A stretch of 64,000 nucleotides of DNA from a virus. The position numbers and the translations under genes were made by a program. The notes beneath the pieces are model-generated. The model saw only the letters and a list, made by a program, of their open reading frames with translations. It was not told the DNA's origin and did not search any database. This document shows positions 1-64,000 of this stretch, one piece after another; the first letter of the stretch is position 1, and each line of letters opens with the position of its first letter. The stretch spans positions 66 to 64,065 of the IMG/VR virus record IMGVR_UViG_3300014309_000025, one strand, 5' to 3'.

Positions 1-462
1 AATTTACCTGATGGTATCAGAAAGGATCTGGGAACCGCAATAGCAACTGACCTATTCTCTATCCTGGAGAGGGCCAATACATATTTCCAAACAGAATGGG
101 AAAACTTAAATATCGTCCCGGCAAGAATTACACCCATTAAGGAATCCCTACCAGTTGAGGAAGAGGAGGAACGGCCTGCTCAAAAAGAACAGGAATTCCC
201 TTACCTTAGAGTATATTTCAGTAGTCAAACTGACAGGATAATAATAAGGGATTTTCTAATATCCAATGACCCGGAACTTAACATAATCTTTTACAAAGAA
301 ACATCTGAGGATGTCGATTATGTTATGCTTATAAAAATGTACTCTTTACAGGACGAAGGCTTATTAGAATTAATAAAAAGGGGTAAGCTATATTACCATA
401 TAAATGACATAGAAACGGAGACAGTATACTTTACCAAAAAAGAGATAGAAGAACTACGCTAA
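1..462 (+). CDS. hypothetical protein, 5'-truncated
   Basis: Frame 1 is open from position 1 (NLPDGIRKDLG...) to TAA at 460-462 and is followed by a terminator. Translated by hand; not in the ORF track. Confidence 0.75.
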   Translation, partial: NLPDGIRKDLGTAIATDLFSILERANTYFQTEWENLNIVPARITPIKESLPVEEEEERPAQKEQEFPYLRVYFSSQTDRIIIRDFLISNDPELNIIFYKETSEDVDYVMLIKMYSLQDEGLLELIKRGKLYYHINDIETETVYFTKKEIEELR

Positions 463-485
463 AAACTCTAGAACGCTAGTCTAAT

Positions 486-512
486 AAGGCACTCCAAGGT
501 GCCTTTTATTTT
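486..512 (+). terminator. intrinsic terminator
   Basis: Stem AAGGCAC (486-492) / GTGCCTT (499-505) followed by a T-rich tract. Confidence 0.7.
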
Positions 513-530
513 GGACTATTTAGAATAACC
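513..530 (+). promoter_or_regulatory. putative phage-specific promoter motif ACTATT-N4-ATAA
   Basis: GGACTATTTAGAATAACC. The motif recurs upstream of at least 9 genes (see findings). Confidence 0.55.
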
Positions 531-568
531 AGAGTCAACATAGACCATAACTAAATACACATAAGGAA

Positions 569-1504
569 ATGAGTAAATCCAGTAACAAATTAGGCCCAGA
601 AGATCCCAGAATCCCAAGGCCCATCGGTACCACATACATGGCAATGTCCTACCAAAAAGACCCCACTCCGGATGCTAAATCCCAGCTCATAAAACATATA
701 ATAAATAGCTACATCACTCAAGGATTTAGGCTCAATGGGACATCCTACAACCTAACCCAAATATCTATTCTATTAAATATTCCATTAGAAACTACTCTAG
801 AGGTATTCTCAGATGTAAGCCATAGTTTAGGGGCTTTACTATCACCAGAGAAGATAGAGGATACACTAAGAACTGCTATGACAATGTCTCTTACTTGGTC
901 ACTTCAGGATAAGGGAAGGCTGGAGAAACAGGTAGAGCTTCTTCTTAAGAGCCAAGGAGATGGATACAAACCCTTCATCACATCCGAAGTGAACAAGGCA
1001 TTAAAATCCAACCTCGACGCTAACAAGAATATTATGGACTTCTTCAAAACTTTAACCACTGCTAATACTACAGTAGTACAAATCTTCAACGGCTCTAAAA
1101 AGGAACAAGGTGATACCCTAAACACCCTTCAGGCCCTGAAGCTTATACAGGATCAGGCTTCCCTACCAGCCCCACAAAAAACAAACATCTTAGACAATAT
1201 TTACAATGAACATAATCTAGATCAAATAGAAGAACTAAATACTGAGAAGAATACAGAGAGTAGTTCAGTATTAGTAAATAATAAGGAATTAAAGGAACAG
1301 CTTAATAGGGATAGTAAAGCTCTTGGGCAAGAGGTAAGGGATCAAATCACCAGCTCTGCGCAGCCCTATCGCCCGCCCACCAAGGGGTCCGAGAGCCTTA
1401 TCGCCTACCCTGAAAAGGCTATTAAGCCCTTAAAAAAGGGTACCCACCAAGACTTTTTTAGGAGAAGAGGCCTTGATATCCAGGACGTGGATTTAGCCCC
1501 ATAG
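569..1504 (+). CDS. hypothetical protein (possible DNA-binding protein or small terminase)
   Basis: 311-aa ORF with an HTH-like segment (LTQISILLNIPLETTLEVFS), next to the repeat region. Function is inferred only. Confidence 0.6.
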   Translation: MSKSSNKLGPEDPRIPRPIGTTYMAMSYQKDPTPDAKSQLIKHIINSYITQGFRLNGTSYNLTQISILLNIPLETTLEVFSDVSHSLGALLSPEKIEDTLRTAMTMSLTWSLQDKGRLEKQVELLLKSQGDGYKPFITSEVNKALKSNLDANKNIMDFFKTLTTANTTVVQIFNGSKKEQGDTLNTLQALKLIQDQASLPAPQKTNILDNIYNEHNLDQIEELNTEKNTESSSVLVNNKELKEQLNRDSKALGQEVRDQITSSAQPYRPPTKGSESLIAYPEKAIKPLKKGTHQDFFRRRGLDIQDVDLAP

Positions 1505-1790
1505 CCCCCATTTCCCTGACCTTAAACCCTGATAATCCCTGTCCTAATCCCTATAGGGCCATCAGGGTTTTTCTGTGGGATTAGTGGGACCCAACTCAGG
1601 GATTAAGGTAAGGATTAAGGGCTTTAACTGGGTAAGGATCTAGGACAATAAGGCCTTGCAAGCTTAGTACAATAAAGCCCTTTCATGGCCCAAAGGAGCC
1701 CAAGCTTATGGGATATAAGGCCTTAATGGCCCTGATTGAGGATTAGGATAGCCTTAATGGCCCTACCCGGTAAAATAAGTAAAATAAAGG

Positions 1791-1828
1791 TTGCAAATGG
1801 TATTCCCGGATATTATATTTGCATTATA
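1791..1828 (+). promoter_or_regulatory. Bacteroidota primary-sigma promoter (-33 TTG / -7 TAnnTTTG)
   Basis: TTG at 1791-1793, a 20-nt spacer, then TATATTTG at 1814-1821, upstream of ORF 1855. Confidence 0.75.
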
Positions 1829-1854
1829 AAAATATGCAATAAAACCTTATAGCC

Positions 1855-2067
1855 ATGAATACACCTGAAACCAGATGGAAACAAACAAAGTTCCTAATCA
1901 CCATAATCTTTGGTATATTAGGGTTAACCATAGTTTGTGCCATATCCTCAAACCTCAAGGCTAAGGCGTTCCAAGAATGTATTGATAAAGAACCCACAGA
2001 CTGGGTTTGTGATAGTTGTTGGCAAGTTATCTACCATGAGCCTATACCTTTTAAAACTACTCATTAA
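1855..2067 (+). CDS. small membrane-anchored protein with a CxxC motif
   Basis: 70 aa, N-terminal transmembrane helix, C-terminal WVCDSCW, preceded by a consensus host promoter. Confidence 0.7.
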   Translation: MNTPETRWKQTKFLITIIFGILGLTIVCAISSNLKAKAFQECIDKEPTDWVCDSCWQVIYHEPIPFKTTH

Positions 2068-2453
2068 TATATCTGCTTCAGGTAGCTCAAGGGCAATCAA
2101 AACTTTAGTGCTAGCAGAGTAACTTACTGTACTTGCAATATATCTGCTTAAGGCGTATTGCTAGCTTATTTGTGTGCCCCAGCTTAGAGGCCATCAGGGC
2201 CCCTCAGAGCTTAGTAGGGCCTTATTGACCGAGAGCTTCGGGTAGCCATAATGGCCCTAGTCCTCAATGTAAGGTAAGTAGGCCTTAATGGCCCTAGGGA
2301 CTGTCAGGGTAGCGGCTTAGAGGTAGGGTAGGTGGGTAGGGCCTGAAGGTAGAGTTAAATATAAATATAAACGTAAATAAAATTTTTAAATTTAAAAAAT
2401 AAAAATAAATAAAAATATTTTGCAAAAATGTAACATCGTATTAATTTAAATCG

Positions 2454-2461
2454 TATATTTG
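2454..2461 (+). promoter_or_regulatory. Bacteroidota -7 promoter element
   Basis: TATATTTG starting 43 nt upstream of ATG 2497, in a very AT-rich upstream region. No -33 element at canonical spacing. Confidence 0.6.
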
Positions 2462-2496
2462 ATTGTTCAAATTTATTAACACTAAAATTTAAAAAA

Positions 2497-2892
2497 ATGA
2501 AAACAGCAGAAACAAAAGCAGCAGTAATCGTAAACACGATTGATGAAAAATTAGCAAAATTAAATCTTAACAATTTTGTTAAGAATGGTCAAGGTCGCAA
2601 AACTATCTACAAAGTAGATGAATCAATTCAGAATGATGAAAGAGCAATGAAAATTTTTAGACGTAATTTGCGCAGAGAAAAAACGCAAATTTGTTTAAAA
2701 GTTGTTCGAGAATATTCAGAAACAAAAAAACTTTCGAATGCAACTTTGAACGAGTTCAAAAAGTTTTATGCTGAAAAATTTATTACAAATGATTTCAGCA
2801 ATCAAAGTTTCTCTTCTGTAAATGAAGAAAAAGATTCTGCAAAATTGTATGAGTTAACTTTAGAAATTGTAAAAACTTCAATTTCTAAGTAA
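2497..2892 (+). CDS. putative early protein, hypothetical
   Basis: 131 aa, basic, A-rich leader, its own promoter and terminator; contains no Pro or Trp. Confidence 0.8.
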   Translation: MKTAETKAAVIVNTIDEKLAKLNLNNFVKNGQGRKTIYKVDESIQNDERAMKIFRRNLRREKTQICLKVVREYSETKKLSNATLNEFKKFYAEKFITNDFSNQSFSSVNEEKDSAKLYELTLEIVKTSISK

Positions 2893-2899
2893 ATTTATT

Positions 2900-2940
2900 A
2901 AGGTTGCAAAACTAAAAACTTTGCAACCTTTTTTATTTTT
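2900..2940 (+). terminator. intrinsic terminator
   Basis: Stem AAGGTTGCAAA (2900-2910) / TTTGCAACCTT (2920-2930) plus T tract. Confidence 0.8.
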
Positions 2941-2974
2941 TATCGTAATATAAATAAATTTAAAAATTAAAATT

Positions 2975-3091
2975 ATGAATACTTTACAGATTATTTTATC
3001 AGTTTTTGCAAGTTTAGTTTGTTTAGCTATTTTTGCAAGTTGGGTTAAATGCGCTATAATTTTAGTTACTAACGCAAAAAAAAGTAACTAA
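2975..3091 (+). CDS. 38-aa hydrophobic (membrane) peptide
   Basis: Translated by hand: MNTLQIILSVFASLVCLAIFASWVKCAIILVTNAKKSN*. A-rich leader; its stop lies 1 nt before the next ATG (3093). Confidence 0.65.
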   Translation: MNTLQIILSVFASLVCLAIFASWVKCAIILVTNAKKSN

Positions 3092-3092
3092 C

Positions 3093-3515
3093 ATGAAAAG
3101 TATAGAGACAATGCAAGCAGAAATATTAAGTACAAATAATACATTCTCTTTTGTACATAATATTAAAACAGTACAATTATTTATTATGAACATGATCGTA
3201 TTGTACTTACAAATGAATAGCGAAACAGACAGAGCAGCAATACAAAATAAGATATACTCTTTGTGCATTGCAGCAAAATTTAATTATAAGAGCTACTTAA
3301 AAAGATATGTGATACATACATATTTTAATAAGATGAGCAGTGACTATACTTTGCATATTATAATTAAATATTTTGATGCAATAAACTTTTTTGATGTTCA
3401 TAGTACAAATAAAAAGTTATTGCGTTATATCAAATATAAATTAGAAAATAAAAAAGAAAAAAATTTGATTGTATATATGAATGAAAAAAATAAGATTATG
3501 CATATTAGTCTATAA
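3093..3515 (+). CDS. putative early protein, hypothetical
   Basis: 140 aa, contains no Gly, Pro or Trp; followed by a terminator. Confidence 0.7.
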   Translation: MKSIETMQAEILSTNNTFSFVHNIKTVQLFIMNMIVLYLQMNSETDRAAIQNKIYSLCIAAKFNYKSYLKRYVIHTYFNKMSSDYTLHIIIKYFDAINFFDVHSTNKKLLRYIKYKLENKKEKNLIVYMNEKNKIMHISL

Positions 3516-3527
3516 CAATATTAAATT

Positions 3528-3566
3528 AAAGTTTAAAAGTTGTCCCCTAACTTTTAAACTTTTTTT
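3528..3566 (+). terminator. intrinsic terminator
   Basis: Stem AAAGTTTAAAAGTT (3528-3541) / AACTTTTAAACTTT (3549-3562) plus T tract. Confidence 0.75.
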
Positions 3567-3763
3567 ATTGATTGTCATGTACACCGAGCTCCTTTTCCAT
3601 AGCCCTATCCCCACTACGTGGTTAAGGGCTTTACCCCACACCTGAAAAGCAAAGGCTCTACCTGACACTTTTTCCTGATAGGCTTTCCGGACAAAAATAT
3701 CCTGGGGCTTTACAACACACATTAAGGGATTTAACACACAAGTAGCACTAAACAGATCCACAC

Positions 3764-3794
3764 AAAAAAGGGCCCCCTCCTGGAAGCCCCTTCT
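3764..3794 (-). terminator. terminator of the minus-strand operon
   Basis: The minus strand reads GGGCTTCC-AGGA-GGGGGCCC-TTTTTT just after the stop of ORF 3811..4065. Confidence 0.65.
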
Positions 3795-3810
3795 TATATA
3801 CCCTATACCA

Positions 3811-4065
3811 TTACCTGGGACATTCGGAGTTGTACTCTGCACCGGGTTCCTTAGCCTGAACATCTTCTGCCCTAATACCCTGCCCTATGATTTCAATCCG
3901 GCCTTCATCGAAGTACTGGGCATCCTTGAGTTCCATTTTATCGGGGTCTACCGGGGGTCTTAAAGCATACTGGTTACACCCGTAAAGGTATTCTACCTTG
4001 GCAACTATGATCCCTGTGAATCCGGTTACCCTGTCTTTTCCTAGTTTTCCAAATTTTTCATCCAT
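3811..4065 (-). CDS. hypothetical phage protein
   Basis: 84 aa with a DRVTGFTGI...YLYGC pattern typical of small SH3-like phage proteins. Confidence 0.75.
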   Translation of the reverse strand: MDEKFGKLGKDRVTGFTGIIVAKVEYLYGCNQYALRPPVDPDKMELKDAQYFDEGRIEIIGQGIRAEDVQAKEPGAEYNSECPR

Positions 4066-4131
4066 TACTTTGGGGTTTTAAGTTTATAAAATATAAGTAA
4101 AAGTGTTAAGTACTTCATAGCTTCGTTATTG

Positions 4132-4935
4132 TTATTTTATCCCAAATAATTTCTTAAACCAACTCCAGATTTTTTGCCAGAAAGTTAAACTTATTACCGG
4201 AATTTCTTCATCTGGTAGGGCTTCAATTTCCCCATCAAACCATGAAAAAGCTTTCTTTAGCTTTAGTTCATCCTTACATATAAGTTGGGGAGTTTGGGGG
4301 TAATCTTCACTGGGTAAATAAACCCTTATCAAGTTAAACCATTCCTGGAAGGTTACATTTGGGGTAAAAGTATTTTTTAAGTAATAAGTCCCTGCCCCAT
4401 TATTTAAATCCGAAGCATCATAACTATACTCATCGTCCGAGCAAGCTGATATGTAAATGGCATTCAAGGATACGGATTCTTTCATACCCTTTAATTGTGA
4501 GTATTTAGGTATTTCTGTTGTTGGGAAATACCTAACCTTAGCTCCTGCCTTTTTTAACATTCCCCCTGAAAAGCAAACATCCCAGAATATGAAAAATGGG
4601 AATCCTTTAGGTATCTTTGAAAGTATTTCTACTATCTCATAATCCCAAACTACACCATCCAGAAAGTATAACCCCTCATGGCCTAGGTTATTAGTCCCAT
4701 GTCCTGAGTGGGTATTAGCTATACCTGAAACTTCCCCCGAAATAGATAAGTCTACTAATCTGTTAAGCTCACTTAGGAATTTTACCTTAGTTACCTGTTT
4801 CTCAAAAATCGTAGTAGTATAAAACCCTAAAAATCCAAAAAGTGAGGACATATCCTCAGCATCATGTACACATTGATACAATTCACTATTTGTACCAACA
4901 TAATTTGTACCTAAACAACTTGCTTCTTTTCTCAT
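4132..4935 (-). CDS. caspase-family (peptidase C14) metacaspase-like protease
   Basis: Catalytic His in HSGHG, catalytic Cys in WDVCFSGG, plus ISACSDDEYSYD, GAGT and QTPQL motifs. Confidence 0.85.
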   Translation of the reverse strand: MRKEASCLGTNYVGTNSELYQCVHDAEDMSSLFGFLGFYTTTIFEKQVTKVKFLSELNRLVDLSISGEVSGIANTHSGHGTNNLGHEGLYFLDGVVWDYEIVEILSKIPKGFPFFIFWDVCFSGGMLKKAGAKVRYFPTTEIPKYSQLKGMKESVSLNAIYISACSDDEYSYDASDLNNGAGTYYLKNTFTPNVTFQEWFNLIRVYLPSEDYPQTPQLICKDELKLKKAFSWFDGEIEALPDEEIPVISLTFWQKIWSWFKKLFGIK

Positions 4936-4938
4936 AGT

Positions 4939-6054
4939 TTAAATTGTTAATCCCGTTGATAAATGCCCTTTGATTGCTGGATGGTGATTGTACCCGGTTA
5001 CTTCTAAGTCCCCAAATTTTATATCATTTATGCTACCCCATTTCCTATCAGATATTTTAAGAATGGGTAATGGGTAGGGTTCTCTGGTGAGTTGTTCCTT
5101 AACCTGATCCATGTGGTCTTCGTAAATATGAACTGAGTTACCCGACCATATAAATTCTCCTGGTACCATATTTACTAGTTTAGCTACGATGTGGGTTAGG
5201 AAGGCATATGATGCTATATTGTATGGTACCCCCAGGAAAGTGTCGCAAGACCGTTGGACCATTTTACAGTCCAGGTAATATTTCGGGATATTTAGGTCAT
5301 CATATTCTTTATTTACATCACCATCTGTAGCATTTGGGTTCATACCAAATCTATCTTCTTCACTAAAATTGTGGATTTTAGCAAAATAATCCTCCCTCTG
5401 GGTTGCTTTCATTAACCTGCAATTAAACATAAACAACATGTGGCAAGGGGGTAATGCCATGTAATCAAGTTCAGCTGGGTTCCAGGCTGTAACTATATGG
5501 TACCTAGATAATGGGTTTTCCCTTATACTAATAATAATGCTTTTTATCTGGTCTATATATGTTGAAAAATTATGTGTATCCGGCCCTTTCCATTTTCTCC
5601 ATTGAGCCCCATATACTCTTCCCAGATCACCCATTTTATAATCTTTATATTTGGGTAATTGCCAATAGTTTTGTTTAACCTTATCAACAAATTCCTTAAA
5701 ACTCATTACTCGGTATAAACCATCTTCATTCTGGTGAAGTATCCCGTTCTGGTCACTGTCACCATTTAATTCTGCAAACCTTAGATAATATTTATAGGCA
5801 TCCTTGTTCCAAATATTTACCCCGTTATCTACGAGGTATTTAATGTTTGTGTCCCCTTTTAGGAACCAAAGCATTTCATGAAGTACTGATTGCCAACTTA
5901 CTTCCTTAGTTGTTACTAATGGGAACCCTTCTTGGAGGTTAAACCTTTTTTCTATGGAAAATACATCCAATGTTTTTGGCATGTTTTCTCTTGCGGGGTC
6001 TTTCCAGGTACCTTTCTCTAGGATTTCGTCTAGGATTTCTAAATACTGTTTCAT
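4939..6054 (-). CDS. thyA: thymidylate synthase
   Basis: GFPLVTTK, EMLWFLKG, GRVYGAQWR, AWNP, ALPPCH, QRSCDTFLGVPYNIASY (Asn177-equivalent, dUMP-specific) and HIY motifs. Confidence 0.97.
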   Translation of the reverse strand: MKQYLEILDEILEKGTWKDPARENMPKTLDVFSIEKRFNLQEGFPLVTTKEVSWQSVLHEMLWFLKGDTNIKYLVDNGVNIWNKDAYKYYLRFAELNGDSDQNGILHQNEDGLYRVMSFKEFVDKVKQNYWQLPKYKDYKMGDLGRVYGAQWRKWKGPDTHNFSTYIDQIKSIIISIRENPLSRYHIVTAWNPAELDYMALPPCHMLFMFNCRLMKATQREDYFAKIHNFSEEDRFGMNPNATDGDVNKEYDDLNIPKYYLDCKMVQRSCDTFLGVPYNIASYAFLTHIVAKLVNMVPGEFIWSGNSVHIYEDHMDQVKEQLTREPYPLPILKISDRKWGSINDIKFGDLEVTGYNHHPAIKGHLSTGLTI

Positions 6055-6515
6055 CTGCGTCTTTTATTCTTAAATTGGTATGAAAATCCAATTATAGATT
6101 CCCAATTAAGGATATCTGTTATCATTATACTCGTTAATCGTTCCTTTACATTTAAAGAGAACCCTACTTCAAATGAGTATTTATGGATTTTATCTAGTTG
6201 AATAATCCTATCATCAGTATTAGTATTATAAAACCAATTCCTGTTTACCCCTATATAGGGGCACATTCCCCGAGTCTTAATTGAGATGCCCAGCCCCAGT
6301 TTGGCATTTTCAGTGTAGAAAATTCCCCCATCCTCATGTTGGCCCTTAATATCACCCCACCAAGCATGGGAGTATACCCCTATTTTATTAAACTGCTGAT
6401 TATAAAGCAATCCAGGGCGAAAAAAGGTTGGTTCTAGTGTCACAAAAAGCTGTGCACTTGATATTACTGAACTTAGTAGTAATAATAATACTAGACAGAT
6501 TCGGATATTTGCCAT
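6051..6515 (-). CDS. secreted outer-membrane beta-barrel-like protein
   Basis: Signal peptide ending SSA|Q, amphipathic beta strands, and C-terminal IIGFSYQF resembling a beta-signal. Confidence 0.6.
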   Translation of the reverse strand: MANIRICLVLLLLLSSVISSAQLFVTLEPTFFRPGLLYNQQFNKIGVYSHAWWGDIKGQHEDGGIFYTENAKLGLGISIKTRGMCPYIGVNRNWFYNTNTDDRIIQLDKIHKYSFEVGFSLNVKERLTSIMITDILNWESIIGFSYQFKNKRRR

Positions 6516-6736
6516 TTCACTATGTTTTTGTAGTTTTCATCTTGAGTAATACTGGGGTTTATTAATATATCATCTTCCGGTACTCCTCCCCCATATACTC
6601 GGTATACATATATATGTTTAGTTATATGGGTCAAATGTTCATCCTTTACTAATTCTAACGGGCCAAACTTATCCTCTAGGAGTTTCATTATCCAGCCAAT
6701 TCTGGTTATATCTTCAGATAGTTTAATTATAGCCAT
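6491..6736 (-). CDS. hypothetical protein
   Basis: 81-aa ORF tightly packed in the operon. Confidence 0.6.
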   Translation of the reverse strand: MAIIKLSEDITRIGWIMKLLEDKFGPLELVKDEHLTHITKHIYVYRVYGGGVPEDDILINPSITQDENYKNIVKWQISESV

Positions 6737-7174
6737 TTAATATATAATATTACAGGTTTTGAAATCCATTGTTAAAGCCATTGGTATTAACCATCTAAGG
6801 TTAGGGATTATATTCATGTTACCTTTCAACAGTAAATCAGTAACTCTTACTGCAATGACTTCTTCATCAGTAACTGTCTGGGGTATATTATGATTAAGGG
6901 GAAGTACTGAGGTAAATAGGTATACTTGCCATATTCCTTCCTTATTTGCACTTCCCATCATACCAAAATATTCCCAAGCTTTTATTAGTACTCCAGTTTC
7001 TTCCTGGAACTCTCTTGTCATGGCTTCATCTATAAGTTCCCCCAGTTCAATGTGGCCCCCTATACCATTTAATTTACCAGATTGCCAATCTGGCCTATTT
7101 TTCTTAATTAAGAAAACAAATTCCTTATTTGAACTAAAAAGGAAACCTAATACGTATCTTTTTAAATTAGCCAT
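6737..7174 (-). CDS. Nudix hydrolase
   Basis: Nudix box GGHIELGELIDEAMTREFQEETG. Confidence 0.92.
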   Translation of the reverse strand: MANLKRYVLGFLFSSNKEFVFLIKKNRPDWQSGKLNGIGGHIELGELIDEAMTREFQEETGVLIKAWEYFGMMGSANKEGIWQVYLFTSVLPLNHNIPQTVTDEEVIAVRVTDLLLKGNMNIIPNLRWLIPMALTMDFKTCNIIY

Positions 7175-7746
7175 CTTTCAAGTTTTGTTTTATAGGGTAA
7201 TCTTACTATATGACGGGGCATCCCACTTTGTGTTTTTCCCAGGCAATATACCCTATTATCCCCGGACATCTCCTCAACCTGGTGTATTCTATTTTTGTAA
7301 TCTTCACCATTATTTCCCCACATGAAGATTACTTCTCTAGACATGCTTAATGCCACCCCTAGCCAGTAATCACTGTTTGGAGTATTAAGTGTCCCCCTGT
7401 TCATAAGAGTTAATAATTTAGGATCAGTAGATATAACTGATAATAGGTTAACCATTATTACACCCCCGTAGCCCTCTTGTTTTGCAAAACCAATACATTT
7501 GGAAGTAGTTGGGTCATTATTAACCCCATTAGCTTTTGAAGGATTTACTCCTATGAAAACTATTTTGGCTAATGATTTATCCCAAGTTCTCCATAGGATA
7601 TACCTATGAGTTTGATCAAAGTTAAATATTGCCCCCCATGCCTTACTCTTTAGGTGTTGGGTTAATGTAGGGAAGTCTTCAATTTCTCTTTGATACTGTT
7701 TCTCCCATATAGAGGGGTTATGTTGTAACTGTGTCGGGGTTGCCAT
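7162..7746 (-). CDS. DUF1643-family protein
   Basis: HRYILWRTWD...FIGVNPSKA...DPT...GYGG...VNL...WG...PRH pattern. Confidence 0.8.
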   Translation of the reverse strand: MATPTQLQHNPSIWEKQYQREIEDFPTLTQHLKSKAWGAIFNFDQTHRYILWRTWDKSLAKIVFIGVNPSKANGVNNDPTTSKCIGFAKQEGYGGVIMVNLLSVISTDPKLLTLMNRGTLNTPNSDYWLGVALSMSREVIFMWGNNGEDYKNRIHQVEEMSGDNRVYCLGKTQSGMPRHIVRLPYKTKLERWLI

Positions 7747-7987
7747 GGGGTAAATCGGGTATATGGGTATGGATACTTGTTTGATGGGTGTCCATTACAT
7801 CCGCCCATTCCTTAACCAATTTAACCATTTTTTTATCCCCCCCATTTTTCTTGAGCCTTTTGGCATAGGTTCTTAACATTTTGGGGGCTAAAGGGTCCTG
7901 ACCCCTTAATACAAATACGGGTTCATCCTGGGGAATTTTACCGGTTGCATCTTGGATGCCATTGTAATCTTGTCTTGCGTGTCTCAT
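7718..7987 (-). CDS. hypothetical phage protein
   Basis: 89 aa with a DEPVFVLRGQD motif; preceded by the ACTATT motif on the minus strand (8006-8011). Confidence 0.75.
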   Translation of the reverse strand: MRHARQDYNGIQDATGKIPQDEPVFVLRGQDPLAPKMLRTYAKRLKKNGGDKKMVKLVKEWADVMDTHQTSIHTHIPDLPHGNPDTVTT

Positions 7988-8036
7988 TGTGTAGAATTTA
8001 TTATAAATAGTAGACTCATTGCCTTATAGTTACAAG

Positions 8037-8261
8037 TTATTCTTTTGCAAGAGCCTTCTCTTTTTGGCAATCTTCCCATCCTTGTGTATAAAATATAGAT
8101 GCTAATTCCATGAAGTTACTCATTAAAAGCTCAGCATTTATCTCTCTTGCTCGGTCATTCATAACTCCCCTAAGCTGTCCGGCTAATAATAAAGCTTGTT
8201 GGTCAAGAAACTCAGTATCTGTGGGTTTCTTTAGGGTTTCTTTTTTTCTTAGATTAAACAT
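8037..8261 (-). CDS. hypothetical protein
   Basis: 74 aa, preceded by the ACTATT motif on the minus strand (8279-8284). Confidence 0.65.
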   Translation of the reverse strand: MFNLRKKETLKKPTDTEFLDQQALLLAGQLRGVMNDRAREINAELLMSNFMELASIFYTQGWEDCQKEKALAKE

Positions 8262-8329
8262 GGGATCTATTTTTATATAATAGTATTTATTTTTTGCAAT
8301 ACCTATAACACTAACTAAAAACAGAAACT

Positions 8330-9361
8330 ATGTTAAACATTTTAGGAGTAGATGCAGGTAATGGGGTGATAGTCCACCCTTTAAAAGACCACTTAGTTGG
8401 TAATTTAGAACCAAGGGGTATATTCCACTCCAAGGAAGAACGCCAATGGTTCTCAAATTTTTCAGTACCTATATTTAAAGATAAGGAGACATGCTACAAA
8501 CACATCAAAGACGTAGATGTGATTATTGGAAACCCAGATTGTGGCCATTCTAGTATATTAGCCTACAGCCGGGCTAAAAAATTTAGTGACCCACATGACA
8601 ATGAAAGTTTAAACACATTCTTTCAGGCTATTCAGCATTATAAACCAGTTATATGGTTAATGGAAAATTTACCTGCCCTATTACAAGCCTACACTAAAGA
8701 GGATTTTATTGAAATGTTTAGGGATTACCAACTATCATTTATCATAGGATCGGTCACTCAATTAGGTAATTCCCAGAAAGACCGGGTAAGGTTAGTAATT
8801 ACGGGCGTACATAAGGATATGGAACAGGAATTGGGAAGATTAAAATATATAGGGCTAACTCGTAATTTAAGTAAATTTTACAGAGTTAATGAGCCAACAG
8901 TATGCAGGAACCTATTTAATGGTATAGATGTTAAAGGGGAAGATAAATCTATAGGACACATCCGGGAAGATATTGATACGGTGATAACTCTTTATGGGGG
9001 TTTTAAAATGCCATTAAGGGAAATTCAAAGGCATTGGGAACATAATTGGTGTGAAAAACGTTGGAAAGTAACGGGAGAGAATTTTACTACTGCACCGGGT
9101 GTATATAGGAATTTAGATGATGGATTCCCTGCAACAGCCAGAAAAGCTAATCGCCAATTCAACCAATTAGGTTTAACCATGTCTCCAAGGGAATTAGCAA
9201 GGATTCAGGGAGTACCCGATTCATTCAACATTGCAGTAGGAAGTAGGAAAAATTATTGGATTAATAAAGGTAGAGCTTCGGTTACCAAATGTCCCCCATA
9301 CGAGTTAGGGGTTTGGTTCTATGATGTCCTGAAGAGTACAATACCAAATTTGCTTAAATAA
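8330..9361 (+). CDS. C5-cytosine DNA methyltransferase-like protein (atypical motifs)
   Basis: Motif I GVDAGNG, motif IV GNPDCGHSS, motif VI MENLP, motif VIII QKDRVRL, motif IX MSPRELARIQGVPDSF. Confidence 0.8.
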   Translation: MLNILGVDAGNGVIVHPLKDHLVGNLEPRGIFHSKEERQWFSNFSVPIFKDKETCYKHIKDVDVIIGNPDCGHSSILAYSRAKKFSDPHDNESLNTFFQAIQHYKPVIWLMENLPALLQAYTKEDFIEMFRDYQLSFIIGSVTQLGNSQKDRVRLVITGVHKDMEQELGRLKYIGLTRNLSKFYRVNEPTVCRNLFNGIDVKGEDKSIGHIREDIDTVITLYGGFKMPLREIQRHWEHNWCEKRWKVTGENFTTAPGVYRNLDDGFPATARKANRQFNQLGLTMSPRELARIQGVPDSFNIAVGSRKNYWINKGRASVTKCPPYELGVWFYDVLKSTIPNLLK

Positions 9362-9381
9362 ACACTTTAATAATTACAGAT

Positions 9382-10125
9382 ATGGAAATAATAAAGGCCC
9401 ATCTAAAGAATGGCCAATATAAGGATAAAGAAACTCCTAAATCATTAATTACCCTACACCATACAGCCGGTACAACTGCATCTGGGGCTCTTGATTGGTG
9501 GGATCAAACTCCGGCAAGAGTTGGTTGTGCTTATGTGGTTGACCAAGATGGAAAGATATATGAGGCATTTGATCCCAAATATTGGGCATGGCATATTAAT
9601 ATACCCAATGATGGGGACTTCTTCGAGAAGGCTAATATAGGCATAGAATTGGTTAACCCAGGATTTGTATTCCCAAGAAAGGACGGGAATTTTAATTTTT
9701 ACCCAATGTATCCCAATACCAATTATCATACAGTGATCCCTAAAGAAAAGGTAGTTGAATGTGAATTTAGAGGATTTAAATATTTCCAAAAATATTCTGA
9801 AGCCCAGCTGGATTCATTATCCTGGTTATTGGATAAACTGATAAAGGATTTTAAAATACCAATGCAGGAACCCAAATTATTTGACCATTTCTGGGAACAT
9901 AATAAAATAGCCATTGACCTTAAATTACCCGGTATATGGTCTCACTCTACATTTAGGTCAGACAAATCTGATATATTTCCTTATGAGCCATTGATAAGTA
10001 TGGTTTCTGAGGTATATAACCAAAACATTGTTAAGGTACCTGAAGTTAAGCCTTATAGTGAGAAGGTGATCCCTACATCAGTTAAGGTAGATAAGGCACC
10101 TAATAAGAACTATAAAAGACCCTAA
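9382..10125 (+). CDS. endolysin, N-acetylmuramoyl-L-alanine amidase (Amidase_2)
   Basis: ITLHHTAG, AWH, IGIELVN, IWSH and KSD zinc-amidase motifs. Confidence 0.9.
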   Translation: MEIIKAHLKNGQYKDKETPKSLITLHHTAGTTASGALDWWDQTPARVGCAYVVDQDGKIYEAFDPKYWAWHINIPNDGDFFEKANIGIELVNPGFVFPRKDGNFNFYPMYPNTNYHTVIPKEKVVECEFRGFKYFQKYSEAQLDSLSWLLDKLIKDFKIPMQEPKLFDHFWEHNKIAIDLKLPGIWSHSTFRSDKSDIFPYEPLISMVSEVYNQNIVKVPEVKPYSEKVIPTSVKVDKAPNKNYKRP

Positions 10126-10149
10126 TTTAAGCCCATTTTAAACATTAAA

Positions 10150-10195
10150 AAAAGATAACTAATATTATTATCTAAAGATAATATTAGTATCTTTT
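10150..10195. terminator. AT-rich hairpin, possible terminator
   Basis: AAAAGAT-A-ACTAATATTAT ... ATAATATTAGT-ATCTTTT inverted repeat after the amidase gene. Confidence 0.45.
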
Positions 10196-10225
10196 CATAT
10201 TATAAAACCTAAAATCAACAAAACA

Positions 10226-10900
10226 ATGAAAACAGCAAACATAATAGGCCTTTTAATCATCATAACTTTATTAGTTTATATAGCCTTTATCAAGAAGCCC
10301 AAAGTAGTAGGGGTCCCTGTACCTACCTATACAACGGACACTATTCAGGTACCAGTGCCTTATGAAGTACCCGTACCTTATCCTAAAGAGGTACCACCTA
10401 AAATTGTTTACCAATACTATTCAGGATTTGATTCAATCACCTTAGACAGCCTTTTATGGAGGATAAGTGAAAATGAGTTGCTAATAGAATACATGTCTCA
10501 GTCATTATCATACAATGAAAGGTTTCTAGTTTCATACCCCTTAAATCCCAAATTATTAAGTTTTGATCTAAACAGGGATTCAATGAACCTTTCACTACTT
10601 AATCCAGATGGTGATCTGTTTAGTTATAATTATCCCATAGACCTTAATAATTTTAAATACCGGTGGGTTGATCACCAACTTACTCGGAAGAATGACATTT
10701 TACCTGTCACTAAAAACAAAGAAGTTTCCTTGTATGGAAATGTTGGATATGATTTTGTAGGACTATCCCCTATCATTGGGCTTTACATTGATAAACCCTT
10801 TGGAAAATTTAGAGCTTATTCTAGTGCTGACATAGGGCTATTAAATGTAAAGGCATCTAGTTTAAAGGTGGGGATAGGTTACAAAATTAATCTCAAATGA
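10226..10900 (+). CDS. putative spanin-like lysis protein
   Basis: N-terminal transmembrane helix, Pro/Val-rich linker (DTIQVPVPY), C-terminal amphipathic beta strands ending KVGIGYKINLK; follows the amidase. Confidence 0.5.
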   Translation: MKTANIIGLLIIITLLVYIAFIKKPKVVGVPVPTYTTDTIQVPVPYEVPVPYPKEVPPKIVYQYYSGFDSITLDSLLWRISENELLIEYMSQSLSYNERFLVSYPLNPKLLSFDLNRDSMNLSLLNPDGDLFSYNYPIDLNNFKYRWVDHQLTRKNDILPVTKNKEVSLYGNVGYDFVGLSPIIGLYIDKPFGKFRAYSSADIGLLNVKASSLKVGIGYKINLK

Positions 10901-12387
10901 TCGAACCCAGGAAGTGGTACAAGTTAAGTACGGAAGAGTTTAAAATATTTTTAAAATGTAGCCAAGATATATTTTTCTTCGCTACATTTATCCATGTAAT
11001 ACACCCCATAAGAGGAAAAGTTAAATTTGATCTATACCCTTATCAGAAAAAAGTTCTCTGGTATTTCCTCACCAGGCAATTCAACATCGTTAAAAAATTT
11101 AGGCAAGCCGGTATTACAGAGTTAATTTCTCTGTATTGCCTTTGGTTTGCAATGTTTCATCCTAATAAACTCATCCAGATTATTTCAATTAAGGATAGGG
11201 TTGCTAAAAAAGTTTTACGTAGGATTAAATACATGTACCGGAATCTTCCGGAGTATTTAAAAATACCCATAGTAAATGGTAGGGGGATGGACTTAGGAAC
11301 CTCAACTGAAATTGAGTTCGCTAATGGTTCTATAATCGCTTCCTTACCAACAACAGAAGATGCTGGTCGTTCTGAAGCTTTATCCTTATTGGTAATAGAT
11401 GAGGCTGCAATTATAAGGTGGGCTAATACAATATGGGCAGCAGCATTCCCAACACTATCTACGGGGGGGTCGGCAATTCTTAACAGTACCCCTTATGGTG
11501 TAGGTAATTTTTATCATAAAACTTGGGTAGATGCAGTTGCTCAGGGAAATGACTTTAACCCAATTAACCTCAAATGGACAATGCACCCAGAGAGAGATAT
11601 TAATTGGTATAATCAAATGAGATCCATTCTAGGACCCCGGAGAACAGCCCAGGAAGTAGATGGGGACTTTCTTACATCGGGGCACTCAGTATTTGACTTG
11701 GTGGATATAAAAGCAATAGAGGATGCCATAACTGAGATTGATGTTGAAGTTAGGTTAAATGGTAACATGATAATTAAAAGGCCCCCTAAATTAAATGAAA
11801 GATGTTATATAGGGGCTGATATCGCAACGGGTAGAGCAAATGACTATTCAGCATTCCCCATAATGAATAGGGCTGGTGAAGAATTGGGTTATTTTAAGGG
11901 TAGAATACCAATACCGGCTTTTTCCAAACTGTTAATGAGAACTGGTAAGGAGTACAACAATGCTATGTTAGGGCCCGAGAGCAACGACATAGGTTTATCA
12001 TGCACCCAGAAGATTCAGGACAGTGGTTACCCTAATCTCTATTATACAACCCAATTTTTAAAAGAAAAGGGGAGTAAGAAACCTAAGGTAGAGAAAATAC
12101 CCGGTTGGTATACAACTACTCAAAATAGGTCACTTATAATAGATGAGTTAGAAAATGATATCAGAAATGAGAACATAGAAATTATTAATAAATTTTTTGC
12201 AGCTGAGGCTTACACTTTTATTTATGATGGTACTAACCGCCCCATTGCAATGGGTAAGGGTAATAAAACCGATGATGATGAGTTAGAGGATGAAAACACA
12301 TTTACCGATGATAGTATATTGGCTGAGTGTATAACTAATTACATCAGAAAAGGAAAAGGAGCATCGGGTATAGTAGCTCCTAAATAA
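10897..12387 (+). CDS. terL: terminase large subunit
   Basis: LYPYQ, Walker A KFRQAGIT, Walker B LLVIDEAA, coupling motif NSTPYG, nuclease motifs IGADIATG and TDDSILA. Confidence 0.95.
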   Translation: MIEPRKWYKLSTEEFKIFLKCSQDIFFFATFIHVIHPIRGKVKFDLYPYQKKVLWYFLTRQFNIVKKFRQAGITELISLYCLWFAMFHPNKLIQIISIKDRVAKKVLRRIKYMYRNLPEYLKIPIVNGRGMDLGTSTEIEFANGSIIASLPTTEDAGRSEALSLLVIDEAAIIRWANTIWAAAFPTLSTGGSAILNSTPYGVGNFYHKTWVDAVAQGNDFNPINLKWTMHPERDINWYNQMRSILGPRRTAQEVDGDFLTSGHSVFDLVDIKAIEDAITEIDVEVRLNGNMIIKRPPKLNERCYIGADIATGRANDYSAFPIMNRAGEELGYFKGRIPIPAFSKLLMRTGKEYNNAMLGPESNDIGLSCTQKIQDSGYPNLYYTTQFLKEKGSKKPKVEKIPGWYTTTQNRSLIIDELENDIRNENIEIINKFFAAEAYTFIYDGTNRPIAMGKGNKTDDDELEDENTFTDDSILAECITNYIRKGKGASGIVAPK

Positions 12388-12436
12388 ACAATACTAAATG
12401 CACTAATACAGTATAAGGATATTATATTTGAAAAAC

Positions 12437-13909
12437 ATGGGACTTATCCAAGACTTTAAACAATTATTTTCTAGTCCTACACCCGTTGTTACTAAGGCGG
12501 TAGAAAAAGCTCAACCCATTTCTAAGGATATTAAAACTGCTCCTGTAGGGGGTAGACAATCCAGGCCTTCTTTAGAATATCAACAGGTCATCCAAGATTT
12601 AAAATCTGGTACAAAATTTATTACCCAACCCTATATTGCTGAAGTTGTACCCATAATCCGTAAGATGGCTATGGTTAACCCAGATTTAGGGTTAGCGTTG
12701 TATGACATAGTTCAACTCACCAATACCGGACATACCATTAAGTTTGATAAGGAACAAGGCCCTGATGAGGTTATAAGGATGAGACGTCACTTAAAAGATA
12801 AACAAGAAGTATGGGGTGATGGGGTAGCAGGTATAAATGGATTAATTAATAAGATGATAGCACAGGTTTACATATCTGGTGCTTTATGTGGGGAGTTAGA
12901 TATTGCCAATGATAAAACTGGGGTTAATAACTTTCCATTAGTAAACCCCGAAAGTATACAGTTTGCCTGGAATACCAGAAGCCGTAGATATGAAGCCTAT
13001 CAAAAACAAAGACCTTCTGCTGCTACTATAAATGTTACCGTGGAGAAGGTGGTTAAAATGAACCCCTTTACTTTTATGTATTTTGGCATAGGGGGAGATA
13101 CTGATTTACCTTATGGAATACCCCCCTATTTAAATGCCTTAAACTCCTTATCAATACAAGGGGATATGGATAAGAACATAAGGTATATCATGAAGCAGTT
13201 GGGCCTATTAGGTTTCTTTGAAGCCTTAATGGATAAACCCGATAAGAATGATGGAGAAAGCGATTCGATGTATTTAAAAAGGTTATCATCAATACTCACT
13301 GAGGCAAAGACTAATTTGGAAACAGGTTTAAATGAGGGTTTGGTGGTAGGGTACAAAGATGATCATGAATTTAATTTTAACGCTACTGGAAAAAACTTAA
13401 CGGGTGTAGATGGAGTATATGAGAGAAACGAGATACAAGTTGCAAATGGTTTAAAAGTTAGCCCCTCTTTCTTAGGAGTTAAACTTGCAGGTACGGAAAC
13501 CGGTATAACCATTGTATTTACCAAGATGCTATCTCAATTAAGCAATGTACAAGCATTATTAGCTCGAGCATTGCGTAAATTATATATCACGGAACTTACT
13601 CTTGCTGGTTTTTCCTTTAATAGCCTTGAGGTTGAATTTGAACCATCAACTATAACTGATGACCTTAAAAATCAACAAGCTGATGAGATAAGGATAAGAA
13701 ATGTCAATAACAAATATTTAATGGGCATCATCAGTCAAAAACAGGCTGCAGATGAGTTAGGTTATGACTCCCCCGATCAACCCGAACCCAGGGCTCCCAT
13801 TGATGATGCAGAAGTTGATTCTCAGAAAAGAGAAAAAGATAAAGATAAATCAGATAAAACAGGACGAGACAAAAAGAAGCCTCAACCAAAGCGGGGTGAT
13901 AACAAATAA
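12437..13909 (+). CDS. portal protein
   Basis: Follows TerL, about 490 aa, PYGIPP motif, GIISQKQAADELGY near the C-terminus. ATG at 12437 preferred over TTG at 12428. Confidence 0.85.
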   Translation: MGLIQDFKQLFSSPTPVVTKAVEKAQPISKDIKTAPVGGRQSRPSLEYQQVIQDLKSGTKFITQPYIAEVVPIIRKMAMVNPDLGLALYDIVQLTNTGHTIKFDKEQGPDEVIRMRRHLKDKQEVWGDGVAGINGLINKMIAQVYISGALCGELDIANDKTGVNNFPLVNPESIQFAWNTRSRRYEAYQKQRPSAATINVTVEKVVKMNPFTFMYFGIGGDTDLPYGIPPYLNALNSLSIQGDMDKNIRYIMKQLGLLGFFEALMDKPDKNDGESDSMYLKRLSSILTEAKTNLETGLNEGLVVGYKDDHEFNFNATGKNLTGVDGVYERNEIQVANGLKVSPSFLGVKLAGTETGITIVFTKMLSQLSNVQALLARALRKLYITELTLAGFSFNSLEVEFEPSTITDDLKNQQADEIRIRNVNNKYLMGIISQKQAADELGYDSPDQPEPRAPIDDAEVDSQKREKDKDKSDKTGRDKKKPQPKRGDNK

Positions 13910-13914
13910 TTACC

Positions 13915-15405
13915 ATGAGAAAGAACATTGATACAATTAAGCTGTCATTAGGGCATAACCTAATATTGGGTAACAAACCAGAGATAGTTACTCTTGATGT
14001 GTTAAATAAAGCCATTGAGGAGAGTAATCACCAGGACATAGGTAAATTTGGTTTATTTGAATCATCTTCCCCAAATTATACTACTTATTACCCAGATGTA
14101 GAAGCCGGTGACCTTACCCCTAAGGATGATGAGTTTATTTACCCAACATTCAGGGCACTGTCAAACACAACTGTTCACCCCAAGATGAACCCTATATTCT
14201 TTTCTGAAGAAATTCTTAAAAGGGCCCAATATAAATTAGTAGGACAAACAGTAAATGCCGACCATGAAGTTGCAGTGGGTAATGCCATTGGCTCGGTATC
14301 AGCTATTCAATGGCAGGCTGCTTATAAAACTAAAGATGGTATTAAAGTACCAGCAGGTATAAATGCTACTCTTAAGATTGATGGTAAATCCAACCCCCGT
14401 ATAGCAAGGGCCATAAATATGGAGCCCCCTTCAATCCATTCAACCTCTGTAACTGTTACCTTTGCCTGGGAAAAATCCCACCCCACAATGTCAGATGAGG
14501 AATTTTGGAATAAACTGGGTACGTTTGATAAGGAAGGCAAAGTAGTTCAAAGGATAGTAACTAACATTGAAGCTTTTCATGAAATATCATTAGTTAGCCA
14601 CGGTGCTGATTATTTTGCTCAAAAAATTGGTAAAGACGGTAAGATAGTTAACCCGGGTTACTCGGCTTCCAGGTACCCTTTCAGTGATGTATCATTATCT
14701 GATGCTGAACTAAGTGATCTTAAAAAAACAACAAAACACTTTACTTATGATTTTAAGGATTTAGATACCACATCTTTATCCGAAGAAACCACAATACTTG
14801 ATGAAACTAATAATATACAAACAACTGATAAAATGGATTATCTGAAACTTTTAGCCACTGTCTTTGGTATAACTCTTACCGATGAAAATTTCCAAACCTC
14901 AATCCAACAGGTTCAGGATGAACTCGCTGATTTGAGAAGTAAGAAAGAAGCCTTTGATGCTCCCCTTATTATAAAGGGGCTAACCGGTAAAGATGCTATC
15001 CAGGCTGAACTTGACCGGTTATCTACTGAAGTGGCTGATCTTACCGGACAGGTAGAGGATCAAAAAACGGGGGTAGCCTTATCTGATACCCTGGTATCAG
15101 AGTTAAGAGTTGATGCCCTCAGGTTATATAAAGCTTCTTTGGGGGAAAAACCGGAAGATGCCAATATTGTTAACCTGATCAATACATCGGCTTATACAAC
15201 CCTGAAATCTTTACACAAACAGTATGATGAGCTAACCGACAAACAGTATCAATTTAGTTGTTCTGATTGTGGATCACATAATGTATCCAGGATGTCATCA
15301 AAACCAGCAAGTGAAGAAAGTGAAGATAAAGACAAAACCAGTTTTGAGGTAATTGAAAACTTTACTGGAGTACCTGAAAAGGTAAACACCAAATTTTTCC
15401 AGTAA
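13915..15405 (+). CDS. prohead protease / scaffold fusion
   Basis: VNADH, STSVTV and EISLVSHGAD (HK97-type protease), followed by a coiled-coil scaffold region with a C-terminal CxxC. Confidence 0.8.
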   Translation: MRKNIDTIKLSLGHNLILGNKPEIVTLDVLNKAIEESNHQDIGKFGLFESSSPNYTTYYPDVEAGDLTPKDDEFIYPTFRALSNTTVHPKMNPIFFSEEILKRAQYKLVGQTVNADHEVAVGNAIGSVSAIQWQAAYKTKDGIKVPAGINATLKIDGKSNPRIARAINMEPPSIHSTSVTVTFAWEKSHPTMSDEEFWNKLGTFDKEGKVVQRIVTNIEAFHEISLVSHGADYFAQKIGKDGKIVNPGYSASRYPFSDVSLSDAELSDLKKTTKHFTYDFKDLDTTSLSEETTILDETNNIQTTDKMDYLKLLATVFGITLTDENFQTSIQQVQDELADLRSKKEAFDAPLIIKGLTGKDAIQAELDRLSTEVADLTGQVEDQKTGVALSDTLVSELRVDALRLYKASLGEKPEDANIVNLINTSAYTTLKSLHKQYDELTDKQYQFSCSDCGSHNVSRMSSKPASEESEDKDKTSFEVIENFTGVPEKVNTKFFQ

Positions 15406-15476
15406 GCCTTAAATTAATCTCCAGACCTCTATTATTTATATTATAGGAAACACAAAACAATTTAAAAATAAAAGCC

Positions 15477-16181
15477 ATGCCTACTACTCTTGGTACCGCC
15501 TCTAAGACATTATTTCTGAAACAGAACCTTCATTTAGTTACCGAAGAGTTTGAAGTAAAGGAATTAACCACTGCATTAGCAATTGATGCGGACCTGGTTG
15601 CATCGAACTCTACAGTGGTTACTGTAAATGGGCTTGCTACTTCTGCTACTGTATATGCCTCCAGCCATGATGCCACTATGGCGGCTATTGCTGTTAAGGT
15701 TGCTGCATTATCCGGAGTAAGGTCTGCTACAGCTGCTGCAAGGACAATAACCATTGAAATGGAATCCCAGGTTGCTGCCCCCGTAATATCTGCTGTAACC
15801 TCCTCGGGTTCTTCACAGGGTGCTTGGACTGCTACTGCCGATAATAATGCTATATACCCGGGACAGCCGGTAAAACTTACCACAGATGGTAAGGTTGAGC
15901 CTCTTGCTGCTGCAGGTAACTTGGTTGATAACATCGGCCACAGTTTACACCAGGGATATGGACGGGAATTGGTAACCGTAGTTATGAGGGCCCAGACAAT
16001 CATATTTGCGGAAGCTACCGCAGCAAATGGTACTGCTGCTCCCGTGAAGACAGGTACTTTTAACACCGTAAGTTCCAGGGCACGTTTCGATGATGCTTCT
16101 GTAACCCATGAAAACTATGTTGGATGGGCTCTTGACCCTTCAACCGATATTGATGAAGAAATCCGGGTAGCTCTTCTGTAA
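15477..16181 (+). CDS. capsid decoration / cement protein
   Basis: Ala/Thr-rich, IYPGQPVKL...IG...VGWAL pattern, directly upstream of the major capsid gene. Confidence 0.65.
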   Translation: MPTTLGTASKTLFLKQNLHLVTEEFEVKELTTALAIDADLVASNSTVVTVNGLATSATVYASSHDATMAAIAVKVAALSGVRSATAAARTITIEMESQVAAPVISAVTSSGSSQGAWTATADNNAIYPGQPVKLTTDGKVEPLAAAGNLVDNIGHSLHQGYGRELVTVVMRAQTIIFAEATAANGTAAPVKTGTFNTVSSRARFDDASVTHENYVGWALDPSTDIDEEIRVALL

Positions 16182-16245
16182 TTTATTTCCAGACCAGCCC
16201 CTTTTTATAATACGAGAAAACCTTAAAATTTTAACACATACCGAT

Positions 16246-17352
16246 ATGGACCTCAAAAAATTCGAAGCAAGTAAGTTCAAAGGCACACTTCAGGAAACTG
16301 TAAAGGCTTGCGAAGCTATAAGAATGCACAAGGATAACCCCAAAGACATTTCCTTTGCAGAAATGGTAAAGGCAAAGCACTCAATGGAGTTAGACTCTTT
16401 TTTGGGGAGCTTGGGAATTGACCCGGGCACAGATACCATCAGTAACTTAATAACTGTTGCTGATATGGACGTACGTTGGATCATCCCTGAAATTTTCCGC
16501 CAGGCTCTTTTACTGGGGTATCGCAATGCACCCATTTATCCCAATATCATTGTAACTGAGGAACAGATGAGGGGACTCAGCCAGGTAATGCCCCATATCA
16601 ATATGTCAGATGCTGCTCCCCGTAGAGTAGGTGAAGGGGAAACAATTCCTCTGGGAGCAATTTCCTATGGCTCAAAAACATTCCGGATTTTTAAATTAGG
16701 CCGCGGTATTTCAATCACAGACGAGGTACGTCAATATTCCAGTTTAAATGTAGTTTCCATCTTCCTTCGGGATTTCGGGCTAAAACTCGGTCATGCTGCT
16801 GACGTATTGGCTATTGATTGTGCTATCAATGGTGAACAAGCTGATGGCTCAGAATCCGCTCCTGTAGTAGGAACCACCACCGGTGTAACTGCTACAAAGG
16901 CTTATAAAGATTTCCTCCGTATATGGATCAGGATGAGTAGGATTGGCCGTATGCCTTCTGTAATCATCGGTGGGGAAGATTCAGCCCTTGCAACTCTGGA
17001 CCTTACCGAGTTTAAAACTCCGGTACAAGGTACTCCTGCAGCTAAGCTGACATTTAAACAACCCCTGCCCTCGAACTCCAATTACTTCATTCATGGTAAT
17101 GTCCCTGCAACCCAGGAGCTGATAATTGACCCGACTGCTTCTTTGATAAAGTTTAATGGTTTCCCATTGAAACTTGAAACCGAAAGAATCGTATCCAATC
17201 AAACTGAGGCTTTCTATGTATCACTGCAAACCGGTTTTGCAAAACTCTTCAGAGATTCCGTTATCATCCTGGATGACAATGTTGCAGTAGCATCCTCAGG
17301 TCTTCCTACATGGATGGACGTTGATTCTCTTCAGAACGTAACGGTAGAATAA
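16246..17352 (+). CDS. major capsid protein (HK97 fold)
   Basis: 368 aa with WIIPEIF, VGEGETIP and KLGRGISITDE; expected gene order. Confidence 0.9.
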   Translation: MDLKKFEASKFKGTLQETVKACEAIRMHKDNPKDISFAEMVKAKHSMELDSFLGSLGIDPGTDTISNLITVADMDVRWIIPEIFRQALLLGYRNAPIYPNIIVTEEQMRGLSQVMPHINMSDAAPRRVGEGETIPLGAISYGSKTFRIFKLGRGISITDEVRQYSSLNVVSIFLRDFGLKLGHAADVLAIDCAINGEQADGSESAPVVGTTTGVTATKAYKDFLRIWIRMSRIGRMPSVIIGGEDSALATLDLTEFKTPVQGTPAAKLTFKQPLPSNSNYFIHGNVPATQELIIDPTASLIKFNGFPLKLETERIVSNQTEAFYVSLQTGFAKLFRDSVIILDDNVAVASSGLPTWMDVDSLQNVTVE

Positions 17353-17376
17353 TCCGGTAAAAGAAACTAGTAAAGG

Positions 17377-17412
17377 TAGTCTGGGTGAGTAATCTTTCCC
17401 AGACTATTTTTT
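17377..17412 (+). terminator. terminator after the major capsid gene, overlapping the ACTATT motif
   Basis: Stem TAGTCTGGG / CCCAGACTA plus T6. Confidence 0.7.
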
Positions 17413-17428
17413 ATAAAACAAATCCATT

Positions 17429-17815
17429 ATGGCAAAATACGTTAAATTAGGGGAAAAGGCTGAAAGCTACAGTTCACCCCAGGACAAAATCAAACTTATA
17501 AAAGGCTCTGCAGTAAAGCTTCCTAATAGGCCATCTAAGAAAGTGATGGATGCTATAAAAGGAGGCCACTTGGTTGAGATTGGCGAATATGAATTTAACC
17601 TTATGACAGGTGCAATCCAACCCAAACCCACGAAAGAGACAAAGGTAAAAGCTAAACCAAAATCAGCTCTTGAGAAAAGGCTGGAAGTAATGGATGATGA
17701 TATGTTGATTGATTACCTTAAAGAAACTTTTGAGGTAACCGATGAAGTCATCGAAGAATTTACCCAAAAATCCCAGGAAAACAAGGTTGCATATATCCTG
17801 GAGTTGGAAGATTAA
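17429..17815 (+). CDS. hypothetical protein (head-associated)
   Basis: 128-aa ORF following the major capsid gene. Confidence 0.75.
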   Translation: MAKYVKLGEKAESYSSPQDKIKLIKGSAVKLPNRPSKKVMDAIKGGHLVEIGEYEFNLMTGAIQPKPTKETKVKAKPKSALEKRLEVMDDDMLIDYLKETFEVTDEVIEEFTQKSQENKVAYILELED

Positions 17816-17848
17816 AAGAAACCTGTTTCTTGCTGTTCTGTCCGAGTT

Positions 17849-17884
17849 AAGCCTGGTCCCTTAAAAGGCCAGGCTTTTCTTTTG
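17849..17884 (+). terminator. intrinsic terminator
   Basis: AAGCCTGGTC ... GGCCAGGCTT plus T-rich tract. Confidence 0.7.
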
Positions 17885-18009
17885 TAAAACAAATTAATAA
17901 AAGCTATTGGGTACTGTTTTAAACCCAAATGGGTATATCAAAATGTACTAGAATAGTTATAGCAATATAAACTTAACTTTAAATAGAATTATTAATACTA
18001 GATACACAA

Positions 18010-21000
18010 ATGGCAGTAATAGTATCCGATAACCGCAATCCATCTTACGATGGGAATTTAAGTACAGTAAATGGTTTTTATCGTGTTGAGTTTAGCAACT
18101 TAAGGGCTCTTTATGGAGATATCATTGCCATAAATACTCCAAGGGTTATTCCAATAACATTTGCCAATGGCGGTATTTTTAAGGGTTTTATTACAGCTTT
18201 ATCTTATGCAACTGTTCCCACAGATCGCTCGGTATCTTGTACATTACAGGAGGCTAAAACATGTACTGTAGCTGTGGCTTCTCCAGGAATAGTTACTATT
18301 GCTAACCATGGTTTATCAGAAGGGCAAGAAATTTGTTTTTCAACAACAGGAACTTTCTTAACGGGTATTACACCAATAACAGTATTATACTATGTAAGGA
18401 ATCCTACACAAAATACATTTAATATATCATCTACACCTTCTGCCGCTTTATTAAATTTTACAGGAACTCAGTCAGGAGTTCATACTTGTTGGATTAGTAG
18501 AGATAATGTTACACTTACCTACGATCAGATTTTAACACCGAAGCCGGGAAGAACAAGTCATATTGGTTTTTATACCTATGTTCCTTTTAAATTCGAAGGG
18601 GGTTATACGGTTGATACAACTGTAAATAAGTGGCAAATAAGGATATACAGTACTGCTGCAGGGACAACAGGAACTTATAATATTTTAACCACTGTCTCTT
18701 CTGGTACAGTTTACTGTAGTGCAGTATGGTGTGATACTCAAATAAGTCATACTGACAATGATACATTAGTTGTTGTGGATTTAATTGAGATTGATAAAAC
18801 AGCAGCAATAAGAGGAATTTTAAGTGCTGGAGATACAACAGATGCTATAGCTGCTATTGTTTGTCGATCATTGGGCAATAGTGAAGATGGTTTTGCTAAA
18901 TTAAGATGGAAAAGAAACCCAGTAGCAAGTTATACTTTCACTGTTGATGGGGGAATTGTTATAGGTTTTGATGCCGGAGTAGAGTGTGGCACAAGATCTA
19001 ATCCTATACCATACGCTAAACAAGCTATTTGGTATTTTAAAACAAGAACAGTTGGAACTGCTAATAGTGGAATAAGTTTCTGTAGGACAAGCACATCATC
19101 ACGACCATCCAGTGGATCTTCTATAATATTTTGCGGAGAAATTCCAACTCATAGATTTGGTATTTTAGCTTCTGATGCTGTTGCTGGTCAGAATAAAATA
19201 ACGTTAACAGAAGATAAATCTCTATCTTGGAATGTTGGTGATAGGGTGTATGTTGGGAAGTCTGATGTTCAAGGTCAAGGAAGTGTTGTTGTAAATACAA
19301 TCTCTTCCTTCAATGGAGCTGAAATAACTTTAAATGCCAATATTGCAACTAATAACAGGTTAACTGGGGGGTATGTTATAAATTTTTCAAGAGGTTATGG
19401 AATTTATATATACTCTCAATCTCAGGCTAATCCAGCTATTATAATGTCAGCAGATCCAAATTTCTTTACTTTTACAGGTATTTATTCATTTTCAGTTTCT
19501 CTTATTGCCTATTCCAATTCTAGGTATTTTATTTATGCTGGATATGGAAATATCCCATTACCTAATCAAAGAAAACACGAGATTGAGGATTGTCTTTTTG
19601 AATCTGGTGGAACTACGTTTACATCTGGAATGTCAATTCAAACAATCGGGGAATTAGGTGCAAGTGTACAGCGCAATTTAGCTTTTAGATGTACAGGTTT
19701 ATATAACGTTGGAGCATATTATCATGCCTTACGAAAATCAGGTAGATTACTTTATAAAGATAATATATCTTTAGCTATTTACACTGTAGGACCTGGAGTT
19801 CCAACCACTACTAACTTTAAAGCTGATTTTATAAACAATGTTATTCAAAATGGGTACGATGCTGTTTCTATCTACAATCAAAATACCGTTAGTGGGATAG
19901 GTTGTACATATATAGGAAACACAATATGGGGTTGTAATGTAGGGTTACTCTTAGGTAGTTCGGTGAACGCTATATTGAAAGATAATGTTGTTGATAAGTG
20001 TAGATATGGGATGTTAGTGCAAACAGGCTCTATAATTTTAAATTTTAAAGATGAAAATTCTATTTTTGGTGTTGCAGCAGCTAATGGCAGTAATTATATT
20101 TCAACTGGTATTTATGCGGACATGTTAATCCAATCCCCTTCAGGAGATTTTACTTTAGATACAACTAACATGTTGGATTCTATTTTAGGGACAAAAATTA
20201 AGATCGCTGATAATAATGATACCATAAATAATGACTTAGTTTATTCTACTTTTGGTAATTTTCAAAGATGTGGTGATGGGTTAGCTGATGCCACCGTGCA
20301 TACTTCAGGAACTAATAAATTTAGCTTAAGATTTTCACCAAACAATAATGCAGACACTTTAGATTGGCAGCAGTATGTTCCCACAGGAAATATTCAAAGT
20401 AAAACAATGGCTGTAAGTGTTTGGGTTAAAATTAATTCTAATGTTTATTATACCGGCGTTCATATAAAACCAACCCTAAGAGTAAACTATGATAATGGTT
20501 CTATACTTGAGATAGTTTCAACACCAAATACTGAGTGGCAATTACTGACCGCAGTATTTACCCCAACTACTACATTTGGGCAGATAGAAATAACTATTTT
20601 AGGGTCAACAGATGCTGTAAGCCCAGATTCATATTTTTATGTTGATGATATGAGTGTTTTCTTTCCAGCAGGAAGCTCTCTTAATTTAGGGGGTATGGAT
20701 TTGTGGGCCAACGCTATGCCCATTACTCCTTCTATTGCAACAGTTTCTGTTGCATCAGATTCTTGGGCATTTCCTGAAGCTGCTATAAGTGGAGAAGGTA
20801 CAATCGGTAAAAAGATAAAAGATAATTTAGATGCTGCAATTTCAACGAGATTATCCGCATCCAGTTATGAAGCTCCTGATAATGCGGGAATAGCTGCAAT
20901 TCCAACTAATCCTTTATTAGCAGAAAATTATGTAATACCAGATAACAGTTCTATATCTGATATTTTAGTAAAGGTATTAAGCCTTAATAATTATGATGAT

Positions 21001-21150
21001 TCTATAATTGGGTTATCTGTTACAATAATTAAAAAGCTCGTAAAGAATAAACTCTCCCGAGAAGGGGATATAATTTCTATCTACGAGGATGATGGGGAAA
21101 CTCTATTTACCCAGTTTAATGTAGGTAACCAGGGAAGAGTAGAAATATAA
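18010..21150 (+). CDS. large virion fibre/spike protein with a right-handed beta-helix
   Basis: 1046 aa, beta-rich; SPGIVTIANHGL module, parallel beta-helix repeats (IGNTIWGCNVG, LKDNVVDKCRYG) and a C-terminal carbohydrate-binding-like jelly roll. Confidence 0.65.
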   Translation: MAVIVSDNRNPSYDGNLSTVNGFYRVEFSNLRALYGDIIAINTPRVIPITFANGGIFKGFITALSYATVPTDRSVSCTLQEAKTCTVAVASPGIVTIANHGLSEGQEICFSTTGTFLTGITPITVLYYVRNPTQNTFNISSTPSAALLNFTGTQSGVHTCWISRDNVTLTYDQILTPKPGRTSHIGFYTYVPFKFEGGYTVDTTVNKWQIRIYSTAAGTTGTYNILTTVSSGTVYCSAVWCDTQISHTDNDTLVVVDLIEIDKTAAIRGILSAGDTTDAIAAIVCRSLGNSEDGFAKLRWKRNPVASYTFTVDGGIVIGFDAGVECGTRSNPIPYAKQAIWYFKTRTVGTANSGISFCRTSTSSRPSSGSSIIFCGEIPTHRFGILASDAVAGQNKITLTEDKSLSWNVGDRVYVGKSDVQGQGSVVVNTISSFNGAEITLNANIATNNRLTGGYVINFSRGYGIYIYSQSQANPAIIMSADPNFFTFTGIYSFSVSLIAYSNSRYFIYAGYGNIPLPNQRKHEIEDCLFESGGTTFTSGMSIQTIGELGASVQRNLAFRCTGLYNVGAYYHALRKSGRLLYKDNISLAIYTVGPGVPTTTNFKADFINNVIQNGYDAVSIYNQNTVSGIGCTYIGNTIWGCNVGLLLGSSVNAILKDNVVDKCRYGMLVQTGSIILNFKDENSIFGVAAANGSNYISTGIYADMLIQSPSGDFTLDTTNMLDSILGTKIKIADNNDTINNDLVYSTFGNFQRCGDGLADATVHTSGTNKFSLRFSPNNNADTLDWQQYVPTGNIQSKTMAVSVWVKINSNVYYTGVHIKPTLRVNYDNGSILEIVSTPNTEWQLLTAVFTPTTTFGQIEITILGSTDAVSPDSYFYVDDMSVFFPAGSSLNLGGMDLWANAMPITPSIATVSVASDSWAFPEAAISGEGTIGKKIKDNLDAAISTRLSASSYEAPDNAGIAAIPTNPLLAENYVIPDNSSISDILVKVLSLNNYDDSIIGLSVTIIKKLVKNKLSREGDIISIYEDDGETLFTQFNVGNQGRVEI

Positions 21151-21155
21151 GTATT

Positions 21156-21335
21156 ATGGGAAACTTTCTATTTGTTGGGGATAAAGAGATACATTATCAA
21201 GAATTACCCAGTGTATCCATAATAGGTGGTAATATTAGCGCTATAATAAACCAACCTTTAACTGAGGTAATTAATGTAGTAATAGATGACCCTATAAAAA
21301 TTGAAATTAATGATCTTAATGTAACTATACATTAG
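21156..21335 (+). CDS. 59-aa hypothetical protein
   Basis: Translated by hand (MGNFLFVGDKEIHYQ...NVTIH*); starts 5 nt after the previous stop. Confidence 0.55.
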   Translation: MGNFLFVGDKEIHYQELPSVSIIGGNISAIINQPLTEVINVVIDDPIKIEINDLNVTIH

Positions 21336-21384
21336 GATAACTTTAATAACAAGCTCAAGTCGTCTAATAACAAATAAAGCTAAT

Positions 21385-21732
21385 ATGAAAAAATTATTTT
21401 TAATATTTACATGCCTGTTACCCTTATATGTAATGGGGCAAGCTGAAGGTATCACTACAAAAACAGTAACTGGTGCTGACACCATTACTATTACGTCAAC
21501 AGATAATATTTATGGGTTAACCATTACAGTCCCATTATATTCCACAGATTCAGTAGAAATAACTGGTTTGGAAAAAACCCTTAATTCTACAGATGGTAAA
21601 GTAGAGGATGGTATTATCTTAGCACCGGGTGAGGAATATATTTTCCCAGATAAAAATAGGGTAATAAAATACCTATATATAGTAGTTAGAGATAGGGCAA
21701 GATTAATACCCACCTATATAACTACCAGGTAA
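21385..21732 (+). CDS. signal-peptide-bearing small beta-rich protein
   Basis: Signal peptide MKKLFLIFTCLLPLYVMG|Q. Confidence 0.7.
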   Translation: MKKLFLIFTCLLPLYVMGQAEGITTKTVTGADTITITSTDNIYGLTITVPLYSTDSVEITGLEKTLNSTDGKVEDGIILAPGEEYIFPDKNRVIKYLYIVVRDRARLIPTYITTR

Positions 21733-21741
21733 TAAATTATC

Positions 21742-22227
21742 ATGGGTACTAGTAAAAGAAAAAATACTCTCACTATGCCAACAATCTCGGAGAAGGTTAC
21801 TAAGATAGAGGGAGTGTTAAACTCTTTTGTTATCCAATATAATTATGAAAAAGAAGCAGATAATATAAAATTCAAGGATTTTAAAGATTTTTTACAAAAC
21901 CAAGTATCCAATACCCTTAACCACCACAAGGAACTTAAAGATACTGTTAAACAGCATACTGATGATATAAAAGAAATACGTCAGGATATAAATGCTATAA
22001 TGTTATCTGAAAAAGGTTGCCCTATCTCTGGTATAAAAGTTGATGTTGAGAAGCTTAAAGATGAAACTGATTTCATAAGAGCAAAATATAAATACCCCGA
22101 GATTAAAAAGGGATTAAACCTTTTGAATACTATAACCAATTTGATATCCTTGGTTACTCTGTTAGGTTTAATATTAACTATAATCCTTAACTGGGACAAA
22201 ATACAGAAATTAATAGCAGTGTTATGA
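21742..22227 (+). CDS. coiled-coil protein with a C-terminal transmembrane helix (holin-like)
   Basis: Coiled coil followed by LISLVTLLGLILTIILNW. Confidence 0.55.
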   Translation: MGTSKRKNTLTMPTISEKVTKIEGVLNSFVIQYNYEKEADNIKFKDFKDFLQNQVSNTLNHHKELKDTVKQHTDDIKEIRQDINAIMLSEKGCPISGIKVDVEKLKDETDFIRAKYKYPEIKKGLNLLNTITNLISLVTLLGLILTIILNWDKIQKLIAVL

Positions 22228-23084
22228 CAAACCTGGATTTCTCAATATACCAAGGTAAATCTACAACTAAGAGTTTTACCTTAACCAATAGTAATGGTTC
22301 TATATATGACTTAACAGGAAGTACTGTTAGGTTAGATATTTGGGCATCAGGTAACCCGACAAGGCTATTTACTATAAGTGGTACGATAACATTGTTAACG
22401 GGTATAGTGGCTATACTGATAACCTCAACTGAATCTGTAAATCAGGGCCTATTCGACTATAAGCTAATTGAAGTAAAATCAGATGATTCTGAATTTGTTT
22501 TGGTAGAGGGCAATTTAACAGTAGCACCTTACCTTGAACAAACCCTAACAATAAAAGCTTTCATAAGGGGCGAGTTTCCAACAGAGACATCTTTATCAGA
22601 GGATTTTATTAATACTAAGGTAATTTATTATAAATACTTTCTGTTTGAAGCTGCAAATTTACCCGAGCCCTATATTAGTGATGATTCATCTTGGTCAGTT
22701 CAATGGCGTATGCTTATAGCTAAATTAATTGCCTATGATGCACTAGTGTTAGCATTACGTGGTAGTATAATGGCATTTTCGGGAAGTACTACTAGTGAAA
22801 TGGGGACTACAGTTAAAAAGATTGTAACTGGCCCTACTGAGGTAGAATTTGGGGACCCATCAAGCTTAATAGAAAAATTACTTAAACCTGGTTTAACGGG
22901 GGCTACGGCATTAGATGGCTTAATCACTGACTTATGTGGGCTAGCTAATAAACTGGGGGTTAAAGTACCACCATGTAAAGCCTTGAAGAAAGTATTTGTA
23001 CCACAATATCATCAATATGACGATAACACTTATATATCATTAACGGAGACAGTATCCATTAGTGATACCCCATCAAGAGGATGA
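22224..23084 (+). CDS. head-tail adaptor with an N-terminal BppU-like Ig domain
   Basis: N-terminal IYQGKS...YDLTGST...YKL...LVEGNLTV (BppU-like); C-terminal helical adaptor with VKKIVTGPTEVEF. Confidence 0.6.
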   Translation: MTNLDFSIYQGKSTTKSFTLTNSNGSIYDLTGSTVRLDIWASGNPTRLFTISGTITLLTGIVAILITSTESVNQGLFDYKLIEVKSDDSEFVLVEGNLTVAPYLEQTLTIKAFIRGEFPTETSLSEDFINTKVIYYKYFLFEAANLPEPYISDDSSWSVQWRMLIAKLIAYDALVLALRGSIMAFSGSTTSEMGTTVKKIVTGPTEVEFGDPSSLIEKLLKPGLTGATALDGLITDLCGLANKLGVKVPPCKALKKVFVPQYHQYDDNTYISLTETVSISDTPSRG

Positions 23085-23085
23085 T

Positions 23086-23550
23086 ATGGCTTATGTAACT
23101 ACAGCCCAATGGGCCAGATATAAGAAGGTACTTGATGATGCTGCAGCTTCCTTTAATAAAAAGGTAATCATTTGGAAGCCCTTACAGAGTTCTTTGGACC
23201 GATACTCTGAGGATGCACCCTCTGAATCAACTTACGGTACAATTAATCTAGAATGTCTGGTTAACTATAACGTATTTAGAACATGGCCTTTAACCAAGGA
23301 GACAGAATCAGGGGCAATAGATAAGGAAAACATTGTAGTACTGTTTAACATAGAATACTTAAAACGTTTGGGATACACAGATGCAAACGATAACTTTAAA
23401 TTTAAACCCGACGATGATTATTTCATACTTGATGGACAAAGGTATACCTCTGCGGGAGATACCAAGGTTGCACAAGCTAGTGATAAAGAAATACTATTGC
23501 AAATTATAATGAGAAGGGACACAACTCAAACTTCTGAAACCAAGTATTAA
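23086..23550 (+). CDS. head closure / neck protein
   Basis: Position in the module and DYFILDGQRY pattern; ATG at 23086 lies 1 nt after the previous stop. Confidence 0.6.
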   Translation: MAYVTTAQWARYKKVLDDAAASFNKKVIIWKPLQSSLDRYSEDAPSESTYGTINLECLVNYNVFRTWPLTKETESGAIDKENIVVLFNIEYLKRLGYTDANDNFKFKPDDDYFILDGQRYTSAGDTKVAQASDKEILLQIIMRRDTTQTSETKY

Positions 23551-23568
23551 TTTAAAAAAACAAAGCTT

Positions 23569-24030
23569 ATGAAAAAATTCAAATTTTTAATTACCATGGT
23601 AGTATTAGTACTTACAGTTTTTGCTCCCATCATGGTAATGGGCCAAACAGAAGGGGGTGGGGGATTTGACCCTAGTGGTTATGTTGCTACATTTGCTCTG
23701 TATATTGCTTTCCTACTGGCCGCAGTAGAGGCCGTAATGGCATTTGTAAAAAATACTGATTCCCGTAAAATTATAATTTGGGTTGCTGCTGTTGTTATTG
23801 GGATTCTGGCCTTTATATTAAAGCTGGGTATCTTCTATACAACCTGGTATGTAGGTCTATTATATGTACTTGCTGGGGGGGCGGTTGTATCTGGCTATCT
23901 TACTGCTGAACAAGGCCAGATGTTAATTGACCTTCTCAAAAATTTATTTAAAGATAAAGCAACACTTCAACAGGAAGCAAAGGATAGAGAAATTGCTCTA
24001 CGTGCAAAAAACCAATCCAACTTCCAATAA
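23569..24030 (+). CDS. multi-transmembrane protein (holin candidate)
   Basis: Signal-peptide-like N-terminus ending VMG|Q, three further transmembrane segments and a charged tail. Confidence 0.6.
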   Translation: MKKFKFLITMVVLVLTVFAPIMVMGQTEGGGGFDPSGYVATFALYIAFLLAAVEAVMAFVKNTDSRKIIIWVAAVVIGILAFILKLGIFYTTWYVGLLYVLAGGAVVSGYLTAEQGQMLIDLLKNLFKDKATLQQEAKDREIALRAKNQSNFQ

Positions 24031-24045
24031 ATATTGTACCGGCCA

Positions 24046-24076
24046 GAGGGGGTGAGATAGGCCCCCTCATTTTTTT
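24046..24076 (+). terminator. intrinsic terminator
   Basis: GAGGGGGT / GCCCCCTC plus T7. Confidence 0.75.
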
Positions 24077-24101
24077 GTTTACTATCTAAAGCCTTACTAC
24101 C

Positions 24102-24425
24102 ATGGAAAAATTATTGGATACCCTTTGGGCTGAAATATACCCCTTCCTTAACATGGGGTATATTTTGTTGTTGATATTGTCAGCTAATGTTTTAATAAAC
24201 AAAGCACAAATCCATAAAAACGTAAAATGGTTCTGGTTAGAAGGACATACAGTATACGCTGTACTCTTACTGGCCTTTATAATATCAATTCCTTGGGGGG
24301 TAGTATATTTATATGAGCATAGGCCATTCAGTGACCATTTCAAATTGATAATAAGTTATTGCGTTGCTACCTCTATATATGAGGTATTTATAAGTAAGTT
24401 CCTTAACGATGGTAAGAAAGCCTAG
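24102..24425 (+). CDS. membrane protein (holin candidate)
   Basis: 107 aa with three predicted transmembrane segments. Confidence 0.6.
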   Translation: MEKLLDTLWAEIYPFLNMGYILLLILSANVLINKAQIHKNVKWFWLEGHTVYAVLLLAFIISIPWGVVYLYEHRPFSDHFKLIISYCVATSIYEVFISKFLNDGKKA

Positions 24426-25005
24426 TAATTATAAACCATACACTCCTTCACATGGTTTAAGGGGTAGAGGGGGATTTAATGTAGACGTTAAGTTAGAGGG
24501 GGAATGGTTGAAATTCGGTATGTTAATGTCAAACCTTAGTCCCACAATATCCGCAGCAGCATCGGGGGCTCAAAAGGCATTTGCTGAAAGGTACAGAGAT
24601 GAAGTAAGAAAAAACATAAAACAAGGCGGTAAGAAATTTGGGTACGGGTATACATCAGCTGACTATAAAAAGCAGAAGGCCCGTTATGGGGGTGGATCAA
24701 CTTTACTTAGATGGACAGATTCTTTTTTAAATGCCGTTCAAGTAATTAATCAAGGTATGTTTAAATGGCAGGTAGGAGTACCAACCGGTATACAAAGAAA
24801 TACTACTGGAGTGCCAGGAAGAGAACAGAAGATGGAAGTACATGAGTACGCAAATATACTCGAACAAGGTTACCCCCCGTTTATGCCACCTAGGCCAATA
24901 TTTGCTGATACATTTAGGGATATGGGGGGAAAGGCATTTTTAGCCAAGTTCCTGTCAATGTCATTAGTAAGAAGGTTTTCTAGAATGGGTATCAAAGTTA
25001 CATAA
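24409..25005 (+). CDS. neck / tail-completion protein (HK97 gp10-like)
   Basis: YANILEQG...MPPRPIF motif. Confidence 0.75.
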   Translation: MVRKPSNYKPYTPSHGLRGRGGFNVDVKLEGEWLKFGMLMSNLSPTISAAASGAQKAFAERYRDEVRKNIKQGGKKFGYGYTSADYKKQKARYGGGSTLLRWTDSFLNAVQVINQGMFKWQVGVPTGIQRNTTGVPGREQKMEVHEYANILEQGYPPFMPPRPIFADTFRDMGGKAFLAKFLSMSLVRRFSRMGIKVT

Positions 25006-25007
25006 AT

Positions 25008-25736
25008 ATGAGTACTACAGCCTTAAGCCAAACCCAGGAGATCATAGAAAGGTCCTTATTCGAGAGAATAAGGATTGAGTGTGTTGATAAGGGTTATACT
25101 CCTAACATTGCGGCTACTACGGGAGACCCCCCAGTATTAGTATATCCAAACAGTGTAGTGGGAAAAACTGCATTTGATGCTGCATTGGCCTCTATTGCTT
25201 CTGGCTCTAAGGGGTTCGCTATTGACATATTTAATAATGCTAATAACAAAAACCTGGGTACTAAGAAAATACCAAGGATAGTTTTAAATTCAGACTCATT
25301 CCTTCAGGGACAATTAGGGGGGGATTCAACCAGAGTATTTAGATCAGTAGGTGAAACATTTTCAGCTTATAGGACACCCCCCCAAACTGTTAATTATTAC
25401 TTTAACGTAAGGATAGTATCAAATGATGTTAAACAAGAAAGAATACTTACATCTATAATGTCGCTAGCATTACCTAAAAGGGGTTATGTACCTATATACA
25501 ATGCCCCAAGCTTCAACTTCTTCTGTAGGAACATAAATTCATTTGACCTATCCGATGAGGGTAGCGATATAATAGAAAAACAGTTTTCATTTGAGGTCCA
25601 GGATGCTTGGGATATGGAGGATGAGTTATTAGAAGAAAATATAGCCAAATTAATTAGAATAGAACTTCACCCAAATGTTCAGGCCTATAGGGACAGGGTA
25701 TTCGGTTATAATTCGGATATAATGGTTGTTGAATAA
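25008..25736 (+). CDS. tail terminator / completion protein
   Basis: Lies just before the sheath gene; IPRIVL...YYFNVRIVS pattern. Confidence 0.6.
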   Translation: MSTTALSQTQEIIERSLFERIRIECVDKGYTPNIAATTGDPPVLVYPNSVVGKTAFDAALASIASGSKGFAIDIFNNANNKNLGTKKIPRIVLNSDSFLQGQLGGDSTRVFRSVGETFSAYRTPPQTVNYYFNVRIVSNDVKQERILTSIMSLALPKRGYVPIYNAPSFNFFCRNINSFDLSDEGSDIIEKQFSFEVQDAWDMEDELLEENIAKLIRIELHPNVQAYRDRVFGYNSDIMVVE

Positions 25737-25797
25737 CAATACCAAGAGCATATATAATATATTAACAAAGGAAGTGTAACACCTAAAATTTACTAAC

Positions 25798-27342
25798 ATG
25801 CCTGCACCAGCAAATGTTAAATTTAATGTACAGAACTTTACTAAAGGGGTTTCAACTCCTTTAACTGATATATTCTTCGTAGAGGGTATAACAAAAAGAG
25901 GACCTGTATCTGACCCTAAAGACATTATCACCAGCTGGCCCGATTTTCAAAGGCTATTTGGGGGTTTGTTAACTACTTCTGATTTTCCCTTGCTTTGTAA
26001 GAGGGCTCTTAAGAGGGGGTCTAAATTAAGAGTTAACCGGGTTACTCATTATACTTCTAATGCTACCACTGCTGTAAAAGCACCAGCCTTGAATGTAACT
26101 AATGATGATAGCACACCCGTTAATTTATTCACAATTCAGCCGAAATACCATGGTGTTGATTACAATAACATAACGGTTAAAATAACCGCTGCATCTAATG
26201 CTAATGCCTCATATTTTGATATTCAGGTAGTACATGCAAATGAGGCTGATTTAACAGAAACTTATACCAATATAAAGAACCCTATTGCAAGTACAGCCAG
26301 CAACCAAACTTTCCTGGATGATGTAAAGGTAAGATCACAGTTAATTGATTTTGGCTATATTGATTGTACATCAGTTTCTGACCTTCACCCCGAAGTTGCT
26401 GATTATGCATTTGTTAGTGGGGCTGACGGGGATGCAGTAGTAGATGCTGACTACGCCGGAGTTCAGGCTGACGGTAATGGTTTTTATGCATTCGATAATT
26501 ACGATGATGCCAATATAATTGCTTGCCCAGAAATAAGTACTGCAACTGTTAATGCTGCTGGTGCCGCTTATGCCGCTGCTAGGCAGGATTTAGTATTCTT
26601 TGCTCATTTGTCAAATGCAGTAACAACTGCTGCTGCTCTGGTAACTGCAAGGGATTCTGTGACCCCCAAATCAAAATTCAGTGAGGTATTCGCTGGGGGT
26701 ATTAAACTAAGGGATGAAACAACCCTGCAGGAAATATCAAAATCCGAAATGGGTGATGTATTGGGTATAGCTGCTTTTGTACATGGTACATTAGGACCCT
26801 GGTTCTCATTGGCCGGTTTAAAATCTCGGGTAGATGATGCCATAGGGGTAGTAACAAATTTTGGTACACCAGCTAAAGCAACTAACCTTACCACCCTTGC
26901 ACAGTCCCAGATAAATGTAATGTGTGTAAAAAATGGAGTAGTTCAATTATCTGGTAATTTCTCTGGCCAGATTGAAAATGACCTTGAAAAATTTGCGAGC
27001 ACAGTATTTCTTATCATATACCTTAAAAAGGCTTTGAGACCGGTATTTGAAAGCTACTTGGAAGAACCCAATGACCCCCAGACATGGAAGGCAATGTATA
27101 ACCATGTTAAACCTTTCCTGGATAGTTTAGCCGGACCCGAAAAAAGAGCATTATGGAAATACGAATACATTGATGACCATGATGCAAACTCCCTGTCAGA
27201 TTTGCAAGTAAATACTGCCACTGATGTTCAGAATGGTAAGTACAAAATTAATCTTAAGATTTGGCCCATTGCAAGTTTACAGGAATTGACAATCAATATC
27301 ATGATCGTACAAGGTGCCGAAGGCTCAGTAACAGTCGAATAA
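25798..27342 (+). CDS. contractile tail sheath protein
   Basis: GITKRGPV...ITSWPDFQRLFG, PWFSLAG, EEPNDPQTW and C-terminal NGKYKINLKIWP. Confidence 0.92.
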   Translation: MPAPANVKFNVQNFTKGVSTPLTDIFFVEGITKRGPVSDPKDIITSWPDFQRLFGGLLTTSDFPLLCKRALKRGSKLRVNRVTHYTSNATTAVKAPALNVTNDDSTPVNLFTIQPKYHGVDYNNITVKITAASNANASYFDIQVVHANEADLTETYTNIKNPIASTASNQTFLDDVKVRSQLIDFGYIDCTSVSDLHPEVADYAFVSGADGDAVVDADYAGVQADGNGFYAFDNYDDANIIACPEISTATVNAAGAAYAAARQDLVFFAHLSNAVTTAAALVTARDSVTPKSKFSEVFAGGIKLRDETTLQEISKSEMGDVLGIAAFVHGTLGPWFSLAGLKSRVDDAIGVVTNFGTPAKATNLTTLAQSQINVMCVKNGVVQLSGNFSGQIENDLEKFASTVFLIIYLKKALRPVFESYLEEPNDPQTWKAMYNHVKPFLDSLAGPEKRALWKYEYIDDHDANSLSDLQVNTATDVQNGKYKINLKIWPIASLQELTINIMIVQGAEGSVTVE

Positions 27343-27362
27343 TTCTTTAAACCCATTATACT

Positions 27363-27818
27363 ATGGCTAACTTTGCTAATCCGAGAAAAGGATTTAATTT
27401 TTCCATCCAAATAAGTCCTGACCCCATCAATCCCTTTATGTTTCAGAAGGTAACTTTACCCGACGTAGAAATTGAAGAGGTAGCCCATGGAGATACTAAC
27501 CACGACATTAAAACCGGTGGTAGGGTTAAGTATGGGAAATTAAGTTGTGAAAAGCTAATGCCCTCAAGGCAGTCCGATCAATACATAAATGCTTGGATGG
27601 TGGCTGTAGCCAGTTCAATAATTGGTGGTGGGGTTCCTCCGGATGTTTACAAGAAAGTAATAACTGTAACTGAGTTTGCAGAGGATGGTATGACCCCCGT
27701 TGACGTGCATGTTTATGCGGGTTGCTGGCCATCTAAAAAGAATGGGCAAGAATTAAACAGGATGAATTCAGATAATTCAATTGAAAGCGTAGAATTTTCT
27801 ATTGATACTGCAATATAA
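27363..27818 (+). CDS. tail tube protein (T4 gp19-like)
   Basis: NPRKGFNF...FQKVTLP...GRVKYG...GCWPSK...IESVEF. Confidence 0.9.
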   Translation: MANFANPRKGFNFSIQISPDPINPFMFQKVTLPDVEIEEVAHGDTNHDIKTGGRVKYGKLSCEKLMPSRQSDQYINAWMVAVASSIIGGGVPPDVYKKVITVTEFAEDGMTPVDVHVYAGCWPSKKNGQELNRMNSDNSIESVEFSIDTAI

Positions 27819-27852
27819 GCCAAGACATAAATTTGAGTTGGTAATTCCTTGG

Positions 27853-27886
27853 AAAAAGGCTTCTTATGACTAGGAAGCCTTTTTTT
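27853..27886 (+). terminator. intrinsic (possibly bidirectional) terminator
   Basis: AAAAAGGCTTCT / GGAAGCCTTTTTTT. Confidence 0.8.
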
Positions 27887-27892
27887 GTATGG

Positions 27893-27910
27893 ATACTATT
27901 TAAAATAAAC
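27893..27910 (+). promoter_or_regulatory. phage promoter motif
   Basis: ATACTATTTAAAATAAAC, an 18-mer identical to 50678-50695. Confidence 0.65.
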
Positions 27911-27915
27911 TACCA

Positions 27916-28674
27916 ATGGATAATACCCACACTTTTAAAGTACCATCAGGGTTTGAAGTTACCATAAGAGAACAGAATGGTGCTGATGATGATGTTTTGT
28001 CTAACGCTAAGAACGCAGAAAATGGGATGTCTATTGTCCACTTCTTACACGGTATAATTACAAACTTTAGTCACCTTAATCGTAAACCCACACTTGATGA
28101 GGTTAAAAACCTAAAGATTAGGGATAAATACGTTATAATAATAATTAGCCGAATATTCTCTATAGGTCAATTTGTAGAGTTCGAATATAAGTGGGATGAT
28201 TTAACAGTTCCCACAAAATACGTTGAGGACCTATCCCATTTTATATGGGATTATAATAATCCATTCCCAGAAGTTGGGGATAAGGACTATGACACTTTAA
28301 GGATACAGCCCTATAAAAACCCAGCCGACACTGTAAGGGAGTTTACTACTAAATCTGGGAAAAAACTAAGGTATAAATACTCAAACATAAACTCAGAGAT
28401 TTACCTACTGGCCATTACATCAAAGGGTGAATATAGTGTTAATAAGGAGATATTAGCCAGAGAACTAGATCAAGATATAAATGGTTCATGGGTAAGAGTA
28501 CAAAACTTTGCTAGTTTCTCTAATTCAGACATGAAAGATATAAGGGCAGATATCGTTGATAATGATCTTGCACTAGAGGCATATACTGAAATAAAACATC
28601 CCGACTACCCAGAAAAGGTTCATAGGTTGGGCCTATTAAACAATCCGAATTTTTTCTTTCCAGCCAGGACCTAG
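27916..28674 (+). CDS. tail assembly chaperone
   Basis: Lies between the tube and tape measure genes; ends PNFFFP over a slippery site. Confidence 0.75.
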   Translation: MDNTHTFKVPSGFEVTIREQNGADDDVLSNAKNAENGMSIVHFLHGIITNFSHLNRKPTLDEVKNLKIRDKYVIIIISRIFSIGQFVEFEYKWDDLTVPTKYVEDLSHFIWDYNNPFPEVGDKDYDTLRIQPYKNPADTVREFTTKSGKKLRYKYSNINSEIYLLAITSKGEYSVNKEILARELDQDINGSWVRVQNFASFSNSDMKDIRADIVDNDLALEAYTEIKHPDYPEKVHRLGLLNNPNFFFPART

Positions 28675-28814
28675 AGTTGGAGTACTTTAACCTGGCTCAA
28701 GATTCACTTCATTTTACATGGACAGAGTTTCTAAGTTTTTCTTATAAAAGAAGGTCTAAATTTCATGAGCTAAGTAAACAGCTTAATGAAAAAATGAAAA
28801 AATTATCCCCTTAA
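28650..28814 (+). CDS. -1 frameshift extension of the tail chaperone (gpGT-like)
   Basis: Slippery heptamer T-TTT-TTC at 28650-28656. The -1 frame is open (FLSSQDLELEYFNLAQDSLHFTWTEFLSFSYKRRSKF...LSP*) to TAA 28812-28814, 3 nt before the tape-measure ATG. Confidence 0.75.
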   Translation, partial: FFLSSQDLELEYFNLAQDSLHFTWTEFLSFSYKRRSKFHELSKQLNEKMKKLSP

Positions 28815-28817
28815 ATT

Positions 28818-30890
28818 ATGTATGGTAATAGTACTTTAGGCATTGGTTTATCCATGTACCTAAGGGACCAATTCTCTGCACCCGCTGCAAGGATAAGTTC
28901 CTCTGCCACCCAACTAGAAGGCAGGATGGCCTCATTGAAATCCCAATTAATGATGGAGAGGAATGTGGGAGCAGGTATGGCATTCGGTGGGGCAATGGCT
29001 TTAAGAGGACTTCATAGAGTAGTAGAGGAAGGGGCTGAGTTTAGCTTTGCAATGGCTTCAGTAAAAGCAGTTGCAGAATTAACAGATAACCAGATGCTTC
29101 ACTTGTCCAAGGAAGTTAAAAGGTTAGGCCAAGATACATTGTTTATGTCTAAGGATGTGGCATCTGCTGCTAAGTACATGGGTATGGCAGGTTTCACATA
29201 CAAAGAGTTGATGGGTACACTTAATGCTGCCGTACAGGTTGCAGGTGCCACCCATTCAGAATTAGGGGGTAAAGGGGGTACAGCTGACATTATGACTAAC
29301 ATAATGCGGGCCTTTATGATTGATCCCGCAAGGAGTGGTAATGCAATGAGGGTAGCAGATATAATGACAACTGCCACTATTAAAGCTCAGCTCGATATGA
29401 ATGATTTGGCAGAAGCCATTAAATATACATCATCCACGGCAATGGACTTAGGGGTATCACTTGAGGACACTGTAGCTATGATTATGACATTAAGTAATGC
29501 AGGTATTAGGGGTACTATGGCCGGTACTGCTATTGAAAATGAATTAAGGTACATGTCAAGGTCCCTTACATCATTCGGTACACCAAAACAAATACAATCT
29601 CTTAAACAATTAGGGTTAACCTTTAATGACCTTCAGGATTCCTCAGGAAACCTTTTACCCATTACCCAGATATTTGGAAAGATGGGTGCATCAATTAAAC
29701 AAAACTTTGGAGGAGAACAAAAATCTTTAGTACAGAACTTACTTCAGAATGTCTTCGGGGTTAGAGGTAAAAGAGCTGCATCATTATTATTAAGAGATTA
29801 TGATACGTTTATGAATTTTACTGAAACCCTTAAATCGGGTTCAATGGGTAGTTCAGTATCAGTTATGAACCAGATGATGGATAATATCTGGGGTACCCTA
29901 GAAAGAATTAAAGGTGCTGCAGAAAATTTACGGATAAACTTTACAGAAGCCATTGCCCCTATAGTAAAAGTAGTAGGTAGAGTAGTTGAGGGTATATTGG
30001 AAATTACTAATGCCATATTTGGTGTTCCTATTTTAGGTACAATACTTGCTGGGGGTTTAGCTGGATTTATTACATGGGTAACTGTATTGGGAACAGCTAA
30101 ACTTTTAGTATCAGGTATAACTTTATTAATGGGTAGTTTTGGTACAACCTCTGCATCATCCCTAATGAGGAATTTAACTGGTTGGAAATCCAGTACACTT
30201 GCTGCTAAAGAATATTATGCAACAATACAAGCTATAAATTTAGCATCAAGTCTCCAAGCTTCTGGTATGATGGGTTTTAGACCCGATTTATATAAGGGTA
30301 AAGGGGGGTATTTTGTAAGGGGTGCTAGTGGGGGTTATAGGACTTTTAGAAATACCGGTAAATTTGCAGATTATGCTGGCCACACATTTGGGGGTGGGGG
30401 TGCTAATGCTGCCACAATCCTAACTGGGGGTGTACTAGGAGCTTCTGTCGGTAAGACTGTTGCATCGGGTTTAGTTAAAGGGGGTTTGGGTAGGGTATTA
30501 GGATTCTTAGGGGGTCCTTGGGGGATGGCTGCAAGTATAGCTTTACCCGCTATAATAGGCGTGCTAACCAGGGCTATTCAAGGTAACACAAAGTCAACAG
30601 AAGAAAACACAAATGTATTGGGTGACAAAAACATGTCAGTTAATGCTAGATACCAAAGGTCATATGAGCACCAGGTAAGATTTTTATCAGATTATAATAA
30701 TGAGTTAACTAATGCAAACAGGTTAGCTCAATTAGTATCTCTGGGAAAACTTAATGGTACTGTAAGCCCAGAAAAAGGTATTAATGGTGACATAGTAATC
30801 AACATAGGCGATCAAAATGTTTTCAGACAATCCTTTAATTCAATACTTAGAGACCAGTTTCAAGTAGCAGGTGTACCATTAACTAGGTAA
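28818..30890 (+). CDS. tail tape measure protein (TP901-like core)
   Basis: DQFSAPA, AAKYMGMAG, AGIRGTMAGT, FGVRG and GGPWG motifs. Confidence 0.92.
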   Translation: MYGNSTLGIGLSMYLRDQFSAPAARISSSATQLEGRMASLKSQLMMERNVGAGMAFGGAMALRGLHRVVEEGAEFSFAMASVKAVAELTDNQMLHLSKEVKRLGQDTLFMSKDVASAAKYMGMAGFTYKELMGTLNAAVQVAGATHSELGGKGGTADIMTNIMRAFMIDPARSGNAMRVADIMTTATIKAQLDMNDLAEAIKYTSSTAMDLGVSLEDTVAMIMTLSNAGIRGTMAGTAIENELRYMSRSLTSFGTPKQIQSLKQLGLTFNDLQDSSGNLLPITQIFGKMGASIKQNFGGEQKSLVQNLLQNVFGVRGKRAASLLLRDYDTFMNFTETLKSGSMGSSVSVMNQMMDNIWGTLERIKGAAENLRINFTEAIAPIVKVVGRVVEGILEITNAIFGVPILGTILAGGLAGFITWVTVLGTAKLLVSGITLLMGSFGTTSASSLMRNLTGWKSSTLAAKEYYATIQAINLASSLQASGMMGFRPDLYKGKGGYFVRGASGGYRTFRNTGKFADYAGHTFGGGGANAATILTGGVLGASVGKTVASGLVKGGLGRVLGFLGGPWGMAASIALPAIIGVLTRAIQGNTKSTEENTNVLGDKNMSVNARYQRSYEHQVRFLSDYNNELTNANRLAQLVSLGKLNGTVSPEKGINGDIVINIGDQNVFRQSFNSILRDQFQVAGVPLTR

Positions 30891-30894
30891 AATT

Positions 30895-31611
30895 ATGACA
30901 ACTATACTTCCCCCCATCGTACCCATACTGGGTTTCTCACTTGATGCTAGGAGACCATTATTTCCTAACACTAGGGGACATGAAGACATAGATAAGGTGT
31001 ATTTACCTATGGAACAAGAAAGCCAGAATAAACAGTCGGGTAATTACCACAACGTATCACAACCCCATACTAATTTTAGTAACCAAAGGGGTGTAAGAAG
31101 GATGGATGGGGTAGTGATAACTAATATAGATAAACTGGGATATAACAAAGGTATAGAATCAATAGTATTACCCTTCATACCCCAAGAGATCAGTGTAAGT
31201 CCAGAGACTACCTATGTATCTATTAAACCAATAGGTAGAAATACCTATAACTATCATTTTATTGGCTCAGAGGATTTAATAGAATTTGAAATTGATTGGT
31301 TCTCAATGGGGGGGCAAAAGGACTACGTAATTAACCAATGCCGAAAAGTAGAAGCGTTATCTAAGCCAGATGGTTATGACCGGGAGCCACCCAGAGTAAG
31401 AATTTTATGGGGAGCCCAAAGTATACTATTCCAGGACAGAACTTTTCAGGTATTAAAAGCCCCCTATAAATTATCTAACTTCAAGGTTGGTTATTATGAT
31501 TCAAATAAGAATTTTGTTAATACTAATATGTTACCGCATCAGGCAACTCAAACAATCACATTAGCAAGAGTAGCAAACGCTAGTTTAACTCACGCAATGA
31601 TACTTAAGTAA
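30895..31611 (+). CDS. tube initiator / baseplate protein
   Basis: PQEISVS...IGRN...YHFIGSED...PPRVRILWG...ATQTITL, resembling contractile-system tube initiators. Confidence 0.65.
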   Translation: MTTILPPIVPILGFSLDARRPLFPNTRGHEDIDKVYLPMEQESQNKQSGNYHNVSQPHTNFSNQRGVRRMDGVVITNIDKLGYNKGIESIVLPFIPQEISVSPETTYVSIKPIGRNTYNYHFIGSEDLIEFEIDWFSMGGQKDYVINQCRKVEALSKPDGYDREPPRVRILWGAQSILFQDRTFQVLKAPYKLSNFKVGYYDSNKNFVNTNMLPHQATQTITLARVANASLTHAMILK

Positions 31612-31631
31612 AAATTAAATAATTACTAGAA

Positions 31632-31913
31632 ATGAACGTTTCCTTATACGAAAGAGGGACCATATATAAGTTTACAGATGGGTCATTATCACTGGACAGA
31701 GCGCCCATTATATACCCCGGTAAATTGACCGATGACTACCACACAGTAAGAGAGGGACAGAGTTTGTTAGATATAGCCGTAGAAAAATATAATGATCCAT
31801 TTTTGTGGTACTTAATTGCTGATGTAAATGATATTGATGATATATTTAATATCCCAATAAATACAACTTTATTAATTCCTAACCCTTCTAACATAGTTGC
31901 AATATATGGCTAA
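31632..31913 (+). CDS. LysM-domain baseplate protein (gpX/gp53-like)
   Basis: HTVREGQSLLDIAVEKYNDPFLWYLIADVN...LLIP. Confidence 0.85.
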   Translation: MNVSLYERGTIYKFTDGSLSLDRAPIIYPGKLTDDYHTVREGQSLLDIAVEKYNDPFLWYLIADVNDIDDIFNIPINTTLLIPNPSNIVAIYG

Positions 31914-33651
31914 GGTCCCTTTGGCGATTATTCAAAATGAGTTAGGTGTAAATATGTTATCTAACTTAGACAGGAATCAGGTATACATCACCTATTTCAA
32001 ATACACCATGGAGGATGATGAGGAAGATAAGTGTATTATAAGATTGCAGGCTAAAAGTGTAGAGGCTATAATTAGAACGGGTATATTTGATTATGATACA
32101 GCTCTAAGAGTACTATGGGGTTTTGTAGGTCAATTATGTAGCCCCATAATAATTTATATTAGGGATGTAAAGACCCACTATGGGGAAGATATAATCTATA
32201 TGGAATTAAACTGTACAGACTTATCATCATACCTAAAATCAACTAAGACGCAGGGTACTGGTAAGGTAACCATATTAGAATACCTTAAACTTTTTGTAGA
32301 GGATAAATACAGAGCTACGATAAAATATAATGGTAAGATAATCTGGAGAAGCTATAGTAAACTTTTACCTGGGCAATTACCCGGTATAAATCCCAACACG
32401 GGTTATGAAGGAAATTCTAATACCCCCAAAAATCTTTTATCCCCTACCCCCCCAGAAACAGTAACAAATACTGAACCCCCAGAACCTAACGATTACTTTG
32501 ATGACACACAAAGCGCTCCCACAATAGGTATGTTTCTAAACACTCCAGTTGATATAGTTAGTGCAAATATATCCCCTTACCATGTACTCAGGAATATTTT
32601 CAGACAGGCCCCAGATGGCCCATGGTTTATATCTGGGGGTGGTAATAATTTACAAATACATAACCGTAATTTACGAAATAGCCCAAATAGGTCTTATACT
32701 TATAGGTCAGATAAATCTTTCCTTAGCTTTGTCCCTACTAGTAAGAGAGAAGTAGCTGATGCAAATATATTAAGCTATACAACTTTAGACCCGACAACTA
32801 AAATAATGACGTCTAGGGAATCTTATATACAGAGTTTGAAGGGGTTGAAGCCTTTACCAGATATAGTTAAAGATAAGTCTATTTCCAAAGAAGAACAGGT
32901 AAAAGGTATTAAAAGTTTATTAGAATCTTATATGGGTTATTTAAACCATGGTGTTGATAAGAGGGCAATATTTGCTAGAGACCCTTTAGCGTTATGGCAC
33001 AACAAACCGGATCAAGGCTATAAGGGTAGGTATATACCTAAGGATGCCTCACCATCTGATCAGTTCCATGCAATGATGAATAACCTAAGTATAGCTGGTT
33101 ACATATATTCTGCACCATTAGATTATCCTGGTGCTGAAATAGACACTATGAAAAATGTGGCTAAGAATATAGAAATGGAAAGGGTTGAAGCAGACATAAA
33201 GGTTGAGGGGGATCCTGGTTTAGTACCTGATAGTATACTTAGCGTTAAGGGCCTATTACCTGCTCATAATGGTAATTGGTATGTAAAAAAATCAGAACAC
33301 GAGATAAATTCTTCTGGGTATATAACAAATTGTGAGGTATTTATAGTTGATGATGCAAACTCTCAAAGTCTCTACAAAACGGATACAGAAGTTAACCCAG
33401 AGGGTGATGATTTTGAAAAGAGATACCTAACAGAAGAGAAACTATTTAATGATATAAATAACCTGAAGGTATTAGTGGGTAGTACACCGGGGGGTTATTA
33501 TTTACCTGGGGTACAGAGTAGTGAAGTTTCTCACTATAAGAATGTAGAAGAGGCCTTACAAGAAGGTGGTATTGATATTAATCAGAACATAGAAAAGATT
33601 GCAAAGTTAATATCAGAATCAAAAACACAGATTAATCCAGATGCAGAATGA
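31906..33651 (+). CDS. baseplate hub protein (gpD/gp27-like)
   Basis: WGF motif and EGDPGL...GNWYVKKSEHEINSSGYIT; ATG at 31906. Confidence 0.75.
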   Translation: MAKVPLAIIQNELGVNMLSNLDRNQVYITYFKYTMEDDEEDKCIIRLQAKSVEAIIRTGIFDYDTALRVLWGFVGQLCSPIIIYIRDVKTHYGEDIIYMELNCTDLSSYLKSTKTQGTGKVTILEYLKLFVEDKYRATIKYNGKIIWRSYSKLLPGQLPGINPNTGYEGNSNTPKNLLSPTPPETVTNTEPPEPNDYFDDTQSAPTIGMFLNTPVDIVSANISPYHVLRNIFRQAPDGPWFISGGGNNLQIHNRNLRNSPNRSYTYRSDKSFLSFVPTSKREVADANILSYTTLDPTTKIMTSRESYIQSLKGLKPLPDIVKDKSISKEEQVKGIKSLLESYMGYLNHGVDKRAIFARDPLALWHNKPDQGYKGRYIPKDASPSDQFHAMMNNLSIAGYIYSAPLDYPGAEIDTMKNVAKNIEMERVEADIKVEGDPGLVPDSILSVKGLLPAHNGNWYVKKSEHEINSSGYITNCEVFIVDDANSQSLYKTDTEVNPEGDDFEKRYLTEEKLFNDINNLKVLVGSTPGGYYLPGVQSSEVSHYKNVEEALQEGGIDINQNIEKIAKLISESKTQINPDAE

Positions 33652-34319
33652 GATATCTTACCTCATTTTTAAATAATATCTTCTACCAAGGAATGGAGTT
33701 CTTTGGTAAATATTATAGTGTATATAGGGGTTATGTAGTAGATAATGATGACCCAGATGGTTTAAATAGGTTATTAGTTAAAGTGCCCCAAGTAACAGGG
33801 GTAAAGACTCATGTTAAATGGGCTTATCCTAGGAATAATTTTTCGGGGGAAAATTATGGTATACAGGTATTACCCAAGAAGGGTGATTTAGTATGGGTAG
33901 AATTTGAATATGGTAAACCAGCTTTCCCCGTATGGTCCCATGGTTATTACTCCCCAAAACAGAAACCCAGTGAATTTAAATCTGTTACTACCTATGGTTT
34001 TAAGAGCCCAGGAAAACAAATGATTATCATAAAGGATGAGGATGGTAAGATATATATAACCGGGGGATCATCTGAAAAATTAGGAGAACATGAAGGTCTG
34101 CTTAAGGTAATAGAAACAACTGAACAGTTAAACAAAATAGAAAATAAGGTTAACGATTGGTTACTTCACTACAAAGGACATATACATATAGACCCAGTAT
34201 CTGGGCAAACGGGTGTAATGGTCCAACCCAATTTAGGATCACCCAGTATGTTACCTCAGCCGGGTAATTTGGAATTAACTGATAAAGACTATATACAAAA
34301 CCCAACAGTACAACACTAA
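33648..34319 (+). CDS. baseplate central spike (gpV/gp5 OB-fold)
   Basis: YRGYVVDNDDPDGLNRLLVKVP...PKKGDLVWVEFEYG...PVW, and an HIH tip motif. Confidence 0.9.
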   Translation: MRYLTSFLNNIFYQGMEFFGKYYSVYRGYVVDNDDPDGLNRLLVKVPQVTGVKTHVKWAYPRNNFSGENYGIQVLPKKGDLVWVEFEYGKPAFPVWSHGYYSPKQKPSEFKSVTTYGFKSPGKQMIIIKDEDGKIYITGGSSEKLGEHEGLLKVIETTEQLNKIENKVNDWLLHYKGHIHIDPVSGQTGVMVQPNLGSPSMLPQPGNLELTDKDYIQNPTVQH

Positions 34320-34323
34320 ACAT

Positions 34324-37300
34324 ATGCCAGGATTCCCCTTAGGTCATTTAATAGATGACTTCATAGAAAAATTGGTTACTAATAATCCAACTTATGCCCC
34401 GGCAGGTCCCCCAGACTTTACCAGTGAGCAGATTGTGGCTATGACAAAAACATTCTCTGATATAGCTACATCAGTACATAACCATATATTATCTTGGTAT
34501 GTAACTAATGATCAACCTTTTCCCGATGAAATGGTAAAAGTATCTAAACTTGACCCTACTTCTGGATACCTTGAAGATAAACTGGATGGTAAGACATTAA
34601 GAGTTAATCCCGATACTCTTAAGGCTGAGGTATATAGTTTGCCTTATGCAACTGATATAATAATAGGGGGAGTAAACATATCAAGGAATCCCGAGTCATG
34701 CATAGTAGTTAAGGCTGATGGTTTATATGTTAGAACCCAGCAAAACTTGTTTCTTAGTAATTCTCTAACAGAAATACCCACAGTTAAGGCCACTAAGGAT
34801 TACGTTACACAGATGATAGTTAATATCACGGGGGGGGGTGGTTTAGGTGATATGTTAAAAATGGAATACGATGTTAACGGTGATGGGGTAGTAGATAATG
34901 CTGAAATGTTAGGGGGACAATTACCCGATTTTTATCTAGACTTTAATAATTTAAACAATATCCCTGAAGCTTTTGATAAATACAATTTTTACGAAAATGT
35001 ACAATTTAATTATAATCAACTATTAAACCCCGTAATCCATAATTTAGCTAATGACCCCTTATTCTCATTAAGCGGGGGTCAATTATATTTTAATACTACC
35101 CAGAAGAGATTAATGTTTTTCGATACTGTAAGTTGGTTACCTTGTTTTTCGGCTATCGACGATTTTATAAACCTAACAGAAGGAACCGCTATATCAGATG
35201 ATGATTATTTAGTTATCTATGACACATCAGTGTCTTCATATAGAAGGATAAGTAGATCAAACTTAACAACTGGACTAGGGGCTGGTATAGCTAACGCTTA
35301 TGACAAAGTAACTGATGGGTCCATTACAGCTAATGCTACTTCAAATGACACTTTAATGTTTAGGGCTGGTGTGGGGCTAACAGTGGTAGTGGGTTCTAAC
35401 AATGCTACTTATGGCGATAATGTATTATATGGTATTGATTTATTGGGATTACCATTAGTAACTACTTTGATTGGGGGTGATACCATTATTACCAATATAA
35501 GTGCCGTTGGCGACAGAAGGATATCTTGGGCCGATTTTAAAAACCAATTACAAACAGATAAATTTGTTAAAGGCCCCACATCTTCAAACAGTGGTTATAT
35601 ACCCACTTATGAAAATACGTCAGGTAATTTGTTATCAACGGGATATTCTGTAGCTACTTCAATTACTACATCTACTACTGCAATACCCACATCAAACGCA
35701 GTTAAAACTTATGTAGATGGCTTAGTAGGTTCTGGGGATGGTCTTTGGACTTTAAGTGGGGGTTATTTATCACCTTTAACATCTTCTAATATTATATCCT
35801 TAGGATTATCCTCGGGGATAGGTTTTGGTGATAATGATACCCATATAAAACAAACAGTGGATGATGTATTAGCTTTTACAGCTAATAACTCTAATGTATT
35901 TAACATAGACCAGTTCAGTGTTGAGGTAGTAAATTCATTTCTACATGTGCATAAATCCTCATTGGGTTATGCTACTTATGGTATATTGGTTAATGGTAAC
36001 CTTAATGAGGGTATAAGAATATATGGGAGCCAGGGTACACTAGGGTATAATTACCTGGGAGAAGGCACAGCTTTTTCGGCCTTTACTAAAACCAATAGAA
36101 CCGGCTTAGATATATATAGAGAAGAAAATGTTACCTCTAGCGATTATAGTAGTATGCTTTCCTTAAGGGGAGTTTACACGGGTCCCTCAACAGCTTACAG
36201 TATTGCCAACAGGTACATATATATAATAGATGATAGCCCTACTGGTAATAATAATACATCAAAAATACTCGAGGCTTCAATAGGATCGGGGGGTAGTACT
36301 GTTACTAGGTTATTATTATGGCCTAGAGTATCTAATATTGATAATGCTGTAGCATATTTGTTAGATACTGTAAATAACCTAACTGCTACTAATTCTCTTT
36401 TAATGTCCCTACGGAATGCGGGGTCTCAAAAGTTTTCAGTAGATGGTTTGGGTAATCTAAGTATAGCTAGATCAATGTACCAGAGTTTTGGTACTGACGG
36501 TATAACCTTACATAGTCTAACAGGGGGTAATACACAAACAACTGGTAAGGCTGTATTAGATTTATACCTGGATTCAGGTAATAACCTACAAATAGTTAGG
36601 TTTGGAAATGCCTCTACTGCTACTTTATTTAGTATGGCTACAGCCAATAGTGCTGCTTTTTATAATGATGGGGGAAATATACTTATAGGTACTATAGATG
36701 ATCAAATTATACACTTTGCAACTAATAACCTGATAAGAGCTTCATTATCCTCAACTGGTCTAAAACTATCAACTACTTATACTACCTATACACCTACTGA
36801 TAAACTTAGTGTGTTAACTTCTACTGTTAGTGCTGGTATGGGTTTATACACCTTCGCTACAGGGGGAGCCTCTACATTTAATTTCTATAGAAGCCAAGGG
36901 GCTTTAGGAACGTTAACCACTACTCCTGCCTCTTCAATCTTGGGGGCAATAAAGGGATATTCTGTAAACAGTCAATCCCAATTAACACATAACATAGCTT
37001 TATATTTTATACAGGATGGGGATGCAAAAACAAATAACAATAACGGTAGTATGGTATTATCTACTATTAATGGTACTGAAACAGATTTGGTAGATAGGTT
37101 TAAATGGTATGCTAATGGGAACTTTGCTGCTGCTGGTACAGTATTAGGTAGTCAGTCAATACCATCTGATATTAGGCTTAAACATGACATTGGTAATATA
37201 GATAACCCTTTAGGAACTATCAAATCTTTAAGGGGGGTTAGGTTTAAATATAACACTAATTATAAACCAAATGACCAAAGAGATCATTTGGGTTTAATTG

Positions 37301-37473
37301 CACAAGAAGTAGTTGACATATTGCCAATACTGGTAACCTTACACCCCATATTTAGTATGGGTGATAAAGAGTTTGAAACAGTTAATTATACTGAGATTAT
37401 CCCCATACTAATAGAAGCAATAAAGGAGTTATCCAGTATGGTTGAAAATTTATCCTTGGGTACTATTAAATAA
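34324..37473 (+). CDS. tail fibre with a C-terminal intramolecular chaperone (peptidase S74)
   Basis: GDMLKMEYDVNGDGVVD motif; C-terminal PSDIRLKHDI...GLIAQEV...VNYTEIIPILIEAIKEL. Confidence 0.88.
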   Translation: MPGFPLGHLIDDFIEKLVTNNPTYAPAGPPDFTSEQIVAMTKTFSDIATSVHNHILSWYVTNDQPFPDEMVKVSKLDPTSGYLEDKLDGKTLRVNPDTLKAEVYSLPYATDIIIGGVNISRNPESCIVVKADGLYVRTQQNLFLSNSLTEIPTVKATKDYVTQMIVNITGGGGLGDMLKMEYDVNGDGVVDNAEMLGGQLPDFYLDFNNLNNIPEAFDKYNFYENVQFNYNQLLNPVIHNLANDPLFSLSGGQLYFNTTQKRLMFFDTVSWLPCFSAIDDFINLTEGTAISDDDYLVIYDTSVSSYRRISRSNLTTGLGAGIANAYDKVTDGSITANATSNDTLMFRAGVGLTVVVGSNNATYGDNVLYGIDLLGLPLVTTLIGGDTIITNISAVGDRRISWADFKNQLQTDKFVKGPTSSNSGYIPTYENTSGNLLSTGYSVATSITTSTTAIPTSNAVKTYVDGLVGSGDGLWTLSGGYLSPLTSSNIISLGLSSGIGFGDNDTHIKQTVDDVLAFTANNSNVFNIDQFSVEVVNSFLHVHKSSLGYATYGILVNGNLNEGIRIYGSQGTLGYNYLGEGTAFSAFTKTNRTGLDIYREENVTSSDYSSMLSLRGVYTGPSTAYSIANRYIYIIDDSPTGNNNTSKILEASIGSGGSTVTRLLLWPRVSNIDNAVAYLLDTVNNLTATNSLLMSLRNAGSQKFSVDGLGNLSIARSMYQSFGTDGITLHSLTGGNTQTTGKAVLDLYLDSGNNLQIVRFGNASTATLFSMATANSAAFYNDGGNILIGTIDDQIIHFATNNLIRASLSSTGLKLSTTYTTYTPTDKLSVLTSTVSAGMGLYTFATGGASTFNFYRSQGALGTLTTTPASSILGAIKGYSVNSQSQLTHNIALYFIQDGDAKTNNNNGSMVLSTINGTETDLVDRFKWYANGNFAAAGTVLGSQSIPSDIRLKHDIGNIDNPLGTIKSLRGVRFKYNTNYKPNDQRDHLGLIAQEVVDILPILVTLHPIFSMGDKEFETVNYTEIIPILIEAIKELSSMVENLSLGTIK

Positions 37474-37485
37474 TAAATTTGGTAT

Positions 37486-38019
37486 ATGACAAACAAGGAG
37501 TTAATAATATTACAATCTAACCTAGAAAAGGTTGATTTATCGCAATTTAAGGAATGGGAAAGTCCTAATACTAGGTTTGATGTATTATACCAAATAGCCC
37601 GGGTTAAAGATAAACTTAAGGGTTTAGTAGAGGCTATAAAATCTACATTGAAAGTGCCCGACAACTTAAATGAGTTTTATGAAGGGGTAAATAATATAAA
37701 TACCCTTTATGCAAGTAGGGATGGTGAGTCGGGTAAACCAAGAACTTTTAAAATACAGGACAGGGAAGTATATGATATCCCCGTGGACATAATGGCTGAC
37801 AAAACGAGTTCTTATAACACAGAGTTAAAAGATCTTAGGGAAAAATTTAAACCCATTATTGATGAGTATAATAAAGAGTTAAAGGGATACCAGATGTTTC
37901 TGGATAAAGAAAATACAGATTTTAACGCTAACTGTATAGCCAGGAAAATGCTACCTTTAGACATATCCCAGGATTTTATAGAAAAATTATTTCCCCTAAT
38001 AATAATAGAAAACCCTTAA
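37486..38019 (+). CDS. hypothetical protein (possible fibre assembly chaperone)
   Basis: Helical 177-aa ORF right after the fibre gene. Confidence 0.6.
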   Translation: MTNKELIILQSNLEKVDLSQFKEWESPNTRFDVLYQIARVKDKLKGLVEAIKSTLKVPDNLNEFYEGVNNINTLYASRDGESGKPRTFKIQDREVYDIPVDIMADKTSSYNTELKDLREKFKPIIDEYNKELKGYQMFLDKENTDFNANCIARKMLPLDISQDFIEKLFPLIIIENP

Positions 38020-38059
38020 GAAAGGTTAACTTTTAAACAACACCATATTTACTTTAAAT

Positions 38060-38434
38060 ATGGCAACATCACTATTTACTTCCGGTTTAATATTCCCCAT
38101 CCAAATAGCAGATGGTAAAGCGAAAATAGTAACCGGTGTAGACTTAATAAAATCATCCATTATCATAATACTTAGTTGGCCCACATTTACTAGGTATTTC
38201 CAAAATTTATTCGGTTCAAGGATAATGGAAACATTAGAAGAACCAAATGATAACATACTGATAAGCTTAGCTGAGGGTTTTGTTGTTGATGCCATCAATG
38301 ACTGGGAACCAAGGATAACATTAACATCTAAAAACATAGTAAGAACATCACCAACATCATTACAAATTAACCTTACCTATTTAGTCAAAGAATTAGGTAT
38401 TCAGGAATCATTATCATACCCTCTTAATTACTAA
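38060..38434 (+). CDS. baseplate wedge / sheath initiator (gp25/gpW)
   Basis: LIKSSI...R...FGSRI...LEEPND...AINDWEPRI. Confidence 0.9.
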   Translation: MATSLFTSGLIFPIQIADGKAKIVTGVDLIKSSIIIILSWPTFTRYFQNLFGSRIMETLEEPNDNILISLAEGFVVDAINDWEPRITLTSKNIVRTSPTSLQINLTYLVKELGIQESLSYPLNY

Positions 38435-38436
38435 CA

Positions 38437-40119
38437 ATGGCTTTAAATAACCCCTGGGTAACTTATATAGACCGTAGCTATAAGTCTATTAAGGCTTCTT
38501 TAATAAATAGGCTTAAGGTAGCTGTACCTGAAATAACTGATTATTCTGATAGTAATTTATTAGTAATAATTATAGCCCTATTTGCTGGGTTAGTAGAACA
38601 GCTAAATTATTACATAGACCAAATAGCCCGAGAATCTTTTATAACTACAGCAAGGAAGTACACCTCTATGATAAAACTTACAAGGTTAATAGATTATAGG
38701 GTTAAAGCTTATATACCAGCTTCAGTGGATTTAAAGGTAACAATGGTAGACTCTAGTGGTAATCCAGTTTTATTAGAGTCTGACTTTGAAATTACCCAAG
38801 GGGTAATAGTTAAAAATTCATCTGGTGTAGAATACCTTTTAGTTTCCCCCGTAACAGTATTTACCGGGACATCATACGCTTATGTAAGGGCTAAACAAAG
38901 AAAAACTTTATCTAACCAAAACTTAGGTACAACTAATAACGCACCAAGCCAAACATTTGTAATAAATGATAAATATGAGCATGACTCTGTGGGTATAGTT
39001 ATTGATAATGAGGCTTGGCAATTAAAGACAACATTTGCATTCTCTGGCCCATTAGATAAACACTTTATAGTTGAGGTTAATGAGGATAAAGAAATATTTG
39101 TTAAATTTGGGGACGGGGTACATGGAGTAATACCATCTGCGGGTAATCAGGTATTAGCAACTTATTACCAGACTTTAGGAGAAGCTGGTAATTCTGATGT
39201 AAATACTATAACAAACTTTGATGCTTCAACAAAACCCGACGTAACGGGTTATTCTGATGATATAACAATAACTAATCCACAGCCAGCATCTGGAGGTTTA
39301 AGTACCGAGGGTTTAGAAAGAATTAGATCGTCAGCCCCTTTAAGCATAAGGACATTAGGAAGGGCAGTTACACTTCAGGATTACAAGGACCTTTCAAAAT
39401 TGGTACCTGGGGTTTCTAAAGTAGATTTAGAATTTAATTGTGCCCAAGCTTTGCAAATATATGTTGCACCCACATCTGGAACAGAAGCTTCTAGTGCTTT
39501 ACTTACAGACGTTGAAGATTTCTTTGCAGATAAGAAAATGTTTGGACTAGCAATATTTGCAAGACCCGCTGGAATAACAGAATTAATTATTGGGTTAACT
39601 GTAACTGCTAAGTTTAGGAGAAATGTGATTGCTACAAGTAATGACATTAAGGAGGCCCTATTAATAGGGTATGGGTTTAACAATAGTGACATAAACAGAA
39701 GAATAAGAAAATCAGATATAATAGCTTTAATAGATAACCTGGATAAGGTAGACTTCTTATCTTTGGATTACATATATACCAAACCATACCCAAGGAGAGG
39801 TATAGATACTGATACTCAATTAACTTGGACATCAACAGTTAATTCGGGCTCTACTGTTAAAGCTCTATGGAGATTGGTAGCAATAACCACTAACACATTC
39901 CGGGTTTACAGGAATGATGAATATGTTGGGGTGGCATCATCTGGATCATTATTTTCTTCTAATGGCCTGTCATTTACTATATCTGGTAATTATACAGTAA
40001 ACGAGGAATGGTTCTTTTCAACCTATGCCTTTAACTCAGACATAATAGTTGATGATTTTACTGTACCCATAATAAAGAGCACAGGTATTAACTTAGAAGT
40101 AATAGAACAATATATATAA
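38437..40119 (+). CDS. baseplate J / gp6-like wedge protein
   Basis: YIDRSYKSIK...PEITDYSDS...YYIDQIARESFITTA...FGDGVHGVIP...RAVTLQDY. Confidence 0.92.
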   Translation: MALNNPWVTYIDRSYKSIKASLINRLKVAVPEITDYSDSNLLVIIIALFAGLVEQLNYYIDQIARESFITTARKYTSMIKLTRLIDYRVKAYIPASVDLKVTMVDSSGNPVLLESDFEITQGVIVKNSSGVEYLLVSPVTVFTGTSYAYVRAKQRKTLSNQNLGTTNNAPSQTFVINDKYEHDSVGIVIDNEAWQLKTTFAFSGPLDKHFIVEVNEDKEIFVKFGDGVHGVIPSAGNQVLATYYQTLGEAGNSDVNTITNFDASTKPDVTGYSDDITITNPQPASGGLSTEGLERIRSSAPLSIRTLGRAVTLQDYKDLSKLVPGVSKVDLEFNCAQALQIYVAPTSGTEASSALLTDVEDFFADKKMFGLAIFARPAGITELIIGLTVTAKFRRNVIATSNDIKEALLIGYGFNNSDINRRIRKSDIIALIDNLDKVDFLSLDYIYTKPYPRRGIDTDTQLTWTSTVNSGSTVKALWRLVAITTNTFRVYRNDEYVGVASSGSLFSSNGLSFTISGNYTVNEEWFFSTYAFNSDIIVDDFTVPIIKSTGINLEVIEQYI

Positions 40120-40121
40120 TA

Positions 40122-40832
40122 ATGTTCACATTTTCTAAAACATCTACTAAGCCTAACTTTTTGTTTGGCCTATTACCAAATTACTTTAAAGAGAATGACG
40201 CTTATAAGGATAGTAACAGTGAGGGTACATTAGAAAGATTTTTATCTATATTCTGTAATGAAATAGATGTGGAGGTAAAACCTTTTCTTGAGGGCACAGG
40301 TATATTATTCCATGCAGATAGTTATGACTCATTACCCACTGCTGATAAGAGTAAATTTTTAATACACTTATCGGATACTCTTGGTAATCCCCCAGACATA
40401 TTTAACAGCGAGGTTAAGTATAGAGCTTTATTGTCTAATATATTTGAGATATATAAATACAAGGGTTCGAGGAGAAGTTTGGATAATTTTTTAGCCCTAA
40501 TGGACTGGGTAATAATAGACTATTTTGAAATACCAGGCTCGGGGAATAACTATGACATGGATTTACAATATGATGGGGGTTGCATTATCTATGACACTTC
40601 TTGTGTTTCATTCTCTAGATATTCAATAACTATAACAGATACTAATGGTACAATCATTAAAACCCCTACTGTAGAGGAACTTGAGAGATTAAGAGAAGTA
40701 ATAGAAAATTTTATACAACCCGTAAATGCTATATTAATGGAACTAAGAGTAGAAGGGGGAGAAGTATCTTATTATGCTGACTCAACCTTTATAACTGCTG
40801 ATGACACACTAATAACCGCGGATAATACTTAA
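40122..40832 (+). CDS. baseplate wedge protein (P2 gpI / gp7-like)
   Basis: LLPNYFKEND...LERFL...IYKYKGS; C-terminal ADST/TADDT/TADNT repeats. Confidence 0.75.
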   Translation: MFTFSKTSTKPNFLFGLLPNYFKENDAYKDSNSEGTLERFLSIFCNEIDVEVKPFLEGTGILFHADSYDSLPTADKSKFLIHLSDTLGNPPDIFNSEVKYRALLSNIFEIYKYKGSRRSLDNFLALMDWVIIDYFEIPGSGNNYDMDLQYDGGCIIYDTSCVSFSRYSITITDTNGTIIKTPTVEELERLREVIENFIQPVNAILMELRVEGGEVSYYADSTFITADDTLITADNT

Positions 40833-40843
40833 ATAAATAAAAG

Positions 40844-41734
40844 ATGAAAAAAATATTAATAACTTTAACTATTAGCTTATTATCACTAGTAGGTTTTAGC
40901 CAAGTTAAACCGGAACAGATAGACGTGGGATCAAGCCCCAACGATAGAACTGGTGATCCCATAAGAACTGCTTTCCTTAAATACAACAGGACAGTAGCCG
41001 CAGCCTGGGATAGTTTGGCGGGCCACATGGGCCTATTTGGGGTAGTATTTGACTCTATTAACAACCAGTCTGATTCACTCCAAGTCCATGATGTTAGGTT
41101 AAAAGCTATGGAGATTATGGGTCATACCCATGCTAATAAAGATACACTGGATGGTACAACTTCCAAATTTACTATTCCTTTACGTTCGGCCTTAGTTACC
41201 GCGGGGGCTAAAAATGACTCTCAAGATGACTCTATTTCATGGATTGGGGACTCGGTTAGACTTCACGATAATAGACTTAAACTCTTAGAGGATGGGGTCT
41301 ACGGGGTGGGAACTATAAAAGGCACCATATCAGACGGAGAAATTGCCGTAGGGGTTGGCCCGGATTCGATTGCTGGATTACCGCAAACGCAGCCCCTGTT
41401 GATCTCACTATCAGCCGGTGCTGATACTGTTGAGTTTAAAATTAAGGCAAATAATCCCCTCATCGGTATGAATTCGGTACAATTAACAGCCAGCGGGGGA
41501 AGTAATCCGGGAGGCGCAACGGAAACAGTAATTATTCGACGTTACCGAAGCAGTACATGGGTTAATATGACAAGCACAGGTGCAACATTTACAGGAGCTA
41601 CTGAAGCTGATGCAACTATTAATACTTCAAATGATGATGTTTTGCTGGGTGATATAATACAAATTATTGGTTCTACCGGATCAGGTACAGCTCCGCTTAG
41701 GGTGTCTTGTACAGTAATATTCCAGATGCCATGA
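40844..41734 (+). CDS. fibre-connector-like protein (T4 gp9/gp10-type N-terminal motif) with a signal peptide
   Basis: MKKILITLTISLLSLVGFS|Q followed by IDVGSSPNDRTGDPIRTAFLKYN. Confidence 0.7.
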   Translation: MKKILITLTISLLSLVGFSQVKPEQIDVGSSPNDRTGDPIRTAFLKYNRTVAAAWDSLAGHMGLFGVVFDSINNQSDSLQVHDVRLKAMEIMGHTHANKDTLDGTTSKFTIPLRSALVTAGAKNDSQDDSISWIGDSVRLHDNRLKLLEDGVYGVGTIKGTISDGEIAVGVGPDSIAGLPQTQPLLISLSAGADTVEFKIKANNPLIGMNSVQLTASGGSNPGGATETVIIRRYRSSTWVNMTSTGATFTGATEADATINTSNDDVLLGDIIQIIGSTGSGTAPLRVSCTVIFQMP

Positions 41735-43782
41735 GGGAGATACTTATTATATTAATGTCGTTGATAGCTCTTGAAGCTCAATCACAACGCCCTATCCTTA
41801 AAATGCTATTTGAGAATGGCGTTGACAGCTCTATGTATAACGTTGCTACGACCACAGAAGGCACGGTAGCATATAACACTACCTATAAGGTGCAGGGGGC
41901 TAGTAGTATGTTTCCTTCTGTTAGTAGTCAAATTGAAACCCAAAACAATTTTAACTCAGGAACGAAATTTTATGTATCGGTATGGGTTCGTACAAGTACT
42001 ACTACCGACAACACTGTAATTTGTGGTAATTTCCCTTCTGGCGGTCAACAGGGATGGTATGCCAGACTTAACGGTACAACAAATTCCGTTTACCTTTATA
42101 CAGCTGGTCCAGGTGGTTCAAATACTGTTATAACTGCTTCGAATGCTTGGATAGACAATGATTGGACGCATTTCGGGTTTTGGTTTAATCGTGATGCCGG
42201 AGTCGCTCGAATTTATATAAATAAAGTAAAACAAACGTTAGCGAGTTCTGATTCATTGATACGAAATGATTTTCCTTACAATGATAGGCACTTGAGTATA
42301 AATGGATATTTAGATGGTAATCAAGGATTTTACTCAAACGGATATTTTGATAATTTACAAATATATAATTACCTACCTGCCCAATTTCAAATTGATTCGC
42401 TATATGATCACGTTAATGATATTCCGGCGTTCGAATTAGGACGTGCAGAGAGCTTAATTTCACGCAGAAATCTTAATCAAATAGTATATTTCAAACCTTA
42501 TCCAGGTGAGAAAATTATACCTAACACCGATCCTGAAGAGCCGGGAGATCCAGAAGCGTTTGTTTCTGATACTTTATTCGCTGATAATTTAAATGACTTA
42601 CCCACAGGTACAATCACGAGTAATACAATTGTAAATAGATGGCAAGCTATTATGCCTAATTTCAGAGAAGATAACCAATCAATTATAGATAATGCTGGTA
42701 ATAAATTTTTAAGGTCAAAGTATGATATAGGTGATTGTACTACAAATCAGGGAATAGAAGTTGGGATAATGCTTGACACAGTTTATCCGGAACTGTATAT
42801 GGACGTGAAGGTGTGTTATTCTAGTAACTATGACAGTGAGCATACGGTTAATAATACTTACGGAGGGAAAGTACCCTCTGGGGGAGTTTGGGGGGGCAAT
42901 CACTGGAATGTTATAAATGATCCGTGGGTTATTGATACAATTGGAGATTTACATGGTTGGTCAGCTCATAATGGAATGGGGTCAGGAGCGCCTTCGAGGA
43001 TATATTCATACGTTTATGAGATAAGAACATGGAACATACAATTGAATTACGGAAATACCAATAACGGATCGTGTATAACCTATACTAAAAGAGTAAAAGT
43101 AAACACACCAGGTCAAAAAAATGCCATTGTAGCAACTTATAAGGATGGTGTATTGGCGCAGCAAACTGACACTCTATGGTTTCAATCGGTTACGCAGTTA
43201 AATAATCATTTAGGATTTATTGAAGGAGGAGTTATAAAGCATAGTCTTAATAATTGCAGTGATGAATTAATTTATGCTGACATTGATGATATCGTTATCT
43301 ATACTAAAGGTCCAGAGCACCCTGAATATTTACCTGGAGTAGCCCCTGAGGGTCATACGATAACCCCTTTGTCTGGCACAATTGCTACAAATGTTTTTCC
43401 TGATCCAATAATGTTTAATGAAACAAGAACAACTGCCAGCGGCACCTTAAAATCACATTATACAGGGTCTTCTTTTCACCCTGATAAGGAAGACGGTACA
43501 ACATATACTAAGGTGGTTAATAATGCAGCTGGTGCAAAATATTTAAAGTTTACGTTCTGGCATGATGGTGTAAATAATTCAAGTGCTGCTGCCGGGATGT
43601 GGGTTAAAGTTTACTCTGGTGTTGGTACTGGAGGGACGGTGTTGTATACTTTTGATGAGGATGGGTGGAGTGGTATCCCTACTATTAATCACGAGTATTC
43701 AGTGCCTACATCTTTTACAATTGAATTTCACCCTTCAACTGACTTGGATTTAGGGTTTAAAGCCGATTATTATTTGCAGTGA
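41731..43782 (+). CDS. signal-peptide-bearing LamG / polysaccharide-lyase-like protein (putative receptor-binding protein or depolymerase)
   Basis: ATG at 41731 overlaps the upstream TGA (ATGA). Signal peptide MREILIILMSLIALEAQS|Q; LamG motifs FYVSVWVR, WTHFG, GYFDNLQIYN; lyase-like GGKVP...VKVNTPG...IDDIVI; CUB-like C-terminus. Confidence 0.7.
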   Translation: MREILIILMSLIALEAQSQRPILKMLFENGVDSSMYNVATTTEGTVAYNTTYKVQGASSMFPSVSSQIETQNNFNSGTKFYVSVWVRTSTTTDNTVICGNFPSGGQQGWYARLNGTTNSVYLYTAGPGGSNTVITASNAWIDNDWTHFGFWFNRDAGVARIYINKVKQTLASSDSLIRNDFPYNDRHLSINGYLDGNQGFYSNGYFDNLQIYNYLPAQFQIDSLYDHVNDIPAFELGRAESLISRRNLNQIVYFKPYPGEKIIPNTDPEEPGDPEAFVSDTLFADNLNDLPTGTITSNTIVNRWQAIMPNFREDNQSIIDNAGNKFLRSKYDIGDCTTNQGIEVGIMLDTVYPELYMDVKVCYSSNYDSEHTVNNTYGGKVPSGGVWGGNHWNVINDPWVIDTIGDLHGWSAHNGMGSGAPSRIYSYVYEIRTWNIQLNYGNTNNGSCITYTKRVKVNTPGQKNAIVATYKDGVLAQQTDTLWFQSVTQLNNHLGFIEGGVIKHSLNNCSDELIYADIDDIVIYTKGPEHPEYLPGVAPEGHTITPLSGTIATNVFPDPIMFNETRTTASGTLKSHYTGSSFHPDKEDGTTYTKVVNNAAGAKYLKFTFWHDGVNNSSAAAGMWVKVYSGVGTGGTVLYTFDEDGWSGIPTINHEYSVPTSFTIEFHPSTDLDLGFKADYYLQ

Positions 43783-43848
43783 TCCCTAACCCGGACATTT
43801 CGATTTGAGTTTCTTAACAGGTTAACCGGCCTATAAAAATAATATAAA

Positions 43849-45087
43849 ATGGAAAAACAATTTCACACATATAAGGCTTCTATATATTCTTTTGAAACTA
43901 CTGAAGTTTTATTGGGTTTACTTAGACCCGGCAGGTATTCTGGTTTTGATGATTTTTCTTTACATACACAAGGGGGGTCTTCTATAGTGGTTCACATGAA
44001 CCATTCAACTGAGTCAGTTAAGAAATCCTCTAAATCTGTACCCCCCGTGCTAGGTAAATATACAGGGGTAATATTAACTCCACAGGGGCAGGTTATCCAC
44101 AATGATGATGCAGATATAACTTTAAGTATACCCAAAAATAATGAGGCCAGTATAAGGTATGACCTTATTTATTGTGAACACCAGTACCTATTATCCAGTG
44201 GCTCAAACCCCGCAACCTATAACGTCCAATCGGGTGTAGCTGGACAACCTATACCAGCATTGGATAATCCAGAGAAAAGAGTATTAATAGCTACTGTTAC
44301 AGTAGGGGCTAATGCTGCTACCTTTAGCAGTTTAACTTTTACTTTAACCCCCACCCATGAGTTAGGGGGGTTAACCCATAGCGAAATATTATCTACCTTG
44401 CTTGGTGTAAAAACTGATTATACAAGTGAATATTATATAAACAAGGATAACACAGTAATTGAAAACCTATCTACACTGGATAATTTATTACACTCCGCAA
44501 ATCAAGGGATAATAGATTTAAATCAAACTAAGCTAGATGACTGGGGAGTCCCAGATGATAACACAGATTTGAATGCTACAACTTTAAGACACGGCTTATT
44601 ACCTAAGCTATCGGGTAGTACGAGCAATGTACTAAGGGGAGATGGTTCATGGGGGGACTTAGGTAATGGTGGAGTATGGAAATGGACTGATAGGCCATTT
44701 GGAGTAGACTTTTCATTATCCTCAGGTTCTCTAAATATAAGTCAAGGTTACATTGACATAAGCTACCCCCTAACAAGTCCCGATGCATCTGAGGCTTTAT
44801 TAAAGGTAATGTTTTCTGTTAATACAGCTGCTGGTAATGCAGCTAGGGGCCAGATACATTTTGCAGATGAAAATGGTAGGAACAATTTCAATTGCCCCAT
44901 GCTTACTATGCCTAGCTTATTAGGTTACCAATCCCAAGTTTGGCAATTTGTTGTTAAATTAAATCCCAGCAATCCCATAAAAAGAGTATACCTGACTGTT
45001 ACAACTTCCCAAGGGACTGAGGCTAATTGGTTAAATAACGCAAATGGTTTATCAGAGGTCCTTATACTTGTAGAAGCTTACCGTTAA
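43849..45087 (+). CDS. tail fibre / baseplate-associated protein
   Basis: RYDLIYCEH, and DDWGVPDDNTDLNATTLRHGLLPKLSG...LRGDGSW fibre-type motif. Confidence 0.65.
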   Translation: MEKQFHTYKASIYSFETTEVLLGLLRPGRYSGFDDFSLHTQGGSSIVVHMNHSTESVKKSSKSVPPVLGKYTGVILTPQGQVIHNDDADITLSIPKNNEASIRYDLIYCEHQYLLSSGSNPATYNVQSGVAGQPIPALDNPEKRVLIATVTVGANAATFSSLTFTLTPTHELGGLTHSEILSTLLGVKTDYTSEYYINKDNTVIENLSTLDNLLHSANQGIIDLNQTKLDDWGVPDDNTDLNATTLRHGLLPKLSGSTSNVLRGDGSWGDLGNGGVWKWTDRPFGVDFSLSSGSLNISQGYIDISYPLTSPDASEALLKVMFSVNTAAGNAARGQIHFADENGRNNFNCPMLTMPSLLGYQSQVWQFVVKLNPSNPIKRVYLTVTTSQGTEANWLNNANGLSEVLILVEAYR

Positions 45088-45691
45088 AGAATTTCCTAGC
45101 TTCTTCAACAGAAGATTTAATTTCTTTCCTTAGAGAGTTTATAAGAGTGATTGCATTGTTATTTGCTTCTAATCCTAAATACTCGCAAAGCATTTTTGCG
45201 GGTATTTTTGTTTTGGTAGGGGATACCTTATCTAAGATGTATTCCGGGGGATTTATTTCAGTTTCTAAAACTAACATTGCATTATCTGATAACTTTGTTT
45301 TTAAGAATGATAATGCAAGTTCTAAAAATTCACCATAATTGTCTTCTTCTTGCTTATCCGGTATAATGTTGACTAATCTCTGGGTGTCATCTATACTAAT
45401 CATTGTGTAACCAGAATAAGCCTTTCTGAGTATCCTGAATTTGAAGGTTTTTAAAGAGTTAATAATATAACCTTTTAAAACCTCATTAGAAACTTTGCTA
45501 TAATATTTATTAAAAACGAATATGAATTTATCATCGAACCAAGACTCTATTATATCTTGAGTAACATTAAACCTTCTAGCATCTATTTGGAATACTAGAG
45601 ATTTACGTAATCCTTTAGTCTCATTGTAAAGCCTATTGAATAGAACTTGGTCATAAGACTCACTCATAGTTTTTAATCTGTGTAATTCCAT
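45062..45691 (-). CDS. phage-encoded RNA polymerase sigma-factor-like protein
   Basis: 209 aa; region-2-like FNRLY...F...LKGYIINSLKTFKFRILRK and region-4-like LSDNAMLVL...LCEYLGL...LRKEIK; preceded by a host-type promoter. Confidence 0.6.
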   Translation of the reverse strand: MELHRLKTMSESYDQVLFNRLYNETKGLRKSLVFQIDARRFNVTQDIIESWFDDKFIFVFNKYYSKVSNEVLKGYIINSLKTFKFRILRKAYSGYTMISIDDTQRLVNIIPDKQEEDNYGEFLELALSFLKTKLSDNAMLVLETEINPPEYILDKVSPTKTKIPAKMLCEYLGLEANNNAITLINSLRKEIKSSVEEARKFFNGKLLQV

Positions 45692-45712
45692 TTTGTACCC
45701 TGTTTTAATTTA

Positions 45713-45730
45713 TATAATGCAAATATAATA
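45713..45730 (-). promoter_or_regulatory. host-type -7 promoter element for the sigma-like gene
   Basis: The minus strand reads TATTATATTTGCATTATA, identical over 18 nt to 1811-1828. Confidence 0.7.
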
Positions 45731-45797
45731 AAAATAATACCGGGTTAATATAAATAAGGTACTTCTTATTAACTCATGGATATTTTAAGTAACGGGT

Positions 45798-45815
45798 ATA
45801 CTATTAAAAATAAGG
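45798..45815 (+). promoter_or_regulatory. phage promoter motif
   Basis: ATACTATTAAAAATAAGG upstream of the replication operon. Confidence 0.55.
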
Positions 45816-45848
45816 ATACTATATTATATTATACTTTGATATATTTCT

Positions 45849-47270
45849 ATGGCGGATACGAAATTCCAGTTCACTATTGAGTTTCAATTAGATTTGTTAA
45901 AATTCACAGTCCAGGATATTAACGGATACAAAGCTCTCAACCTTTACACTGATTACTATTTTACACTAACGGATCACGCAATTATAGCGTATACCCTTAA
46001 GAGGTATTTTAAAACAAAAAGAAGAGTTCCCGGTTTAACTATTCTACTCGAAGAAGTAAATAAATCCTTTAGTGAAAAACAGTTTAGGGATTTATTAACA
46101 GTAAGCGACAGGAGTAATATAATAGATATATGTAAAGATTTATATAAGGGTACAGTTAAAGATGGGGAAGATATACTTGAGAAGACCGAAAAGTTTTCTC
46201 AATTCGTTGATTTAAAAGCCATAGTAGAGGAAGTAGATTTAACTAATTATAACCAATACGACCAATTTTCCAAACAGGTACAAAAAGCAGTATCCCCTAA
46301 ATTGATAGGCAGGGACCATAAAGGGGCATTTCTAGTAACAGATGTTAAAGAGAGGCAATTTGATAGACAGGATAGAGGTACAATATTACCAACCCCTTGG
46401 AAACAAATAAACCGTATGACAAATGCAGGGGGTTACTCTAAAGGGAGTATTATAGTAATCCTGGATAAACCAAAGAAATTTAAAACGGGTATGTTAATGA
46501 ATACTGCTCGGGGTTATATGAGGTTACAAAAAAGGGTATTAGTAATAGACCTTGAGAATGGTGAGGATGAATTAACTATAAGGGTTGAGCAGGCAATAAT
46601 TAACAAGGATAAGAAGCAAATCCTAACGGGTGAGTTTGATAGGCAGATACAAAAGGCATTACGTAAATATAAAAGGTTAGGTGTAGAGTTAGTAATTAAA
46701 CGTATGCCCGCTATTATAACCACAGCTAATGACATAAGTAATTATATAGATTTATTATACCGTGAATATGGTATAAGAGTTGACGTACTTATAATTGATT
46801 TTATGGGTAAGATGGGTTGTTTGGCAGGTAAAGAAAACATCAGTGAAAGGATTTCAGAAGCTTATATAGAGGTTGCTAACTTAGCCCTTGAGAAAAACAT
46901 TGAACACGTATGGACTGCACAACACGTAACCAGGGCTGCTTCTGTAAGAGAAGCTTCAAGGTATGAGGGGAATGATGTTGCTGGTGATATCAATATTATA
47001 AGAAACGCTCAGGCAATATGGGGATTAAATAGGACAGAGACAGAAGAAGCTGCAGGTATACAGCGTTTAGAACTGGTTGACCAAAGAGACGGTAAACCAA
47101 AAGGCCGTGCAGTATATTGGGTAAATGCAGAAACTCAAAGATTAACAGAAATGACTAAGGAACAAAGGGCTGAGTTTGATGAGCAATTTAAACACTTAGA
47201 TAACAAACCCGAAGAGAAAGTAGCAAGGAAGCCAAGAAAAAAAGATATAGAGGATGAGTCAGACATATAA
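45849..47270 (+). CDS. dnaB: replicative DnaB-like helicase
   Basis: LPTPW, divergent Walker A DKPKKFKT, VIDLENG, Walker B IIDF, WTAQH and QRDG motifs. Confidence 0.85.
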   Translation: MADTKFQFTIEFQLDLLKFTVQDINGYKALNLYTDYYFTLTDHAIIAYTLKRYFKTKRRVPGLTILLEEVNKSFSEKQFRDLLTVSDRSNIIDICKDLYKGTVKDGEDILEKTEKFSQFVDLKAIVEEVDLTNYNQYDQFSKQVQKAVSPKLIGRDHKGAFLVTDVKERQFDRQDRGTILPTPWKQINRMTNAGGYSKGSIIVILDKPKKFKTGMLMNTARGYMRLQKRVLVIDLENGEDELTIRVEQAIINKDKKQILTGEFDRQIQKALRKYKRLGVELVIKRMPAIITTANDISNYIDLLYREYGIRVDVLIIDFMGKMGCLAGKENISERISEAYIEVANLALEKNIEHVWTAQHVTRAASVREASRYEGNDVAGDINIIRNAQAIWGLNRTETEEAAGIQRLELVDQRDGKPKGRAVYWVNAETQRLTEMTKEQRAEFDEQFKHLDNKPEEKVARKPRKKDIEDESDI

Positions 47271-48228
47271 CAATAATATTAAGGGTAAGATTTATTCTTA
47301 CTTTATTAATAGAAGGGGTATGCATGAGTATAAGAGGGGTTGGCTAAAAGGCGATTGTCCCTTCTGCGGTAAAGCCGATAAGTTCGGAGTACATATATCG
47401 GATAGAAGGGCTAACTGTTTTACTTGTGGGGATAAGATTAGTCCTTTAAATGTAATACTTAGATTGGAACACTTAAAAGAATATAGGGATGTATGGGTAT
47501 TCCTAAAAGCCTTTGAGGGAGTAGATTACATAGAGCCTTCAATTATTAGGGAAGTAAGAAAAGAGCACATAGAACTACCCGAAGAATATATTAATATTAA
47601 ACTGGGTGATACTAGATTTGGTAGAATGGCCAGAGATTATATTGGTATTACCCGGAAGTTTGATATTGACGAGGTTTCTTATAAAGGTTGGGGTTATTGC
47701 AGAGAAGGTAAATATGCTGGCTATATAATAATACCTATATATTTAAAGGGGGAATTGATCTACTTTCATACTAGGAAGTTTTTTGGTAATGGTCCTAAGT
47801 ATAATAACCCAACTATTGAGGATACAGGTATAGGTAAGTCTGGTATTATATATAACCTTGATGCATTATCAATATATGAAAACGTATACCTGCTAGAGGG
47901 GATATTAAATGCAGAAACAATCGGGGATGATGCAATAGCTACTGGGGGTAAGTCAGTATCCCCGAAACAAAAATCAATGATAATTAAATCCCCAGTTAAA
48001 TCCATAGTATTACTATTAGACCCAGATGCAATAGAAGAATCCATTGACCTGGGGTTAGATATGGTGTTTTACAAAAACATTAAGTTAGTATACTGGGAAG
48101 GTAAAAAAGACGTAAATGATATAGGTAAAGAAGAAACCCTAAGAAGAGTAAACAAATTTGATTGGTTACGTTATACAGACCTGCTAAAAATGAAACATGG
48201 TAAGAAACCCATCACTACATATCACTGA
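47254..48228 (+). CDS. DNA primase (Zn finger + TOPRIM)
   Basis: CPFC...CFTC, IIIP, PKYNNP, LLEGILNA, LDPDA and KDVND. Confidence 0.9.
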   Translation: MSQTYNNNIKGKIYSYFINRRGMHEYKRGWLKGDCPFCGKADKFGVHISDRRANCFTCGDKISPLNVILRLEHLKEYRDVWVFLKAFEGVDYIEPSIIREVRKEHIELPEEYINIKLGDTRFGRMARDYIGITRKFDIDEVSYKGWGYCREGKYAGYIIIPIYLKGELIYFHTRKFFGNGPKYNNPTIEDTGIGKSGIIYNLDALSIYENVYLLEGILNAETIGDDAIATGGKSVSPKQKSMIIKSPVKSIVLLLDPDAIEESIDLGLDMVFYKNIKLVYWEGKKDVNDIGKEETLRRVNKFDWLRYTDLLKMKHGKKPITTYH

Positions 48229-49027
48229 AGATAAACTGTTGCTAGTTTTAAAAGAATTAGTCAATAGTAAAACTATAAAGGTGAATACTACTTATGAAAA
48301 ACTAGCATACCAAATATTCTCCCTAAGTAGACCCTACTCAATTATTAATAGGAGTATAAATATTACTAATGACCGAGTAGATAAAAAGGTATGCAAACTA
48401 TTATCATCATCAAGGTTAGATTCAAGCATATTTGCTAACCTCCTACACCTAGTCAGGAGACAACTTAAACATAAAGGTATAGCCCCCATTAGAGCCGGTA
48501 GTAAAGATTGGGATTCATTAAAGGTAATTACTTCCCAGGCTATTGATTTTTGTAATGAGTTCAACCTAGAAAAGAAAGAGGGCTTCCATAAGTACATAGA
48601 ACTGGGTTTAAAGAAAATGAAAAAGTTTGGCTTGGTGAAATTTAATAATATGTATAGTGGTATATGTGAAACATACCAAGCTGAGTTGGAATTAGCCAAA
48701 GACTCAGATCCAGATGGGACAAATGCCCTTTATAAATATTACGTGGGACATATTGCAAGGAAGACTGGGGTAGTAAATGAGTATGATAGCCCAGATAAAT
48801 ACTTATGTTTTATGAAAGTAAGGGAAGAAGCAAATAGGTTAGGAGTAGATGGGGTAGATTATATAAAAGCCCAATTCTATGGGTTAGATTTTACAGGGGG
48901 AATACCCGACCCATTACAACTAATAGGCGAGAAGGCAATTGATAGGTTAAATAAATACCTATTTAAATTTAACATTAAAACAGATGATGGGTTTAAGTTG
49001 GATATTGATAAAATTAAAAAGGCATGA
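48197..49027 (+). CDS. hypothetical replication-module protein
   Basis: 276-aa basic helical protein between the primase and helicase genes. Confidence 0.7.
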   Translation: MVRNPSLHITEDKLLLVLKELVNSKTIKVNTTYEKLAYQIFSLSRPYSIINRSINITNDRVDKKVCKLLSSSRLDSSIFANLLHLVRRQLKHKGIAPIRAGSKDWDSLKVITSQAIDFCNEFNLEKKEGFHKYIELGLKKMKKFGLVKFNNMYSGICETYQAELELAKDSDPDGTNALYKYYVGHIARKTGVVNEYDSPDKYLCFMKVREEANRLGVDGVDYIKAQFYGLDFTGGIPDPLQLIGEKAIDRLNKYLFKFNIKTDDGFKLDIDKIKKA

Positions 49028-49287
49028 TAATAAATCCAATAAAGGTGGCTTATGAAAACATAAGCCATGGCATAAAAAACACGGCTATGTTTCATGTAGA
49101 GGGGACCTATATACTAATTAGATGCATGGCCCGTAATGCCAAGCGTACTGAGGGGGAGGTTGTAGATTGGTTAATTAAGAATAAAGTGAAAGTAAAAGGT
49201 ATAATAAAAGTCAACAAAAAACTAAATGATTCAGATCGAGATCAACAACAACAAGGTACATCTGACGGGGAACCAACCCGTTCTTAA
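49024..49287 (+). CDS. hypothetical protein
   Basis: ATGA-coupled to the upstream gene; overlaps the downstream gene by 62 nt. Confidence 0.5.
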   Translation: MIINPIKVAYENISHGIKNTAMFHVEGTYILIRCMARNAKRTEGEVVDWLIKNKVKVKGIIKVNKKLNDSDRDQQQQGTSDGEPTRS

Positions 49288-50665
49288 GAAGCTTTATGAG
49301 AGTATGAAGGTAAGACATCCTAACCAGTTTCACCTTAGACGATTTATGCCTAAAGGTTGGGATGGTAAGATAGAATTTCTAAGCCCTGTTGGAAATGCTA
49401 ATACGGGCCTATTGCCTATGATGGTAGATAAGATAAAAAGTTATGGAGAAAATATAAGGTACATAGACAATAGGAAAGCTTTGGAATTTACCGGGATACC
49501 TAAATCAGTAGGTAAATTCACACTAAGGGATTATCAAAAGGAAGCTGTAGAAAGTATAGTAAAAAATACTCTAAAGGGCACAGACATCGTGTTTGATAGG
49601 GGTATAATTGCTGCGGCAACTAATGCGGGTAAAACTGCTATAGCAGCATTTATATACAAATCTTACCGGGAGGCTAAGGCATTAATATTAGTTAATAATA
49701 AAGACTTATACCAGCAGTTTCTAGATGATATGCCTGGTATGTTTGGTAATGACTGGGGCTACATGCAGGGTGATAAAATTAAATGGGCAGATATAATGGT
49801 GTGTATGACCCCTACTATTAGGAGTCGTGCAGAACAATACAAGAGTAAATTGTTAAAATACAATATGATACTCTTTGATGAATGCCACCAAGTTACTAGT
49901 CAAGGTAATAAAAAAGCTTTAGCCCTTGTATATAACAGTATAGTTAGAGTGGGTTTATCTGGTACTCCATTATTACACAAAGATAAGGTTAAAAATACCC
50001 AAGTACTCTCATTGTTCGGGGATGTCACATATCAAATAAAAAACCAGGAATTAATAGACAAGGGTTTTTCAACACCCGTAGTAATAAAAATAGTTAGGGG
50101 TAACCTAAGTGTAAAGGAAAAAGGGGATTACAAATTAGAATATGACCAGGGTATAACTCGAAATAGACAAAGAGAAAACATGTCTATAGAAAGGATAGGC
50201 TTTTATATTGATAGGGGAGTTTACCCAATATTAGTAGTTGCAAAGTACCATGAACATGTTGAAAGGTTATATAAAAGGATAAAGGAAGAGTTCCCAGATT
50301 ACAGAATAGGTTTTGTACACCACAAAGTATCAAATCGTAAAGAGGTAATTGATAAATTTAAGAGGGGTAGCTTGGATATCCTGGTAGCTTCCTTACTAAT
50401 CAAACTAGGACAGAACATGCCTTTGATTAGGTATATGCAAAACGCTGCGTCGGGTGACTCTGCTATAAACACCCTCCAATTAATAGGCAGGATATTGCGT
50501 ACTCATAAATCTAAAACAAAAGTTTATGCAGAAGATTTTGCTGATGCAGGGGCTTATCTACGTAGGCATAGTAAGCACAGGGTTAACTACTACCGAGCAG
50601 AGAAATTTAAGGTAATCCTACTTGGAAAAGAAGTAGAAAAGATACTAGGCCATGGAAAACTTTAA
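49226..50665 (+). CDS. SF2 DEAD/H helicase (UvsW-like)
   Basis: LRDYQ, AATNAGKT, DECH, GLSGTP and QLIGRILR. Confidence 0.93.
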   Translation: MIQIEINNNKVHLTGNQPVLKKLYESMKVRHPNQFHLRRFMPKGWDGKIEFLSPVGNANTGLLPMMVDKIKSYGENIRYIDNRKALEFTGIPKSVGKFTLRDYQKEAVESIVKNTLKGTDIVFDRGIIAAATNAGKTAIAAFIYKSYREAKALILVNNKDLYQQFLDDMPGMFGNDWGYMQGDKIKWADIMVCMTPTIRSRAEQYKSKLLKYNMILFDECHQVTSQGNKKALALVYNSIVRVGLSGTPLLHKDKVKNTQVLSLFGDVTYQIKNQELIDKGFSTPVVIKIVRGNLSVKEKGDYKLEYDQGITRNRQRENMSIERIGFYIDRGVYPILVVAKYHEHVERLYKRIKEEFPDYRIGFVHHKVSNRKEVIDKFKRGSLDILVASLLIKLGQNMPLIRYMQNAASGDSAINTLQLIGRILRTHKSKTKVYAEDFADAGAYLRRHSKHRVNYYRAEKFKVILLGKEVEKILGHGKL

Positions 50666-50677
50666 AACATTAAGTGT

Positions 50678-50695
50678 ATACTATTTAAAATAAAC
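50678..50695 (+). promoter_or_regulatory. phage promoter motif
   Basis: Identical to 27893-27910. Confidence 0.65.
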
Positions 50696-50698
50696 AAT

Positions 50699-51091
50699 AT
50701 GAGGGAGCCCAGAGAAAATATAAAAGGTGAAGATTTATTATTCCCAGTTGACATATTCAAACTGGGTTCAAAAGACGACCCTTGCTTCGGAAAATTACAT
50801 GACTTAAAACACCCAGCCTGCTCAGTATGTGGGGATGCTGATTTTTGTGCAATAGTAAAAGCACAGAACATGCATATTAAAAGAACCCAAATTGAATCAG
50901 AGGGTAGGTTTAAGGATAAAGAGGAAGCTGAGTTTTTACTCGAAGAGAAAACTGAAAAGGTAAAACAATACATAGAAGAATGTACAGAGAAGGGTTTACC
51001 TAAAAGTCTAATATTGGTTAGAGGTAAGGTTAAATTTAATTTAACCAAAGAATTAATGAGAGAAATATATGAATCCCTAATAAAAGAATAA
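50699..51091 (+). CDS. Cys-rich hypothetical protein
   Basis: PCFGK...CSVCGDADFC, four clustered cysteines. Confidence 0.7.
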   Translation: MREPRENIKGEDLLFPVDIFKLGSKDDPCFGKLHDLKHPACSVCGDADFCAIVKAQNMHIKRTQIESEGRFKDKEEAEFLLEEKTEKVKQYIEECTEKGLPKSLILVRGKVKFNLTKELMREIYESLIKE

Positions 51092-51093
51092 CG

Positions 51094-51873
51094 ATGGATA
51101 TCAGAGATATTAAAGAAGAAGTACCAAATGTAGGTACAAAGGGTTTAGAAGAAATTTTTAACCTGCAGTTAAACTTAGTTCAAAAGTATATTGACATAGA
51201 GGGGCTACCACCATACCCCATCAATATAAATACCCGGGCCGGCCAATCACTTATCAAAGATTTTATATCCAGGGTAATTGAGGAGTTGGGAGAAGCCTGG
51301 GAATCTTACTTGGTACTAATGGACATGTTTCATCGGGGTTACCAAAGAGAAGATATGGTACCCCACCTTCAAAATTTTAACGAGGAGCTAGGGGATGCTT
51401 TACACTTCCACATGGAGTTAATGATATACTCTGGTATATCTATTAAGGACATAACAGATGGAGATAACATAGATGCTATGACCAAACTTTTAAAGTTGGG
51501 GGAAGATAACCTTTTAACAGAATTTCCCAAACCCTCAACCTATGCTAGCTTTGTAGTAATAAAGGATGAGGACTTGGTAGATGAATTTTTAAGGGGTGGG
51601 AGGCATTTAAGTAAAAAACACATGGCTGTAATGGAGAGGTATTTGTGGAGAACTACTTATTGGTATCAGGTAGCTCGTAACACTCTTAAGAATAAGCCTT
51701 GGAAACAATCCCAGATGTTAACAGATGAGTTAACCTATAAACAATACATACTGAGAGCTAATGAATTGCTATTCCAGTTCTTTTATTTCATTGGGATGAC
51801 CCCTAGATCACTGTTTACTATTTATTATAAGAAGAACCTCATAAACTGTTTTAGGATTAAATCAAACTATTAA
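51094..51873 (+). CDS. all-alpha NTP pyrophosphatase (dimeric dUTPase/dCTPase-like)
   Basis: EELGEAWE, EELGDALHF, LKNKPWK and YYKKNLINCFRI. Confidence 0.8.
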   Translation: MDIRDIKEEVPNVGTKGLEEIFNLQLNLVQKYIDIEGLPPYPININTRAGQSLIKDFISRVIEELGEAWESYLVLMDMFHRGYQREDMVPHLQNFNEELGDALHFHMELMIYSGISIKDITDGDNIDAMTKLLKLGEDNLLTEFPKPSTYASFVVIKDEDLVDEFLRGGRHLSKKHMAVMERYLWRTTYWYQVARNTLKNKPWKQSQMLTDELTYKQYILRANELLFQFFYFIGMTPRSLFTIYYKKNLINCFRIKSNY

Positions 51874-51875
51874 AC

Positions 51876-52202
51876 ATGTCACAGGATACAATACTCTTTG
51901 GAAATTTTATAATAGCAATAGAATACTTTATAATTCCCCGATGGGACGATGCTGATGTACAAGAGTTTAAAATTGCTAAAACACCCACAAGGAGAAGGGT
52001 GCTTGGAAATCTACCCGGTAAAAATACTATAGATGTTCACAATGTAACTATCTTTAATAAAAAATGTAATTTTAATTCCACTATGGTTGAAATACCCTAT
52101 GCTGCTGTATTAGCTGTAAAGTCTCACATAGACGATGTTATATCCAAAACACCCGATTACAGTTCGGTAACTCTTAAACAATCCCTAGATGATTCAAAGT
52201 AA
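51876..52202 (+). CDS. hypothetical protein
   Basis: 108-aa ORF packed in the operon. Confidence 0.65.
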   Translation: MSQDTILFGNFIIAIEYFIIPRWDDADVQEFKIAKTPTRRRVLGNLPGKNTIDVHNVTIFNKKCNFNSTMVEIPYAAVLAVKSHIDDVISKTPDYSSVTLKQSLDDSK

Positions 52203-52971
52203 CCATGCTACATCTCAGGAAGCCTGGGAATTTATAAATGAATACCTTGTATTAAAAGAGGAAGAGGTAGTTGCTAATGGGGGTAATAGGTATGGTTCAC
52301 AAATATTATCCTATGACCACTTCATGGAGATTAATAAATCATGGGTTGATCCTAACTTTAACTTTGGGTATATGTTTGGGTATACCATGAGTAAGTGGAC
52401 AAGGTTAGTAAATAATTATGTTAACTTTGATTACTTGGACATAGTTAAAAGTGAGGTGCTGCTAAAGGAAAAGAAAAAAACTTCAAACTATAATATTGCA
52501 TATAAGTTTGACAATAACCATGGTAGTGGGAAAGGTTGCTTATTAAGTTTGGTTTTCCAAAGAAGGATTACCCAGGATAACCCAATACTAATCTTAAACT
52601 TAAGATCCTCAGAAGTAACTAAAAGGCTAATATTTGACTTTTTATTAATACAAAGGATGGCTGAATATGTATATGGAGAAAGAGCAAGTGTTAGTGTTAA
52701 ACTCTATTGTGCTAATATATATACATCTGGGGAAACTTTTACCATGTATGAAAATTACAAATCTATAAGGAAACTTTTAAAGGGATCAGAAACAGAAATG
52801 TCCCGAAGGGTATTAGCTGCAATGGACAAATTTGAAACAATAGACCCAGCAAAGGTCCCATATAAAATCCATAGAAGGGCAGTTAAACAACTCCAGAAGG
52901 ATGAAACTGGTAAACCTATATCGGGGGTACCAGATTTATTTGCTAAGAATTGTAAATTTAAAACCAATTAA
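52189..52971 (+). CDS. divergent thymidylate-synthase-fold protein (dCMP-type)
   Basis: GKGCLLSL (Cys), LRSSEVTKRLIFD (Asp at the 177-equivalent position) and ANIY. Confidence 0.65.
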   Translation: MIQSNHATSQEAWEFINEYLVLKEEEVVANGGNRYGSQILSYDHFMEINKSWVDPNFNFGYMFGYTMSKWTRLVNNYVNFDYLDIVKSEVLLKEKKKTSNYNIAYKFDNNHGSGKGCLLSLVFQRRITQDNPILILNLRSSEVTKRLIFDFLLIQRMAEYVYGERASVSVKLYCANIYTSGETFTMYENYKSIRKLLKGSETEMSRRVLAAMDKFETIDPAKVPYKIHRRAVKQLQKDETGKPISGVPDLFAKNCKFKTN

Positions 52972-52972
52972 T

Positions 52973-53275
52973 ATGAACAAAGTAAAAGTTACACCCGACC
53001 TACAAAGAGTTATAGTCCTACCCGACCCAGCACCAGATAAGATTGGTAGTATATTAGTGCCTGATACTTCTAAGAAAGATAAACCCGGTAAAGGTACAAT
53101 AGTTGTATCTGGGTTGGGAGAAGCTGACAGGCCAATGAGATATTTCCCCGGAGATAGGATAGTATACTCTTTGTATTCGGGTACTGAGGTTGAACTTAAC
53201 CTTGATGGTAAAGAGAAGACATATTTAATCATGAATCAGATGGACATCTGGTTAAAAATGGAGGATGCAGAATGA
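52973..53275 (+). CDS. groES: co-chaperonin GroES
   Basis: PDLQRVIV...GSILVPD...KPGKGTIV...GDRIVYSLYSGTEV...YLIMNQMDI; ATG at 52973. Confidence 0.9.
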   Translation: MNKVKVTPDLQRVIVLPDPAPDKIGSILVPDTSKKDKPGKGTIVVSGLGEADRPMRYFPGDRIVYSLYSGTEVELNLDGKEKTYLIMNQMDIWLKMEDAE

Positions 53276-54009
53276 GAGTATTCGGGGATTGCTACGAATT
53301 AATGAGTGAGGTAATGAGAGATGTCTATGAAATGGGACACAAGGTTCACCCTCACTCAATGCAAAATAAAATCGTAAAGGACGATGATAATTTTGAGACA
53401 AAGGAAATTATAAACTATAGTTATTGCCTAACATCAATGTCAAGAAAGGATTACTTATTCATAATAAGTAAATCCCTTAAGTGGGCAATGGCAGAATTTG
53501 AAGAGAGGATTGAGTCAAGGTTTGACGAGGGTCATGTAAACCCCGGAGAAGCCTGGAAGCTTAGGCCCGAAGTATGGAAACAATTTATAAATGAAGAAGG
53601 TAAGTTTGATTACACCTATAATGAACGTATAGACCCGGTTGGTAGGTTATATTTTATTGTAGATGAATTAAAAACAAACCCAGATTCAAGGCAATGTGTA
53701 TTACCAATATTTTATCCCAGGGATTTATATGAAATGGGAGGTCAAAAAAGAATCCCCTGTTCATTGCACTACCAATTTCTACTCCGGGATGGTAGACTTA
53801 ATATAGTGTACAATCAAAGGAGTGCAGATGTAGTAACCCATTTTGGTAATGACGTATTCCTGGCATGGATGTTAATGTCACATGTAGCTAAGGAAGTAGG
53901 GGTAAAAGAGGGTTATCTATTCCATAACATTGCCTCACTTCATGCCTATAAAAAAGATTGGCCAACTCTTAAGAAATCAATCTCTGACATAAAGGATGCA
54001 CAAGCTTAA
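53272..54009 (+). CDS. dCMP hydroxymethylase-like enzyme (thymidylate synthase fold)
   Basis: YTYNER, PDSRQ, IPCSLHYQF, QRSADVVTHFGND (Asp at the 177-equivalent position, as in T4 gp42) and SLHAY. Confidence 0.85.
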   Translation: MRVFGDCYELMSEVMRDVYEMGHKVHPHSMQNKIVKDDDNFETKEIINYSYCLTSMSRKDYLFIISKSLKWAMAEFEERIESRFDEGHVNPGEAWKLRPEVWKQFINEEGKFDYTYNERIDPVGRLYFIVDELKTNPDSRQCVLPIFYPRDLYEMGGQKRIPCSLHYQFLLRDGRLNIVYNQRSADVVTHFGNDVFLAWMLMSHVAKEVGVKEGYLFHNIASLHAYKKDWPTLKKSISDIKDAQA

Positions 54010-56131
54010 AATAATAACCACTGAAAAAGAGGTCGACCAGCTTATAGGGTTTTGTAAACAAACAAAATATTGTAGCCAAGACTTTGAAACAAATGGGGGA
54101 TCATCTAAGGATAGTTGGGCATTTCCAACTATCCTTGGTGTGTCATTTCAACCGGGGTCATCTTGGATAATCCCATTAGGCCATTTTGATAGCCCATTTC
54201 AGGATTGGGAAAGGATACTACGTAAATTTGGTAGAGAAGTAATTGAGAACTCAAACATAGTTAAGATAGGCCAAAATCTTAAGTATGAATATAACTGGTG
54301 GTATAGGTATGGCATTAAGATGGAGGGCGTTCTACTAGATACCATGTTAGGTAAATACCTACTTGATGAGGAAAGGCCCCATGACTTAAAAAGTATGGTG
54401 GCTAAGTGGGTACCAGAGTATGCAGGATACGATTTAAAGGGACAGCCCAAGAAAGATGCGTCCCCTGAACAGATGATGAATTTCTGGGGGAAAGTGCCTT
54501 TAGATATACTATCTGAATATTGCGGATTAGATTCTGATTGTACGTTTAGGTTAATGATGTACTTTGAACCCTTACTTATCAAGCAAGGTTTTTACCCATT
54601 GTTTAGGAACATGTTAATGATGGGTACAAGGGTACTTGCTGACGCTGAAAGGCAAGGTATGGTAGTAAATAAAACTTTTTTGAAAGAAATAAAGGTTAAG
54701 TATGCTAAGGATATTAAAGACCAGGAAGAAGCCTTATACTTAGTACCCGATGTTCAGAAATATGAAAAGGGTAAAGCCAAAGAGATTAAGAAACTTCTAA
54801 TAGAAAAGGCTGAAAAAGAGTTAGAAGATTTAAGGGATGACGGTGCAAGTGATATAGTAATTAAAAACAAAGAAAAGAAATTATCGGGTTATATAGCGGG
54901 GATATATACTAACAATAAGGAAAGGAAGTTATTTGAAAGGACAAACTTTGGATCACCCCAACAAATGTCAGACCTATTATTTGATTCCAAATATGGGTTT
55001 AAATTTGAACCTTTTAAGAAGACTGATTCGGGGGCATGGTCTACGGATGAGGAGACTTTGTTAGTATTAAAAGAAGAGGATACTAGTGGTTTTATTAATA
55101 AGTTATTAGAATATAGGGGTGTAACTAAATTATATTCTACTTACATTGAAGGAATCTTAAATAAGCTTACACCATGTGACACTTTGCACGGTAGTTTTTT
55201 ATTGCATGGAACTGTAACCGGTAGACTATCCTCAAGAAACCCTAACCTTCAAAACATACCCAGGGTAACTACTAATGCCGATATAAAGAAAATGTTTATA
55301 GCCCCTAAGGGAATGGTATTACTCCAAATGGACTACTCTCAAGCTGAGCTTAGGGTGCTTGCTGCAATGGCTAAGGAATTAACAATGTTAGAATGGTTCA
55401 GAACAGGTAAGGATATCCACTTAGCTACAGCCTGTAAGAAATATGATTTTGATTATGATAAGGCACTTAAGATTTTGGATGACGAAAGTCATAAAGACAA
55501 CAAACTTTGGAAAGTAAGAAGGAAGCAAGCCAAAACAACAAACTTTGGTATTGCATACGAGCAAGGGGTAAAAGCTTTAGGCGCTAAAATGAGAGAGCAA
55601 GGGGTTGAGGTAACCGATGAAGAGGTACAACAATTCCTGGATGATTGGTTTAAAGATTTTCCTAGGGTAAAGAAATTTATTAAGAGCCAACATAAATTTG
55701 CTGAAGAGAATGGTTATGTTAAAAGTTTATTTGGTAGGAAAAGAAGGTTACCAGATGTTGACTCAGATAATAAATGGAAAAAATTAGATGCTCTTAGGCA
55801 ATCAACAAATACACCAATACAATCTGCTGCATCAGACTATGCACTGTTCTCATCAGTACTTGTTAGAGATCGGATAATTAGGCACAAGTTACCAAAAACT
55901 CTATTACAAATTGGTACAGTACATGACTCTATACTATTCTATACTTATCCCAATGACATACATGGTATAGTACCAGAACTTCTTAACATTGCCCGTAACC
56001 CAGAAACCAAGATATGGTTCAATTTCGAGGTAACTTCAGTAAGGATGGAGGCAGACTTTGAAGTGGGGTTAGATTGGGCAGATTTACATAAATATAATAA
56101 GGTTGCTAATTACCTTGAGCTAGTTAACTAA
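53996..56131 (+). CDS. polA: DNA polymerase family A with 3'-5' exonuclease
   Basis: Exo motifs DFET, QNLKYE and YCGLD; TGRLSSRNPNLQNIP; motif A DYSQAELR; motif B KTTNFGIAY; motif C VHDS. Confidence 0.97.
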   Translation: MHKLKIITTEKEVDQLIGFCKQTKYCSQDFETNGGSSKDSWAFPTILGVSFQPGSSWIIPLGHFDSPFQDWERILRKFGREVIENSNIVKIGQNLKYEYNWWYRYGIKMEGVLLDTMLGKYLLDEERPHDLKSMVAKWVPEYAGYDLKGQPKKDASPEQMMNFWGKVPLDILSEYCGLDSDCTFRLMMYFEPLLIKQGFYPLFRNMLMMGTRVLADAERQGMVVNKTFLKEIKVKYAKDIKDQEEALYLVPDVQKYEKGKAKEIKKLLIEKAEKELEDLRDDGASDIVIKNKEKKLSGYIAGIYTNNKERKLFERTNFGSPQQMSDLLFDSKYGFKFEPFKKTDSGAWSTDEETLLVLKEEDTSGFINKLLEYRGVTKLYSTYIEGILNKLTPCDTLHGSFLLHGTVTGRLSSRNPNLQNIPRVTTNADIKKMFIAPKGMVLLQMDYSQAELRVLAAMAKELTMLEWFRTGKDIHLATACKKYDFDYDKALKILDDESHKDNKLWKVRRKQAKTTNFGIAYEQGVKALGAKMREQGVEVTDEEVQQFLDDWFKDFPRVKKFIKSQHKFAEENGYVKSLFGRKRRLPDVDSDNKWKKLDALRQSTNTPIQSAASDYALFSSVLVRDRIIRHKLPKTLLQIGTVHDSILFYTYPNDIHGIVPELLNIARNPETKIWFNFEVTSVRMEADFEVGLDWADLHKYNKVANYLELVN

Positions 56132-56163
56132 ATCCTTAAGTACTATTAATTATAAATACCTGG

Positions 56164-56625
56164 ATGAACAAACTAAGGAAATATTTCAGCAAGTCAGACT
56201 TAATGAATTTAAAAATAATCTATGGGGAAGAGATTTTTAAATTTAACCTTTTTGAAGAACTAACCATAAGTGAAGATAAGATAAATGCAGAAGCTAAAGA
56301 ACAACCCTCAGCTTATGGGTTCTTAGGGTTATTAGCAATCCAACTTAAGAAAATAAAGAAAGAAAAAGAGAATGACCTGAATATGGAATACTCCAGGTTA
56401 TACCTATTAAATAAAGATAAAAAAGACCCCTCTACGGGTAGGCCAATGAGTAAGGATTTTATAGAAGCCAAGATAGTAACAAACCTATCATACCAGGCTA
56501 AACTAAAAATACTTTGGCAAGCAGAGGCAGATGCTGAGAATCTGGATACATGCGTAAAGTCATTTGAACAAAGAGCAAACATGATCCAGACATTGTCTGC
56601 AAACGTAAGGAAGGATAGAAGTTAA
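56164..56625 (+). CDS. UvsY-like recombination mediator
   Basis: Helical 153 aa with C-terminal KSFEQRANMIQTLSANVRKD; next to the SSB and RecA genes. Confidence 0.65.
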   Translation: MNKLRKYFSKSDLMNLKIIYGEEIFKFNLFEELTISEDKINAEAKEQPSAYGFLGLLAIQLKKIKKEKENDLNMEYSRLYLLNKDKKDPSTGRPMSKDFIEAKIVTNLSYQAKLKILWQAEADAENLDTCVKSFEQRANMIQTLSANVRKDRS

Positions 56626-56644
56626 ACTTTAAATAAACATAATT

Positions 56645-57376
56645 ATGGCTACTAAAGATTCATTAAGAGAACGCTTACAAAAACAACGTCAGGATTTAAA
56701 GGACAGGAGTAATAAAGGGAACATGATATTCTTAAAAGCTGACCAGGATATCAGGGTAAGAATATTACCCGTTAAACCCGATGAAGAATTTGCATTAGAA
56801 ACAACCCAATTTTATCTGGGTGGGGAAATAAAAGGTGTAGTATCCCCCGTATCAGTTGGAGAACCTTGTGCACTTATGGAAGCTTATGAAGAGATGAAAG
56901 CTTCAAAGGACCCGGATGATAAAGATATTGCAAAAACAATGTCCCCAAAGAAAAAGTTTGTTATCCTGGTTATAAAATATAAGGACCTTAAGGGTAAAGA
57001 GGTTGAAACTGAAGAACCTAAACTGGTTTTACTAACCAGTGGGATGTATCAGGATATCCTTGACCTTTACCTGGACGAGGATGAGTGGGGGGATATGACA
57101 GACCCAGAAGATGGTTATGACCTTAAGTTATCCAGGTCAGGTTCAGGCAAAACTGATACAGAATATTCAGTGACTGCTTGCAAAAATACACCCTTGCCCA
57201 AACAGTTCAAAAAGAAAACCTACGATGTTGTTGAGGCATTGAAGGCAGAGATTCCCAGTTATGAAAAAACTAAGGAATACCTAGATGAATTTTTAGGTTT
57301 AAAACATGATGACGATGATGAGCGGGAAGAAAAAAGTTCTAAGAAAAAAGTTAAGAAGGTAATAAAGAAAAAGTAA
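56645..57376 (+). CDS. single-stranded DNA-binding protein (gp32-like)
   Basis: VRILP, DMTDPEDGYDLKLSRSGSGKTDTEYSV and a charged tail. Confidence 0.8.
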   Translation: MATKDSLRERLQKQRQDLKDRSNKGNMIFLKADQDIRVRILPVKPDEEFALETTQFYLGGEIKGVVSPVSVGEPCALMEAYEEMKASKDPDDKDIAKTMSPKKKFVILVIKYKDLKGKEVETEEPKLVLLTSGMYQDILDLYLDEDEWGDMTDPEDGYDLKLSRSGSGKTDTEYSVTACKNTPLPKQFKKKTYDVVEALKAEIPSYEKTKEYLDEFLGLKHDDDDEREEKSSKKKVKKVIKKK

Positions 57377-57379
57377 GGC

Positions 57380-58540
57380 ATGATTAAAAAGAAAGTAGTT
57401 AAAAAACTGAACCGGGCGATAACTGATAATGAAGTAGCCAAGAAGTACCCCGGTTCAGGAATGGCTAATGAAATATTCGTATTACCTAAGGATGCCCTTT
57501 GGTTACCCAGTAAACACTTATACTTAAATTATACCCTAGGGGGCGGAGTTCCCTATGGTAAAGTATTAGAGGTATTCGGGGGTGAGAGCTCAGGAAAAAC
57601 TTTGGTGTCAATGGATTTTGGTAGTGTAGCCCACTCATTGGGAGGAGTAGTTATATTTAATGATGCAGAACAATCCTTTGACCCACACTGGGCAGAACTT
57701 AACGGTTTAGACCTATCCCGTACAGTAATATGGAATGAAACATCAATTGAAAAGATCTCAGACTGGTTAGCTGATATGTGCATAACATGGAGAAGTAAGT
57801 TAGTTAACAATGAACCAATTGTTTTTATACAGGATTCAATTGCTGCTTTGGATTGCGAAGCTAATATAAATTCCCCACAATTTGATGCTAAGGCAGAAAT
57901 GGGTAACAGGGCAAAAGCCATATACAAAATGCTCAGGATAAGGAATCAAATGATGGCTGAGTTAGGTGTAATATCTATATTCATAAATCAACTTAGGGCT
58001 AAAGTTGGTGCCAGTAAATTTGAGGATCCAAATGAAACACCCGGGGGTAAAGCTATGAGGTTTTATGCTGGGCAGAGATTAGCCTTCTTTCAGAAAAAGC
58101 AGATTAAAGTTGGGGACGATTGGGTAGGGAATGAGGTATCAGTAAGAGTTAAGAAAAATAAAGTAGCACCACCAAGACCTTCATTTTCAACTGAGATTTA
58201 CTTTAATGAGGAACATGGTAAGGTTGGTTTTGATAAATATTCTAATCTTGCAGAATTATTTGACCGCACAGGAGTAGTAATTAAGAAAGGTGGGGGCTCA
58301 TATTACATGAGGGATGAGGATGAACGATTGGTTAAGATTGTAAGGGGTGAGGATGAGTTCAATGAAAAATTGCAAAATGACTCAGAGCTTAGGTCAAAGC
58401 TATTAAAATTATCCAAGGTTAACACTATATCTCAAACAAGGAAGAAAATAGAAAGGATAGATGTTAACAGGTACAAAGTGAAAACTAAGGTTGTTAAAAA
58501 ACAAAAGGAAGTAATTACAGAAGATGAGCAACCCGAGTGA
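57380..58540 (+). CDS. recA: RecA/UvsX recombinase
   Basis: GGVPYGKVLEVFGGESSGKT, DAEQS, DSIAAL, INQLR, TPGGKAMRFY and KNKVAPP. Confidence 0.95.
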   Translation: MIKKKVVKKLNRAITDNEVAKKYPGSGMANEIFVLPKDALWLPSKHLYLNYTLGGGVPYGKVLEVFGGESSGKTLVSMDFGSVAHSLGGVVIFNDAEQSFDPHWAELNGLDLSRTVIWNETSIEKISDWLADMCITWRSKLVNNEPIVFIQDSIAALDCEANINSPQFDAKAEMGNRAKAIYKMLRIRNQMMAELGVISIFINQLRAKVGASKFEDPNETPGGKAMRFYAGQRLAFFQKKQIKVGDDWVGNEVSVRVKKNKVAPPRPSFSTEIYFNEEHGKVGFDKYSNLAELFDRTGVVIKKGGGSYYMRDEDERLVKIVRGEDEFNEKLQNDSELRSKLLKLSKVNTISQTRKKIERIDVNRYKVKTKVVKKQKEVITEDEQPE

Positions 58541-59408
58541 CATACTTATCCTGGATGGTAATCATTTAGCTTACCGGGCTTATTATAAGTTTTCTAACCT
58601 GAAAACTATGGACGGGAAAAAGACTTCTATTATATTTGGTATGCCTTATATAATAGAGTCTTTACTACGTAAACATAAACCTGGTAAGGTAGTATTAGCA
58701 TTTGATGGGGGTAGCCACACTTCCAGGTTAACCCTTTTACCCACATATAAAAAGAGAGACCATAAATTAAACTTTGATTCTGAAGATTTCTTTAAACAAA
58801 AGGATATTGCCCGGGATTTGCTTAGGGATTTAGGTATACCCATTATATGGAAAAAAGGGTTTGAGGCTGATGATCTAATAGCTATGTTATCCTTAAGAGA
58901 AAGTCGGAAAGAAAAATTTGTAACCATAGTATCCGGTGACAAGGACTTCAACCAACTAATAGATGGGTTCACCACTGTATGGAACTCCCAAAATGGCGAG
59001 AGGTATAATAAGATAAACCTTAAACATAAAGTAGGATACCACCCGGAACAGTGCGTAGATTACCTTTGCTTAACCGGAGACCACTCGGATAACATTCCGG
59101 GGTATGGGGGTATAGGTGAAAAACGTGCGATTGAATTTTTAGATATGTACCCTAGTATCCGGGAGTATTTAAAGAGTGGGCAGAAATATAAGTCTATTGA
59201 TAATAATAAACTAGCAGCAGTATATAAGACCAACAGGCAGCTTATTGACCTAGGGTATTTCTATAGGCATTTTATGGTTAAGGAAAATATACCTTGGTTA
59301 TATAAGGAGCCTGAAATAAACCTTAACTCAGTTAGGTTTATAGCTAAGTCTTATGAAGTAGGTACTTTTAATAAACCAGATTTCTTAAAAACATTCACTA
59401 GCTTATGA
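58524..59408 (+). CDS. 5'-3' exonuclease / flap endonuclease
   Basis: ILDGNHLAYR, YKKR, EADDLI, SGDKDFNQL and GDHSDNIPGYGGIGEK. Confidence 0.93.
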   Translation: MSNPSDILILDGNHLAYRAYYKFSNLKTMDGKKTSIIFGMPYIIESLLRKHKPGKVVLAFDGGSHTSRLTLLPTYKKRDHKLNFDSEDFFKQKDIARDLLRDLGIPIIWKKGFEADDLIAMLSLRESRKEKFVTIVSGDKDFNQLIDGFTTVWNSQNGERYNKINLKHKVGYHPEQCVDYLCLTGDHSDNIPGYGGIGEKRAIEFLDMYPSIREYLKSGQKYKSIDNNKLAAVYKTNRQLIDLGYFYRHFMVKENIPWLYKEPEINLNSVRFIAKSYEVGTFNKPDFLKTFTSL

Positions 59409-60013
59409 GCACCTTTAGAAAACTTTGGGAGCAAGCAAAACCAAAACTTTGTTCCTGGCCTATAGTAACTCCCCAAGAAATTAAAATAACGGGAACACCT
59501 TCACCCGATATTACCATAAATTGGGATACCCTAAGAAGTATGGGGGGATTAACTGCTGAAGAAGCATGGGATAATCTAACAAGAAAACTAGACGATGAAG
59601 AACCCAAACTATATGACGACCAGCTTAGGCATTTCTTTGATAACCTATGGCGTTGGAAGTTTGGGTTACCTGAGAAAAGCGAGGATGGTTATCATCCTTA
59701 CGGGAAAGCAAAAGACTTGGATAACATACCTAAATGTCAATACAGTGGGGAATTTACCAAGCTGATGAATAACCGAATGATAATGGGTTATTTTAGGTAT
59801 GGTGATAAAAGTAACCCCTCCCAAAGAAAAACCTTTGATTACATAAAATCCATTGAAAGAAGGTTGGCTATCTATAAAGAAGAGGGTAACACTGAGCAAT
59901 TAATAGACATTGCCAATATGTGCAGGATGGAGTTTGAACACCCTCAACATTCAAAAGCCCACTTTAAAAGTACAGATGACATAAACCATACACATCCTAG
60001 TGACATTAAATGA
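59405..60013 (+). CDS. hypothetical protein, possible MazG-like nucleotide pyrophosphohydrolase
   Basis: C-terminal RMIMGYFRYG...GNTEQLIDIANMCRMEF resembles all-alpha dNTP diphosphohydrolase domains. Confidence 0.45.
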   Translation: MSTFRKLWEQAKPKLCSWPIVTPQEIKITGTPSPDITINWDTLRSMGGLTAEEAWDNLTRKLDDEEPKLYDDQLRHFFDNLWRWKFGLPEKSEDGYHPYGKAKDLDNIPKCQYSGEFTKLMNNRMIMGYFRYGDKSNPSQRKTFDYIKSIERRLAIYKEEGNTEQLIDIANMCRMEFEHPQHSKAHFKSTDDINHTHPSDIK

Positions 60014-60978
60014 GTAAACTAATAGGAATAGCTACGGGGGATTTCCACCTTAACAACTGGAAGCAATTCAACCCCAAGGGAAAAAGGTTAAAACAAAATC
60101 TCGACATGGTTCGGGATTTTATTATATTATCTAACGACCGTAAAGTACCCATCTGGTTTACTGGGGATTTTTTGCATACTCCTGATTTTATAAGTAATAA
60201 ACTCCTTGATGCTATAACCGAAACATTACAGGGGTTATTTGAGAAATACCCTAATGCAAAAATGTACGCTATAACAGGTAATCACGATCAATCCGAAAGC
60301 AATACATTAACCACACCTTCTCCGTCTTATATAAAGTCATTAAGCAGAGTAATACCCAATATAATTTGTATTGATTATAAAAGTGTCCTAACTAAAGGGG
60401 TAATGTTACATGGTATACCTTACCTAGACCATAACAGGGGTTTTGAGGAAGCCATTAAAAACAATTGGTTAGAGCCTGGTTTAAAACACATACTAATGAT
60501 CCATACAAATTTGTACGGTGCGACTGACCCTAGTGGTTATGAAGTATCCAGTGTAGAAAATATCCCCCGGAATATGGGTAAATTTTTTAAGGACTTCGAT
60601 ATGGTATTATCCGGGCATATACATAAAACAAAAGAGCTATGGCCTAACAAAGTATACATGGTGGGATCACCCTGTCAACAAAGAAAATCTGATATGGGTT
60701 GTAAGATGTGCTACCTGGAAATATATGAAGACCTAAAAGTAAAGACAGTAGAAACCAATTACCCAGAATTTAGGTATTACGATGGGGATAAACCCCCGGA
60801 TGATTTTAATTACTGGATGCCTAAACCTAAGAAAAAAGAAAACAAAATAGAGGTAATAAAAACCTTTAATAATACACTAAGCAGACGGGATATAGTAGAT
60901 AGTTACTTTGATGTAAAAGGTATTGACAGTAATATTAAGAAAAAGTTTTTGATGGACTTACTAAACAGCGTAGAATGA
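60010..60978 (+). CDS. Mre11/SbcD-like metallophosphoesterase nuclease
   Basis: GDFH, GDFLH, GNHD, SGHIH and VGSP. Confidence 0.9.
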   Translation: MSKLIGIATGDFHLNNWKQFNPKGKRLKQNLDMVRDFIILSNDRKVPIWFTGDFLHTPDFISNKLLDAITETLQGLFEKYPNAKMYAITGNHDQSESNTLTTPSPSYIKSLSRVIPNIICIDYKSVLTKGVMLHGIPYLDHNRGFEEAIKNNWLEPGLKHILMIHTNLYGATDPSGYEVSSVENIPRNMGKFFKDFDMVLSGHIHKTKELWPNKVYMVGSPCQQRKSDMGCKMCYLEIYEDLKVKTVETNYPEFRYYDGDKPPDDFNYWMPKPKKKENKIEVIKTFNNTLSRRDIVDSYFDVKGIDSNIKKKFLMDLLNSVE

Positions 60979-62852
60979 TAAAGATAAAGGAAATGGAAAT
61001 AGAGGGATATGCCTCACTGAAACATATAGTTTTTAATTGGGATCAGGAAGGTCTGAATGTTATTCAAGCCCCTAATGGTAGTGGTAAATCCAAATTGATA
61101 TCCTCACTGATTTGGATACTTTACGGTAAACCCCTTTCAGGATCTGTTACTCCTTGGGAATCCCTTCAGGTTGATGGTTATAAAGGCACAAAAGGGACAA
61201 TTAAAGTTAGGTCAGGTAAAACATTATACCAAATAATAAGGTGTAAGGATTACAAGGGTGAAGTGTTGGGGGCTAAAGGGAAAGATAGGTTAATTATAAC
61301 CCAGAAGGTGGGAGACAACTTTGAAGAGGTACCCATTGATAAAAAGAAAGGGGATAAACAAAAATATATAGATAGCTTAATGGGTTATTCCTTTGAGCTG
61401 TTTAAGAACTCAATAATATTTGGACAGAAGTTAAAAAAATTAATATCAGAATCAGGCCCTAATAAAAAGAAGGTTCTTGATGAAGCATTTGAGGTATTAT
61501 GGATTACCAACGCAAAGAAGGCAGCTGAGGAAAGGCTAACTAAAGTAAAGCTGGAGATATATAAGGTAGACCCATTGATTGATTCCCTCCAGGTAAGAAT
61601 AATGAGTGAAGAGAAATTACTTAAGTCCCTTAAGGTAGAAAAAGCAGAGAGGGCTAAAAATACTAAGGTTCTAATTGACCAATTAAACCTAGAGATAAAG
61701 GACTTAAAGAAAACCCTTAAAGATTACCAATCAAAGGCTGATCTAATACCTAATCATAATGATAGGGTATCTAAGTTGCATAAGAAAATAGAGAGTATTA
61801 ACCAACAGAAAAGGGGCAAGGAAAAATCACTAAGAAAGGAGTCTATTAAACTGGAGTCTGACAAAACATTTAATAACAGGTCTATCACAGAACTTAGAGA
61901 TAGCCTATTAGAGTTGGAAAAGTCTCTAAGTGTTTTACCTAAATATTGCCCTAGGTGTAAAAAGCCCTTTTCAAAATCAGAAAGGGATGAGGAGGGTAAA
62001 ACCATAGAGTCAGAAATAAAGGGAAAAGAACTATCTATATTAGACTTAGAAGCAGATATTAAAGAGATAGTCTTAGGTATAACTGCTAATAAAAAAGGGT
62101 ATTCTAGTTTAAGTAAATTTACTGAAGAAGTAGAATTACTTAGTAAAGAGAAAAATGCACTAGAAAACAAGATTTCTAACTACCTAGAATTTAAGGACCA
62201 GATACCCATTATAAAGAAAAAGATTTTTGATAAGGAAACCCAGATACATGATATTAACAAGGACTCTGATGAAAATAATATTCCCAAATTAGAGAAGTCT
62301 ATAGCAGATCTTAAAAATGAGCTTAAGCCAATTGAGATAAACTTTATTAAACTTAAAAGGCAAAAGAAATTATTACAGTGGGCTATTAATGAACCTTTGT
62401 CAAACTCGGGATTCAAGGTATACATATTTGATACTATGCTTGACAAGGTAAATGATAGGTTAGAGTATTATTCGGACTTCGTTGGATTCAAGATAATATT
62501 TGCAGTAGACCTAATTGGTAAAAATAAAGACATAAATACCTACATAATTAAAAACGAGGAGGTATGCCCCTACGAAGATTTATCGGGGGGTCAACAACAA
62601 TCTGTAGATATTGCAACCATTTTCGCTATCCATGATGTGGTAACTGAAAATAAATCTTGTAACCTACTTTTAATGGATGAGGTATTTGAAAGCCTGGATT
62701 CTTCAAACATAGAATTAGTAACCGAGTTAATCCAGGAAAAATCAAAAGATAAATGCTTATACCTAGTAACCCACAGGTCTGAGTTTATACCTACTCATTC
62801 CAACATTATTCATATAGATTATAAAAATGGTATAAGCTCCATAGCTCAATAA
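60975..62852 (+). CDS. Rad50/SbcC-like ATPase
   Basis: APNGSGKS, zinc hook CPRC, LSGGQ, MDEVFESLD and VTH. Confidence 0.93.
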   Translation: MIKIKEMEIEGYASLKHIVFNWDQEGLNVIQAPNGSGKSKLISSLIWILYGKPLSGSVTPWESLQVDGYKGTKGTIKVRSGKTLYQIIRCKDYKGEVLGAKGKDRLIITQKVGDNFEEVPIDKKKGDKQKYIDSLMGYSFELFKNSIIFGQKLKKLISESGPNKKKVLDEAFEVLWITNAKKAAEERLTKVKLEIYKVDPLIDSLQVRIMSEEKLLKSLKVEKAERAKNTKVLIDQLNLEIKDLKKTLKDYQSKADLIPNHNDRVSKLHKKIESINQQKRGKEKSLRKESIKLESDKTFNNRSITELRDSLLELEKSLSVLPKYCPRCKKPFSKSERDEEGKTIESEIKGKELSILDLEADIKEIVLGITANKKGYSSLSKFTEEVELLSKEKNALENKISNYLEFKDQIPIIKKKIFDKETQIHDINKDSDENNIPKLEKSIADLKNELKPIEINFIKLKRQKKLLQWAINEPLSNSGFKVYIFDTMLDKVNDRLEYYSDFVGFKIIFAVDLIGKNKDINTYIIKNEEVCPYEDLSGGQQQSVDIATIFAIHDVVTENKSCNLLLMDEVFESLDSSNIELVTELIQEKSKDKCLYLVTHRSEFIPTHSNIIHIDYKNGISSIAQ

Positions 62853-62893
62853 GTCTAGTAAGGCAACCTACTATTTTTCTTAAATAACCTTAC

Positions 62894-63451
62894 ATGAACT
62901 CAAAAAAGAAAGGAAATCGCAATGAGAGAAAAACTGCAAAGCTTTTTGAGACGTGGACCGGTTACCCATTCGAAAGAGTCCCTTCTTCTGGGGGTTTAAG
63001 GTGGGCTAAAAAATCAGATACAGTTGGTGATATAATCTGTACAGATGAACACCATTCAAGGTACTTCACCTTTTCTATTGAATGTAAGGCACATGCAGAA
63101 ATTAACTTTAGTGAATTACTACTTCCCAATAAAGGCGTTAAAATCTTAGAGTTCTGGTCCCAAGCTTGCGAGGATGCAACCAGAGCAAACCGGATACCCA
63201 TACTACTAATGAGGTTTAATGGTATGCCAAGTGATTTTTACTTTGTAGTATTAAGTTCGGATTACGTAGATTACCTTAACTACCACGATAACGATGGGAC
63301 TAGGTTTGTAATAAGTAACGTCCTAGAATACCTAGGGGATAAAATGGCTATAAGGATATTCCCTTCTACCGACTTATTTAAATGGCCCTATGGGGGTAAT
63401 GGTGGAGTACATAAATTAAATAAAGCCTATATAAAAAATGGTAAAACCTAG
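62894..63451 (+). CDS. Holliday junction resolvase (PD-(D/E)XK)
   Basis: SKKKGNRNER...RVPSSGG...GDI...SIECK. Confidence 0.85.
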   Translation: MNSKKKGNRNERKTAKLFETWTGYPFERVPSSGGLRWAKKSDTVGDIICTDEHHSRYFTFSIECKAHAEINFSELLLPNKGVKILEFWSQACEDATRANRIPILLMRFNGMPSDFYFVVLSSDYVDYLNYHDNDGTRFVISNVLEYLGDKMAIRIFPSTDLFKWPYGGNGGVHKLNKAYIKNGKT

Positions 63452-64000
63452 AGTATGGCTAGTTGCCTACATAAACCGGGACTACATTGAAAGTGTAGAG
63501 GATGACTTATTAAAGTATGGCTTTAAAGACATCAGAGCTTACATACCCACAGTAAGGATTTTAAAGAAGCAGTTTAAGGGAAGGAATATATATGAGAAGG
63601 TACCCTTATTATTCAACTATGGGTTCTTTCAACTAAACTTTGATAAGGCTTGCGATGCAACATACCTTATGTTACTTAAGAACCGAATACCCGCAATATT
63701 TGGGTGGGTAAAGGATCCTTTTGGGGTAATATCCAAAAAACCTAAACTGCAGCCCGATAATAAATCGGGTAACCTGGAAGCGGCTTCAGCTACTGAAAAA
63801 GAAATATCTGACTTATTATTAACAAGTGAACACTTATCGGTATTTTCAGATGAGGTAGTAGACCAACTAGAAGTGGGGGGCTTCTTAATACTTAAAGGCT
63901 ACCCTTATGAAAATATGCCCGCAGAAGTAGTCTCAGTTAGTAAGGCTAAGAAAGAAGTTAAGGTAAGGCTTTTATTAGAAACACTTATATCAGAAGTAAC
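63438..64000 (+). CDS. NusG/UpxY-family transcription antitermination factor, 3'-truncated
   Basis: Translated by hand from ATG 63438: WLVAYI...AYIPTVRI...VPLLFNYGFF...IFGWV (NGN domain), then LEVGGFLILKGYPYENMPAEVVSV...VKVRL (KOW). Not in the ORF track. Confidence 0.8.
   Translation, partial: MVKPRVWLVAYINRDYIESVEDDLLKYGFKDIRAYIPTVRILKKQFKGRNIYEKVPLLFNYGFFQLNFDKACDATYLMLLKNRIPAIFGWVKDPFGVISKKPKLQPDNKSGNLEAASATEKEISDLLLTSEHLSVFSDEVVDQLEVGGFLILKGYPYENMPAEVVSVSKAKKEVKVRLLLETLISEV

Follow-up and report, generated by a model that had tools for sequence, protein, structure and literature searches.

A conserved, probably immediate-early unit of an uncultured wetland phage in which GG and CC are avoided

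Introduction

Why should a phage genome loaded with GG and CC keep one short stretch almost free of both? The question is raised by an AT-rich island in the window (the whole 64-kb stretch of DNA that was analysed), which belongs to an uncultured wetland phage. A sequence-only reading had taken the island for first-injected or first-transcribed DNA near a genome end, spared either a cytosine mark on CC that would hinder host RNA polymerase or GG/CC-dependent recognition by host defences. A narrow literature search retrieved no description of such islands. The evidence assembled below makes it likely, with a probability of roughly 0.75, that the island is a conserved immediate-early unit under selection at the nucleic-acid level.

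Layout of the locus

The island and its surroundings are composed of the following parts.

1791..2067, plus strand: neighbouring unit with a TTG-N19-TATATTTG promoter-like site and ORF 1855 (70 aa)
2068..2350, no strand: left flank, non-coding, 49.5% G+C, dense in GG/CC (46 in 283 nt), with copies of AGGCCTTAATGGCCCT
About 2349/2351..3543, no strand: GG/CC-poor, AT-rich island, 22.5% G+C, 6 GG/CC positions against about 31 expected
2454..2461, plus strand: TATATTTG, match to the Bacteroidota -7 promoter element, 36 nt upstream of the ORF 2497 start codon
2497..2892, plus strand: ORF 2497, 131 aa, basic (pI 9.6), predicted all-helical, the conserved gene of the island
2900..2942, plus strand: intrinsic terminator 1, an 11-bp stem (2900-2910 / 2920-2930) followed by a U run, -12.9 kcal/mol, z -4.3
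2975..3091, plus strand: ORF 2975, a 38-aa hydrophobic peptide without Gly or Pro and with one Trp
3005..3035, plus strand: candidate internal host-type promoter, a full TTTG-N19-TAnnTTTG match within ORF 2975, 58 nt upstream of the ORF 3093 start codon
3093..3515, plus strand: ORF 3093, 140 aa, basic, without Gly, Pro or Trp
3528..3572, plus strand: intrinsic terminator 2, a 15-bp stem of nearly pure A/U (3528-3542 / 3548-3562) followed by a U run, -14.6 kcal/mol, z -5.0
3544..3810, no strand: right flank, non-coding, dense in GG/CC, between the island and the end of a minus-strand operon

Both non-coding flanks are repeat-rich, and ORF 3510-3863 on the minus strand, at the right flank, looks spurious. 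ORF 2975 includes a 27-nt imperfect tandem repeat. Rfam gave no match in positions 1-9000 of the window.

Nucleotide composition

The scarcity of GG and CC at the sites listed in the sequence-only reading was confirmed. Within 2351-3543 either dinucleotide starts only at 2587, 2593, 2902, 2927, 3042 and 3043, two of these sites lying in terminator 1; the counts are five GG, one CC, 36 GC and 18 CG in a base composition of 529 A, 118 C, 151 G and 395 T. The reported lack of both dinucleotides in 3045-3543 corresponds to a gap of 501 nt, from 3043 to 3544. The four longest GG/CC-free gaps of the 64-kb window (501, 309, 239 and 115 nt) all fall inside the island, and the next measures 113 nt. Correction for base composition leaves the anomaly in place: 20,000 mononucleotide shuffles of the island gave a mean of 30.5 GG/CC (sd 4.9, minimum 13), compared with the 6 observed.

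AT-richness alone, as had been argued from the start, does not explain the island, since all 14 of the other 200-nt windows below 28% G+C carry GG/CC above expectation and since steps from one G or C to another occur in the island at the expected frequency (60 vs 60.6). What differs is the kind of step: GC and CG make up 90% of them in the island, and the share of GG/CC is 10%, vs 71% in the rest of the window. Genome-wide avoidance of GG/CC is absent, as outside the island the CC/GG ratio is 1.58 (CG 0.42), vs 1.04 in phage B40-8, an ordinary Bacteroides phage used for comparison, and GGGG/CCCC reaches 4.2 times expectation; GGCC and CCGG are at 0.98 and 1.04 of Markov expectation. Every codon phase and either strand shows the bulk enrichment of GG/CC, as do 14/14 intergenic regions. 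A strand asymmetry linked to R-loops or G runs was considered and rejected, the bulk coding strand being equally enriched in GG and CC. The borders of the island are sharp, with a fall of 14 points in G+C, and the DNA just outside is as dense in GG/CC as had been claimed, with 49 in 284 nt on the right besides the left-flank count given above; the loop of terminator 2 holds the first CCCC.

Codon choice and proteins

The avoidance also reaches the proteins, as the sequence-only reading had observed. Gly, Pro and Trp account for 3 of the 309 residues encoded in the island, namely two Gly in ORF 2497 and the Trp of ORF 2975, whereas Ala and Arg are at normal levels. When the island proteins were rewritten with bulk codon usage, 29.6 GG/CC resulted (minimum 16, n = 5,000), vs 4 in the actual coding parts. 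Codon usage itself departs from the bulk, for instance in GCA (84% vs 32%), ATT (61% vs 33%) and AGG (0 vs 45%). Where two codons meet, the choice among synonymous codons is affected by the avoidance of GG/CC too: synonymous permutation within the island predicted 6.45 junction GG/CC and 1 was observed (P 0.002, a value that is modest in this window against 16 dinucleotides). At the junctions GG shows the strongest depletion of all 16 (1 vs 5.1) and AG the strongest enrichment (31 vs 23.8). A difference in Shine-Dalgarno use between island and bulk was rejected as a cause; both do without it, as an SD-like word precedes just 8/53 bulk genes.

The ORF 2497 family is uncharacterised and comprises at least 282 clusters. 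It is poor in Gly, Pro and Trp throughout, the means over 149 representatives being 2.1% G, 0.8% P and 0.1% W, alongside 5.6% A and 3.3% R. Its two members closest to ORF 2497 are 65-68% identical to it, and their encoding DNA was absent from the metagenome scans. The predicted model of ORF 2497 (pLDDT 74) matched no known fold in a Foldseek search of the PDB, and in BFVD only an uncharacterised Myoviridae sp. protein. Pfam returned sub-threshold chance matches only, a PDB profile search no match and the ESM Atlas no usable lead. With no known fold matched by the model, a nucleic-acid-binding role for ORF 2497 is a guess from its charge. ORF 3093 had no homologues in the searches and no homology to the second island gene of the relatives, and its single-sequence model (pLDDT 48) is too poor for use. 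None of the island proteins belongs to a known family in Pfam, PHROGs, NCBIfam or PADLOC, none of which is a dedicated anti-defence library, and neither these libraries nor the PDB profile and fold comparisons detected similarity to anti-defence proteins or HTH regulators.

Transcription signals and genome ends

The island had been credited with its own promoter and terminators. The terminators stand as significant hairpins, and the evidence for the promoter is weak in the window and strong in the relatives. The element at 2454..2461 follows what we take to be the Bacteroidota -7 consensus, and a canonical -33 element is absent at the usual spacing from it. TAnnTTTG occurs 98 times in the window vs 84 expected, so that its count is not above chance; the full TTTG-N19-TAnnTTTG pattern gives 5 matches vs 3.9 expected, and the candidate promoter at 3005..3035 is therefore proposed from its position only.

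Relatives are more informative on this point, as their islands are headed by canonical tandem Bacteroidota promoters and the zone of low GG/CC extends from the first island promoter to the terminator. At seven related loci, all 12 island promoters lead into DNA with a GG/CC observed/expected ratio (O/E) of 0.70 or less, whereas 24/25 other canonical host promoters lead into DNA with an O/E of at least 0.94, that is, with normal or high GG/CC. The relatives thus support a self-contained unit with host-type promoters that is poor in GG/CC beyond its base composition. Early timing of the unit is suggested by the promoter motifs only. No phage sigma factor was detected in the contig by Sigma70_r2 or r4_2 matches, and a candidate NusG paralogue had no Pfam match.

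The proposed location near a genome end, with first injection, fared less well. The contig is a linear fragment, estimated to be 75% complete, in which no terminal repeat was found, and the phage has a T4-type large terminase. Five records of relatives were checked; terminal repeats and a rating of complete apply to four of them. In two members of this complete set, G002 and G003, the record's break falls inside the island, indicating that their maps are circular; hence no genome end is evident at the island. A second sequencing run contained 11% of the sampled words of the stretch.

Occurrence in related phages

An orthologous AT-rich, GG/CC-poor island with an ORF 2497 homologue occupies the same map position in related phage genomes of 78-87 kb. 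In the relative G001, 40/99 ORFs match collinearly and homologous genes flank the island on either side in the two genomes; the ORF 2497 homologues are 29-30% identical, vs roughly 26-60% for the other genes shared with G001. The gene sits in an island of 19-25% G+C at 59/82 loci, many of the remaining 23 ending before they reach the island region upstream, and at 25/25 examined among 80 further loci. In a complete relative of 84.8 kb the island is the sole long stretch below 27% G+C. The unit is thus orthologous across a large group of phages and has its own compositional regime in all of them, with 19-25% G+C and with GC/CG steps taking the place of GG/CC, contrary to the pressure on the genome as a whole. 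Two outcomes named beforehand as fatal to the idea, that relatives lack an equivalent island and that the island is a recent transfer or an assembly chimera, therefore did not occur.

GG+CC O/E is 0.42-1.10 in the relatives' islands, vs 1.16-1.59 outside, so that the overall depletion in the gut relatives is mild. Avoidance at codon junctions is clearer: junction GG/CC stands at 0.44 of expectation in gene A of the relatives, with 57/57 unique sequences below expectation, and at 0.17 in gene B, with 22/22 below, these sequences being related and not independent. Synonymous polymorphism in the gut relatives gave no significant difference, as 13/34 possible GG/CC-creating changes were realised compared with 43/77 other A/T-to-G/C changes (odds ratio 0.49, P 0.10).

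The phage most likely infects Bacteroidota. Size, gut origin and Bacteroidota-type promoters, and these only, suggest that the relatives may belong to Flandersviridae, a proposed gut phage family (PMC8008677). The island had no DNA similarity to any of 50,697 phage records, and closer relatives were found neither through the upstream neighbour gene nor in an A3-led scan of viral contigs. Scans of genome contigs returned nothing for the ORF 2497 family and a single contig for TerL, which is binned with a Bacillota MAG and uninformative on host.

Selection on the unit and alternative explanations

A GG/CC-free unit in a GG/CC-rich genome suggests that something reads the two-letter step. The unit is probably kept free of GG/CC so that, during infection, an activity that depends on GG/CC spares it. 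Host-type promoters would be followed by the basic helical protein of the ORF 2497 family, by one or two small variable genes and by intrinsic terminators. Selection on the nucleic acid would keep this unit GG/CC-free, with a loss of Gly, Pro and Trp as the price, and the activity would be directed at DNA or RNA elsewhere in infected cells. The version tentatively favoured here, at somewhat less than even odds, is that the phage itself deploys the activity and spares this unit, whose expression would continue when host genes and the remaining early units come under attack; candidates might be a DNA mark, a coating protein, a shut-off effector or even the cassette's own basic protein. A slightly bolder and slightly less probable proposal is that a factor in infected cells, made by phage or host, reads the bare GG/CC step on DNA or RNA, and that this step serves a large group of Bacteroidota phages as a two-state code. 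The bulk would then be loaded with GG/CC and exactly one immediate-early unit would lack it, and this unit alone would escape marking, shut-off or cleavage.

Some genes of the phage family fit a mark on DNA, as a C5-cytosine methylase (8330-9361), a thymidylate-synthase-like paralogue and a dUTPase_2 protein are conserved and could mark cytosine. A protective mark on GG/CC is unsupported by the restriction-site patterns, however, as 6-mer palindromes with GG/CC stand at 0.73 of Markov expectation in contrast to 0.95 for those without. The specific suggestion that a CC mark hinders host RNA polymerase stays unproven: the 24/25 non-island host promoters that lead into normal or high GG/CC argue against it. 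The caveat attached to that suggestion, that ORF 1855 has a host promoter and yet contains GG/CC, holds as well, its unit being at bulk level with 23 GG/CC vs 14.7 expected.

A host-directed reason for the avoidance, which we consider improbable, would be escape from defences that need GG/CC, such as restriction enzymes or a type I-B CRISPR system with a CCN/NGG PAM, until early anti-defence proteins act. The Bacteroides fragilis type I-B system is directed at protospacers with G at positions 2 and 3 after them (PMC9367070), and T5 and its relatives are sensitive to restriction and CRISPR only through sites in the DNA that enters first (PMC10644984). The island contains no GGCC, CCGG or any other site bearing GG/CC, and the unit resembles anti-defence loci in being small, with strong promoters and small uncharacterised proteins. 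Cutting anywhere would nevertheless be lethal unless entry is stepwise, for which circular maps and a T4-like terminase give little encouragement; the bulk is 1.6-fold enriched in the supposed target; and the library searches described above linked no island protein to defence. Moreover, GCGC (1.68 vs 0.14 per kb), TCGA and TGCA are denser in the island than in the bulk, which speaks against an evasion of restriction or PAM recognition in general and leaves this part of the sequence-only reading unproven. Selection might instead act on RNA, with a transcript free of CC (and GG) avoiding an RNase or Rho, which acts on C-rich RNA, or staying unstructured for fast translation. Such selection would agree with a low-GG/CC zone that in relatives spans promoter to terminator, with a second terminator nearly devoid of G-C pairs and with a message strand on which CC is depleted beyond GG (O/E 0.09 vs 0.26 in the island, 0.42 vs 0.86 pooled over 57 related islands). 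We regard it as equally doubtful, as avoidance of Rho does not predict the depletion of GG, UC and CU show no depletion in relatives (1.11), nor does GG/CC in other early units driven by the same promoters, and the enrichment of TGCA, TTGCAA and similar GC-rich palindromes indicates that pairing potential is not minimised.

It is also conceivable that nothing reads GG/CC and that most GG/CC was lost as a by-product, through extreme pressure towards A and T combined with the codon adaptation that a very highly expressed early gene undergoes and with proteins that are helical and rich in lysine, and as such poor in Gly and Pro by nature. The helical ORF 2497 family, a codon usage wholly unlike that of the bulk, the mild depletion in relatives and the non-significant polymorphism test are all in line with a by-product. 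Its chances are nonetheless no better than those of the two preceding explanations, because junction avoidance persists with protein sequence and codon usage held fixed, G/C-G/C steps keep their expected frequency while being nine-tenths GC/CG, other AT-rich windows of the same genome are rich in GG/CC, and the loss of Gly, Pro and Trp does not extend to Ala and Arg. Recent import from an AT-rich genome, or an assembly chimera, would account for the sharp borders, for the missing DNA match in the phage collection and for the moron-like promoter and terminators. It is nevertheless very improbable, since the locus is orthologous and its gene conserved in relatives and both flanks are phage-like; the source run contains the whole 3-kb stretch, but as the probable source of the assembly it is not independent. 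No cellular genome is known to us in which the CC/GG ratio comes close to 0.2.

Selection at the nucleic-acid level thus remains the preferred reading. When the ban on a dinucleotide is so strict that proteins lose three amino acids, is limited to a single conserved early unit and runs counter to the remainder of the replicon, it points to an undescribed selective agent. This agent may be a mark on DNA, an effector of shut-off, a system of defence or a factor at the RNA level, acting on a two-letter word. Finding it would explain how these very common gut and environmental phages stage the first minutes of infection, and would supply a simple signature in the sequence by which the immediate-early genes of uncultured phages could be recognised.

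Relation to known systems

One likeness is to the pre-early DNA of T5 and BF23, a short block that host polymerase transcribes, that is expressed first and that has a repeat-rich non-coding region at its border (PMC10644984). In this first-step-transfer DNA, freedom from recognition sites decides the sensitivity to host nucleases. The present unit resembles it as a short, probably early block, putatively transcribed by host polymerase, next to repeat-rich non-coding DNA. Unlike in T5, neither a fixed genome end in a long terminal repeat nor two-step entry is evident here; as to host promoters, the motifs of the window do not exceed chance and those heading the relatives' islands are canonical. 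Furthermore, a dinucleotide on both strands is avoided here instead of particular sites, the proteins are reshaped, and outside the unit the genome carries the avoided step in excess.

Morons are autonomous promoter-gene-terminator units of deviating composition in phage genomes, and the island is similar in that promoter and terminators belong to the unit itself and that its G+C content sets it well apart from the adjoining DNA. It differs in being neither sporadic among close relatives nor recent, with a map position conserved across a large phage group and a conserved gene about as diverged as the weaker of the other shared genes. Avoidance of motifs is likewise familiar in phage genomes, as restriction-site avoidance and CRISPR PAM depletion. 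A short word is under-represented beyond composition in both cases, but here the avoidance is confined to a 1.2-kb unit in which it is nearly absolute and other palindromes are enriched, and the same word is over-represented elsewhere.

In T4, Alc and modified cytosine allow host and phage templates to be discriminated for transcription. The likeness lies in one class of DNA staying transcribable while another is shut off, and in the cytosine-related enzymes that this phage family carries; unlike in T4, discrimination here would be made by sequence, through the absence of GG/CC, and not by base chemistry.

GG/CC depletion of the island and the opposite signature of the surrounding genome

Across window positions 2351-3543, GG or CC occurs only at 2587 and 2593 (two GGT Gly codons), at 2902 and 2927 (one on each arm of a terminator stem) and at 3042-3043 (a TGG codon followed by G). 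GC and CG dinucleotides number 36 and 18 in this AT-rich island. Mononucleotide shuffling of the island (20,000 times) gave a mean of 30.5 GG/CC with a minimum of 13. When the GG/CC-free gaps of the whole 64 kb are ranked by length, the first four (501, 309, 239 and 115 nt) belong to the island, and the fifth measures 113 nt. Its borders are sharp, with 46 GG/CC in 2068-2350 and 49 in 3544-3827, and no 500-nt window elsewhere in the 64 kb drops below half of the expected GG/CC. Steps from G/C to G/C are as frequent as expected (60 vs 60.6), with GG/CC accounting for 10% of them in the island vs 71% elsewhere. This make-up, along with the GG/CC excess in each of the 14 further 200-nt windows whose G+C is under 28%, indicates that the depletion is not caused by AT-richness. 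The sequence-only reading, which had described a sharply bounded GG/CC-free island that AT-richness alone could not explain, is thus borne out on both points.

In the bulk of the window, the ratios are 1.58 for CC/GG, 0.42 for CG and 0.87 for GC; GGGG/CCCC reaches 4.2 times expectation, and CGCG and GCGC stand at 0.04 and 0.13. The GG/CC excess is present whatever the codon phase or strand and extends to 14/14 intergenic regions of at least 80 nt; at junctions between codons it amounts to 1.68 times expectation. ATA makes up 55% of Ile codons and AGG 45% of Arg codons. Bacteroides phage B40-8, taken as a single reference genome, is ordinary (CC/GG 1.04, CG 1.16). Relative to Markov expectation, GCWGC/GCNGC is over-represented in the bulk (1.38) and in G001, a complete 84.8-kb relative (1.49-1.51); GATC is under-represented in the bulk (0.56).

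The linear contig (64,065 nt, rated 75% complete) comes from a wetland metagenome; no terminal repeat was found in it and a search for tRNA genes returned none. Shine-Dalgarno words precede only 8 of 53 genes. The large terminase (TerL) is of the T4 type, 57-70% identical to those of uncultured phages, mostly gut contigs of about 85 kb.

Codon and protein composition

The three island ORFs (309 codons) carry three GG/CC within codons and one at a junction, whereas their proteins, recoded with codon frequencies taken from 43 other genes of the phage, gave 29.6 (never below 16 in 5,000 trials). When synonymous codons are permuted inside the island, 6.45 junction GG/CC are predicted vs the one observed (P 0.002); of the 16 junction dinucleotides, GG has the strongest deficit (1 vs 5.1) and AG the strongest excess (31 vs 23.8). 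Codon usage differs across the board from that of the bulk (GCA 84% vs 32%, AGG 0 vs 45%), and ACC, TCC and GCC are all absent. The avoidance reaches the proteins, as had been claimed: Gly, Pro and Trp together supply 3 of 309 residues vs 12.2% in the bulk, and every one of 5,000 random bulk segments of 140 codons held more than two of them.

Organization of the island and its transcription unit

Features of the island and its surroundings
1614-1628, 3621-3635, 3721-3735: three TTAAGGGCTTTAAC-like words flanking the island on both sides
1718-1733, 1749-1764, 2188-2203, 2243-2258, 2280-2295: five AGGCCTTAATGGCCCT-like palindromic words 5' of the island
36 nt 5' of ORF 2497: -7-like TATATTTG, the first island element
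ORF 2497: 131 aa, pI 9.6, predicted helical (pLDDT 74)
After ORF 2497: terminator hairpin 1 (z -4.3)
After terminator 1: hydrophobic 38-aa ORF containing a full TTTG-N19-TAnnTTTG match
ORF 3093: 140 aa, homologue search without a match
After ORF 3093: terminator 2, a 15-bp stem of nearly pure A/U (z -5.0)
3510-3863 (-): 117-aa ORF overlapping the island end, apparently spurious
3811-4065 (-): 84-aa ORF with a strong terminator-like hairpin behind it (3800-3759, minus strand), likely the last gene of a minus-strand operon

The AGGCCTTAATGGCCCT-like and TTAAGGGCTTTAAC-like words may be operator or binding sites. Promoters of the island and its relatives were judged against the Bacteroidota consensus; within the window such words are no more frequent than chance.

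On the message strand, CC is scarcer than GG, with observed/expected (O/E) values of 0.09 vs 0.26 in the island; when 57 related islands are pooled, the values are 0.42 and 0.86. UC and CU show no such deficit. In relatives, composition stays bulk-like over the last 100 nt before the first island promoter, where the low-GG/CC zone starts. This onset and the CC deficit on the message agree with a property that goes with the transcription unit, and would fit an RNA-level component of the avoidance. Rho avoidance alone leaves the loss of GG unexplained.

Within the 8 kb upstream of the island, the related locus L120 (591-6900) and its equivalents in L122, L119 and L148 hold 4-5 further canonical Bacteroidota promoters, two of them followed by a conserved leader (ATATCAAWTTTAAAAATAGAC). 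This stretch looks like an early-gene region of bulk-like composition. In the present contig, ORF 63438-63998, which runs off the end, has no Pfam match at E 0.01, and no Sigma70 domain was found anywhere.

Conservation among relatives

It had been proposed that the idea would fall if relatives had no such island; they do have it. Homologues of ORF 2497 in the gut group share 29-30% identity in convincing alignments, and 59 of 82 loci fetched via TerL or this family place the homologue inside an island that measures 0.3-1.2 kb; of the remaining 23, many stop too short upstream to hold it. These 59 islands have 21-25% G+C vs 36-39% around them and a GG+CC O/E of 0.42-1.10 vs 1.20-1.48. A more distant family branch yielded 80 loci, of which 25 were examined, picked to span 46-79% identity; all 25 have an island (G+C 19-24%, GG+CC O/E 0.46-0.97 vs 1.16-1.59) and, in or at it, the longest GG/CC-free gap of the locus; the second longest lies there as well in nearly every case. 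Overall depletion is mild in the gut relatives. Junction GG/CC is again avoided: the conserved gene has it at 0.44 of the expected level (below expectation in 57/57 unique sequences) and a second small gene at 0.17 (22/22), the sequences in both sets being related and not independent.

In G001, the island is the single long stretch below 27% G+C; three canonical promoter matches lie in or beside it (one recurring in the terminal repeat) and two elsewhere. Gene order is collinear (40/99 ORFs match) and the same flanking homologues border both islands, indicating that the locus is orthologous and old. The divergence of ORF 2497 is close to that of the weaker ones among the other shared genes (roughly 26-60%). 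A profile search gathered at least 282 clusters into its family, 149 representatives of which average 2.1% G, 0.8% P, 0.1% W, 5.6% A, 3.3% R and 16.6% K; the family has no match in PHROGs, NCBIfam, PADLOC or PDB and no Pfam family at threshold.

Tandem AAATATTAAGTGC copies stand directly 5' of the island in L075 (1476-1520), with fewer in L053. One locus (JAKPAB010000072.1, 7.7 kb; TerL 60% identical to that of the present phage) sits in a Bacillota MAG bin and is probably a wrongly binned phage contig.

Interpretation and alternative explanations

Comparison of these sequences suggests, with a probability of about 0.75, that selection at the nucleic-acid level keeps a conserved, presumably immediate-early unit GG/CC-free while the other DNA of this phage group is pushed the opposite way. 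On the most economical view, some activity in infected cells that depends on GG/CC would have to spare the island unit alone. A mark or shut-off effector deployed by the phage itself is the version we favour, tentatively and at a little under even odds; it would explain the bulk enrichment, the exemption of a sole early unit and why the zone is bounded by promoter and terminator. Polymorphism speaks less clearly for selection: of the possible synonymous A/T-to-G/C changes in 77 unique gene segments, 13/34 GG/CC-creating ones were realised vs 43/77 others (odds ratio 0.49, P 0.10), a trend short of significance.

The suggestion that the island lies near a genome end, as first-injected DNA, is not supported. 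Of five records checked among the relatives, four carry terminal repeats and have a rating of complete; in two of these four the island spans the record break, which indicates circular maps and shows no fixed end there. Also put forward was a modification linked to CC that would impede host polymerase, the island being exempt, and candidate enzymes do exist: a C5-cytosine methylase, a dUTPase_2-family protein and a thymidylate-synthase-like paralogue are conserved in the phage family.

Candidate cytosine-modification genes
8330-9361, 51094-51873, 53272-54009: Pfam matches, among them, to the three proteins named
52189-52971: ORF without a Pfam match

All four ORFs have homologues in the 84.8-kb relative and could form a cytosine-modification pathway. 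(The thymidylate synthase at 4939-6054 (-) has 371 aa and covers positions 1-264 of the 266 in its Pfam profile, so about 100 extra residues are present as insertions.) Promoter surroundings speak against a modification that hinders host polymerase in this way. Across seven related loci, GG+CC O/E is 0.25-0.70 downstream of 12/12 island promoters, whereas it is 0.94-1.74 in the 400 nt after 24/25 canonical host-type promoters outside the island; ORF 1855, a neighbouring 70-aa unit, is likewise GG/CC-rich despite its host-type promoter-like site. Transcription from host promoters thus needs no GG/CC-free DNA. Nor do 6-mer palindromes hint at protection at GG/CC, reaching 0.73 of Markov expectation with GG/CC vs 0.95 without (0.89 vs 0.97 in G001).

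Escape of the island from GG/CC-dependent defences agrees poorly with the enrichment of the supposed target in the bulk and with the greater density per kb, island vs bulk, of GCGC (1.68 vs 0.14), TCGA (1.68 vs 0.67), TGCA (10.9 vs 3.3) and TTGCAA (4.2 vs 0.46). In its favour, the type I-B CRISPR system of B. fragilis is reported to use a GG-type PAM (PMC9367070), and phage T5 offers a real precedent for first-entering DNA that is free of sites (PMC10644984).

Follow-up and report, generated by a model that had tools for sequence, protein, structure and literature searches.

Which base does a phage make when it encodes, beside its DNA polymerase gene, two thymidylate synthase (TS)-like proteins of the cytosine type in addition to a true ThyA? 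To our knowledge, nearly all known phage pyrimidine hypermodifications begin with a TS homolog, and the active-site signatures of these homologs now serve to predict the base that a phage makes. The locus discussed here lies in a stretch of 64,000 nt (the window; positions 66 to 64,065 of IMG/VR virus record IMGVR_UViG_3300014309_000025), from a phage record that is ~75% complete, with ~25% of the genome missing. An earlier note, made from the letters of this stretch, described three TS-fold genes and proposed a novel cytosine modification pathway; a check of the ORFs recovered all three genes at their coordinates, with the motifs it had quoted. We designate the ORF at 52189-52971 as TSL2 and the ORF at 53272-54009 as TSD. 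They belong to a gene set whose product is probably a chemically altered cytosine, destined for the phage DNA.

Gene layout around TSL2 and TSD

Both genes lie in a tightly packed operon that has PolA as its last gene, and three further genes of the window bear on the question:

50699..51091, plus strand: small conserved ORF of 130 aa, first gene of the operon; sole match phrog_3616 (function unassigned), E 2.4e-4
51094..51873, plus strand: predicted all-alpha dNTP pyrophosphatase (PF08761 dUTPase_2, phrog_12184)
51876..52202, plus strand: 108-aa ORF between the pyrophosphatase and TSL2 genes; no family above threshold in Pfam or PHROG
52189..52971, plus strand: TSL2 (260 aa, pI 9.17), TS fold by model; phrog_34294
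52973..53275, plus strand: GroES-like co-chaperonin (PF00166 Cpn10, E 1.4e-10), between TSL2 and TSD
53272..54009, plus strand: TSD, TS-family protein of the cytosine type (PF00303), with Asp at ThyA position 177
53996..56131, plus strand: family A DNA polymerase (PolA), assigned from the ORF sequence; its first 14 bases are also the last 14 of TSD
4939..6054, minus strand: canonical dUMP-type ThyA with two insertions (PF00303)
8330..9361, plus strand: C5-cytosine DNA methyltransferase-like protein (PF00145, E 5.1e-16)
59405..60013, plus strand: near-orphan ORF (202 aa) in the place of a P-loop kinase in relatives

The cassette adjoins the polymerase gene, as the earlier note had it, and PolA is presumed to be the user of the modified dNTP. 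Synteny was assessed in 80 viral loci with a TSL2 homolog, 71 of which carry a homolog of the small opening ORF 5′ of the cassette. The 108-aa ORF gave no tblastn match across the 80 loci and is peculiar to the window phage; in a close relative (G001), the pyrophosphatase and TSL2 genes abut with nothing in between. The GroES-like gene, present in 16 loci, probably stands outside the nucleotide pathway (its start at 52973 is the first Met past the TSL2 stop, chosen by hand; the mechanical ORF runs from 52901).

The protein encoded at 51094 had been called dCTPase-like, and a relationship to T4 gp56 is indeed found. It matches PF08761 (E 3e-6; 28 bits, cut-off 22.9) and phrog_12184, a nucleotide pyrophosphohydrolase family (E 3.2e-21). 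Its family profile aligns to T4 gp56 dCTPase over the C-terminal 50 residues only (hhalign 93.6%, E 2.1e-7) and to C. jejuni dUTPase 1w2y (E 2.4e-4), and residues E64, E67, E98 and D101 are invariant in the family (19 sequences). These similarities place the protein in the all-alpha dimeric dUTPase/T4 gp56 dCTPase family; its proposed role is to hydrolyze dCTP (and dUTP).

TSD and TSL2 as thymidylate synthase-fold proteins

All three TS-family genes hold up as TS-fold genes: ThyA and TSD match PF00303, and TSL2 takes the fold in a structure model. The gene taken to be a true ThyA is one, matching PF00303 at E 3.2e-93 and keeping L143, H147, D169 and N177. TSD matches the same family at E 1.2e-18 (67.7 bits, cut-off 24.3), and its best sequence match in the PDB is the N229D mutant of L. 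casei TS, with the TSD Asp aligning at position 229. According to VIA-align, the TSD model (pLDDT 94.5) is closest to AfhB (9iqc; Z 23.4, rmsd 2.4, 217 residues aligned) and MilA (Z 23.2, rmsd 1.9, 221 residues), with ThyA at Z about 21; together these comparisons range over Z 20-23 and 206-221 residues. A profile match above the cut-off and a TS fold place TSD in the PF00303 superfamily.

Aligned to ThyA (E. coli numbering), TSD keeps the catalytic Cys146 as well as R166, D169, H207, Y209, Y94, W80 and R126. Its clade is set apart by Arg143, Gln127, Ser147, His173, Asp177 and a shortened C-terminus: TSD stops ~20 residues past Y209, while E. coli ThyA extends 55 residues past it. In TS, this C-terminal tail closes over the folate. 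The residues aligned to ThyA R21, E58 and R127 are not kept in TSD, the alignment at 21 and 58 being unreliable; R127 of ThyA extends into the active site of the partner subunit. In all 75 full-length partner ORFs of related loci, R143, P145, C146, R166, D169, D177 and H207 are present, and position 127 is Gln or Lys.

With these residues, TSD fits none of the characterized Asp177 classes. It differs from a canonical, dUMP-specific ThyA by Asp instead of Asn at 177, Gln at 127 and the missing C-terminal tail. The pre-replicative T4 hydroxymethylcytosine pathway consists of the gp56 dCTPase/dUTPase, the gp42 dCMP hydroxymethylase and the gp1 dNMP kinase, and shares with the window a gp56-related all-alpha pyrophosphatase, a TS-family enzyme that has Asp177, a residue other than His at 147 and a C-terminus cut short, and the placement of the modification genes by the DNA polymerase gene. 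However, T4 gp42 has Asp143, whereas TSD and all 75 partner ORFs have Arg143, and TSD also has Gln127 and His173; a second TS-fold gene like TSL2 was not found in the T4 stretches compared, and in the window no glucosyltransferase was found and the P-loop kinase is absent. A different class is formed by the flavin-dependent synthases of 5-hydroxy-dCMP (AfhB from phage HY126, PDB 9iqu/9iqc; RB69 gp48; DLP3 gp80), which are of the Asp177 type, have the TS fold, and are the best structural neighbors of TSL2 and TSD. These carry D169N, whereas TSD has Asp at position 169 and TSL2 an invariant Glu142; no arabinosylation genes are seen among those scanned. In PMC13326640, an acidic residue at 143 is the criterion for gp42-type dCMP hydroxymethylases, and Asn at ThyA position 169 is the signature of the 5-hydroxy-dCMP synthases. 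The same source gives Asp143 for MilA (PDB 5jnh, 5b6d), the CMP 5-hydroxymethylase of mildiomycin synthesis. MilA is, like TSD, a cytosine-type TS-fold protein, but it comes from a bacterial antibiotic pathway and its substrate is a ribonucleotide.

Xp12/PaMx74-type systems of 5mC replacement, as described in bioRxiv 10.1101/2024.12.05.627091, consist of an NTP pyrophosphatase, a dCMP-methylating TS homolog and a 5mC-selective deaminase of the dCMP family. The cassette resembles them in its pyrophosphatase, its Asp177 TS homolog and a subsequent deaminase (in 23 of the 80 loci), all located by PolA. The comparison was made on PaMx74, a phage reported to have full 5mC, whose gp52 is the sole reference: it is full length, has R21, E58, R127 and N143, and comes together with a DHFR. 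TSD shares 20.7% identity with it, is shortened, has Arg143, and differs at 21, 58, 127, 143, 147 and 173. PaMx74 has no TSL2 between its pyrophosphatase and TS, and the window, unlike this type, has neither deaminase nor DHFR. TSD represents an uncharacterized clade. According to PMC8670742, the two positions that most clearly distinguish modified-cytosine contigs from unmodified ones in MetaGPA are 177 and 147; TSD has Asp177 and Ser147.

TSL2 has diverged much faster than TSD. It matches no Pfam family at E ≤ 1 and hits phrog_34294 (function unassigned) at E 1.5e-7, and its family profile gives E. coli ThyA and T4 gp42 scores no better than noise. Foldseek searches with the AlphaFold2 model (pLDDT 94.6) returned 10 matches at E ≤ 0.001, to MilA, AfhB and T4 dCMP hydroxymethylase (probability 1.00, TM-score by query 0.42-0.46). 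In VIA-align, the two AfhB entries score Z 13.6 (9iqu; rmsd 3.7, 180 residues aligned) and 13.2, MilA 12.2 and ThyA about 10; 396 chains reach Z ≥ 8, and the best 50 of these 396 all belong to the TS superfamily. Because of this model and these matches, we conclude that TSL2 adopts a strongly diverged TS fold, on which the earlier proposal had depended.

Among 47 members of the TSL2 family, Cys117, Arg139 and Asp150 are invariant. The spacing of 11 between Arg139 and Asp150 equals that between ThyA R166 and N177, an equivalence assigned by spacing and secondary structure rather than by residue-level superposition. Both paralogs therefore have the Cys and the cytosine-type Asp that had been ascribed to them (Cys117/Asp150 in TSL2, the Asp177-type residue in TSD). 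Of the unusual residues pointed out in TSL2, the replacement of D169 by Glu (Glu142) is invariant in the 47 members; the change of HIY to NIY fits a strand end in the model, but the family does not conserve this Asn. Searches for the family gave 365 homologs at E ≤ 0.001 and, at the same threshold, 189 of 1.84 billion cluster representatives; it has a median pI of 9.31 (47 sequences), compared to 6.15 for TSD. In a MAFFT alignment of TSL2-like proteins from six distant phages, all share the Cys and the Arg, as well as an Asp twelve residues further along, in aligned positions.

Conservation of the cassette and its accessory genes

A TSD homolog is the next gene downstream of TSL2 in 78 of the 80 loci, PolA lies downstream in 78, and the pyrophosphatase lies upstream of TSL2 in 70; in two loci, TSL2 has no adjacent TSD. 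Chance does not account for the pairing of TSL2 and TSD; the cassette that they form is conserved and widespread, and not peculiar to the window phage. Its gene order recurs in cultured phages from four host phyla, including Clostridium perfringens phage CPD4 (gp73 dUTPase_2, E 2.5e-11; gp74; gp75 TS; gp79 Pol I), mycobacteriophage Muddy (gp49 to gp44), Serratia phage Serbin, Strzyga and Zuko. CPD4, Muddy, Serbin and Zuko each have a gene annotated as DNA polymerase I where the window has PolA. The identity of the TSL2-like proteins in these phages, judged by profile scores, appears good for CPD4 gp74 (hhalign 94.6%, E 6.5e-8; 43.7 bits by hmmsearch) and Serbin gp51 (18.6 bits by hmmsearch) and weak for Muddy gp47 (hhalign 59%, E 9e-5); the proteins of Zuko and Strzyga score no higher than TS controls in hmmsearch and are assigned by synteny and motifs only. 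Our literature search found neither a description of the TSL2-TSD pair nor a DNA modification or nucleoside analysis for any phage carrying the cassette.

Genes outside the cassette vary in their conservation. A canonical-strength ThyA match is present in one of five relatives, making ThyA accessory within the group. By contrast, the C5-cytosine DNA methyltransferase-like gene belongs to the core: homologs with 41-51% identity occur in all five relatives, and five sequences share E-N-L, Q-x-R-x-R and the Cys of P-(D/N)-C. A dCMP-family deaminase lies directly 3′ of TSD in 23 of the 80 loci (19 of 20 in the case of the Phe209 subtype of TSD) and is also found in G003, G005, Serbin and Zuko. It is missing from the window, G001 and G002. 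The window thus has ThyA and no deaminase, G003 and G005 have the deaminase and no ThyA, and G001 and G002 have neither.

The statement that no kinase or glycosyltransferase is recognizable in the window agrees with our results. In G001, an AAA_28-type P-loop protein (E 6.8e-12), homologs of which occur in 62 of the 80 loci, is syntenic with the ORF at 59405..60013; no homolog of this kinase was found in the window. The syntenic ORF matches no Pfam or PHROG family, has one homolog, and gives weak MazG/PRA-PH leads at 0.78-0.81 (Atlas). No glycosyltransferase (including arabinosyltransferases) was found among the genes scanned, nor any other transferase among ten larger extra genes scanned in the complete relative G001.

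Candidate routes to a modified cytosine

We consider it somewhat better than an even bet that the genes from 50699 to 56131 are a translationally coupled operon of the replication module, in which the conserved cassette modifies dCMP at C5 before DNA synthesis. Here, the gp56-like pyrophosphatase would cleave dCTP, and likely dUTP, to the monophosphate, which would both deplete the normal precursor and supply the next enzyme. TSD would bind dCMP via its Asp177-type residue, with Cys163 attacking C6 and a one-carbon unit being transferred onto C5. Because TSD has no TS C-terminal lid, hydroxymethyl-dCMP or an otherwise-trapped intermediate seems a likelier product than that of reductive methylation. 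TSL2 would be a second catalytically competent enzyme on a cytosine nucleotide, acting after TSD or in parallel; its competence is proposed because the nucleophilic Cys, the phosphate-binding Arg and the cytosine-reading Asp are kept across very distant phages. A kinase and the phage PolA would then place the product into DNA. In PMC8670742 and bioRxiv 10.1101/2024.12.05.627091, Asp177 TS homologs, MazG/PRA-PH-type pyrophosphatases and PolA mark modified-cytosine contigs. The earlier proposal of cytosine modification thus agrees with the folds, the residues, the gp56-like neighbor, the PolA context and this metavirome evidence. Its complete replacement of C does not fare as well: full C5 replacement is disfavored because the C5 methyltransferase would then have no substrate, and the missing P-loop kinase weighs against it as well. 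Against the proposed route as a whole count the lack of this kinase, of a dCMP deaminase and of a DHFR in the window (although ~25% of the genome is missing), the lack of a glycosyltransferase among the genes scanned, and the finding of bioRxiv 10.1101/2024.12.05.627091 that most of the deaminase-linked Asp177 TS homologs assayed there (five of seven) produced only 5-methyl-dCMP.

A more specific and rather improbable extension is that TSL2 is a new catalytic branch of the TS fold, in which the Cys re-activates or intercepts a C5-substituted cytosine nucleotide to install a group new to DNA. Its substrate could be, for example, the exocyclic-methylene or hydroxymethyl product of TSD.

Alternatively, and in our view unlikely, TSL2 may be a degenerate partner of TSD, as a heterodimer subunit or replisome scaffold, with one shared active site and one chemical step. 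Consistent with such a role are the near-invariant adjacency of the two genes, the opposite charges of the proteins, and the Gln or Lys at position 127 of TSD, where ThyA has its cross-subunit Arg. Lacking R21, E58 and R127, TSD may be less self-sufficient than T4 gp42, and the faster divergence of TSL2, with the control-level scores of the Zuko and Strzyga proteins, also fits a non-catalytic partner. On the other hand, the retained Cys, Arg and specificity Asp in six very distant phages count against a scaffold, which alone would not need them. The two loci in which TSL2 has no adjacent TSD favor an enzyme able to act alone; not every TSL2-like protein is basic (Zuko gp75, pI 5.67); and no fused TSL2-TSD form was found, PF00303 being absent from all eight family members of unusual length.

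The cassette might also mainly reshape the nucleotide pool, for example from dCMP via 5-methyl-dCMP to dTTP, leaving C largely canonical and site-specifically C5-methylated; we regard this as doubtful. A 5mC-selective deaminase yielding dTTP is a proposal for Xp12-type phages in bioRxiv 10.1101/2024.12.05.627091, where five of seven deaminase-linked Asp177 TS homologs tested gave 5-methyl-dCMP alone. The frequent deaminase directly after TSD, the exchange of ThyA in the window for a deaminase in G003 and G005, and the conserved methyltransferase-like gene point the same way. However, the window, G001 and G002 have no deaminase, so a dTTP route cannot account for the pair there, and in G001 and G002 ThyA is missing as well. 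Furthermore, the same preprint ties such neighborhoods to modified-cytosine-selected contigs and full-5mC phages, and the PaMx74 TS homolog (N143, R21, E58, R127; with DHFR, without TSL2) represents a different clade. Finally, it is very unlikely that TSL2 (the likelier candidate) or TSD is a flavin-dependent dCMP 5-hydroxylase like AfhB or RB69 gp48 that yields 5-hydroxycytosine. In favor of this reading, AfhB is the top structural neighbor of both models (tied with MilA for TSD). Against it, the Z differences are small, the Asn169 signature is absent, and the scanned genes include neither an arabinosyltransferase nor any other glycosyltransferase.

Two parts of this cassette lie outside current signatures: an Asp177 clade with Arg at position 143, which is said to set the methyl versus hydroxymethyl outcome, and a TS-fold protein, invisible to Pfam, that accompanies it almost invariably. 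Carriers include cultured C. perfringens biocontrol phages and Muddy. If TSL2 is indeed a new catalytic branch, an undescribed cytosine derivative would be present in hundreds of phages, among them Bacteroidota-type phages of the gut and the environment, phages of C. perfringens, and Muddy, a mycobacteriophage used in therapy. The identity of the product would sharpen the rules by which phage DNA modifications are predicted, would account for how such phages resist, or succumb to, restriction and type IV systems, and may provide an enzyme activity useful in sequencing chemistry.

Gene order and conservation of the cassette

The earlier note had pointed to three genes of the thymidylate synthase (TS) fold in the window, an observation that we confirm: the motifs quoted for the canonical ThyA, for TSD (a cytosine-type TS-family protein with Asp at ThyA position 177) and for TSL2 (a strongly divergent TS-fold protein) were all found in the translated window. 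TSL2 and TSD are encoded in a gene run at 50699-56131 (+ strand) with ends abutting or overlapping, and ThyA lies on the opposite strand, 47 kb from this cassette. The record spans 64 kb and is ~75% complete by estimate, its relatives measuring 80-85 kb. Megablast of 51000-56200 against deposited phages gave no match.

Genes of the run at 50699-56131
starts 50699, + strand, small conserved ORF, first gene of the run
51094-51873, + strand, pyrophosphatase, 259 aa
51876-52202, + strand, 108-aa ORF, placed after the pyrophosphatase gene and before TSL2
52189-52971, + strand, TSL2, 260 aa
52973-53275, + strand, GroES-like co-chaperonin gene, lodged between TSL2 and TSD
53272-54009, + strand, TSD, 245 aa
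53996-56131, + strand, family A DNA polymerase (PolA), last gene of the run

The TSL2-TSD set is a conserved cassette that is not confined to this phage. In IMG/VR, a pattern scan yielded 470 stretches encoding TSL2 relatives, of which 80 loci were kept for counts. A TSD homolog lies directly 3′ of TSL2 in 78 of these 80 loci, PolA follows beyond the TSD position in 78, and a pyrophosphatase homolog precedes TSL2 in 70. The GroES-like gene occurs in 16/80 loci; in L051, L061, L082 and L083 its match sits 4-5 kb further on, not between the TS-fold genes. No counterpart of the 108-aa ORF was found in any of the 80 loci, and its SSB/OB-fold hint is sub-threshold (E 0.087). In one complete relative (G003), a TSD match on contig 1 (52387-52836) contains one in-frame TGA.

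All 75 full-length TSD-partner ORFs carry R143, P145, C146, R166, D169, D177 and H207 (E. coli ThyA numbering), with Gln or Lys at position 127. They fall into a Tyr209 subtype, to which the window belongs (55 loci), and a Phe209 subtype (20 loci). A deaminase gene is found 3′ of TSD in 23/80 loci; among these are 19 of the 20 Phe209 loci and only three of the 55 Tyr209 loci.

Similar gene orders occur in cultured phages.

Gene order in cultured carriers
C. perfringens CPD4: gp73 dUTPase_2, gp74, gp75 TS, gp79 Pol I
Mycobacterium Muddy: thymidylate kinase, dUTPase, gp47, TS, gp45, Pol I
Serratia Serbin and Streptomyces Zuko: gene order of the other cultured carriers, plus a deaminase after TS
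Brevundimonas Strzyga: gene order of Serbin and Zuko without the deaminase

The TS genes of all five share R143, Q127, S/T147, H173, D177 and a short C-terminus. For the middle gene, support from the TSL2 profile is good in CPD4 (gp74; hhalign 94.6%, 43.7 bits), fair in Serbin (gp51; 18.6 bits), weak in Muddy (gp47; hhalign 59%, 7.9 bits) and absent in Zuko and Strzyga. A MAFFT alignment of six proteins placed a Cys, an Arg and an Asp twelve residues on in register in 6/6. Muddy gp47 is plausibly, although on sequence alone not securely, TSL2-like. The paper on Y. enterocolitica P744 has zero occurrences of 'thymidylate', 'restriction' or 'modif', and in the accessible portions of the Muddy literature the sole passage found concerns a QueC-like protein.

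TSD and the pyrophosphatase

TSD is a recognizable member of the TS family (PF00303, E 1.2e-18, compared with E 3.2e-93 for ThyA). Among PDB sequences it matches L. casei TS N229D best, the Asp of TSD aligning with residue 229, and its model (pLDDT 94.5) aligns structurally with AfhB (Z 23.4), MilA (Z 23.2) and ThyA (~21). By published criteria (PMC13326640), Asp177 points to dCMP as the substrate, Asn169 points to 5-hydroxy-dCMP, and position 143 is acidic in hydroxymethylating enzymes and bulky and hydrophobic in methylating ones. With Asp177, Arg143 and Asp169, TSD agrees with the dCMP rule but with neither the position-143 nor the Asn169 rule. In MetaGPA, as far as the accessible text describes it, positions 177 and 147 distinguish modified-cytosine from unmodified contigs (PMC8670742); TSD has Asp177 and Ser147 there.

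A further comparison is offered by PaMx74, named as a full-5mC phage in the available part of a preprint (bioRxiv 10.1101/2024.12.05.627091). PaMx74 encodes a pyrophosphatase, a TS homolog, a deaminase and a DHFR, and it lacks TSL2. Its TS homolog differs from TSD in being full length, with R21, E58, R127 and N143. Together with the mismatch to the published rules, these differences place TSD, as judged from sequence, in a separate, uncharacterized clade that lacks the C-terminal lid and is marked by Arg143, Gln/Lys127 and His173. From general TS enzymology, the missing lid makes a TS-type hydride transfer unlikely.

The label 'dCTPase-like', given earlier to the 51094 product, is fair as a family label in view of several matches: dUTPase_2 over cut-off, a PHROG named nucleotide pyrophosphohydrolase and, for the family profile (19 members), the last 50 residues of the T4 dCTPase gp56 (93.6%, E 2.1e-7) and the dimeric dUTPase of C. 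jejuni (1w2y). The latter was reached by the family profile only, as phmmer with the single 51094 sequence against PDB sequences found none at E<=1. Four metal-binding acidic residues are a hallmark of the all-alpha pyrophosphatase superfamily, and four acidic residues are invariant in the 19-member profile.

TSL2 as enzyme or partner

A Pfam search with TSL2 gave nothing at E<=1, and the one PHROG that it matches is of unknown function. Its model (pLDDT 94.6, from an alignment of 47 homologs) nevertheless retrieved MilA, AfhB and T4 dCMP hydroxymethylase with Foldseek (E 1e-4 to 1e-3), and in structural alignment it matched AfhB (Z 13.6; rmsd 3.7, 180 aligned), MilA (12.2) and ThyA (~10), all good matches being TS-superfamily members. 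The model thus bears out the proposal that TSL2 adopts a TS fold, in strongly diverged form. Six residues are invariant in the family (C117, R139, S141, E142, R146 and D150, in TSL2 numbering), and the R139-D150 spacing equals that of R166-N177 in ThyA.

At E<=0.001, a TSL2 profile search of 1.84 billion representatives recovered 189 members. TSL2-family proteins are basic (median pI 9.31 for 47 sequences, versus 6.15 for TSD), and many members have Lys/Arg-rich C-terminal tails; some distant homologs are not basic. Eight proteins of the family are unusually long, and none of the eight is a TSL2-TS fusion or contains PF00303; the three inspected have tails of low complexity and basic character. 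C-terminal extensions of ~100-230 residues with no recognized domain occur in the family members P0302, P0273 and P0254, proline/glutamine-rich and of low complexity in P0302 and rich in basic residues in P0273 and P0254.

We favor the view that TSL2 is catalytically active rather than a passive partner, because the Cys, Arg and Asp are conserved and because two loci appear to have TSL2 without TSD. In these, an unrelated ORF of 170-191 aa occupies the place of TSD between TSL2 and PolA (L027, 2559-3071; L052, 3331-3906), and L052 retains its deaminase. Neither ORF matches the TSD profile or Pfam; both contigs are short, so TSD might sit elsewhere. A heterodimer of TSL2 and TSD is still a live alternative, in keeping with the fast divergence of TSL2 and the absence of Arg127 from TSD. 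In the accessible portions of the literature searched, no published account of the TSL2 family or of the TSL2-TSD pairing was found.

Extent of the proposed cytosine modification

Several genes outside the run bear on nucleotide or DNA metabolism.

Genes outside the cassette
6737-7174, - strand, NUDIX hydrolase (E 1.1e-12), near ThyA
7162-7746, - strand, DUF1643 protein (E 3.1e-35), near ThyA
8330-9361, + strand, C5-cytosine DNA methyltransferase-like gene (PF00145, E 5.1e-16)
59405-60013, + strand, near-orphan 202-aa ORF with one homolog, in the place of a P-loop gene
60010-63451, + strand, SbcD-like phosphoesterase, SbcC/Rad50-like ATPase and phage PDDEXK nuclease, after the replication genes

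The methyltransferase-like gene has homologs in 5/5 relatives, with conserved catalytic motifs and an unusual P-(D/N)-C motif. An enzyme that puts methyl groups on C5 in DNA would fit poorly with complete C5 substitution. That this gene is inherited together with the TS-fold pair may reflect a functional link, or a cytosine C5 that remains free. The nucleotide pool could also be a target of the NUDIX hydrolase. The SbcD, SbcC and PDDEXK genes are ordinary recombination equipment.

Homologs of a P-loop protein occur in 62/80 loci (AAA_28, E 6.8e-12 for the copy in the relative G001), and no such kinase-like gene was found in the 64-kb window, which covers ~75% of the genome. The 202-aa ORF in its place is not a member of the 51094 family (hhalign 0.2%), and MazG/PRA-PH is a weak Atlas lead only. 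Neither a dCMP deaminase nor a DHFR was found in the window. Canonical ThyA is present in the window and in one of the five relatives; two relatives have a deaminase without ThyA, and two others have neither. A partial scan of the genes of the window and relatives found no transferase.

Restriction-site avoidance, which would hint indirectly at unprotected DNA, was looked for in palindrome and dinucleotide counts. In the window, GATC occurs at 0.56 of expectation, and GGCC and CCGG occur as often as expected. CpG is strongly depleted with no TpG/CpA excess, its odds ratio being 0.42 (0.40 in G001), and CC/GG is in excess (1.58); the CPD4 stretch has a CpG ratio of 0.10.

The earlier interpretation, a candidate novel pathway replacing cytosine with a modified base, is supported in part. 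Most likely, these genes form a pre-replicative cytosine-modification cassette whose general kind is already known, predicted to combine an uncharacterized Asp177 clade, TSD, with an orphan TS-fold enzyme, TSL2.
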